Source: Corallochytrium limacisporum Hawaii
Lineage: Eukaryota; Protista; Pluriformea
Assembly (NCBI GenBank): GCA_002811645.1
Contig: PDIP01000076.1
Location: 1 to 45,338, forward strand
Length of the DNA stretch: 45,338 bases
Direction of reading: 5' to 3'
Shown here: positions 1-45,338 of the stretch, one piece after another
Numbering within the stretch: position 1 is the first letter of the stretch
How the letters are laid out: each line of letters opens with the position of its first letter
Program-made: the position numbers and the translations under genes
The notes under the pieces: model-generated
Database searches by the model: none
Seen by the model: only the letters and a program-made list of their open reading frames with translations
What the model was told of the DNA's origin: nothing

Positions 1-22
1 GAGAGAGAGAGAGAGAGAGAGA

Positions 23-113
<91 letters not shown>

Positions 114-132
114 TGTGTGTGTGTGAGAGAGA

Positions 133-179
<47 letters not shown>

Positions 180-245
180 TGTGTGTGTGTGTGTGTCAGT
201 GAGTGAGCCGGAGAGCTACACAGAGACAGAGAGAGAGAGAGAGAG
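1..245. repeat. Compound (GA)n/(GT)n microsatellite
   Basis: Directly visible alternating GA and GT dinucleotide tracts. Confidence 0.97.
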
Positions 246-600
246 CGATGGTTTGGGTGCGCGGCGGGCGGGGCAAAGAGCGATCGATCTCTCCCTTTTC
301 CTCCTTTTTCGTCTTTTTGGTTGCAAAAAGGGGGTTCCCTGAGAAAATAAACTATAACACACACACCACACCACACACATGCATGTACACACGACACCGG
401 ACATCGACACGGAGGGCACTTGTGTGACAACACAACATTCCTGATGGTGATGATGATGATGGGCCTTGATGCCCAACACACTCCCCTCCCCCCGGGGGCG
501 CGGCGGCGGCGCCGGTTTTTGCGTTTCCAAACCACCGCCCCTTTCTTTTTTTTTTCCTTTGGGCCATCGCTCTCAAAGCCCCGCGGGCCGAGATCGCATC

Positions 601-603
<3 letters not shown>

Positions 604-651
<48 letters not shown>
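604..651. repeat. (CT)n microsatellite
   Basis: About 22 uninterrupted CT/TC units followed by CACA. Confidence 0.95.
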
Positions 652-653
<2 letters not shown>

Positions 654-1241
654 TCGCAAACGCCGCGATTTCGATTTTTGATATTGTCTTTTTTTTTTTG
701 TTTTTGATTTCTTCCCCGAACCCGCTCCGAGGCCCCGGGGGGGGGGGCTGGCAACTTTGTGCGGTGGTCTCCCCCGTCCGCTGCTCTCTCTCTCTCTCTC
801 TGTGTTTTTCTTCTTTTTTTTTTTGTTTTTGGTTGTTGTTGTCTCTATCTCGATCTCTGGCCCGAGTTGGTGTTTTTTGATTTTCTTTTGTGTGGGTGTG
901 TGTGTGTGGAGATCTTTTGAGATCTTTTTAAATTTATCTCCTCCTTTTTCTTTCTCTTTTCAAGATCTCTGCCCTCTCTTTTTTAATTTCTCTTTTGCCA
1001 CTGAGCATCTCTTTCGTTGGTACTGGGCAGCTCGTGCTTTTTCTTTTCTTTTTGTTTGCTTTTTATTTTCTTTAACTTTTTATATACCTTTTCTTCTTTG
1101 GTGTGTGTGGGCAGAGGTGGCCTGCTCCGATTGGTTCGCTTGGCCTGGCCGGTGTTTAACGGCCGCGAGGGGCGGCCCCCCCCCCCCTTCCTCCCCCGGG
1201 GCCTTCCCCGGGCGGCCGTTTTAAGGTTGTGTGCAAAATAC

Positions 1242-1458
1242 AAAAAGAAAAAAAAAGGAAAAGGGAGAGGAGAGAGAGAGAGAGAGAGAGTGAAAGAAAA
1301 GGAGGGCCAAAACAAAAAAAAAGGAAAAAGAAGGGAGAAAAAGCCAAAAATGGGCCCTGTGTTTTTTTTTTTATTTTTGGGTGGTGGTGGTGTTTGGTGA
1401 GATAGAGAGAGAGAGAGCGAGAGCCAGAGCCAGAGCCAGAGACACAGAGAGAGAGAGA
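1242..1458. repeat. Purine-rich low-complexity tract with (GA)n and (GAGCCA)3
   Basis: A-runs; (GA)n at about 1270-1290 and 1399-1458; GAGCCA x3 at 1421-1438. Confidence 0.85.
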
Positions 1459-1778
1459 TTCTCTTCCCTTTTTTTTTCCTTGTTGGGTGTGTGTGTCCCG
1501 TCCTTGTGTGGTGGTGGTGGAGGAGTTTGTTTCCTTTCGTAATTGGTGTGGTTGGTCACGGCTCCCAACGGAGGTGTCTAGGTACTTTGGGGACACGGGG
1601 ACATGTCTGCGCAGCGTGCCGTGTGGGACAGGACGACAAAAGGGTTGAGAAAAGACATCACGGTGTCACGCATAGCGAACTAAGCGCCATTGCACTTTAA
1701 CGCACTTTGACACAACACACATCACATACATCTTTCGTATTTCTTCTTTTGTAGGACAGCGCAAAATAACTTTGTTGA

Positions 1779-2765
1779 ATGTCACCCAACGACTTTAACA
1801 ACGGCTTCTACAACAAGAACTCGGGTAACGTAGGAGGCAGCAACCTAAGCAACAAGGCCAACACTAACAACACTTTCGGTATCAACCCCAGCCCTCAACA
1901 CATCAGTATGGATCCTGCCAACACCTGGGGAGTCTCCAACCAGGGCACCGCTGCCCCGGGAACAGAGGGCAGCTTTGCCAAAACTCTGCAAGAGATCGAG
2001 GAACGGTCCGAGGAAATTTCCAAGGCCCTTCGCAAGGTCCTGCCCCACATTGGCCGCATTTTGGTTACCTCCACGTTCCTCGACGACGGTCTGCGCATGA
2101 TCTTCCAGTGGAATGAACAGATGAAATATCTCACCAAACAATTTTGGGGCTTTTCCACCCTGGCCGCAATCTTTATCGTTATTAACATGATCGTTCAATT
2201 GGGTGCCACCGGCATGATTGTGGCTCGCTACCAGCTCACTATCGCTGCCATTGCCCTGGCCGGTATCGTCGTGATCCAGACCCTGACTTACACTGCCCTG
2301 TGGGATGCAGGCTTCTTCCTGAAGTCGATGTCTGTGCTCGGTGGCCTGGTCCTCATCGTGGCCCAGGACAATCAAAACATCCAGCAGAAGTTCACCGGTG
2401 CCCTGACCACGGACGCGGACAAGAAGCCCGTGAACAACTTGCTGCTGGCGGGACGGCTGATGATTGTGCTGCTGGTTCTGTGCAGCTATGAGATGTTCCT
2501 GCCAGTGTACATTGTGTCCCTGGCACTGGCTCTGTGCATTGTGGCGGGATTCCAGACCAAGTCTGCCTCTCTCGTGCTCATGGTCATTCTGTTCCTGTAC
2601 GACATTGTTGTGAACCAGTTCTGGACCGTCAGGTCCACTACCTACAGGTACGATCTGCTCAAGTACGACTTCTTCCAGCTGCTGTCCGTGGTGGGTGCCC
2701 TGGCGCTGCTGACAGCCATGGGTGCTGGTGACATCAGCGTGGACAAGCGCAAGAAGGACTTCTAA
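1779..2765 (+). CDS. SURF4: SURF4/Erv29 ER cargo receptor
   Basis: LPHIGRILVTSTFLDDGLRMIFQWNEQ, FFLKSMSVLGGLVL, LLLAGRLMIV and KYDFFQLLSVVGALALL..GAGDISVD match SURF4-family motifs. C-terminal KKDF is a di-lysine ER-retrieval signal. The Asn-rich N-terminal extension means the true start could be the downstream Met (MDPANTWG). Confidence 0.95.
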   Translation: MSPNDFNNGFYNKNSGNVGGSNLSNKANTNNTFGINPSPQHISMDPANTWGVSNQGTAAPGTEGSFAKTLQEIEERSEEISKALRKVLPHIGRILVTSTFLDDGLRMIFQWNEQMKYLTKQFWGFSTLAAIFIVINMIVQLGATGMIVARYQLTIAAIALAGIVVIQTLTYTALWDAGFFLKSMSVLGGLVLIVAQDNQNIQQKFTGALTTDADKKPVNNLLLAGRLMIVLLVLCSYEMFLPVYIVSLALALCIVAGFQTKSASLVLMVILFLYDIVVNQFWTVRSTTYRYDLLKYDFFQLLSVVGALALLTAMGAGDISVDKRKKDF

Positions 2766-3311
2766 AGCTGTGAATCGCCCCAGCAAGCACCTATACAGGG
2801 AAGAGCCAACCGGGAAAAAGGGGGGGGGAGGGGAAAGGGGAACGAACAAACCACTCGCATTTCATTTCATCCAACATGTTAGTCCATGCATTTCAAGGCC
2901 CCTGTCTCCCTGTCACTACTGGAATGCACGGTAAATGGATGTCCGCACATCCATTTTCTTTTCTTTTTGTAGTAGAAAACTGCACCGCACACAACGCACG
3001 CAACGCACGCACGCACGCACAAGTGCCCAATACAGTCTACGATCACCACGCACTCGGAGCCATCAGCAAAATGTTGACGCATTATGGTGAAGATTCATTT
3101 GGAGATCTTGTAGAAACTGATCGAGTTCACTTTGAGGATGTTATCTAGCTAGTTGTTGGTTTCTTTAATGAATTGATTTCTTACATGTGTCTCTCATGAC
3201 GGATTGTTGATGCTGATGGTCATGAAGGTTGCTGGGAGGTTATGGTACAGGGTGCAATTTCCCACACTTTGTTCTGGTTTGGTTGTTTGTTTCTTCGTCG
3301 TTTGGCATGCA

Positions 3312-5747
3312 TCAGGCCAGGAACGGATCGACCTCGTACGGATCGGTGAGCTTCAAGTCGGCCTCCATGGTCGCGTACACTGGTTTGTGATCGCTCAGCT
3401 TGACATCAAACGCAGTGTTGTAGTCTACTAGGCGCATGCTCGCCACCGCGTCGGCATCTTCATCCTTCACATCGAAATCGAGGTCCAGTGGTTTGCCCAT
3501 CATGGCTCTGCCGAACGGATCCGTCTCATCCCTTGGACAGCGAAACAGAATACGGTCAGTGTACGAGGGAATGCGACACTTCTTGGACGTGTCGTAGATG
3601 TCCGTGCCATTGTCAAACTTGTAGGTGGGCGCGAAGAGCAATTCTCCCTCCTGGAATCCTTGGAGGACACGTCCCCGTCGCATTTCCTTGCGGAGCTGGT
3701 CGTTCGCATGCAGGACTTCAAGCATGCCGTTGCGAATGACAGCATCGACAATCTTCCGGCTGCCATCGACACGGTAATTCATGTCGCCGAACCAGCAAAC
3801 CCGGTCGAAGCGCGTGGTAAGGTCCGCACGCAGAGACGCAGGCATCAGATCGCCTGTCACTGACTCGCGAATCACGCCTGGAAGTTCTCCTGCCGGATTT
3901 GCTTCCGTGGAATCTGTGCTCTGTGACATAGGCGACACCAGAAGCGGAGCTCCGGACTTTGAACGGTGCTGCGGCGGCTCGGTCGACTTGCTCCTACTGA
4001 GTCGACGCATAAAGCCGGACAGACGGGTCGGGCTGCGGGTTGGGCTCACACGGGACTCGCGAGGATTCGCTGTAGGTCTGTCCTCGTCTTTGTCGTCACC
4101 TGTGGGTTGCTGTTGGATACTTGGACTCGATGAACGTGTCGCGAGCGAAAAGTTGCTGCGAAGGCTGCTTCGGCTCAATATCAGATCAGCAGAACCTTGC
4201 GATGCCACACTCCGCAGCGGAACGGTTGAAGCGGGATTCGGCGTCCCGCTGCGCTGTGCTAGGCTGGTTGGCACAACCTTGTCCTCGGAAACTGCACAAG
4301 CCCGACAGATCTTTTCGATGCAAAGCCGGCGCTTCGTCACTTCGCCCTGGTGCGCGGGCAGGTGGCAGTTCACAAAGACGAATGAGGTGTCCGCGAGGCG
4401 GAAACTGATGGCTGTACCACCCTTGTTCCCAACCACACCACCGATACCGGTTGCAACCGAAGTGGATTGGACATTGTAGATGAATGGTACGAGCTCCTTT
4501 CGCACAAAGACAATCATGTACAACCAGTACATGCGCTGCATGCGAATTGCCGTGTACCGTCCATGGCTGGCGAAGACGTCTGCGAACGTCAGAGTGGTCT
4601 TCTTGTGCATCTGTCCATTCCCTTCTTGGGCACTGTCTCTCCCAGTAACATCACCATTATCCTGCGGTTGTGGTTGCTGCCATTCATTGTCGCTACCGCA
4701 CATCATGGACCGTAGCACACGATCCCAATGCTCCCAATGCTTGCTCTGCTCTTGCAGGCCGATCGCCACAATGTCATGCCCATCTCTAACACCGACAGAG
4801 CCCAACAGGGCAACCATTTGTTCAACATCATGTTCGGGTGGCATCTGTTCATTCGTGTTGAAAGTCACGCAGTGAACCTGGATGTTGCGGTCGGGATAGA
4901 GCTCAAGCAGTGTGCCCCACTGCGGATGTGCATCACGCAAGGTCCGGTCTGGTGCTAGGAGCAGACGATCCTCGACAAACTTCAAAGCCTCCTCCACCGA
5001 TTCGTCCTCCTCCTCACGCCCAATCAAAAGAGTTTCGCCCGTATCCGCGTCATAGGGGTGCATGGATTTAGACACGGCTTTCACCTCACTGTCATCGTCC
5101 TCGTCCTCCACCGAAGGCTCTTGCTTGGGCGCCGCCTTGTCGACGACCATCCCCAAGGAAGACCGGTCCCGAGCGGGAGATTTACGGCGGTGTATGTAAC
5201 TATGGCTTCGTCGGGGCTGGTGGAGATGCCTGTCGTCTGCCAGTGGGAAGTACGTGTGGTCGTTCTCCGAACTGATCTGGACCATACGGCGCGTACCACT
5301 GTCCCTGCTCAAGCGCAGTCTATCGAGCGCACCCATAGAAGAATGCTGCTGGTTGAGGTCAGTGGAACTGCGGTGCGACAGGAGCGACAGATCCACTCGG
5401 GACCTGGCCGTCTCTGCAGCGTGCAATAGTGCATTACTCAGCTTGAGGGCTTTGTTAATGTTCAGACTGAATTCCGTTGTTCCGTCCTGGTCCCTCTCAC
5501 GACCCCGATCATTGTCTGGGTCTCCATGGTCTTCTTCATCCTCTACGTGTTCTAATATACCGGTGTCCGTGGATCCCGTCGAGGAACATGATATGGTGTC
5601 AGCTTCTTTGCTCTGTGGCTTCTCCTCATTAGTTTGTGCTTCTCCACATGGCGTGGCCAAGCCGGCAGCCTTCTGTTGCTGTACTAGAACCTCCAAATCA
5701 CGACCACATATTCCCTTGTGGGCAAGCTGTTTAAGTAAAGGCAGCAT
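3312..5747 (-). CDS. INPP5E: Inositol polyphosphate 5-phosphatase, INPP5E-like
   Basis: 5-phosphatase motifs GNKGG, FVNCHL, WFGDMNYR, PTYKFD, PSYTDRIL and SDHKPV. INPP5E-type context YPDRNIQV, DLTTRFD and DQLRKEMRRG. Start placed at the first ATG (5747); the ORF track begins at a TTG at 5789. Confidence 0.88.
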   Translation of the reverse strand: MLPLLKQLAHKGICGRDLEVLVQQQKAAGLATPCGEAQTNEEKPQSKEADTISCSSTGSTDTGILEHVEDEEDHGDPDNDRGRERDQDGTTEFSLNINKALKLSNALLHAAETARSRVDLSLLSHRSSTDLNQQHSSMGALDRLRLSRDSGTRRMVQISSENDHTYFPLADDRHLHQPRRSHSYIHRRKSPARDRSSLGMVVDKAAPKQEPSVEDEDDDSEVKAVSKSMHPYDADTGETLLIGREEEDESVEEALKFVEDRLLLAPDRTLRDAHPQWGTLLELYPDRNIQVHCVTFNTNEQMPPEHDVEQMVALLGSVGVRDGHDIVAIGLQEQSKHWEHWDRVLRSMMCGSDNEWQQPQPQDNGDVTGRDSAQEGNGQMHKKTTLTFADVFASHGRYTAIRMQRMYWLYMIVFVRKELVPFIYNVQSTSVATGIGGVVGNKGGTAISFRLADTSFVFVNCHLPAHQGEVTKRRLCIEKICRACAVSEDKVVPTSLAQRSGTPNPASTVPLRSVASQGSADLILSRSSLRSNFSLATRSSSPSIQQQPTGDDKDEDRPTANPRESRVSPTRSPTRLSGFMRRLSRSKSTEPPQHRSKSGAPLLVSPMSQSTDSTEANPAGELPGVIRESVTGDLMPASLRADLTTRFDRVCWFGDMNYRVDGSRKIVDAVIRNGMLEVLHANDQLRKEMRRGRVLQGFQEGELLFAPTYKFDNGTDIYDTSKKCRIPSYTDRILFRCPRDETDPFGRAMMGKPLDLDFDVKDEDADAVASMRLVDYNTAFDVKLSDHKPVYATMEADLKLTDPYEVDPFLA

Positions 5748-8700
5748 GTCAATGTAAGTCTGTATTCGGAGCCAACCTATCGGCCTCAAGATTATCTAGT
5801 TACTGAAGCGTGTTCCAGGTTTCTCTTAAATCTACATAACGGGGCACCCTCCCCGATAAATACTAGCGAAGCCACTAGATCAGTTTAGCCCCCATTGACC
5901 TTCGGTGACCTGGATCACTGCATTTATCACAGCATATGATCAGATCTACGTAAAGTTATCTTTATTAGCTTGGCAGGTGCTACAGTACATCAAGTTCGTT
6001 TCCGTTCCGTTCTGGTCCAATCCAAGGCTGAAGAGAGTGAGTGGCCGTGCAGAGCCTGCCAGTGTTCGTGAGACCCCAGCGCCAGCCGTCATCCGTCATT
6101 CCTTTCCCCCCCCCCCCTCCTTAAGCCCTTGCTGGAAAGCCCTAAGTGGCACAATGGGAAAACGCTTGCGTGTACTGGGGAAAGAGGAAAAGGGCCAACA
6201 GCCATTGTATTTTACTATTGGAGCAGCAAAACCAGGCACTCCACTGGTGTGGTGATGAGTAGGGGTGAATAGGTGGCGGCGCCGTCCAGGGACCTGGGCG
6301 TAGCTGGATTGGTTGGTAGGTTTAAATATTTAGTGATTTTGTTGGTTTCGATTATTTTCTTATTAAGAAATATAAACCAATATTTTCAATCTTAATTGAT
6401 TTAGAAGGCCAGGGACACATTAGTGTATCAACAAGGATCACGGGTTCGTAATCTGTACCCCTTGATCATTTTGAAATATATTTCTACGTGTGAATCATAC
6501 TGAGGTGTAGCATCGTTGATGTGGCTGCTTTATATATACAATATTCTGCGTTCTTGAAAAATCAAATCAGAAGAGAATAAAGACGTTCATTTTCTGACCT
6601 CTGAGAAATTATCTAGTTTATTACACATAAGGTAGATAAATCAGATTCTTTTATCCCCGATCACTCCACTGCCGCGACTTTCGAGGTTTCTCAGGGTGTC
6701 CGGGAACGAAGCTTAAGAAGGAACGGCTTTTGTAGGCTCACAGCGTACTCTATACTGAAACAACTGCTGAGAACAGGCAGTTTGTAAAAATTCTCCGCTC
6801 CTCCCTGTTGATTCCCCGCCATAGCTGCTCACTCGCCTACAGGCGGCCGCGGTCACTTGGGTAACCCTAGCGGAAGAGAACACATGGCTTATCTATACTA
6901 AAACTATAACATTTTCTCGACTGAAACGCATAGATAGGTGTCAAAATTGGTACCACTCTCGCGACTAAGAGCAACACTTTTGTAAGCTCAACGGACGGGG
7001 AATAAAATCTTAGTTCGCCGGCTGTGCGCAAGCGATTTGATGGGTCACAGAGAATAGCACCACAACACATCATACATTAAGTATAACAATCGATCGTGGC
7101 CAGGTGGCTGCGGAAATGACGCACATGTTGTCTCGTTTGCAGGTACGCACACGATATCTGTGCACAATGCCGCGGCCAGTCTGATCAGGCCCCAACTCCC
7201 TCCCCTCGGGCGACTGTCCTGGAAACTACTAAAATACGGCCATGTATAAATATTTTGTAAGTTAAATATATTTGCTACACTTATTATATACTGACTGTTA
7301 TAAATATTTCGATGGGTTTGTCGTGGTGGGCATTTGCGCCCCGGGGAGGTTTTCTCTTTGGTTTCATTGGTTCGGTGGTTCCTTCTCTCGTCCTCGTTGG
7401 TAGCTAACCGCTGGCCAAGGATGGTCAAAGTTGTTTCTTCCTTTCTTTTTTTCTTTTTTTGGGAGAGGGGGGGGGGGTAAGAGGCGACAACCGGACGGAG
7501 GGGAGAGGAGAGGAAGGAGGAGGGAGAATCTAATTTCACGCCACCCGCTTACTATATACAACGTCATTGGAAGCTTAGTACGCTATCGAGGGCACGGGTA
7601 GGTAAGACCGGAGATGGGGAGGAAGTGATGAGGCCCATTTTGGGTTGCGACGGCTCTCGAAAGGGCTAAGTTGACCATTGGCATGTTTGCTGGTAAATAC
7701 CAATAGCAAACGAACTGAAGAAAATTTTTGGGAAAGAAAACGAAAACAGCCTAAGGCTCATAGCATCCACAAAATAGACTCCTGTCATAAGTCATCGCCT
7801 TTCAACGGATATGTGCTCACCACAGCTCCAATGAAGAGCACGTCTATCTATTACATATGCATGTGTTCCATGATGATTTCAGTCTTGTCCAGAAGACCTA
7901 TTGTCCCAGCACCCCACGACAGAGTCTCACCAACACACGAAATCAGCGCTTCTCGAGCCCATTCGCTTGCGATTCGAGGGGCACAAGTTCCCTATGTTCC
8001 CTATAGAGACGCATACTCACTCCCGCGGCCAATCTCTTGGGGGGGGGGATGGGAGGGGGATCACTGCAGGTTTGTCCACCACCCGCTGACATGGGCTGGT
8101 CGACGCCCATTCCCCAATGGTCGGCACGGAAGCTTAGGCCGACCATAGAGCATTCAACACTTACTGATTGTCTATATCACTCTTGAACAGCAAACGATGA
8201 TTTAAATATAGACGGCACGGGTATGCTATCCCCAATCATGGAGCAGACGTATAGAGATTACGACAATGATTGGGTTTATTTATAGCACCAATCGCACACG
8301 TGTGTGACAACCCCGTTACACAATGGTGACGAAACACTTCGGCATCATCAATTCAGTACACATTGTATTGACTTTCTGCACACAATCTTGATGATATTCT
8401 CTCCGCTTCTTGCGTTTCGTGTTCTGTGTCACAACAAACCGATAAATTCCGACCCGACTGGGTCGCGGTCGAGGAACGGCAATATTAACATTTCGTTGGT
8501 ACCACAGGAATTTTCCACAGTTCCCACAGTACTGACAATTAGTTTCAAGTCAGAGCGATTCCGGTTGTGCACCCGCCTGCGGGGGTGGGATGTTTTGTTC
8601 TCTTTGTCCTTTGTTTCTTTCTTTCTTTCTTTCTTTTTTATGTTTTTGTATTCGTGATCCGTTCTTTGCCGGGCTTTGGGCCGGTCCCGATAGGTACTTG

Positions 8701-10610
8701 TGCGATCCAAACAACTGTTTTGTATTCTGAATACATTACACGTCCAGCACGTGATAGAACATTATCCAATTCAGTTCAGGGCAAATGTACAAACAACCAC
8801 GATCCCCGTCGGACTATTCCCTTCCGACGGCCCGTACGGCTCTTGACCACCCACCCTCCCTTCTGTCCCTCTCTGCAACTTTTTCCAGTTCCCAACAACT
8901 CTCATTAGCTTTTGTGCAACATCTTGCCCTTTTTTTTTCCCTCTGTCTCACACCCTCCATGCATTTGCTATGGATAGCATGCGTTCAATACTGTTGTACA
9001 CGGTCCACGTAAAGGTGGTTACACTGACAGGCACACACTCGAAAAATTTTCCCTTCTCCTGTGCTCCGTTATAATTTGTAAAACTAATTGTGGCGGGCTG
9101 AGACATTGGGACCAGGTACCAGCGCCTCCCCCCCCCCCCCCCCTCTTTCGGAAAGACGAAGCAAGGTTAGGGACCAGAGAACGGTGCCCCGACGTACCTA
9201 CGCGCGTTTACGTCTCAGTTAGCACTGAATGTGAGGGCTTTTTTTTGCCAGCGCGGCGGCATACCGCGGCCTTTTTGGTTCCCAAGTTTTCCTTTTTGAC
9301 AAAACATTTGCGGCGTCGAACGACGACACAGGCGAGCAAGCTCTGCTATACTCCTTCCGCCTTCCCCCCCTCCCTCCTCTCTTCCTCCGCCGAGGCACTG
9401 TTTCCGCAAACGGGTCCTCCACCTGCAAATACCAAAAGTCCTTCACATGTGTAGTTAATTCCTAATATTTTAAGTACTGATAGGGAGGGTAATGAAATTG
9501 GTTGAGAGGTATGCGGGTTGACGATATGCGATTTTTTTAACGCCGTTATCCTCATTTTTCTCCCTCTCCATTTTTTTTCTTTTTTCGCTAATGTTTTCTT
9601 TGGGGCGGGAGTACTGAGTAGGGCGAATGGGACCCCCAATTGTTTCAAAGGCATCTGTGTCAGCTGACTTGGGGGAAGTTCCAAGGACGCGCGAGCACGC
9701 ATACCACCACCACCACCACCATACATACTCACACAATACTCTACCACCGTCTGTGTTCTTTTTTTCTTTTTACTTTAATCGTCTGTTGCTCTGTTTTTTT
9801 TTCTGGGTGTTCGCCTTTGTTCCGGTCTGGTGAGATATCGGTTAGCTCCACTCTCCGGTGCCCAGTCACACTATGAGTTCGTTTCCCATAAATAAAAAAA
9901 AATTCTCCCCCGCCCGCCCCACGGCCCGGTCTTCCCTTCCCTTACGGGGCGGCGCCTCGCTTCGGGAGGATTTGGGGACAGCGGGCATGCATGCCCCGGT
10001 GTTGTTGGGGGTGGCGACGTTCCTTAGATAAAGTACGGAGAAAAATTAATTGGGAATATAATACCTGAGTGACCCTTTGGAGGAGGGAGGGGCCCTCTAT
10101 GACCACCCCCCGTGGACTGCTTGGGATCCGGTTGGGCCCGGTGTGTCCTGCGGGGGACCCTTTCACTCCTGGGCCCCGGTGAGCAAGTGCGGGAAGCGTG
10201 GCAATACGGAAATGTCACAACCCCACAGACCCTCGTACTCTGTGTTGTGGTGACTGACACCGGGCGAGAACCTAAGGGCATCCGAGCGACGTTACTTCTT
10301 TTGGGACTCGATGAGATGAATGCCATACAATCTGCAATTTTTGTTTGTTTGACCAAGTGACTCAGACGAAAAAGTCACTGTCACATCTTGTATTCATGAG
10401 GACGTGTAAGGCTACGTCAAGAATAGATCTTACAAAATAGCACATATACAGATATTCTAATTACACAAAAAAGCATTCGGGATTTAGCGTAAAAGAAATT
10501 GCACGGTACTAGTCGTCCGTCTCTTTCTTGCATCCCATTTTCAGTCAAGGGATTCGGATATCCTAGGTTAGCCGGGTCTGTGGCAGATAGAAGAAATACA
10601 CAGCTTAGCC

Positions 10611-12398
10611 ATGGAGGGAATCCTTGCTAACGCCGCCCGGGTCTGTCCCCATGTCGCTCGTATGGGTACTGATGCCTTCCGTGGCATGCCCAAGCGTGAG
10701 ATTATGAAGCGCGCTCGCCACTGCCCAGTCATTTCCAACGGTATACATGATATGCAGAAGCGGAGCTTCAAGACTGTCGCTGGTAAGCGCTCCGCTGTTG
10801 AGTCTACCGCTGCGGCTGTCAACGACCAGGTCGTACCCGACGAGACCACCAAGCGTGAAAAGGTAACCAACAACAAGAACACACGGGTTATGGTGGAGGA
10901 ATCCAGGCCGGAAGATATCGTGGAAAGCCCCAGCGTGAAGGATGCAATGTCCACGGTAGAACGCTTGGAGAGGTTCAACGAGGTTCACAGGTTTGCGTTC
11001 CAGGGCCCCGCTTCTCCGTCCGAGTGCCCCGTAGCTTCCATGGCCGCATCGCTGAGGACCCAGGGCCAAGAAGCCGAGATACCAGCGCCCCAGACCATGG
11101 AAGATGCCATGGACATTGTCAACAAGAGCAAGGGTGGTGGGACAGTAGAAGTTTCCAAACACTCCTTCAATTATGATCACTTCTTCGCACAGAAGATTGA
11201 ACAGAAGCTCGCCGATAGAAGCTACCGCGTCTTTAAGAACATTAACCGTCTTGCGGAAAGCTTCCCTTACGCCGAGCGCGAGTACAAAGCGCAAGAGCGC
11301 AAGTTTGCCGTTTGGTGCTCGAACGATTATCTCGGCATGAGCCGCCACGATGTCGTGAAAGATACGGTAGGTACGGTCCTATCGCGCTATGGAGCCGGTT
11401 CTGGCGGCACGCGCAACATTGCCGGAAACGGCTACTTCCACCAGCTATTGGAAAAGTCTGTGGCCGACTTGCACGGCCACGACCGTGGTCTGGTGTTCTC
11501 GTCCTGCTTCGTTGCGAACGATGCGACCTTGAGTACCCTGGGCAAGCTTATGCCCGGACTCATCTACTACTCTGACGAGATGAATCACGCTAGCATGATC
11601 CAGGGTATCCGCAACTCTGGTGCAAAGAAGCGCGTTTTCAAGCACAATGACCTGCAGCACTTGGAAGAGTTGCTGGCAAAGGACGATCCTTCGGCACCGA
11701 AGGTAATTGCCTTCGAATCGGTCTACTCTATGTCCGGCTCCATTGCCCCTATCTCTGAGATCTGCGACCTCGCCAAGAAGTACGGTGCCCTGACTTTCCT
11801 GGACGAGGTTCACGCTGTTGGCATGTACGGACCTCGCGGTGCTGGTGTGGCGGAAGAGATGGGCATCGCCCAAAAGGTCGACATGTACACCGGCACCCTG
11901 GGTAAGGCCTACGGTGTTGTTGGTGGCTATGTTACCGGCTCTGCTCTGCTCATTGATATGCTCCGTTCCTACGCCCCCGGATTCATCTTCACCACCAGCT
12001 TGCCTCAGATGGTTGCTGCGGGAGCTTTGGCTTCCGTGGAGTACCTGAAGCAGTCTACAGCCGAACGTCAGGGCCAGCGTGAAAATGTGCGCATGGTAAA
12101 GGACATGTGTGCTGAGGCCAATCTCCCTGTGTTGGAGAACAACTCCCACATTGTGCCAGTGATTGTCGGCGATGCCGGCATTTGTCGCCAGATTTGTGAC
12201 GACCTACTGGAGGAATTTGACATCTATGTCCAGTCTATTAACTACCCGACGGTCCCGGTAGGCACCGAGCGTCTGCGCATCACTCCCACCCCCTACCACA
12301 ACAAGGATATGGCTGACCACCTAATCCACGCCTTAGACACGCTCTGGAAGCGCTACGACGTCCCCCGCGCGGACAAGATGAAGATGCCTGCCTACTGA
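10611..12398 (+). CDS. ALAS: 5-aminolevulinate synthase, mitochondrial
   Basis: [52 protein letters not shown]-lysine motif [15 protein letters not shown] and ERLRITP. Basic N-terminal presequence with CP motifs; gccATGg start context. Confidence 0.97.
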
Positions 12399-13669
12399 AG
12401 CCCTCAGGTCTTGATCACACAACGCACATGATGAAACTTGTGGTGTCATGTGTATATTTCATTAGTATATATTTGTCAATTTTGTCTCCCTTGAAGCATG
12501 TTTCAGCAGATCCCAGCAATGAACGATGAATCCACAAAGATTGCGAATAGCATGTCCTTTGAAAGAATCAATACAGACACAATCAATGAAACATGACCCT
12601 AGGACATATGAAAGGAAATTGGAACCCGGTGAGTTGTTATAGAGTATACTTGTCACAGTCAACAAGCTCTGAATTACACTCGTGTGCGATCAGGTGTGTG
12701 CTCACAACGTGCTTCAATCACAAACTGCCCTGATCCTCATCAGAATCCGAAGGTGGGCCCCCCAAAACTTCGCGCAAACGAGTGTCGCCACCATTCGACC
12801 CCAACCCGGCAATAGACGTACCACCACCGCTCTGCTTATCATCACCTCACTCCCGGCCTTCTTCCCCCCCCCTCCCTTCCCCGTGCCCGCTTCGCTGACA
12901 AAAGGCGGTCTTCGCTCGATCGTACGAGATGGAGACTTCCCGGTAATTCCAAAGGGAAGGACTGCGCGTGTCCGGCGAAGCATTTGTCCGTTCTTTGGTC
13001 CAAAGCTGGAACACTCAGCATAAAATTTCCAGTTCTTTTTCACCTCCCTTTTTAATTTTCTTTTGCTTTTCTCCCCGGCTCTTTTTTCATGCGGAGAAGG
13101 CGGGAGGTGGAGTGAAACAGTCTTTGTGTCCGTGGCCGCTGGGTTTCCCTCCCCATCGTCCGTGGTCTGCGTGGTGGGAGGGGTTGGCCAAGTCGGCAAG
13201 TCCGCGTGTGTGGCTGTGAGGATAGGGCGGAGGGAGGGGGCGGAAGTGCGAGGTGAAGGAGTGGGTGGGTCTCCGGGCCGGATTTACGGCCTGAGGAAGC
13301 GCGTGTCTCCTGAAGCCCCCAAAAATTCAGGATATTTCAGAAAGTGATGGTCATCTCGCAGGTATTTCAGATGCGTGAGGTGATGTCAATTTCATAAGCC
13401 AATTTTTCCAGCCGAGCTGTTCTGCCGAAAGACTCGAGCATAGGAGAACGCTATGAAAGCAACCGTTCGATTGTGTACTGAAGTCATTCGTCCACACAAG
13501 TGGCCCCGGGAAAACGATTTTTAATGGACAGGCGTCCAGTTGCCGGTGATCATAATCAGCACTCACATGTTGCGAACAAGAATCAGGAAAATTTTGAAGA
13601 CAGTGATAGTACGGATTGGCAAGCAGTGCTGACCAGACCAAGCAACAGGCCACACTTACTGGTTAGGGG

Positions 13670-14155
13670 ATGTTGAGTTTCTGCCCGTTTTGTGCCAACG
13701 TATTGGTCGTGGAAGGACCTGAAGGGAATCTCCTCGCGACAGACTCAACAGCCGACCATATCGGTCATCATCCGTCTGCAACTTCGGCCGTTCCTTACGA
13801 CGACAGGGAGGACACCGACGACGAAGACTACAACCCACAACACTCCCGCGGGAATCAGGAGAACCTGCAGGGCAGGATCCGCAGTACCTACGCCCTACGG
13901 TGTGTCACATGCCCATACCGCTACGATATACGACACAAGATCACGAGCCGTCGGTACAACGAACTCAAGGCAATTGACGAGGTTATGGGCGGAGCTGACG
14001 CATGGGAGAACGTAGATTCAACCGAAGCAGAGTGTCCGAAGTGTGGCAATCCTAGGGCATACTATCGTATGATGCAAACCCGGAGTGCTGACGAGCCTAT
14101 GACCGTATTCTACCGCTGTACAAATCACGAGTGTGCCCATCAGTGGAGAGAGTAG
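13670..14155 (+). CDS. POLR3K: RNA polymerase III subunit RPC11 (C11/RPC10)
   Basis: N-terminal Zn ribbon MLSFCPFCAN...CVTCPY; DEVMGGADAWENVD linker; TFIIS-like ribbon CPKC...QTRSADEPMTVFYRC...C.HQWRE. Confidence 0.95.
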   Translation: MLSFCPFCANVLVVEGPEGNLLATDSTADHIGHHPSATSAVPYDDREDTDDEDYNPQHSRGNQENLQGRIRSTYALRCVTCPYRYDIRHKITSRRYNELKAIDEVMGGADAWENVDSTEAECPKCGNPRAYYRMMQTRSADEPMTVFYRCTNHECAHQWRE

Positions 14156-14221
14156 AAGACAATAGCGGAAAGGGAGACCGGATCATTTACCGTTCCAACT
14201 TAATAACAACAAACCACAGCC

Positions 14222-16126
14222 ATGCCAGACTCATATGAATTCACCCCCCGTAATTCTGCGACACCGCTCTTCCGGGACTTGACGATTCCCCTTGAAAAGA
14301 AGCGGCAGTGGCTGCACTATCTGTACGTCAGTCACGCCTTTTCAGCCTTTGGGAATCGCCTGTTCGAATTTGCGGTGCCCATCATGCTGGCTGTAGCTGA
14401 CATCAGCCGCAGTTCCGGCGACAGCGGCGGAGGCGACCTGACCTCCGTCGCGCTGTTTAGCATCGGTATCACTCTAACCCGGACATTATTTGCCGCCAAA
14501 ATCGGGGCCCTTACGGACCGTTGGCAACACCATCACCGCGTTAGGGCTGCTGGCTACCTAATCGCCGTCGATAACGGCCTGGTCATAATTGTGGCTGTCC
14601 TGATCTGGCTCCGATGCGTATCTACCACTCCTGACAGCTTGATGTCTTGGGTTATGCTCGCTGCGGCAGTGCTTATGGCCTGTTGCCAGACTCTGAGCGG
14701 AGTCGGCGGCTCCATCCTTGTCGAAAAAAACTGGGTCCGTAGCATCTGCCACGCAACCGCCACCTCAGACATGGACGACGACTCCAGTGAAGACCAGCAG
14801 CAAGGAAATATTGGAACGGGCAGAAGGGGATCAGAATTGTCGGACGAGGCCAAGGCCATGGTGCTTCTGTCCGAGGCCAATTCGGTGATGAGACGCATCG
14901 ATCTGACCTGCAAGTTCAGCGCACCGGTCCTTGTTGGTGTCATGGACGCCGTCAGTGACAATCCGGCCGCGCAAGTGGCCATTATAGCTATCCTGCTCGT
15001 GGCGTGGAATGTTGTCACGGGCCTTCCCGAGTTTCTTTTGCTGCGCAGACAGCAGGCTCTACAACGAAAGGAACAGACTCGTATCCTGCGTCACGGGCCG
15101 ACAGCGCCCGCAGCGGATGCCATCCCACCCTTGACACTGGCCGGCCAGTTTGCAGTCCAAGACAGAGCATACGAAGAGCACTCTGACCTGCGCTTGACAG
15201 CGGACAGTGTCCCCGAGGAAGATAATCTCGAAGATGAAGTTGATTACAATCAGCGTCACGACGACTATTACGCCCGATTACAGCTTCAACATGGTGATGA
15301 GGATGACCATGACGAAGAAACAACAGACAACGAATGGAAGAAGGAAAGCAACACGTTCACTGTCGTGTTTGTGGAGAACCTACACATTACCCTTAGTGTC
15401 GTTGGACTGGGATGTCTGTACTTTACGGTGCTGTCCTATTCCGCAATTATGCTGGGAGCGCTGGCAGCCCGTGGCGTCGGCGTGACGGTAATGGCTGTTT
15501 GTCGTGCACTCGCGTCCATGGTCGGCCTGAGTAGCACTTTTGTATTCACATGGCTCCGGCAGACCCAGTCGAACACGAATCACTCCAACGGTGAGATTGA
15601 TAAGGACCAGTATTGCTTGATCAAGCCAGCGTGGCGCGTAGCCATGTTGGGTGTCTGTTCGCAGTGGTTCAGTCTTCTGTTGGGTCTCTGGGGGATCTTT
15701 GTGTTCTTTGATGACGATTACCAGAACCAGCCTTCCGATGGAAGTAGCGTAGGTGCCTGGGGCATGCCTGCGCCCATCTGGGCCTTGGTCCTGCTAAACC
15801 TGGGAGTCATTGCGAGCCGCTGGGGTCTGTGGACCTTTGACCTTGGCGTCCTGCAAATGGTACAAGAAGGCGCGCCGGATGTCGTCCAGGGCCGTCTTAT
15901 GGGCGTCCAGGAGAGCGTCAATGCCTTCTTTGAATTGCTCATGGCAATGTTAGTGCTCGTGGTCTTTCCATCGAGCTCGGACTTCCCCGCACTCTCGGTG
16001 CTTTCGATGGTGGGCGTGACGATGTCGCTGGTACTCCATGCGGTGCAGGGCGTGGTGAACTTCGCACGGGCCCGCATTAGTCGCCGTTATTCGAGGCTGT
16101 CAAACCAGAACCTTGATGTACTTTAG
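14222..16126 (+). CDS. SLC40A1: Ferroportin family (SLC40/IREG) metal exporter
   Basis: LYVSHAFSAFGNRLFEFAV, ILVEKNWV, NSVMRRIDL.CK..AP, LYFTVLS, SRWGLWTFDL and GVQESVN match the ferroportin family. Multiple TM helices and a central acidic loop. Confidence 0.92.
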   Translation: MPDSYEFTPRNSATPLFRDLTIPLEKKRQWLHYLYVSHAFSAFGNRLFEFAVPIMLAVADISRSSGDSGGGDLTSVALFSIGITLTRTLFAAKIGALTDRWQHHHRVRAAGYLIAVDNGLVIIVAVLIWLRCVSTTPDSLMSWVMLAAAVLMACCQTLSGVGGSILVEKNWVRSICHATATSDMDDDSSEDQQQGNIGTGRRGSELSDEAKAMVLLSEANSVMRRIDLTCKFSAPVLVGVMDAVSDNPAAQVAIIAILLVAWNVVTGLPEFLLLRRQQALQRKEQTRILRHGPTAPAADAIPPLTLAGQFAVQDRAYEEHSDLRLTADSVPEEDNLEDEVDYNQRHDDYYARLQLQHGDEDDHDEETTDNEWKKESNTFTVVFVENLHITLSVVGLGCLYFTVLSYSAIMLGALAARGVGVTVMAVCRALASMVGLSSTFVFTWLRQTQSNTNHSNGEIDKDQYCLIKPAWRVAMLGVCSQWFSLLLGLWGIFVFFDDDYQNQPSDGSSVGAWGMPAPIWALVLLNLGVIASRWGLWTFDLGVLQMVQEGAPDVVQGRLMGVQESVNAFFELLMAMLVLVVFPSSSDFPALSVLSMVGVTMSLVLHAVQGVVNFARARISRRYSRLSNQNLDVL

Positions 16127-16234
16127 TCTGTGTGCGATCAAAATCGAACAACACAAGAAACACATGCGAGTTTTGTAATTTTAGTACAAGTTTTATCCAA
16201 ACAACCATGTTCACAAGTTTTTGGCCCTTTCTTT

Positions 16235-19200
16235 TCATAGTCCATCATGACCACTGGTCGGCAGATCTAGGCCCGTCATGATCTCGTCAACGTCCTGTAC
16301 CAAAGAGCCTTCCTCGAGCGCGGCGAGATCGGTGCGGGTGCCAAGCTCTGGGTTTGCCGCTGTTGGCAATGTCCGAGACGAGGTGGCCTTGCCGCCCGCC
16401 CCGCGTATGAACTGCTTCTGCCGCTGCCACCGATTTGTCGCACGCAGATTCATCTGCCGCATGGACAGGTCATTCACCACATGTAGTTCCTGGGCCATGA
16501 TGTTCAGGTATGTCCATACAAAGTTGTCCAGAACTAGATCGGAGAAGTCTTCAGGTGTCGCGGAGGCCTTGGCCAGATTCTCCAGCTCCCTCCTGGACGC
16601 AAGGCGCAGCTTCGACCGCTCCGATTCGTTTACATTATCCTCACCTTTATCAAATTTGCCGACTCCGTTTGGCTCTTCTTCAAGTACCGCAGCCATCGCG
16701 CGAACACCTTTGGAGCGGATACCGGGGACGTCGTCCTGTTGTTGCTGCTCTTGCGGGTCACCATCGCTATTCTCGTCCTGCTCTTGCGCATCATCGTGAT
16801 CGTCATTGTCACCCCGATCCTGGTCCTTCTCCAGAGACGCGAGGTACGCCAAACGGCGCGCACGCTTTCCCGGAGAAATGCGCTTCGAACGACGGGGCTG
16901 TGGCACCGCTGCTCTGCCGTCGCCGGTACCTTTTTCATCGTCGTCATTCCATCCGTCGGCTGGTGTCTTCCGTTTATGACCTGATGACAACCGAGGCGCA
17001 TTACCTTCAATGACAGTCTTCCGCTTCTTCGACGGTGACTTTTCCTCGTCGCAGACCTCCGGCTCATAGTCCTCACTATCCTTGTCCACGCTGTCTTCAT
17101 CTGCCAAGTCTTCGCTGTCGTCATCACTGTTCAGATCGGCAGCGGTGCGCATGGGTTTCTTTTTCTTTGGTTTCGGTTTCTGCTCCTGAAGTTGATGTGG
17201 TACCACTGCGGGACGTCCCGACGGCAATTGCGTCCCTTGGTTTCCTGCCGCCGACTTGTCAACAGGGTCGTCATCATCATCCTCTCCGAGCACAATGTGT
17301 TGCGTGTCCGCATCAGTGGACGAAGTGTTGTGCAGAACAGGCGGTGAGCAAGCAAGCCGCGCTTTGTCCGTATCCCTCGGCGTCGTGGTTGTGTTCGCGA
17401 CCTCTGACGTGGACGGTACCTGTCCCTCGGGCCCGGTGCTGTGGCCTCCGGCGCTGGACGAGGCGGCCGTGGGTGTCTTCTGCAGAGGACATGGTGTGTC
17501 CCCAACGGACAACAACGGCATTCCTGCCAATAGACGGCGTCCGGTCGCGTGCAACGGAAGCAGTGGCGTGCTCAGGATGCCTCCGTTGCTGTTCTTGGGC
17601 TTTTCACTCTCATCGGTGACGTTGTCCTTCGTGGTGGTCGTCGGACTGATTCTGCTGCGATTGCCGCCCTTGCTAGAGGGCGAAACAGCGCTGGTCCGGG
17701 CCACGCCCAGCCAGGAGAGTGCCTTGGTGAAGTAGCCGAGGTAGCCCTCCTGCGACTTCTCCTGCGACTCTTCTTCCTCTTCGTCTGGCCTTTGGTCGCT
17801 CCCTTGGTGATCGACATCGCCATCATCATCTTCCTCACTTTGCTGTCCCGAATCGTCATTCTTCCCCCGATACAGACCTACTTCGTCGGGGTAGCTGTTG
17901 TGGGGCAGACTAGCGGTTCGTTTCTTGGAGCCGGACTCTGTGGTCGGGTCGCAGAGATGGTGCCTCGTGTTGGGTCGCGAGACTTTATCACGACTCCCTT
18001 CATTTTCGTCCACAGTGTCGAGACTCACTGCCAGAGTGTATTCTGGAGACACTTGCGACTGTTTGGTGTTCTCCTTGTCTTGACTAGCCTCATTGCTCCG
18101 TGATTTGGAGCGAGATTTCTTAGCGATTGACAGGTTTTCTGCGGATTTGCTTTGGCTATTTTGCAGACCAAAGATGACCGAACTCGATGTGTTCCGAACC
18201 GGCGTCAGTTCCCGAAGCGCTGGGGGTTCGGGAGTGTCGTCCATGAGGCGCTGGGCAGTGTTCTGGCTGCTCTTCGAAGCTTCAGGAGTCTTGATCCCTG
18301 CGTTCTCAACCGGTCTTCGCTGCTGCGCACGGGCTGGTGTCGACGTAAAACTATCAATGCTCTGCATCGACTGCACTTCATTCTGTTGAATTCCGTCGAA
18401 GTCAAGGCTCATTTCCACGCTAATGTTGGCAACTGGTTGGGATGCAACGCTGTCCACTGGGCTGCCCAATTTGCCTTGAGCCACAATCATCCGTGGAGTG
18501 ATTGCCCCAGGATGCTCCGGTGCTGTTCCTTCTGCTTCCACCTGTGCAGGTACCGACGGTTGCACAGAAACCGACTGTGTACCTTCAGAAGGATTAGTTA
18601 CAGGGCTTGCACCTTTGTGTGCAGGCAGAGGTGGCGGAAGCATCTTCTTCAGACGCTCCTGGATACCGGGGGGGAAGACAGGGTTCGTTGCGGAGACAGC
18701 TTGGGTCTCCTGGAATACGCCATGTCTTTCAGCGAGCGATTCCTCGTAGTCAAGATTGAGATCGTCACCCATGGGGCCCATAAGGGCTTGTGTCTCGCTC
18801 AGGCCCAGTTCAGGTGCACGCTGTGACGAACGGTGAGCTGGGGATCCGGCCATGGGACCGGAAACTGCGGGCGCTTCGGTGAAGCTGCGCTCCGCACACT
18901 GTTGTTGCAGTTGCGGCTGCGGCGGCGACGGCGACTGCGACTGTGGCTGATTGGCCTGTTGGGCTGGTGTCGTCGACTCGACGGAGGTACGCTGGTTCGA
19001 CGCTTCGGTGACGTCTTCTGGAGTGGGATCCGATCGCGAATGATCGGCCTCCTCCACAGTGTTCTGCTCCAGAGATCGCGCCTTCGTCAGTTCGGTTGCC
19101 GTCGCCTGTTTCTGCTGCTGCTGTTGCTGTCGTGTCCGACTACCAAATCCTTTACGGTCCTCAAGTATTTGAATGCGCTCCCTCATCCAAGGATCGTCGT

Positions 19201-19816
19201 AGCCGCGCTCCAAGGCCCCCCCGTGCCAAAGTTTAAGCTTCTCCAGATCATTTTCATACTCTGTGAGATCGTGTTCGATTTCCCAGTTCTTCTTTGTTTC
19301 CATAGGGGCTAGTCGATACAGATGCATGACCATCCACATGCTCTTGGTTTTGGCCTGCAGAACCTCTTCAGCGGCGTCAGAGCTCACTATGATCTGCCCT
19401 TGTCGAATCAAATCTAGGCGCTTCTGGACCTCGCTATCGAGGATCACGTCCATGGGATCGCCAATGGCCAGACAATTCTCCGATCCGATAAAGTCGAAGC
19501 CATGAATCTCTAACAAGATTTTGTGGGCACCGTCCGGATATTGCAGTTTAGCTTTAGTGATGAGAACCAGGCCGCCTTTTAGATCTCGAAGATCGTTGCT
19601 ACAGTGCTCTTGAGTCCGTAGCTTCTTTATGCATGGGGTTGTGAACTCCGTTTCGATGTGATAGTTACCATCGCTTACCTGACCCCGCACAGCTTGCAAC
19701 GAAGTCACAGTGTCTGCATCCTGGCTCACTTGAATAATCTGTGCCGTAACGCCCTGTTTCACTTTCCCGTTCAAGACGGTGTCTCTGATCCACTGTTCCT
19801 TCAAGAATAGTGCCAT
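16235..19816 (-). CDS. ACD: TPP1/Est3/Tpz1-like telomere protein (N-terminal OB fold, long disordered tail)
   Basis: The first ~135 aa (QWIRDTVL, AQIIQV, QVSDGNYHI, GGLVLI, F.FIGSE, GDP, DSEVQKRL) follow the TPP1 OB pattern (human PWIRELIL, GQLLEV, LVSDGTHSV, DLDVQKKL, recalled). The rest is low complexity with NLS-like basic clusters. Confidence 0.75.
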   Translation of the reverse strand: MALFLKEQWIRDTVLNGKVKQGVTAQIIQVSQDADTVTSLQAVRGQVSDGNYHIETEFTTPCIKKLRTQEHCSNDLRDLKGGLVLITKAKLQYPDGAHKILLEIHGFDFIGSENCLAIGDPMDVILDSEVQKRLDLIRQGQIIVSSDAAEEVLQAKTKSMWMVMHLYRLAPMETKKNWEIEHDLTEYENDLEKLKLWHGGALERGYDDPWMRERIQILEDRKGFGSRTRQQQQQQKQATATELTKARSLEQNTVEEADHSRSDPTPEDVTEASNQRTSVESTTPAQQANQPQSQSPSPPQPQLQQQCAERSFTEAPAVSGPMAGSPAHRSSQRAPELGLSETQALMGPMGDDLNLDYEESLAERHGVFQETQAVSATNPVFPPGIQERLKKMLPPPLPAHKGASPVTNPSEGTQSVSVQPSVPAQVEAEGTAPEHPGAITPRMIVAQGKLGSPVDSVASQPVANISVEMSLDFDGIQQNEVQSMQSIDSFTSTPARAQQRRPVENAGIKTPEASKSSQNTAQRLMDDTPEPPALRELTPVRNTSSSVIFGLQNSQSKSAENLSIAKKSRSKSRSNEASQDKENTKQSQVSPEYTLAVSLDTVDENEGSRDKVSRPNTRHHLCDPTTESGSKKRTASLPHNSYPDEVGLYRGKNDDSGQQSEEDDDGDVDHQGSDQRPDEEEEESQEKSQEGYLGYFTKALSWLGVARTSAVSPSSKGGNRSRISPTTTTKDNVTDESEKPKNSNGGILSTPLLPLHATGRRLLAGMPLLSVGDTPCPLQKTPTAASSSAGGHSTGPEGQVPSTSEVANTTTTPRDTDKARLACSPPVLHNTSSTDADTQHIVLGEDDDDDPVDKSAAGNQGTQLPSGRPAVVPHQLQEQKPKPKKKKPMRTAADLNSDDDSEDLADEDSVDKDSEDYEPEVCDEEKSPSKKRKTVIEGNAPRLSSGHKRKTPADGWNDDDEKGTGDGRAAVPQPRRSKRISPGKRARRLAYLASLEKDQDRGDNDDHDDAQEQDENSDGDPQEQQQQDDVPGIRSKGVRAMAAVLEEEPNGVGKFDKGEDNVNESERSKLRLASRRELENLAKASATPEDFSDLVLDNFVWTYLNIMAQELHVVNDLSMRQMNLRATNRWQRQKQFIRGAGGKATSSRTLPTAANPELGTRTDLAALEEGSLVQDVDEIMTGLDLPTSGHDGL

Positions 19817-20156
19817 CGTTTCCCTGATATTTTTGACCTCTTTCTGCTCCTCACAGACCTACATCATGTATAGCACATTTGACGTACTGTCGCTTAGGAC
19901 ACGTTCCGATTCCGCTGATCGAACTTACCATGAGCTCATCACTGCCTGTACATTCTTGGGTTGGTCTCACTCTGAAATAACCTCTCTCCCGTCTTTGGGG
20001 AGGGAGGGGAAGGCTGGTTTTGCGCGCGAAAGTAGAGCTCGGCAACGGGGGGAGAACCTGCCCCGCGGGTGTGGGATGTCTCGGTGCCTTGAAACGAAGA
20101 GACTCGGACGAGAAAAAAAGGAGTCTCTCCTGTGGAAAAAGAAAGGTGGTATGCTT

Positions 20157-23100
20157 TTAATTTTTGAACTTCTTGACCCGCCTTCGGTGCTTCAGGCAGC
20201 CAGTTTTGGTGGTGAGATGCTCCGTCCAGCCACCTTCCGTCCCGTTGAGCATGTCCATGCACAGCGGACAACGATTAGTGGCCTGCTTCTCCGTGGTGAG
20301 CGGGCAGCATTTCAATTTGGAGTGCTCCACGAGTTCAGATTTCAACATGGTTTTTTTGCAGCGCTTGCAGCGGTCCATGTCCTTGGCCTTGTCGCACTCC
20401 GTGCGCCGGTGGTCGTTCAGGGCACTCACCTCGACAATCTGTTTACAGTGAGAACACGACGTAAGCATTAGGCAACTCTTCCAGTAGTGCACGTCCAGCT
20501 GATCGGGTGTAAACGAGTCGTCCGTCTCGCCACAGAAGATGCACATCTTATCCATGTTTGGAGTGTCCACGGATTCTTCCTCGGTATGTGGTGGCACCGG
20601 TGTCTTGGTTTCCTTCTCGAACCTGCCAAGAAGTTCACCATAAGCCTTCTTGTCCGGAGCCGATGTCCTTGACCCAGCCGCGACCATGTGCTCTTCCGGA
20701 AGCGCCTGCAGCTCTTTCATCTGCCCTTCCAACTGTTTGAGCTGTTCGTCCTTGCCGAAAGAGCTCGCCTGGTCACCTGCACGCAATTTCGATTGCGTGG
20801 CCCCAAAGCGGGCCTTGTCCAGGCTCTCTATAAGCTTTGGCGGCAGATTGAGCAAGTACTGATCAATCTCCCCTTGGCCTAGCACGCCTTGCAGAGCAGC
20901 ACAGGCCATCACCGCCGCATCGCGCGCCTTGCCGTCTGCATGCTCAAGGCCTACTCGTACAGTGGGCATCACCGTGGGACCCGGAAGAAGTTGTGCGTTT
21001 GCCGTTAGCCCCTTTGCAAAGATCGCGATTAGCTCCATACGGCGCATCATGTGTCGTCCTTGGAGCTTACGTTTTGGCAGCTTGCACACTTCGTACACCA
21101 ATTCGTGGCTGCACTGATCCTTGTTGAAGACGTTAACCAGACCGTCGCGGATCTTGTCTCCAACACGGGCATTTGATTCACCAATCTTTGATAGCAGGAC
21201 TTCGCAGAGATCGTGCACTGCGGGTCCCACGTCGCCATGTCCCAGATTATTGTTCATGATGTACGAAGTGAGCAGTACCTGGATGCAATCCATGGTCAAT
21301 GTCACTACGTTGATGACTGGGGACTCCACACCACGGCTCAGGAGCTTCGCGGTCTGCCGTAATACGCTGCTAGGTGTATGATCGCTGTCACCGGTTGCGC
21401 TGAGAACCCCTCGAACCTCCGCAATACCTTCATCCTTATACTTAAATTTTTTGCTGAGCACTTTTCGCACCGTAAGCTCGCCAAAAACGTTGATGGCATC
21501 CACCATCTCGCGCCGGACTTTTGCAGCTAACAATTCAGGCTCATTTTCGGCCGGGGGTACGTCAGCGGCGCCATCACCAGCACCACCATTGCCGGTATTA
21601 AAGGGATCGTCTTGGCCACCCTTCTTGGCAAGTGCTGGCAATGGTCGATCATCCGCGGGCACGACCACCGGTACGACCACTGGCGCATCGCCACGGGGCG
21701 GGGTGCGGGGTAGGCAGGGCTGGGATTGCACTGGTACATTCTGCGGGCCAGCAGAGCTGACCGCATGCAACATTGGAGGCATGTCGGTAGTCTCTTGGGG
21801 GTCAACTTTGTCTGCACTTAAAGACGGATCGGGTGGCACTCCCATTTTTCTCGCCAGCGTCGGCAATGGCCGGTCGTCCGGGTCTGACTGGTGGGTCAGT
21901 TGCGGGGAAATATTTCGTGAGATTCCACTGGTATTACTTTTGTCAATCACAGTGTCATTGTTCGCATAATGGGCTTCATGCACATCCTGAACTTCGCATG
22001 GCTCCTGAGTGGTGGTGCGGTGCGTGAGCTGACCGTCAGCCGGAGGGGGTGGAGCGGGACGATTGATTATGTCTGGGATGATGTCCGTCATTGAAATGGT
22101 TGGGAACTGGTGGCCTTGGTGTTGCGTTTGCTGTGGAGCAGGCACAGTCTTCGCACCCATCACAGTTGGCGCGTCTGATCCCAATTCGGTCATTATGTAA
22201 TCATCTATCTTGCGTCGGATCATGTCAATCTTCTGCTTGTATTCCTTCGCAAGGTCAAAGTCCTCCAATTGCACAGCTTTCTTTTTTTGCGATTCCAACT
22301 TGGCAAGCTCCACACCGGCCGTCTGAAGAGTTTCCATAACCTGCTTGCACTGCTTCGCGTCCTCAAATCTTTCTTCCGCCACCGCCTGGGCCTTGCGGTC
22401 GACCAATTTGCAAATGACTTCAGCAGTCCTTGGATCCTGCAGCATCGCAAACGTCATGTCATCTAAGGGATCAAACTGCATTGGTTTGTTGGGTCCCAAT
22501 TCTTCTTGCACGATTTCTTGACCAACCGGATCGCCAACAAGTCCCTTCAGTGTGGGTAGCTGCGACAGTTTCAGCCCGGACTGTAAAAGCACAGCTGAGT
22601 TCGCCTGGTCCGGTACCGCAGTAATTCCAGCTGCATCTGCAACCGCCTTCATAACCGCCCCAGATTGTGCAGGTTGGCCGATAATGTTCAGCGCCACAAT
22701 GCCGACTTGATTGTACAAATTGTACTGGTTGATATGGCTGCCCTGGATCACGATCTTCACAAACCGCCCCACGGTGTCGATGTGGATGGACTTCAGTTCC
22801 CGTGCCCGGTACTGAGCTTCCGTGTTGGACCCGAAAGAAACATGGCCCAGTCTCGTCCAGATGGTCTCCATTTCGGATTTATCTTCGATTTTTTTCTGAT
22901 CTTTCCCGCGATCATTGACTGCTGGAGATGCCGCCCGAACTTGGCTCAGGTTTGTCACATTGCCAATGTAGAGTTCCACGCGGTGAGCAATCTTGTACTG
23001 ATGGCTTAGAATCTGAATCTTGCGTATCCGGCAGAGTCCTTCTTTCAACGCCAAGACAATTTCCTGCGGATAGTGACAAAATCGGCCGGTTTGCCATCCC

Positions 23101-23198
23101 CGGGTGTCTGGTGTGTGTTGCTCAACCTGTTCTGGTCCATGCTCGTAGTCATTGCTGCTGGCGTATACAGCCTTGAAGGTTAGCTTCCTAGGCGCCAT
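20157..23198 (-). CDS. CEP104: Centrosomal/ciliary tip protein CEP104 (FAP256)
   Basis: N-terminal GWQTGRFCHYPQEIVL, RIRKIQILSHQYKIA, ARELKSIHID and NLYNQVGIVALNIIG. Coiled coil with AVAEERFEDAK and AVQLEDFDLAK, a HEAT/TOG-like region, and a C-terminal Zn-finger array (CIFCGE...HYWKSC...RCPLC). Confidence 0.95.
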   Translation of the reverse strand: MAPRKLTFKAVYASSNDYEHGPEQVEQHTPDTRGWQTGRFCHYPQEIVLALKEGLCRIRKIQILSHQYKIAHRVELYIGNVTNLSQVRAASPAVNDRGKDQKKIEDKSEMETIWTRLGHVSFGSNTEAQYRARELKSIHIDTVGRFVKIVIQGSHINQYNLYNQVGIVALNIIGQPAQSGAVMKAVADAAGITAVPDQANSAVLLQSGLKLSQLPTLKGLVGDPVGQEIVQEELGPNKPMQFDPLDDMTFAMLQDPRTAEVICKLVDRKAQAVAEERFEDAKQCKQVMETLQTAGVELAKLESQKKKAVQLEDFDLAKEYKQKIDMIRRKIDDYIMTELGSDAPTVMGAKTVPAPQQTQHQGHQFPTISMTDIIPDIINRPAPPPPADGQLTHRTTTQEPCEVQDVHEAHYANNDTVIDKSNTSGISRNISPQLTHQSDPDDRPLPTLARKMGVPPDPSLSADKVDPQETTDMPPMLHAVSSAGPQNVPVQSQPCLPRTPPRGDAPVVVPVVVPADDRPLPALAKKGGQDDPFNTGNGGAGDGAADVPPAENEPELLAAKVRREMVDAINVFGELTVRKVLSKKFKYKDEGIAEVRGVLSATGDSDHTPSSVLRQTAKLLSRGVESPVINVVTLTMDCIQVLLTSYIMNNNLGHGDVGPAVHDLCEVLLSKIGESNARVGDKIRDGLVNVFNKDQCSHELVYEVCKLPKRKLQGRHMMRRMELIAIFAKGLTANAQLLPGPTVMPTVRVGLEHADGKARDAAVMACAALQGVLGQGEIDQYLLNLPPKLIESLDKARFGATQSKLRAGDQASSFGKDEQLKQLEGQMKELQALPEEHMVAAGSRTSAPDKKAYGELLGRFEKETKTPVPPHTEEESVDTPNMDKMCIFCGETDDSFTPDQLDVHYWKSCLMLTSCSHCKQIVEVSALNDHRRTECDKAKDMDRCKRCKKTMLKSELVEHSKLKCCPLTTEKQATNRCPLCMDMLNGTEGGWTEHLTTKTGCLKHRRRVKKFKN

Positions 23199-24323
23199 GT
23201 TTGTGTTCTGTTTCCTTCGAAGATCTGTCTATTTCTCTCCTAGTGACATACTTGCAAAGCTTGAATTCAAGCCCCTTGTCCATAGTGGTGGACTTGAACA
23301 GTCCGTTTTGACTCGCTCAGCTTCCTCACACAATCTTACTTTTTCGTAACACTCTTCGAGCCACAAGAATACCTTGCCTGCTCTTCGTTTGCACAGCCCA
23401 TTGTAATAAACAGGGAACAGGACACTCACCAAACCGCTAACCATTTTGAATCCATCAATCCAACAAGCAGAGCCGAAACAGGGGCGCTATCCACAGATTG
23501 CTTGCAGCAGTCACTGCAGTCGTCCTGGGGAAACACACGCCAAAGGGGCCCCCCGTCCGCTCTCCAGGGGCGGGAACCCGCCGTTTCGGCGCGAAGTTTG
23601 TGTAGTCTCCCACTTCTCCTCGTAAAATAGGCCCCAGAAACAAAGCCCCCGACGATGGGTCACCGGAAAAGCAGGGGCTTCACCTTATGCGTAATATCGG
23701 CGTTCTGCCCAGCTCGCCGCTCGCTCCGTCTGCGCTACCTCCTGCGCCAGCAAATCCGACCCCCCTCCCCCTCCCTCTGTTCTGCGATTGCTTTCCTTGT
23801 CTTCCATGTAAGCATTCGAGTCCGAACGACCACCCAGGAGAGAATCAAAACTCATCAATAAAAGGCAAGATTTACGTAAATACTGAATCAAGACTCAGGG
23901 ATCTATTTCAGCTGCGGTCCGCACATCTCCGTGAAATTGGGATGACACATCGCAATGGGTTCGCCTTCCTTTGCCTCATGGAAGCCTAATGTCTCAGCAA
24001 CAGATCCTTAAATGAGGGAACAAAGAGGATTTTATATAACAAGTTTTCTAAGAGTTCAATCTCACTGTGGGAAATGAGAGTGTGTTTTTGTACGATAGCA
24101 TGAAACAGTGCTGGTTTCACGTCACCGTTTTATGTTGCGTGATGAAGATAAGTGCCCATTGATTTGGCGGGCAACTAAAACCCGCCATGTGGACTAGAAA
24201 CTAAAGTTGTGACAGAAGACGAGTGTGTTCTGTAGAGATATTACTAAAACAATGGGTGGAATTAATCTTCAGGGCGAATGGGCGGTAATTGTCGCCATTC
24301 ATCACAGAATGAAAAAAAGATTT

Positions 24324-27300
24324 CTAAGCGTCAGGAATGCGGAAAAACCAGAAGGTCAAGGCCCCACAGGAAAGCAGTGCAAGGCAGGCCATAGCCAGTA
24401 CCAAAGGCCCTACGTCCAACAGTAAGTGCAGGACAACAGATATCCAAAAGAGCAGAATCACGGCAAGACATGCCAGGTTGTGCAAATCAAGAGATAGCTT
24501 GTGCACGATATGCAGGCGCTGTTGCTCATAGTCCACATTGTTGTCAAGGCGGGATAGCAGGCGCCAGCACACAAACCAGAGACCCACAAGGACACCCAAG
24601 GCAAGCAACAGCGGTACCATCATACCAATGATAATATAAGTGTGGTCGTGGATGTACACAGTGTCATTGACCACGGCGGTCGGGGACATGGCCACAGTCA
24701 AGACAACGGCAAAGACAATTGTCACTAGCCACACAGCTGCAATAACGACCATCATCTCGCCGGTCACTTGCGTCCACCGAGCTTGGCGGCGAGCGTATCG
24801 CGGCTTGCCACGCCAGAGGCTGCTTTTGCGGCGCAGCATGGCGTCTGGCTTTACCATGGTCGCAGACGTGGAAGAGGCGCACGCTGGTGGGATACTCAAC
24901 GGTGAAACGGGTACACTATCAGCCTCAGCGTACGACATTGTCGACGACGAGGATTCGGTGCTGTCGACCTCATGATGAGAAGGTTCGGGTGCGGTTGTAC
25001 GCAGCTCAGAAGGTAGCATGTAGATGTCGTCAGTCTCGCTCATGCCACTGGTCGGTTCGCTGTAGATGGGCTCTTGTTCGGCATCTGCACCGGCACCTGA
25101 TTCATCCGTCTTCGATCGTGGAGTGACCACTGCCTCAGACCAGGCTGGGGTTGCGAGTTGCGGTGTACGACTCATACTCGACGTGTTGCGGTTCAGAGTG
25201 CGCCCAACCTCCAGGTCACGAAGTTCGCGAAGCTCCCGTGCAAAGTCGGTGATGTCCATGATCCTCTGGGTTGAGTGGCGCTGCTGCACAGTATCGACCT
25301 CGGTATACGTCGGGTCCATATTTATGACCAGGGAGCGCCGGCGGTATAGTGGCTTGTCTTCCCGCAGAGTGCCCGGCGTGTCAATGTTGGATGTGTGGCG
25401 GGACAGCGGCTTTGGCGCTTGTGCGCCCCGAGGAACCGTAGTTTGTGTGAGGGACGTGACACCACCGTTGGTCGACAGCGATCGCCCGGTCTTTCCTGTG
25501 GCCGTGGTGGAATGCACCTCCGGTACAGGCGTGAGGGCGGGCGATTCCAAAGCATGGTAGCTACTGCTCAACGGCGGTGGCGTCTGCGCAAGATTCATTT
25601 CGTCATCGTGGTCGACAACACTTAGTTCCCACTTCAACGCACGCATGAGGATGACACCGAGCACAGCGGACAAGCCACCGAAGACAAGCAAACTCAGTTG
25701 GAAGATTCCAGTAGTGACCAGAGCACTGGTTGTCGACGACACTGTGCCACTTGCCACTTGCACTCCAATGAAGAAAAACAAAGTCGCCAGCAGAAGCTCC
25801 AACACCCATAGTTGCCACTTGAGAACGGCCATAAAGCCAGCGTGGAAGAGGAAGACACCCCAGGTACCGGCCTTGGTCGCGGCCAGGGGTACTATCAGGC
25901 GGCCTACCGCCACCAAGAGAATCAGTACGCGCGCTACGGTAACAACACTGTCATCAGCGAACGAGTAGCCCTCTTGATATTTGGCGAACCGATTGTCATT
26001 GATACCGAACTCACTGTTGCTATCGCGATCAACTGGCACCCCGTCCTCAGGCCCACCTCCGACGCAACACTGCTGCGCGGAGCAGTCAAAGGAATCGCAG
26101 CGTGCGTTGAGCACGTCCAGAGCTTCCCAGAGAGCCGCATTACAATCATCGTCGTTACTGAAACCAGACCGCCGACAATTCTCAATCGGGTTCGCGAACT
26201 GCTCGCTGAAGACACAGCACAAAGATGGGAAGCAGTCCTGATCATCCACGGTAGAGCTGTCGTCAACACCACCACATCGTAGCTCCGAAGCACGCCCACC
26301 GGCAAACCCGATCGCTTGGCACTGCGCGTCAGTGCTAGCGTTGACTTCCTCACAGGAACGGTAACGTCCGCAGCACTCTGTCGCATTGCATTTCTCACTA
26401 CCACAAACAATGTCTGTGCCCTCGCCATCTCGTCCAGTGCCGTCCTCCACGACAAGGAACTCCTCCGAGTCGTTGTCTGTGGTTGCATTCGCGCCACGGG
26501 CACCACGATAAAAATCGTAACCCGCAGCCTGGCACTTGGCCGGAGTCCCGTACCTGGACGTGGAGCACCGGGCGTAGCGACCACAGCACTGTTCCGCGGT
26601 ACAAGGACCGCCTTCGCAAAGATCCATGACGTCCATTCGGACAAAATCTAGACCAGCAGCACGACAGTCGGCATTGTCGAGATACCCAGCATCTGTGCAT
26701 TCACTCGCACGTGCGCAACAGTCGTTGAGGCCACAGTCACGGTCAAGGTGGCATTCTGGCTGCTCTCGGACAAGATCAAAGCCTGCCGCTTGACACTGGC
26801 GGTCGTCTATAAGCCCCACGTCCGCACACGTCCGTAGCGCCTCGCAGCACGAGGCCGGTTCGCAGATCGTGGAGTCGCCGCACCCACGTTCTTCAGCAGC
26901 CTTGACGCGAGCGTAGCCCGCAGTGCGGCAAGTCGCATCGCTAAAGAATCCAGCGGTTTCGCAAGTCTGGAAACCAGCACAACAGTCTCCAGGAGTTGCA
27001 TCACGCATCTGCAGTCCGGCTTCGGGGTTGTTGAGGTAGTAGAGGCCACGCAATATACCAGCCTCTACACTATAGACATCGAAACCTTCCTCAACACACG
27101 CTGCGTCATCGACTAAGCCAATATCATTGCATGAAGCGTGGGAGGAACAGCACTCCGCCAGACTGCAGTCAAATTCGTCGCACGACTGCGCCCCGTCGAT
27201 GAAGTCCCCGAAACCTGCCTCTAGGCAGGCCTGCGCGGTGAGCCCAGCGGCATCGTCGCCACATGTTGGATAGAGACCGCAGCACGTCGCCACTGAGCAG

Positions 27301-29021
27301 TTTCCACCGCAGTCCTTGACATCATCGCCGACGAGGACGTAATTGTAGCCTAGATCAACACAGCTGCGGTCGTTCACAAGACCAAGGCTCTCGCAGGTGT
27401 CAAAGTTGCCACAACACTTTTCTTCCGTACAGTCACCGCCAGTGCATACACCTGTGTCCGGATCAATGGCGGGCGTATCGACATCAGTGCCATCGGATTT
27501 CATGGCCATGACGGCGAAGTCGTAGTCACGGGCGCGGCACTGAGCATCCGTTGTTAGGTCTAGATCATTGCAAGTGATGTAGTCAGCACAGCAGTGGTCC
27601 TTCACTGTGCAGTCCTCACGGGTCCCTTTGCCACAGTTGACAGCACCGACACCTTCCACGGCAAGTACGGAGTAGTCAAAACCAAGGTCTTGGCAACCCG
27701 CGTTGGTGGCAGCTGCTAGATCAGCACAACTTGCGTTCGCCTGACAGCAGTCCCGTGGACGGCAGTTGGTGCCCCCGCCGCAACGGTCGTTCACTCTGTC
27801 AAAGCCGAGCTGGCTGCATTTCGCATCGCTGGTCAGTCCGAGCGTCTCACACGACTCGAACACACCGCAGCAGTCGGCCACAGTGCAATCACTGCCTTCG
27901 CAGCCTGTCAGGCGTCCAGTGGCAAAGTCGTAGTATTTTTTTGGACTGATGGATATAGCCTGACACTCCGCGTCAGTGGTCAGATCAATGTCTGCGCAGG
28001 TTCGGTAGGCCTGGCAGCAGTCTTCAGCTCTACAGTCGCGGCCCTGACATGTCTTCGACGCAGCATTAGCCACGGCAAAGTCAAAGTTCAGAGCGCGACA
28101 GGCAGTGTCGCTAGCCAGATCGACCTCTGCACAGCTGCGGAAGGAACTGCAGCAGTCTGTTTCGATACAGGCGGCACCATCGCAGGCATTCCTTGGGTTT
28201 GCAGGTCCAATGTAGAATTCATGCCCCAAGACGTTGCACTGTGCGTCACTGGCAGCGCCCAGATCCACACAGGTCTTGTAGCTGCTGCAACACAGTTCAG
28301 GTGTGCAGTTGTCTCCAGATTCGCAGGCTACGGGACCAGGTCGCTTGAAATCGAAGCCATTTTGCTGGCATTGGGCATCATTTCCGGCACCCACGTCAGC
28401 ACAGGTCACAGTGCGGCCGCAGCATTTGGCAGCCTGCCGGCAGTCACCATCTCCTTCGCAATTGTTACCGGAGAAGAAGTCAAAACCGGCCAAGATACAT
28501 CCTGCGTCGGTACCAAAGCCGGCATCGGCGCAGGTTGCATAGAACTCACAACACCGGGGGATGCTGCAATCATTATTACCACAAGTGAAGTCTTGCTCGC
28601 CATCAGCCACACTGTAGTCGTAGCCGAGGGATCTGCATTCTCCATCTGTAGCTGCCCCAATGTCTCCGCATGCTAGGCGGTTTGTGCAGCAATCTGAGAC
28701 CAGACAGTCCCGATCTCCGCACGTGTATTCTGTATCACTGTTGTCCACGACCGTGTAGGCAAAACCTTCCTCCTGGCAATCTGCATCAGTCGTAATGTTC
28801 AAGTCCTCACAGGTGGTCCAGTTCTCACAGCAATCTTCCGCTGTACACGCGTCGCATGGTTCTGCTGCGGCACCTAAACTGTATTCATATCCGGCTTTTT
28901 GACAGTCGACATTGGTAGCGAAGCCAGCGTCAGCGCAGGGGTTCTGCGCGAAGGCCCCTGACGAGGCCATCCAACCCAGTACAGCACATGCTACGCCGCG
29001 GGGTATTGATATCCCCGCCAT
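24324..29021 (-). CDS. Cys-rich-repeat seven-transmembrane receptor-like protein (adhesion/class B GPCR-like)
   Basis: 1565-aa ORF. Signal peptide ending ..GAFA, 20 six-Cys repeats, three hydrophobic helices, a ~290-aa polar loop, then four more helices and a 5-aa tail. The CDS is secure; the family call is tentative. Confidence 0.85.
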   Translation of the reverse strand: MAGISIPRGVACAVLGWMASSGAFAQNPCADAGFATNVDCQKAGYEYSLGAAAEPCDACTAEDCCENWTTCEDLNITTDADCQEEGFAYTVVDNSDTEYTCGDRDCLVSDCCTNRLACGDIGAATDGECRSLGYDYSVADGEQDFTCGNNDCSIPRCCEFYATCADAGFGTDAGCILAGFDFFSGNNCEGDGDCRQAAKCCGRTVTCADVGAGNDAQCQQNGFDFKRPGPVACESGDNCTPELCCSSYKTCVDLGAASDAQCNVLGHEFYIGPANPRNACDGAACIETDCCSSFRSCAEVDLASDTACRALNFDFAVANAASKTCQGRDCRAEDCCQAYRTCADIDLTTDAECQAISISPKKYYDFATGRLTGCEGSDCTVADCCGVFESCETLGLTSDAKCSQLGFDRVNDRCGGGTNCRPRDCCQANASCADLAAATNAGCQDLGFDYSVLAVEGVGAVNCGKGTREDCTVKDHCCADYITCNDLDLTTDAQCRARDYDFAVMAMKSDGTDVDTPAIDPDTGVCTGGDCTEEKCCGNFDTCESLGLVNDRSCVDLGYNYVLVGDDVKDCGGNCSVATCCGLYPTCGDDAAGLTAQACLEAGFGDFIDGAQSCDEFDCSLAECCSSHASCNDIGLVDDAACVEEGFDVYSVEAGILRGLYYLNNPEAGLQMRDATPGDCCAGFQTCETAGFFSDATCRTAGYARVKAAEERGCGDSTICEPASCCEALRTCADVGLIDDRQCQAAGFDLVREQPECHLDRDCGLNDCCARASECTDAGYLDNADCRAAGLDFVRMDVMDLCEGGPCTAEQCCGRYARCSTSRYGTPAKCQAAGYDFYRGARGANATTDNDSEEFLVVEDGTGRDGEGTDIVCGSEKCNATECCGRYRSCEEVNASTDAQCQAIGFAGGRASELRCGGVDDSSTVDDQDCFPSLCCVFSEQFANPIENCRRSGFSNDDDCNAALWEALDVLNARCDSFDCSAQQCCVGGGPEDGVPVDRDSNSEFGINDNRFAKYQEGYSFADDSVVTVARVLILLVAVGRLIVPLAATKAGTWGVFLFHAGFMAVLKWQLWVLELLLATLFFFIGVQVASGTVSSTTSALVTTGIFQLSLLVFGGLSAVLGVILMRALKWELSVVDHDDEMNLAQTPPPLSSSYHALESPALTPVPEVHSTTATGKTGRSLSTNGGVTSLTQTTVPRGAQAPKPLSRHTSNIDTPGTLREDKPLYRRRSLVINMDPTYTEVDTVQQRHSTQRIMDITDFARELRELRDLEVGRTLNRNTSSMSRTPQLATPAWSEAVVTPRSKTDESGAGADAEQEPIYSEPTSGMSETDDIYMLPSELRTTAPEPSHHEVDSTESSSSTMSYAEADSVPVSPLSIPPACASSTSATMVKPDAMLRRKSSLWRGKPRYARRQARWTQVTGEMMVVIAAVWLVTIVFAVVLTVAMSPTAVVNDTVYIHDHTYIIIGMMVPLLLALGVLVGLWFVCWRLLSRLDNNVDYEQQRLHIVHKLSLDLHNLACLAVILLFWISVVLHLLLDVGPLVLAMACLALLSCGALTFWFFRIPDA
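26065..28945 (-). repeat. 20 tandem protein-level Cys repeats (about 41-70 aa each)
   Basis: Consensus [TS]C.D.G...D..C...G[FY]D[FY]..(var)..C.G..C....CC, counted 20 times in the translation. Confidence 0.92.
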
Positions 29022-31268
29022 TCTTACGTTCTGTTTGTGTAACTTCCAGAAAACTTAAAAGTTTGAGGTCTTGCTGGAGAAGTCAACTGAAATGTGAGAT
29101 CACGTAGTCATAATTACTTCTACCTCTTGACTCAGACTGCTCCCAAGCCAATGCTACGATATGATATTCTAATGGAATTGTTCACTCTGGGACTAAAAGA
29201 TGCTGTCTGGATAGTCCTCAGCACATCAGACTTCTAATCGCCCAATGACTATACGATACATACTATTCCTTACGGTTGACTGTTACCAGCATGTAACTAG
29301 ATTGAGATTGGAAAGCCTTCGCTACTCAAAATACCTGAGCGCATGATCCCAGTTCCAACGCCGGGGAATTATCCTACCAGCATATCATGATACCAACTGC
29401 TAACCGATTTCATCGGCATTCACATACCGCAATCAGAGCTATGAAGTGTGAATGATATTGTTATGGGCCCGTGAGCGTGATGCCTCATACTCACCTTATG
29501 ACTTGGACAAGCCACTCCATTGGGGGTCTCATAGACGAGCGACTGCGTGCCCCCCGGGGGGAGACCCCTGCTTTGCGAGAGTCGCTCGGACTCGAAGGAA
29601 CGAAGGAGGGAAAGAAATGTTTGTTCCAATTTTCGCAATGCAGTTAACAATCCTTCCCCCCTTCCCCCTTCCAACCCCCCTCTCCCCCTTTTCGTTCAGT
29701 AGACAAGGCCGAGCACCTAGGAAAAGAAGGGACACCAGGTGTGGAATGAGTGGTTCCTTTGTCACCTGTTCTCTCCCCCTCTCTCTCGCTCTCTCGCGTT
29801 CTCCTGTCCCTCCTCCCATTGTTCTTATTTCCCCCTCATCCATTCCCGCTTTTCCCTTCCCCTTCGTCTCATCGTCTCTCGTGCTCGGTCAGTCGCTGGT
29901 GTGCGGTCCCCCTTCCCCCCTTGTAGGAGTATCTCTTGGTCCCATACCGAAACCTGATTCATTTTGCATACTTAAAATATGAGAGCATATTCTCCATTCT
30001 CACATTCTTTTTCACTTCTCAGCGTTGGATCATCGAGGTGGGGGACGTACTATGGTCTCCGACAACGGAAGGCTGGGGAGGGATGTACTTGGAAGAAACC
30101 GGGCCGAGAAGAGAAGCTGCTTGCACGGAGGGCACAATGGGCGAAGGAAGGGAGATGGAGTCGAAGGGGGAAGGAGAGGACGAGCAAGGGAATGAGAATA
30201 GTCAAGTGAACAATCCCCCTATCATGCGTACGCAAAATCCATAATATTCTCATTTGGTATCGGTGAGGGTGAATGTATGGGTTTGATAAACGCTGATATT
30301 CTTTTCCTGAAACCTCCCGTCTGCATGGACTCACCCCGTTTTTCTTTTTGCGATTCTCTTTGGTTCTTAGCTCTCTCCCCCCACCCCTTCACCCCGCAGC
30401 CCCCCTCTTCCTCCCCGCTGGATTTAGTTGATGACCCCTCCCGCGGCTTTTATGGGAGAGAAGGCCATTGCTCAGCGATCTGCTTCCACCAATTACTACT
30501 TCCGCCATCTCTCCGGTATTGCGCCCCCTCAGCACCTGTCTTCTTCGGCGCCAGTTTGACGCGTGCGCGGTCGGGAAATGTGGCGCCCCAGCTCCCTTGG
30601 GAGACCTGCGGAGTTCTACGCCTCTCCCTGCTCTCTTGTCTGCCTTACGCCTTCAGTCTGCCATCCGCCAAACCTCTTCGTGCACAGTGTTGGCGATGTT
30701 CTCAATTGTACGTACCATATTTTTGCCACATATTGAACATGTAATGACCACTAGGTTGGATGCTGATGACAAGATTCTTTGTGTGTGCGTGTGTATACAT
30801 CTCACTTACCATCCCCGGAAGCTTGGAAAGTGACATTGCAATGTACTTGCTCATTCAGATTCGGGCAAGCGGATCCATCCACGGTGGTAGGGAGCAGGGG
30901 GAGGGGATCGTAGATATCACAACGAACCCCACCACTGTCACAATACTGAATATATAGAAATTACTGCCAAGATGAGAGTCGAGCCCAATAGTTGCATTGC
31001 ACCTTTCCTTCGACGGTCTGCCAAATTCCTTTGCCAAAGTGGGTCATCAGGAGGAATTGGCCAAGAGCTGAGGTGTCGCATGGAAAGTTTGCAGTACGTT
31101 CAGTACCGTCCGGAGAACCCTCCCTTCGTATCCTTCTCGTTTGTCCCCTGAGCTGACACATACACTTTATTGCCCAAAAGTGCGTGCACTTTACTATGCA
31201 ACGAGTACTATCTATCCACACCTAGGATATCAATTAATAACCAATGCTTCCCATCATTTCCATATCCA

Positions 31269-31313
31269 CGACTAGCATGGCCAATGCGCACAGATGGACA
31301 GCACGTCTGAACG
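31269..31313 (+). ncRNA. Degenerate U6 snRNA-like segment (uncertain)
   Basis: 31270-31296 matches the recalled human U6 core GATTAGCATGGCCCCTGCGCAAGGATG at 22/27 positions, but there is no ACAGAGA box. Confidence 0.15.
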
Positions 31314-32258
31314 TAAGAGAGTCGCTTTCGATGGCTATTCGACTACTATGACCCGGTATTAAACCATACCCAAGAGAACGAGAGAGGATGGTGGAGATGT
31401 GTCTTCCGGCGAAGCTGTTCATGGATGTCATGATCAGCTATCAAACAAAGATGCTATACATCCTTTTTCCATGCATATTCTTTCTCTGTCAAGTCACGTT
31501 CGATCTAGGCTGGGGCTATTGTCTGATGCGCAGTGGAGTACCGATGACTGCGCCTCCCACAGCGTGGCTTTCCCGTGGCCGGGACTGTTTTTCTCCTTCT
31601 CGAAAAATGTAACGGAAGATTCTCCTCGAGTGTAGTCCTCGGAATTCAAGCGTCTTTGCGATCTCTATTTCCCCACCAGGTATATTAGAAAATTGAATAT
31701 CTGTATCGTTCAAATTGCTGGTCGAAACTGTGAGTACACTTGAAGCAAATCAGTTGCGAGCGGTCCAGTTACAATTTGCAAACATCAACCTCTACGGCTA
31801 AAATCCAGTACGTATGCTTAACCGTCTGTCCGCCTGTGAGATGAGCCGAGAACTTGATGTCGAACATTAAGCTCACCTTCCCCGGAGGACAACAGACTGC
31901 ACTGATTTGCTTCCGCCGATCTGCTGGACGAGAGCATTCCTGTAATCGATTAGTACGTTGACTATTGAGCACTGCTCGACCCTGGACCTCACACGCACTT
32001 TGCAAAGTTTGCAAAGCGCAGTCGTGGTGCATCGCTGACGGCTCAGAACATATGCACGATCCCTCTTCGGAACCTTATATGGAAACGAACCAATGAATTT
32101 TTTTTCTTGGTTCTCTCTCCTTCTGTCCTCTTCTCTCCTTCGGCGCCCCTATTTGTCAATAGTCTTAGTATTTGAGCGGCTAGACGGATAAGCAACACAG
32201 TTTGGATTCGATGACCGGAGGGGAATAAAGCCATATTGCCCCACTCTCACCCCGTCGG

Positions 32259-32321
32259 TCGGCCTTTTGCGCGCTGCTTTGTAGTGTCCGTTCTGCAATT
32301 GATCGGAATGCTTGTCTGATC
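32259..32321 (+). ncRNA. Degenerate U2 snRNA-like segment (uncertain)
   Basis: TCGGCCTTTTG, then TGTAGTGTCCGTTCT, then a stem IIa-like hairpin. Helix Ia sequence and a canonical Sm site are absent. Confidence 0.18.
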
Positions 32322-32665
32322 CTTGCCTGTGCTGTGTCCGCTAACGTGCTGCCATAGCCCACTATTCCTACGCGTGTTGTTTCTTGATGAGAGGTCCAGG
32401 TGTGCGGGTCTGGTACAGAATCACGGGAACGGACGAGGGCTTGCTGACTACATCGATATGTCAGAGAAGCTCAGGTACCAACACAAAGTGGAACTTTCTT
32501 TAGGGCAGTAAGTCTTATACCACGTCAACTCACATCATCCATCCATTGATCGGCCGGTGAAACCTGTATGTCCCCTTGCCCCGTACAATCTACAACGGGG
32601 CACGGAATAAAACAAGATCTAGGAAACGTTTTTGCAAACGCGTTGCCACTTTCCAATTGTGCTTT

Positions 32666-32740
32666 GTTTTATCCCACTCTCGGCTCAAATCTTCCACCTT
32701 TTGGTTCTCACAAGATTTCTATTGCACATGACGGATAAAC
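32666..32740 (+). ncRNA. Degenerate U5 snRNA-like stem-loop (uncertain)
   Basis: AAATCTT/AAGATTT stem around a loop containing CACCTTTT, inside an outer TTTATCC/GGATAAA stem. The invariant U5 loop is not intact. Confidence 0.15.
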
Positions 32741-33545
32741 CCAGAGACATACATACTGGTTGTGAAACGAAAGCCACGTGTTTTCGGTTTGTTGTGATAT
32801 GGAACACTCAGGGGTAGATTTCGACTCACTGCAACACCCCCAGTATCAGTCTATCGGAGGTCGGTGGTTAGTTAGTCGAAAAGAGTTGACTGTTCCTCCT
32901 GGCTTTCGTCGTTATTGCACCTTCTACAAAGGGCGGGTAATTTTTCAACTGTTGTATGTTGTCTATGACTCTCTGCGGGGCTGGGAGTTGTTGGTTGTCG
33001 CCTGCACTGTTGGCAATGTGGGCTGGAGTCCACAAATTCGCTTTGTTTTGTGATCTGGGTGAGGCCTCGTCACCTACTTTTTCGTTTGTCCTTGGAAATT
33101 TTCTGCTTTTCATCTGCTGACGCGATCCCCAACCGAGAGCCCTTGAAATACAGCAAAAACTTCCCTGTCAGTTTCGGAAAACATGAGCAACCGCAATACG
33201 TCCAATCACTGGGCTCCAGTCATTTTTTTGGATCCCCGACCAACCATGACAATATTCTTTGCCTTTCGCTATTTGTCATCGCTTGGATTCTCTGTGACCG
33301 GGGACGCCCGTCCCACACACGAGCGTCTCTCCCAATAGAAATCGCATTATGTTGAATGAAGAATACATTACGGACCCACTTGCTCACGTCGATGAGTGAG
33401 TATCCTCGGGGATCATTTTTTTGTACACTATCCCCAAAGGTGGTGCCCCACTTTCCGTGATCCCCCTTCTGCTTTCTTTCTTTCTTTTTCTTTTGAATCT
33501 CACAGTAGAGGAAGTGGAGAGCAAGGCAATTTTCAAAACTTAGCA

Positions 33546-33586
33546 ATGATGATGATGACGATGATGCACGATGATGACGACGATGA
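33546..33586. repeat. Imperfect (GAT/GAC)n trinucleotide repeat
   Basis: ATGATGATGATGACGATGATG...GATGATGACGACGATGA. Confidence 0.85.
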
Positions 33587-35669
33587 GACGAAGATTCTTA
33601 CATTGCATTCATCCACATAAACGGATGAGGAGAAGGTCTCCGGGGGCCCCAAGCCACCATCGTTTTCTTGAATAAGAAAATAGGTGAAGTAGATGATACA
33701 AAAAAACCCTCAACAAATTGGGCACCATCGTCGCTCAGTGGTTTCCTTGCGTTGGTGGTCAACCGGTGTCTGGTACTACCACTTTGCCTTTTGGGGCAAG
33801 CATACTCTCCAATTTGTTTACAGGACCTTCTCCATGTACGCGAATCAACGTATCAATTGCGATGCAAAACAAGAAAGGACATCCATCTATTAAAGTACAC
33901 AGAGAGGGCCCCCGGCGGCTGGGGCCGCCGTGGAATGCGAGGTTTTTGGACAAAAATGTCGTCGATCACTAGTCAACGGTAGTGTCGGCATGCCATTGAG
34001 CACCAAGCCAAACAGCATTTTTGTCCCTTTATTGCCCTCTGGCTACAAGTTTGGAACATGGATGTTGAGGAGTATCATGCAAGTGCGTCCGGGGAGTGTA
34101 TGAGGATGATAGATGGTGCACTACTTCAATTGGAAAGGGAGGTTGTCGAGCCCCACCCACATGCTGCGGTAACGGGTTATTAAGTCCATTGGCATACGTC
34201 CAGATATTTGAACAAGTCGAGAAATACTAGAATTCGCAGTTCATAACTCTCTCACTCACTCTACCTGGCAAGGGCAAAGCAGAGCATTGACTGCTACGAA
34301 CAGATTGGCAGGATGGAAGTGAAGAGCATCGTCAGCGCCTTTGCTTACGTATCCAGAAGCAAATGTGATACGTATGAGGCAGGCATCACATTCCGACAGC
34401 CCACACATACAAACGCATCACTGATGATCCCTGGAACGTAGCGGGGTAGAAGGAAAGAACCGAAGAAGCCCTCTGCGTTTTGCGGATGTTTGTGTCCTTG
34501 TCTCTTTTGTTCCTCACGCCCTCGTCATTACTCAGAGGCAGGCTTACCCAAAAAGTTGACGCATCGATCTCGAACTAGAGAGTAGTTTTAGCAACAAAAG
34601 ATTTACAGAACAGCTTCCCATGTGTCTGTTGAGAGCTCTTGACTTTTCTGGGTAATACCCCGCATGCAGTGGGATCCAGGTGCGATCAGGTACCATGCCG
34701 ATTCCGCGTCAATGGTGCGGCAAAGTGAGAGTTGCTTAGCCTCCTACCGACATCAAAACCTTCTCAGAATTGATTAGAACGTTCACCTGTCCGCCTCTAC
34801 GCTTCTCCGCTAGCTGCGCTCCCTGTCATGTTCAGGGAGGTGCATTTCAAGAGTCCCCAAATTAAGACAGCGCAACAAACTTCACCCGTCCAAGACATTC
34901 CAACCTGCTTATTTCGCTCTAGAGACTTCGATCAATCTGCGGGACAAGGAAATAATATCAGTGAAAAATTTTCTGCGTAGCGTAGATGGCCACAGACATT
35001 TTCCACAAATGTTTTTGGAACATATTGCTGTTCTTCGTGTGTGCTGATTCCGGGCTCTGGTAAGACCCAAGCTGTGCACTTGTTTACCTATATCCGGAGA
35101 AGCCGTGCCAATGATCGACACCTGCGCCGCAGCCAATCACTGTCCAAGGTTTGCTGATCCTCTACAACGTCGGAATGTTGGACAGGCTTGGTGGAGAACC
35201 GCGCGCGTGATGCACCAGATGCCCTTCGAATAGGTCAACAAATGGCTGTAAACCCCTGACATTTGTATAGTGCTGTGTTGGTGTGTCAATCTGTGGCTAG
35301 AAATATCTACAACGTGCTGCATTCTCAGAATGAAACTGCGGTTCTGACAACGATTTGGATAGAAAGTCATACGTAGATGAAGTCGTGTGTACCAAAAGGA
35401 TCTCTTCAGAACCATAAAGGATGCATGCAGTCGTCTTAAAGGAGCCTATGATCACCTCATTTGTGACATGCCGGAGAATGCTGTATGATGTTCACTCCTC
35501 TTCAGTTTGGAACTGGGGAGTTGAGGGGATGCCTGGTAGGAGAATGGAGGCGCCAAGAGGAGACTGCAGATCAACGGTTCCCAAATATAGGCCCCCGTTT
35601 CCAGCACAACGAGCACAGCCGTCAAAAAAAGTAATATTAATTTTTAAATACACAGACGGTACCATACAA

Positions 35670-35697
35670 CAAACCCCCCCCCCGGGGGGGGGGTTTG
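35670..35697. repeat. Perfect 28-bp palindrome CAAA-C10-G10-TTTG
   Basis: Read directly from the sequence; about 280 bp upstream of the POLD2 ATG. Confidence 0.9.
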
Positions 35698-35824
35698 ACT
35701 TTTCGCGCGCACCGCCAACAGCGCAACCTTGAAATCGCCCTCGCTCTCGCTTTGGCTCGGTCGGCGCCGGTCTCCGGCGGCCACCTCCCCTTGGGGAGCC
35801 CCCAACGTTTGGGGGGTGGCTGGG

Positions 35825-35861
35825 GGATTAGGTCAGACAGCTCAGGATTAGGTCAGACAGC
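35825..35861 (+). repeat. 17-bp direct repeat GGATTAGGTCAGACAGC x2 (20-bp period)
   Basis: Exact copies at 35825-35841 and 35845-35861. Confidence 0.92.
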
Positions 35862-35977
35862 CCCGCGATGTTCACGAATTCTAGGAGGTGGGTTGGGTAC
35901 TTCGGGCGGCGTGTTCGCCGATGTATTCTGTTCCAGATCATAAATTAAGTAGAACAAAGATAAAAACACAATAAATT

Positions 35978-37504
35978 ATGCCGGGAATAGCTACACGGGA
36001 AGACTTTGGCAGCTCATTTCCTGGAACATTCCTTCGGGAGCCCAACAATGAGGAGGTTGCACATGGGATCGAGCCACTGGTTCGATTTACGTCTGGTCTC
36101 ACCATTGAAAAGGAAAGATTTCGGGTTGACAACCGGATGTCTGGCGAGCAGTATGCCATGCTTTACTTTATTCGCCTGAAGCTGATGATCAAGAACGGAC
36201 TGAAGCAAGCCGCCCTCGATCGCTGGGGCTCGGAACTTGACACGGTCAAGATCAGCAAAGTGTCAGAAACCAGTAAATGCATCGTTATCGGTACGGTGTA
36301 TAAACAGATGGAAAAGAAACCTTCCGTACTAGATGAATTTGCAGACGGCAAGGCCAAGGCACTTGCAGAGGCAAATGCAAAGGAACCCAAGCATGTCTCC
36401 GTTGAAACTGACCATTTGATCTTGGAGGACGAAAGTGGTCGTTGCACCTTAAGTGGCAATGTTCCCGTCGGTGAGGTGGTGACCGGAATAGTTATGGCAG
36501 CAAAGGGTGAAGAAGATGACGAAGGTTATTTTCATGTGGAGGACTACTGCTTCGTTGGTGTCCCCAGCCGCGACGGTGAAGATGAGAGTGCCATGGCAGT
36601 GGATTCCTCCGCTGTCGTCGATGAAGATGACTTTGAAGCTGATGATCACGATGATGACCCTTTACTATGCCTTATCAGTGGCATTGAAGTCAACGGACGC
36701 AATGATCTCAATGGTCTGGCATACCAGGCTTTCCATGAGTGGCTCAGTGGGTACCTTGGGGGAGAAAAATCGACAAAGTTGGCATCAAGGGTCTGCCGTG
36801 TAGCCATTCTGGGGAATCTGTTTCATCGCGACGGTGACTTCAAACCGAACTATCTGTTTGGAGAGAATCGTGGCAAGCGCCTACCGCCGATCGACGACCT
36901 AAAGGACTGCGATACCATCCTGCAGGAAATGGTTAGTCAGTGCCCTGTACTTGTGATTCCCGGAGCGAATGACCCATCCGGGTTCAACATGCCTCAGCAA
37001 CCCATTCACTGGTGCCTGTTCCCGAAAACTGCTCGCTTCAACTCCTTTTCGTCCGGTCCTAATCCTACACTATGTACCATCACTCAGGAAGAGAACGAAA
37101 AGAAGAGCCAGGGAGCCAACGGCGTGGCGAAACAGGTGACTGCGCTGTTTACCAGTGGACAAACTGTCGATGACATTTACAAGTACGTTGAGACCGATGA
37201 TCGCCTAGAGATTGCCTGCAACACTTTGAAGTGGGGCCACATTGCGCCTACCATGCCCGACACACTGCAATCATATCCCTACCAGAAGGATGATCCCTTT
37301 ATTCTTGACACCTTGCCACATCTGTACTGCGTCGGAAACCAATCCGAATATGGGTCTCGTTTAGTTAAGAATTCCAGGGACCAGGCCTGTCGTGTCATAA
37401 TGGTACCCCGCTTCGCAATCACTGGAACAGCAGTTCTGGTCAATCTGCGCACCCTGAAGAGCAGGAGCATGACGTTCTTCCAGAGTGTTGGAGAACGTGA
37501 ATGA
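35978..37504 (+). CDS. POLD2: DNA polymerase delta small (B) subunit
   Basis: QYAMLYFIRL, IGTVYKQM..KPSVLDE, LEDESGR, VVTGIV, PGANDP...MPQQPIH, TSGQTVDDI, WGHIAPTMPDTL..YP...DPF and PHLYCVGNQ. Confidence 0.96.
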   Translation: MPGIATREDFGSSFPGTFLREPNNEEVAHGIEPLVRFTSGLTIEKERFRVDNRMSGEQYAMLYFIRLKLMIKNGLKQAALDRWGSELDTVKISKVSETSKCIVIGTVYKQMEKKPSVLDEFADGKAKALAEANAKEPKHVSVETDHLILEDESGRCTLSGNVPVGEVVTGIVMAAKGEEDDEGYFHVEDYCFVGVPSRDGEDESAMAVDSSAVVDEDDFEADDHDDDPLLCLISGIEVNGRNDLNGLAYQAFHEWLSGYLGGEKSTKLASRVCRVAILGNLFHRDGDFKPNYLFGENRGKRLPPIDDLKDCDTILQEMVSQCPVLVIPGANDPSGFNMPQQPIHWCLFPKTARFNSFSSGPNPTLCTITQEENEKKSQGANGVAKQVTALFTSGQTVDDIYKYVETDDRLEIACNTLKWGHIAPTMPDTLQSYPYQKDDPFILDTLPHLYCVGNQSEYGSRLVKNSRDQACRVIMVPRFAITGTAVLVNLRTLKSRSMTFFQSVGERE

Positions 37505-37659
37505 GTTGTTAATGATGTCTATATGTAATCAAAACCATGTTACAAATACAATTATTTTGCTCAGATGTGATGGATGTGTTCAAATAGAATGTTGTGTGGA
37601 AAGCGCTTACTCGAAGGTTAGATGCATTCGCTGGTGCACGCGATGCTGTTGTGAAAAGT

Positions 37660-39495
37660 CTAGATGGAACCAAAGGGATCATTGGGATCGATCTTGTTGG
37701 CGGCCTGTGATTGCTGCTGTTGCTGGTTCTGGTTGTAACCTCCTCCCACGTTTCCGTACCCGCCCATACTCTGCATCCCACTGCCCATGTTGCCGTAGCC
37801 TCCAGCCATGCTCTGCTGTCCGAAGCCACCACCATAGCCGCCCATGGACTGCTGAGGCTGCTGCTGCTGGCTCATGAAAGGGTTGTAGCTTTGTGGCTGC
37901 TGGGGCATGTTACCGTAGCCCCCAAAAGCCTGCTGCTGCGGTACCATCTGTTGCTGCTGCTGCATGAAAGGGTTCACACTGGCAGGTCCATGGTTACCCA
38001 TGCCGCCCTGCATCATAGGGTTTACGCTGCTGTAGGCACCGAAAGATTGCGGTGGTTGCTGCTGCTGTTGCTGCTGACCGAAAGGATTTGCCGCTTGCTG
38101 CTGGTTACTTGCAAAGGGATTGCTGGTACTTCGATTGCCATCAATGGAGCTGTCCAGTATCGACGACGATGCGGTAGGTGCAGGTACAGTCTGTTGTTTG
38201 GGTGCCTGGACCGTGAACGCATCAAGGCTGCTTCCCGTAGCCCGAGCAGGATTGGTGTTCTGAGCAGGTGATGAACTAGCACCGAATGGTGAGGAATCGC
38301 CAAATGGGTTCTGGTTGGAGGCCTGTGCTGTATACGGAGCAGCACCACCGCTGCCCCTGGTGGATGCGAAAGGATCGTTGTTTCCATTCGATGCGAAGGG
38401 ATCATTGCTCTGTGCAGGGGCCGGTTGCCCGCTCTGTACACTTGGGCCGTCACTAAATTCATCTCCCCAATTAATTTGCGGACCCCCCTGAGGATTGTTA
38501 CCGAAGCTTTCTCGTAGTTGGCTAGCACCATCGCGAGCCTGAGTAGCGGACACTTCAATCTGACGCTTGACTGACTCCAACGTGGGCGGTTCCTTACCCC
38601 CTTCAATGGCCGCTACATGAGTTTTGAGCGTGACAAGCAAGTCACGGGGAGCGGTGGTAATGTCACGTACTTCCTCGGGTGCTTCCTTTTCGAACGTACG
38701 AATACCCTTGAGCTCGATAAAGTCGATAGATCGCTGGTTATTTTCCATCAGAAACTCGTATACCTTGATGACGCGCTTGCATTCATCGGTGCTCATCTTG
38801 AAGAAGTCTTCTAACAGGCTGAGTAGCATGACGTTAAGGCTGATGTAGAGCTTCGCCAGATCCCGAGCACAATTAACTAGAATGGCACTGATGATGACGT
38901 TGTTGACATCAGCACCTTGGGGCTCCATTTCCAAAAGAGCCCTCATCACTGGTAGCACTTCCTCTGCGTCCTGCAGAATCTTTGTCGTGCTCATCTCCCC
39001 AACGGACTTCACAAGTTTCCTATCCCGGGCGTAGTCGTAGCCAATCACACGCACTGTGGCAATACGCTCCTCAACGTAGGTTGCGAGGCGCCTGACATAG
39101 CGAGACATGGTGCCAGCCTGAAGGTCACTCTTATCTGCAAACTTGCTAAGACGGAAGGACACAGGAGCCTTGGTGCACTCCGCAATGAAGCGATCATGGC
39201 CTACCTTGAGAAGAATCTGCAGCAGTGCCAAAGCCTTCATAACGACAACCCAGTTCTTCTCCTTCAAGCGTTTCTCGATCTGTTTGAACATTTCTGAACT
39301 GGCTTCACGGTTACTGCTGACGTCGCGAAGATACAATACATGCTTTGGTTTGGGAGGCTCCTCCGTTCGGCGAGTAGCCTTCACCACAGCCGTTTGAACA
39401 GGATCACCACTGACACCGACGACGGCAATTTTGTTCTTGAATCCATCGCGAGTGGAGTTGAGGAAAGACTTACCTTGGAAGTCCCGGTACGACAT
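37660..39495 (-). CDS. PICALM: ANTH-domain clathrin assembly protein (AP180/PICALM family)
   Basis: ANTH motifs AVVKAT...PPKPKHV, NWVVVMKAL, YVRRLATYVEER and LLEDFFKM. Disordered tail with five NPF and three DPF motifs. Start placed at ccgccATG (39495); the ORF track begins at a TTG at 39609. Confidence 0.9.
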   Translation of the reverse strand: MSYRDFQGKSFLNSTRDGFKNKIAVVGVSGDPVQTAVVKATRRTEEPPKPKHVLYLRDVSSNREASSEMFKQIEKRLKEKNWVVVMKALALLQILLKVGHDRFIAECTKAPVSFRLSKFADKSDLQAGTMSRYVRRLATYVEERIATVRVIGYDYARDRKLVKSVGEMSTTKILQDAEEVLPVMRALLEMEPQGADVNNVIISAILVNCARDLAKLYISLNVMLLSLLEDFFKMSTDECKRVIKVYEFLMENNQRSIDFIELKGIRTFEKEAPEEVRDITTAPRDLLVTLKTHVAAIEGGKEPPTLESVKRQIEVSATQARDGASQLRESFGNNPQGGPQINWGDEFSDGPSVQSGQPAPAQSNDPFASNGNNDPFASTRGSGGAAPYTAQASNQNPFGDSSPFGASSSPAQNTNPARATGSSLDAFTVQAPKQQTVPAPTASSSILDSSIDGNRSTSNPFASNQQQAANPFGQQQQQQQPPQSFGAYSSVNPMMQGGMGNHGPASVNPFMQQQQQMVPQQQAFGGYGNMPQQPQSYNPFMSQQQQPQQSMGGYGGGFGQQSMAGGYGNMGSGMQSMGGYGNVGGGYNQNQQQQQSQAANKIDPNDPFGSI

Positions 39496-39582
39496 GGCGG
39501 TATATTTTAGAAATGATTTTGTATATGATGTCCCGACCTTTACACGAAGTGCATAGTGTGTTGTTTGCAGTCCTTGATGGCC

Positions 39583-39903
39583 CTGTAGAATATAAATGTC
39601 AGGGAGCAATGCATGCTTTAGTCAGCATCCCAATGATTGCACTCTTAACGAGTCCAAACTTGATATAGCAACCCGATTCCCTACCATTGTATCATTTTTC
39701 GTAAAATTGGTGTGGCGGCTCAATGCCTGCCAGCATTTCCTCCTTGCCCTGTGGCTTCACCATTTCAGACCATGACACGCCGCCGCTCCTTGGGGGCCCG
39801 CAAGCACCGCCGCCTTGCCCCGTGGGGGCCCTTCCAGCTCTGCAAGAAGCACTCTCCGCTCGGAAGAAAACGCATACTGTCCTTCCGTACCCCACCCACG
39901 TAC
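39583..39903 (-). other. Putative 5'-UTR intron of the AP180/PICALM gene
   Basis: On the minus strand: donor AAG|GTACGT at 39903, branch-like CTGAC at 39602-39598, acceptor TTCTACAG ending at 39583, about 87 nt before the ATG. The donor choice is uncertain. Confidence 0.4.
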
Positions 39904-40148
39904 CTTTAAAATCTCCAGCCGATGTGTGTCCGGACCCGCCCATTTCGCATACAACGGCGGTGTGGGAGTACGTTGATGCTGGTGGTGTGGAATGTTTCTC
40001 ATTGGGTCGTGTGTATTTTGGATGACTTATATTTTTTACTGGACGAACAGACCACATAGCGAAGTGCGACATGAGGAGTGGTTCATGTTTTTCTTATATT
40101 ATTGGACTATGGTGCGGTAATTGTTCACTTCACAGAGGGGAGCAAAGG

Positions 40149-40181
40149 GTGTGTGTGTGCGTGTGTGTGTGTGTGTGTGTG
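40149..40181. repeat. (GT)n microsatellite
   Basis: Directly visible, with one GC interruption. Confidence 0.92.
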
Positions 40182-40521
40182 GTGCATTTCTCGATACTCA
40201 AGAGCCTCCTTCAGTTCTAACACCATCCCGATTTGGGGCCCCGACCAACTGATACGCGGCGGCTAGAAGAACGACACCCTTAGTTGCTTGCAAGATTCCC
40301 TAATCAATCAATAGAGGCCCCTTCGGGGCCGCTGGATTTCACCTGTCTAGGGAAGCAAAGCCTGGCGAGGCAATTTGAACCAATGGTTGGTGGTGCTCTC
40401 TGGCGCATCGGGAAAACTCCCCTCCCAGTCTAATTTTGTTCTAATTACACTGCTACTTTGATATCCTGTGCCCAAATTTGCACATAACATTCTCCCTCCC
40501 ACCTCCTCCTTCTCCTTTGTT

Positions 40522-40551
40522 CCCCCCCCCCCCCCCCGGGGGGGGGGTTTG
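40522..40551. repeat. C16-G10-TTTG homopolymer palindrome
   Basis: Same C-run/G-run/TTTG architecture as 35670-35697. Confidence 0.85.
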
Positions 40552-41072
40552 TAATGGCTTTGCTCTGCCGCTAGGGGTACCCCTCCTTCTCCGGTCATTG
40601 TTTTCCCTCTGTATGCTGGCTAACTCGGGGGTCTATTTCTTACATTGTTATCCGGGTATGGGGAAGGGCGCCCGGTGTGGTTGGACTTTGCAATGAAGAA
40701 GGGAACCCTCATCAACACGATTTACGGCTTGGAGCCAGACGTTCACGGTTTTCCCGCTCTCTTGCCTTCCACACCGCTGCTCAAGTCCCCAACTTTGTAA
40801 ACTAAAAACTCCCCTTGCCCCCCCCCTTTTTTTGGCTCAGGGCCTAGGTGGTCAGGTTCTCATTAGGGCCCCGGTGAGCATGGCTCCCAGGGAACTCGGG
40901 TTGGTTGGTCGACATCACGATAGGTAGACACAGACTTCCTCGCGAATTTGCCTGTGAAGAGGGGTGATCCAGACATGATAGAGTCCAAGAAACAGTTATT
41001 TTTTAATCATTTTTGACATCAATTGTGAAGTATTCGGCGAAGACAGTTTGCATCCAACGCATGCATTCTGTT

Positions 41073-42227
41073 CTAAGCCAAGAAAACCATGGCGAGCATA
41101 CCGGTGACCAGGGCGCCAAAGGATGGCAGGGTGGATGGGGCGCTGTTGCCGTCCTCGTTACCATCTGCGGTTCCTGATCCGTCAGGGAGACTGGTCGTGG
41201 AGCCCAAGTTGGTAGTGGAAGTAGTAGTGGTTGAGGAGCTGCCGCCGTTGTTGCCGCCGTTCCCGACTGTAGTGCGCATGCTAGATTCTGTACCTTCCTG
41301 GATGCCCCAGTAACCACCTGCACCGAACGTGATGTCAACATCATCATCGCGACGAATCCTTTCGGTTTTCTTCTTAGTCTTGGCCTCGCGACGCTTGCGG
41401 TCATCAAAGTGGTCATCAAATTCGAAGTCCAGCAACTCATCAAGAAGCTCGTCATCGTCGAAAATGTCCTCAATGAAGTCGTCATCATCGCATACGTAAT
41501 CCTTGCAGTCTTTGTCGTCACAAGGATCAGTAAGATCATCATCAATGTCATCGTCATCAATATCGTCAAAGCAATCGTCTGCAATTTCCAGGGCGTCTTC
41601 GAGATTTGTGAAGAGTTTTTCGATCAGCTCCAGCATGGGAACGCAAGCGGTCTGAAGACTACTGCATGTTTCCAGATTGTAATGGATCCGGATATCATCA
41701 TCATCATCGTCGTCGTCGTCAAACGAAACCGATTTGTCCCAGTCAGCACGCGTGGCCAGGCAAATATTGCCGACATAGAATGCGAAGACCTGCGTGTAGC
41801 AGGTCTCCACGGCACTCATCAATTTGAGGTTCTCGCTCAGTGCAATGTTGGTCTTCTCAACGGCTTCTTCACCATCACTACAGTCCCGGGAAGCAAAACG
41901 GCGCAGCAACTCATCACCCACTTGCTGAACCTCATCAACAGTGCCTTCAACGCGGCTGATTTTTCCGCGCACAGCGTTAAGGTTTCTGTTGATTTTGCTC
42001 GCAATGGCGTCGTACGTGTCTTGCCTTACGCACGCTAGGTCGATGGTTGGGCATAGGTCCGTGCTCACAGTTACAGCACTGTCAAGGCTGTCAAAATCAT
42101 CAAGAACTTCATCAAGATCATCCCATTCAAGGTCATCCGGGAAGTTATCGTCTTCCAGCAAAGGATTGGGACAGTCAGCGGCCGCCAATGCGACCAAAGC
42201 AGCGGTGGTAAAGACGGTGTACTTCAT
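41073..42227 (-). CDS. Secreted, predicted GPI-anchored Asp-rich protein with 12 Cys, function unknown
   Basis: Signal peptide MKYTVFTTAALVALAAA, 12 Cys, poly-Asp tracts, Ser/Thr/Gly stalk, small-residue omega region (GNSA) and a hydrophobic C-terminus without a cytosolic tail. TATA-like TATTTAAA about 100 nt upstream. Confidence 0.88.
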   Translation of the reverse strand: MKYTVFTTAALVALAAADCPNPLLEDDNFPDDLEWDDLDEVLDDFDSLDSAVTVSTDLCPTIDLACVRQDTYDAIASKINRNLNAVRGKISRVEGTVDEVQQVGDELLRRFASRDCSDGEEAVEKTNIALSENLKLMSAVETCYTQVFAFYVGNICLATRADWDKSVSFDDDDDDDDDIRIHYNLETCSSLQTACVPMLELIEKLFTNLEDALEIADDCFDDIDDDDIDDDLTDPCDDKDCKDYVCDDDDFIEDIFDDDELLDELLDFEFDDHFDDRKRREAKTKKKTERIRRDDDVDITFGAGGYWGIQEGTESSMRTTVGNGGNNGGSSSTTTTSTTNLGSTTSLPDGSGTADGNEDGNSAPSTLPSFGALVTGMLAMVFLA

Positions 42228-44289
42228 TTTGCTGAGTCAGATAATCTACATCAAATAGTACTCTTTTCAATTACTACCAGATCTGTGATCCCAAGGTAAG
42301 TTATTCCCTCTACCGAAATCTCTTTAAATACCTCACTGGATCCCTGATCCACCGTCTAAGTGTTCAGTAGTCTACAGGTGCAGCAGTCATCGGGGTCAGT
42401 AAGGGGGGTATTTGTCCAAGACCATCATCTATATTCGCTTCCCGCCGATCCATTGACCAATCTACTACACTGTATCAGTACGCACCTTTATGTTCAATAC
42501 AACGTCGTCGCCGTTGTGCTCTATCTTCGTTTGATCATCTGGATCAATCCTACTGCTGTTGTAATTATAGCAATCAGTTTGTGTTGGTATACACTATCTG
42601 ATCCCTCCGCCGGGGTCCCCCACCGGGGTGACTTAGGGCAACCCACCCCCGGCGTGCGCAACCGTCTGTTTCTACTTTATATCCAATATACTCTCAATTC
42701 GGCCTGACTTAGGTGCCCATCCCCTTACCCATTTACCCAAGCCGACTCTCCCAAAATAGGACAAAGCGGCACCATCTACCCGCAGTCTTGCAGTTGCGGA
42801 ATTAAAAGAGTGTTTGCGGGTAGTCATTGTATTAACAGATTTCCTTCCCGAATGGGCCCACAGAGACTTGGTACCTCCGTGTTGACCTGTGCACAGCAGA
42901 TGTCATTTACTGATAAGATGCATCCAAATCTCTTCCCTCTTCTTTACTTGCTTCTTCCGACTGCTACGTATACGTCAACTTTATAAATCATATCTGGAGG
43001 CGCAAACAACGTAGTGTGCGGCGACTTAGCTTATCTCCAGTTGGACAAAAGTATCAAATTTTGTTTTCCCTCAGAAGGAAGTGATGGCACGCTAGGTCGT
43101 AGGGTAGTTTGCTTACCACAAACTGAAGCCAAGAACCAAACTCTCAATGCATTTGAACTGAAAATCTCTTTTCATCGACGGTACGCGAATGTGAATATGT
43201 ATGCCTTGGGGGTGCATGCGCACCACAGAATGACCATGACACCGTAGCACTCTAATTGATATGGAGAACTTGATCTGTTGTGAAGTAGGTAGCAAGCGGC
43301 GTGCTATTGTGATTTAAGAAGGCTTGGGGATATCTTGGACACGTTCCGCTTGTCCCCACGGTCCGTTGCTCTGTTCAAAGGAGTTGAGTTTGTCTGGGGA
43401 TACCTCAACACGTTGTACCAAGCCAAGTCCAAATTTTTTCCACAGTTCAAAATTTTTGCAAGATACCGACTTCTTCATACGGATAATGAGGGCTACGCGG
43501 TTTTATTTCACTTGCTTTGAGCGATATCAATGGTTAGCCAAATTTTCTTCAACTGACGTTGGCCCTGTTAACATAGTAGAAGGTCATGGTACCGTCAAAC
43601 TGTTGTGAGCCAAGTCAGTATCTGTGCTATAGAATTCAGGCTTTTCATTTTCAATATACCGAAACGAGGGACAGTTTCTTACCTTCGACAAACCCCCTCC
43701 GTGTAATGTTCACAACCAAATTGTATAGTAAGGCGGACACATGAAGTGGTATAATAGCTAATGCGGACGCCTTGCGCAGTCCTTGCATCGGCTTCTTCAG
43801 TTGGGAACACAATCCCGCACTCCCCCGCCTTGAAACAACCGAGTCTAGCGAGTGTCCACAGGCCCCTTCCTTATCTTCGCGAAAATCTTTTCTTCCCCAG
43901 ATAGCAATATGAGTGCGTGGTTTGTATGTATGTATCTGTGTGAATGTATGAGTGTACGTGTGACAGAAAAAGAGCCCGCACTCAGTGGGGGAGAAGACGT
44001 CGAAATGGACGCTGCTGCTACCCTCCGCTGCCTGTTATTATATCCGTAGGTGCTTCGTGTCCCCGAGTAGAACCATGAAAAGTCATCTCCCGTTCTGGAT
44101 GAAGGAAACTGGACAATCCTGGGGTCACTTTGCTCATGCTTCATGAGCTTAGTGAAAGAACAGTACAGTAAGGAGGTAGGTGTCAACTAAGGCCGGATAT
44201 CCCACTAAGTGGCATGGCTTGTTCGGAATGGGACCTTGGAACATGATTACTCCGAAGCGTGAAACAAAATTGAGGAGACTACTGTGATT

Positions 44290-44940
44290 TGAAAGTGTAC
44301 AAATGCCTGCCTGTGGCTGCAATTCAAGGTCTTGTTCACAAGCTCCTGCCGGACGATAGTATGCACTGCATGATTTGGCTGCATGAGTCGCGATGGTCAC
44401 CCACAAACCATTAGGGTTCCCTTTAGCGGGGGCGCACCAGCCTTCTGCGCACTCAAGTCCAAGCAATACGGCTCGCCGTTGGCCCTGGCGCCGGACGGCT
44501 TGCAAATCTCCTTGACGCACCTGCCCTTACAGCAGGGAGATCCATGTTTGCATTAGCGGTGATGTGTGCGCCGTTCCAGCCAGGGAGTACGGTTTGCGTC
44601 TGCTGGTTTCGTCGTTGTAGCAACCGTGGATGCACAGCAGTAAGTACTGATCTTGCGGCAAATCTTAGGGCAAAGGAGCATTGCGATCAACCATTATAAT
44701 TCCTTACCGTTGGTACACGTTGTCCTCTTGCTTAGTGTACCCCCTGTGAACAACAGATTACCAGGCCCCACACCTGCAAAACGTAGTCCGCATCATCGAC
44801 ATTTTCCAGTCCGAATCCTAACTTCGACATCGTTCTCAACGTATGATAAGTCCAAAATATGGGAACCTCCAATAGAATCAACGAGCTCTGGAAACATGCA
44901 CTGAACTTCTCCAAATATACCACAGAAGCATGTCACCATC
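44290..44940 (-). pseudogene. Possible decayed Cys-rich extracellular protein gene
   Basis: Cys-patterned peptides in different minus-strand frames (TCFCGIFGEVQCMFPE; CKHGSPCCKGRCVKEICKPSGARANGEP; GLECAEGWCAP; KSCSAYYRPAGACEQDLE) are separated by stops and frameshifts. Confidence 0.25.
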
Positions 44941-45338
44941 CCGTCTGGAATAAATCACATTTTGGCTGGGTCCGGCAAAGCGCTACCCATCCTTGTCATC
45001 GAGGTTGCACGGCGTTAGAACAGCTGGAAGTAAACCAAGGGAACTGTTTCAGTTCCTGACCGCACTCCCTCTCCCGCCCGGATTCACCTGTGCCAAGGGA
45101 GCGGAGACCCGACTCTATCAACGATCGCGCGACCTCACGTTCACCGCCTACATTTCGCAGGGCACAAAAGTTTCTGCACCAAGAAAAAAAAAATTTGTGT
45201 CGAAAACCTCTCGTACCACTGACTGGCCAGGTCTCCACGTCTTTTTTTACTATCCTCTGAGTTGAATGTATACTCCGTATCCAACCAAAATTTTCGTTCG
45301 AAAATATATACCGGATCGTGATTTATATGATTATTTAT

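Follow-up and report, generated by a model that had tools for sequence, protein, structure and literature searches.

The stretch of DNA analysed here, to which we refer as the window, comprises the 45,338 nucleotides of contig PDIP01000076.1 of Corallochytrium limacisporum Hawaii. The gene under study lies on its reverse strand, and its features are listed in Table 1. The initial annotation had described the product as a signal peptide followed by 20 six-cysteine repeats, a short linker and seven hydrophobic helices, and all these elements were found again within the open frame of 1565 codons. The EukProt gene model is identical, residue by residue, to the protein encoded here. In two public sequencing runs, whose RNA nature is a guess, contigs are colinear with the coding sequence and show no joints; on these grounds, a mis-assembled or spliced gene was rejected. 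The locus is a real, intron-free Corallochytrium gene, and it encodes a putative surface protein. A literature search by the Clim gene names returned no papers on the genes of this family.

Table 1. Features of the receptor-like gene, given in window positions and in residues of the encoded protein.
Feature	Residues	Position	Strand	Basis
Whole coding sequence, no intron	1565 aa + stop	24324..29021	(-)	Open frame
Signal peptide	aa 1-25	28947..29021	(-)	Hydrophobic N-terminus and A-x-A-type site (AFAQ), read from the translation
Ectodomain, 20 tandem six-Cys repeats	aa 26-986	26064..28946	(-)	Cys spacing and repeat profile
Repeat 14, lacking Cys3 and Cys4	aa 626-681	26979..27146	(-)	CC splitting
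Juxtamembrane linker	aa 987-1025 (39 aa)	25947..26063	(-)	Between last repeat and TM1
TM1-TM3	aa 1026-1127	25641..25946	(-)	Hydropathy, paralogue alignment, AF2 model
Second intracellular loop (ICL2)	aa 1128-1416 (289 aa)	24774..25640	(-)	Between TM3 and TM4
TM4-TM7	aa 1417-1560	24342..24773	(-)	Hydropathy, paralogue alignment, AF2 model
Cytoplasmic tail and stop codon	5 aa + stop	24324..24341	(-)	Translation

The ectodomain accounts for about two thirds of the whole protein. Measured up to aa 1020, it has a pI of 4.05, an Asp+Glu content of 18% and nine N-glycosylation sequons. Its repeats follow the spacing C-x10-C-x(11-40)-C-x(4-8)-C-x4-CC, and splitting the sequence at each CC yields the 20 units. 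When a profile of these units was run against the six-frame translated genome, all 20 were recovered, with E-values from 2e-13 to 4e-8. A profile of the repeat spans 44 positions. Mean column identity among the units is 24%. A tandem repeat at the DNA level was considered and rejected, none being present in the nucleotide sequence, and hence the units are old and diverged. The family has at least 64 complete units, of which repeat 14 alone is without Cys3 and Cys4; as both cysteines go missing together, this suggests that they pair with each other. For the other four cysteines, two pairs are predicted, each linking one of Cys1/Cys2 with one of Cys5/Cys6.

The repeat had not been recognised as a named domain in the initial annotation, and it had no match in Pfam and none in a sequence-profile search of the PDB; an ESM feature search returned only unnamed clusters (0.83-0.86). 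In the six-frame translated Corallochytrium genome, it is confined to the genes of the family described below and to contig fragments which are probably parts of one family gene. The six-cysteine repeat is previously undescribed.

The linker that joins the last repeat to TM1 is, with its 39 residues, too short for a GAIN domain. In the whole window protein, no GAIN or GPS domain was matched by Pfam, no C.C.H or HLT-type motif of a GPS was found and no TxFAVLM-like stalk was seen, in agreement with the absence of a GAIN/GPS module before TM1 that had already been pointed out. The TSP_3 profile (PF02412) did not match the linker. By eye, a degenerate remnant of a TSP type-3-like motif can be discerned in it.

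The seven hydrophobic segments correspond to aa 1026-46, 1063-89, 1101-27, 1417-41, 1460-83, 1513-35 and 1540-60. The distribution of Lys and Arg follows the positive-inside rule cleanly, with 13 such residues in the inner loops (only the 15 residues adjoining each helix being taken from ICL2) and 0 in the three outer loops. The proposed topology, seven helices with the N-terminus outside, was borne out by this distribution as well as by hydropathy, the signal peptide, the disulfide-rich N-terminal part and the AF2 model. Family motifs include FFF, which closes TM2, and L-x-W-E, directly after TM3. The large ICL2 consists of Ser, Thr and Pro to 34% and is predicted to be disordered for the most part; it contains a single amphipathic helix (around aa 1242-1280) and, directly ahead of TM4, a conserved W..R..R..W stretch. 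The tryptophan of TM4 and the proline of TM5 highlighted by the initial annotation are W1431 and P1470, and both are conserved in the paralogues. ECL2 includes a hairpin with an NDT sequon, and ICL3 includes a D-x-E-Q motif. The GPCR-typical pair formed by a cysteine at the top of TM3 and another in ECL2 is absent from the window protein, both residues being missing.

Three paralogues that have the 7TM domain in common are present in the C. limacisporum genome. The 7TM profile matches one of them (C252) with an E-value of 8e-40, and BLASTP with the window protein detects another (C180) at 2e-4. The six-cysteine repeat is carried by two of the three. Also in two of the three, a TSP type-3-like motif precedes TM1 (C71, E 6e-5; C252, E 7e-5), these matches scoring 23 bits, slightly below the 25-bit cut-off. 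The cytoplasmic tail is longer in the paralogues than in the window protein. As all three paralogues keep the cysteines of TM3 and ECL2, which the window protein lacks, this pair is a family trait that has been lost in the latter copy. L-x-W-E and W..R..R..W are invariant in all four family members, as are the D and E within the ICL3 motif. The genome also contains three full G-alpha genes.

Comparison between strains revealed 9 synonymous and 9 non-synonymous differences along the whole gene. Of these, 7 synonymous and 3 non-synonymous fall in the ectodomain, and 2 synonymous and 6 non-synonymous in the C-terminal half, a contrast that is not significant (p 0.15). As judged from the sequence, the gene is under constraint. 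Taking into account that the cysteine pair and the tail are gone, and that the C-terminal half shows the non-significant excess of non-synonymous changes just given, constraint on the 7TM part of the window protein may be relaxed. The same observations would fit a protein that serves mainly as a structural or adhesive surface coat, its helices being an anchor or a decaying receptor module that does not signal, and the purifying selection on an ectodomain of such a size would fit this as well. We nevertheless consider this explanation unlikely: the motifs of the cytoplasmic face are still invariant throughout the family, a seven-helix anchor is costly where one helix would suffice, and the SNP contrast does not reach significance.

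The initial annotation had further likened the protein to adhesion GPCRs and its helices to those of class B2. Pfam yielded no meaningful match to any of the four family members, scanned as whole proteins, and 7tm_2 (PF00002) matched none of them; the hmmscan cut-offs were E<=1 for the window protein, E<=10 for TM halves and for two paralogues, and E<=0.001 for the fourth member. For three of the four, the TM domain or its halves were also scanned separately at E<=10, and 7tm_2 was not matched at this permissive threshold either. With the entire genome translated in six frames, 7tm_2 found nothing, although the same method recovered 7tm_3; a six-frame Dicty_CAR search was also blank. The 7tm_1 profile had no match in the window protein. 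Against the PDB sequence profiles, the best match of the 7TM domain was TM4-5 of the 5-HT2C receptor, which is not significant (E 0.07), and hhalign against the class C 7TM domains of the same genome gave a probability of 1.3%. Language-model neighbours of the domain include Dicty_CAR and 7tm_2 clusters (0.86-0.87). By sequence, then, the 7TM domain falls in no known receptor class, the adhesion class included.

An exhaustive search of 1.84 billion proteins with the 7TM profile returned only the copies in its own genome, in keeping with the earlier view of a lineage-specific protein in a unicellular relative of animals; a further match, to P0005, was rejected as a false, low-complexity one. 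A word-index protein search returned nothing beyond the window protein and a single Corallochytrium (Clim) fragment; as it missed the known 981-aa paralogue, its blanks are weak evidence.

An AF2 model of the membrane part, obtained from a four-sequence alignment and with an overall pLDDT of 57, contains seven long helices (pLDDT 70-90 in the TM segments) and a beta hairpin in ECL2. When the model was compared by VIA-align with 48,161 chains, about 44 of the best 50 rows were GPCRs; in a second look, all 50 rows listed were GPCRs, with all seven helices spanned. Alignments extended over 180-230 residues across model residues 20-550. ADGRL3 reached Z 13.9 (rmsd 3.6, 180 aa), although Z 13-14 is, according to VIA-align itself, a level that a helical bundle can attain through arrangement alone. 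Scores for CD97 (Z 12.7), ADGRV1 (Z 12.0), TAS2R (Z 12.4-13.2), NTSR1 (Z 12.3), SMO and GABA-B (Z 10.4-10.8) and LYCHOS/GPR155 (Z 10.8) are to be read with rows within about 1 Z counting as tied. Across its full set of seven helices, the packing of this shallow-alignment model can be superposed on that of solved GPCRs. In a Foldseek search of the PDB, no row reached E<=0.001 (E>=0.38). A shape search of the ESM Atlas was weak, the best match being GPR143-like (TM 0.33/0.43). In the case of the AF2 model of a paralogue with a short loop (pLDDT 56), designed helical bundles match as well as GPCRs do. For the seven-helix domain, a GPCR-like fold is predicted.

With respect to the class suggested for it, the protein resembles the adhesion GPCRs ADGRL3, CD97/ADGRE5 and ADGRV1 in that a repeat ectodomain of great length is seated immediately on a 7TM bundle; these receptors, likewise present in Holozoa, are among the closest structural counterparts of the predicted bundle (Z 12.0-13.9). 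It differs from them in lacking the 7tm_2 signature, the GAIN/GPS autoproteolysis module and a tethered-agonist-like stalk, in a repeat that matches no adhesion-GPCR ectodomain domain, in its giant ICL2 and in the missing C-terminal tail. A central proline in TM5 is generally a trait of class A, not of class B. It could be argued that we are dealing with a true but extremely diverged class B2 receptor that lost GAIN and had its ectodomain replaced: the top structural matches are adhesion-receptor 7TM domains, a large repeat ectodomain stands immediately ahead of TM1, two paralogues bear the TSP type-3-like motif, an element of metazoan matrix type, and adhesion GPCRs are known in holozoans (PMC12716839). 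We regard this as improbable in view of the 7tm_2 blanks in family and genome, the lack of GAIN and GPS, the shortness of the linker, the TM5 proline and the structural scores, which in this four-sequence model differ by no more than about 1-2 Z units between classes B2, T and A and so count as tied. The predicted GPCR-like fold, with adhesion GPCRs among its best structural matches, is in favour of the earlier proposal; a specific kinship with class B2 is not supported.

Class A and T receptors (NTSR1, adrenergic receptors, TAS2R) score equivalently (Z 11-13.2 over 210-230 residues) and share the TM3-ECL2 cysteine pair (in the paralogues only), the TM4 tryptophan, the TM5 proline and the ECL2 hairpin, but the window protein shows no visible DRY, CWxP or NPxxY, has no 7tm_1 match and bears a huge ectodomain. 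Frizzled and class C receptors have in common with it a cysteine-rich extracellular module adjoining the 7TM bundle, but the window protein lacks the Fz, NCD3G and ANF domains. That the domain is a non-GPCR 7TM protein (a channel, a transporter or a cargo/trafficking receptor of GOST/Wntless type) made to look like a GPCR by a shallow alignment would accord with the low depth of the model, with Z-scores within the range of helical-bundle arrangement and with the match to LYCHOS/GPR155, an atypical lysosomal 7TM protein, but is scarcely probable, as no transporter, channel, PAQR, microbial rhodopsin or GOST ranked above GPCRs among the 48,161 chains and as both the ECL2 hairpin and the paralogue cysteine pair are characteristic of GPCRs.

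The reading that we favour, with somewhat better than even confidence, is that of a plasma-membrane receptor from a small orphan family, known so far only from C. limacisporum, with a GPCR-type bundle and a layout analogous to that of adhesion GPCRs. The 20 repeats would form a long and very acidic rod, stapled by disulfides, that projects from the cell and whose binding partner would be a surface, another cell, a cation or a component of the matrix. The rod would be mounted on the predicted seven-helix bundle, to which the short linker would relay either the binding of a ligand or a pull on the rod. Inside the cell, the readout may take place at three conserved surfaces, L-x-W-E behind TM3, W..R..R..W ahead of TM4 and the D-x-E-Q-R of ICL3, with one of the three G-alpha proteins, or another protein, as partner. 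In the window copy, devoid of the usual tail, the disordered, Ser/Thr/Tyr-rich ICL2 of 289 residues would probably serve as docking or regulatory region instead. The resemblance to adhesion GPCRs could reflect a separate origin or divergence past recognition. What emerges is an orphan family of receptors restricted to one lineage, with a predicted GPCR-like fold and a new ectodomain repeat; its layout resembles that of adhesion GPCRs, among which membership is not demonstrable.

More tentatively, we propose that the adhesion-receptor layout may have arisen here independently, in a new GPCR-fold class without sequence relatives, with acidic repeats of a new three-disulfide fold building rods that range from 9 units to more than 35, a calcium-binding TSP3-like hinge and signalling through ICL2, not through the tail. 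The orphan GPCR families RSF, GPRch1-3 and Hi-GOLD of choanoflagellates and other protists (PMC12716839) are similarly lineage-restricted, recognised mainly by fold and outside the GRAFS classes. By their description in that study, RSF and GPRch3 consist of the 7TM alone or have short unstructured termini, whereas the window protein has a long ectodomain; the 7TM profile of the family described here matched no other proteome in the 1.84-billion library.

Receptors with a large ectodomain on a 7TM bundle are regarded as part of a pre-animal adhesion and signalling toolkit. The adhesion GPCRs of corallochytreans and ichthyosporeans are reported in the latest survey to have no extra ectodomains (PMC12716839); even so, the earliest-branching holozoan lineage builds very long ectodomains on a bundle predicted to be GPCR-like, in a receptor family with parts that no profile recognises. 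As stable transfection has been established in Corallochytrium (bioRxiv 10.1101/2020.11.12.379420), tagging and deletion of these genes are feasible. If fold and surface location hold, the family would represent a convergent receptor architecture and would supply a new fold of a small, disulfide-rich repeat.

The receptor gene occupies one open frame of 1565 codons. Its product is identical to a gene model in the EukProt public proteome, and contigs from two small public runs of 2015 (about 13 Mb each; taken as RNA by guess) are colinear with it and without joints, so there is no sign of an intron or of faulty assembly. Its flanking genes are of common eukaryotic kinds and show no apparent connection with the receptor. 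Farther out lie genes for SURF4, an inositol-phosphatase-like protein, an aminotransferase, DNA polymerase subunit B and an ANTH/ENTH protein. A literature search on these receptor genes turned up no paper mentioning them.

Coordinates of the receptor gene, its neighbours and related loci of the genome (G000; C, contigs; L, loci on them; TSP3, thrombospondin type-3)
Feature	Location	Strand	Size or content
Receptor gene	window 24324-29021	-	1565 codons
Repeat array	window's protein, aa 26-986		20 tandem units, 41-71 aa each
CEP104 centrosomal/ciliary protein	window 20157-23198	-
Long protein with TPP1 shelterin domain	window 16235-19816	-
Ferroportin	window 14222-16126	+
C180 paralogue (Clim_evm3s151)	C180		981 aa; nine repeats
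C71 paralogue	L010, G000:C71:3-3521		at least 1173 aa, cut by contig end; starts mid-repeat, thirteen complete repeats, TSP3-like motif, 7TM domain
C119 piece	L011, G000:C119:2-2227	-	signal peptide at start, repeats to contig edge
C139 piece	L006, whole 1444-bp contig		repeats only
C252 paralogue	C252		about 644 aa; different Cys-rich head, one repeat-like unit, TSP3-like motif
TSP3-like motif, C71	L010:1950-2120
TSP3-like motif, C252	L017:3370-3540
Class C (7tm_3) receptor	G000:C41:18001-18747		within an open frame of 1092 aa
Class C (7tm_3) receptor	G000:C64:35852-36637		within an open frame of 1883 aa

Residues 1-25 of the protein look like a signal peptide and are followed by the repeat array, in which each unit has the cysteine spacing C-x10-C-x(11-40)-C-x(4-8)-C-x4-CC and a consensus of the type T-C-x-D-x-G-x-x-T-D-A-x-C-x3-G-F-D. 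As the sole deviant among the 20 units, unit 14, lacks both Cys3 and Cys4, this joint loss suggests that the two pair with each other. Column identity among the units is about 24% and Tandem Repeats Finder saw no tandem repeat in the DNA at the array, which argues that the array is old. The ectodomain is very acidic (pI 4.05; Asp and Glu make up 177 of 994 residues), carries nine N-glycosylation sequons and is joined to TM1 by a 39-aa linker.

Seven hydrophobic helices follow. Lys and Arg number 13 in the inner loops versus none in the outer loops, counting in the second inner loop just the 15 residues flanking each helix. This asymmetry, the signal peptide and the disulfide-rich N-terminal part jointly place the N-terminus outside. 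The 7TM topology of the initial annotation is borne out. The architecture is that of a secreted-type, disulfide-rich, acidic repeat array outside the membrane, with a short linker between it and the seven-helix bundle. Between TM3 and TM4 the second intracellular loop extends over 289 aa (34% Ser/Thr/Pro), with seven tyrosines and many Ser/Thr, and is predicted to be disordered except for one amphipathic helix near aa 1242-1280; only five residues follow TM7.

The same genome (24,109,830 bases in 286 contigs) encodes three other proteins whose 7TM domain is homologous; paralogues carry the gene names Clim_evm1s117 and Clim_evm3s151. The cysteine spacing of the repeat is nearly invariant over at least 64 complete units in the family, and since the repeat profile found no gene outside it in the genome, the repeat is tied to these receptors. 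Residues at the start of the C71 locus are nearly the same as the ends of the C119 and C139 pieces, and judging from these overlaps both are probably the front of the C71 gene, split by the assembly within the repeats. Just ahead of TM1, C71 and C252 have a TSP3-like calcium-binding motif (D-x-D-x-D-G...D-N-C-P), scored by Pfam TSP_3 at E 6e-5 and 7e-5, respectively (23 bits, slightly under the cut-off); only a degenerate trace of it is left in the window's protein. Conserved bundle residues are concentrated on the cytoplasmic face. Conserved motifs comprise FFF (outer end of TM2), L-x-W-E (directly after TM3), W-x4-R-x2-R-x3-4-W (directly ahead of TM4), (V/A)-P-L (TM5) and D-x-E-Q-R (third inner loop); TM6 has a conserved aromatic residue, and the TM4 Trp is present in three of the four members. 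A disulfide between the top of TM3 and the second outer loop is common to most GPCR classes. The corresponding cysteines are kept in all three paralogues and both gone in the window's protein, which is also alone in nearly lacking a C-terminal tail and whose second inner loop is the longest in the family.

Sequence methods were silent both on whether the bundle is a GPCR and on its class. No Pfam family matched any member at permissive thresholds (E<=10 for three members, E<=0.001 for the fourth), and the best E value of a PDB profile search with the 7TM was 0.07. Six-frame genome searches using 7tm_2 and Dicty_CAR found nothing; the same route with 7tm_3 succeeded, uncovering two class C receptors, against whose domains hhalign gives the family a probability of just 1.3%. 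An exhaustive HMMER search with the family 7TM profile against 1.84 billion representatives returned solely Corallochytrium's own proteins and one artefact. P0005, a 1347-aa library protein from outside the window, matched at E 8e-18 over 13 stretches, and was rejected as a compositional false positive, being a low-complexity repeat rich in Leu, Phe, Pro and Ser.

For residues 1016-1565, an AF2 model built on a 4-sequence alignment shows seven long helices (helix pLDDT 70-90) and a beta hairpin in ECL2. Foldseek gave no significant match with it, the weak rows being nearly all GPCRs. When aligned by VIA-align with 48,161 representative chains, it matched ADGRL3 (Z 13.9, rmsd 3.6 Å, 180 residues), CD97 (Z 12.7, 4.1 Å, 188 residues), a bitter-taste (class T) receptor (Z 12.4, 5.0 Å, 218 residues) and ADGRV1 (Z 12.0, 3.9 Å, 206 residues), and GPCRs of all classes filled about 44 of the 50 best rows, it being understood that helical bundles can reach a Z of about 13 through arrangement alone. 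When Foldseek's list was re-examined, GPCRs took up all 50 rows, with TAS2R (Z 13.2) and NTSR1 (12.3) leading and 200-230 residues aligned across the seven helices. An independent model of the C180 paralogue (pLDDT 56) was too poor to confirm this. From these predicted-structure matches we take a fold of the GPCR type, with moderate confidence, to be the likeliest interpretation. Several of the strongest matches to the model are adhesion receptors, yet their scores do not set them apart from classes T and A.

The large repeat ectodomain set on a 7TM parallels the layout of adhesion GPCRs. However, the defining 7tm_2 signature and the GAIN/GPS module were both searched for and not found in the window's protein, so we do not class it as an adhesion GPCR. 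Of the adhesion-like character first proposed, a predicted GPCR-like fold that has adhesion receptors among its closest matches is supported, and a specific kinship with class B2 is not; the absence of a GPS motif was correctly noted. The recently named orphan choanoflagellate GPCR families (PMC12716839) are likewise recognisable by fold alone; they have no profile match to the Corallochytrium family and, unlike it, no very large ectodomain.

The repeat array may act as a rod for binding or adhesion, and its charge, together with the TSP3-like motif of the paralogues, makes cation binding conceivable. The bundle would pass occupancy or tension on to cytoplasmic partners; three complete G-alpha genes are present, which makes G-protein coupling possible. 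In the window's copy, the long second inner loop probably stands in for the absent tail as a docking region. The data also allow that the bundle of this copy is under relaxed constraint and serves mostly as an anchor. In X2, a run of a second strain, the loop and TM4-7 half (window 24342-25640) shows 2 synonymous and 6 non-synonymous differences, the latter including L1523Q (TM6), C1552F (TM7) and Y1364C (loop), versus 7 and 3 in the ectodomain. This excess would be consistent with the lost cysteine pair, but the difference between the two regions does not reach significance (p 0.15).

Corallochytrium limacisporum is an early-branching unicellular relative of animals. If C119, C139 and C71 form one gene, its genome would encode a giant paralogue with more than 35 repeats. 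We regard the window's protein as a receptor of probable GPCR fold with a new ectodomain repeat and an unusual loop-for-tail arrangement. As corallochytrean aGPCRs are stated to have no extra ectodomains (PMC12716839), the present family adds to that picture.
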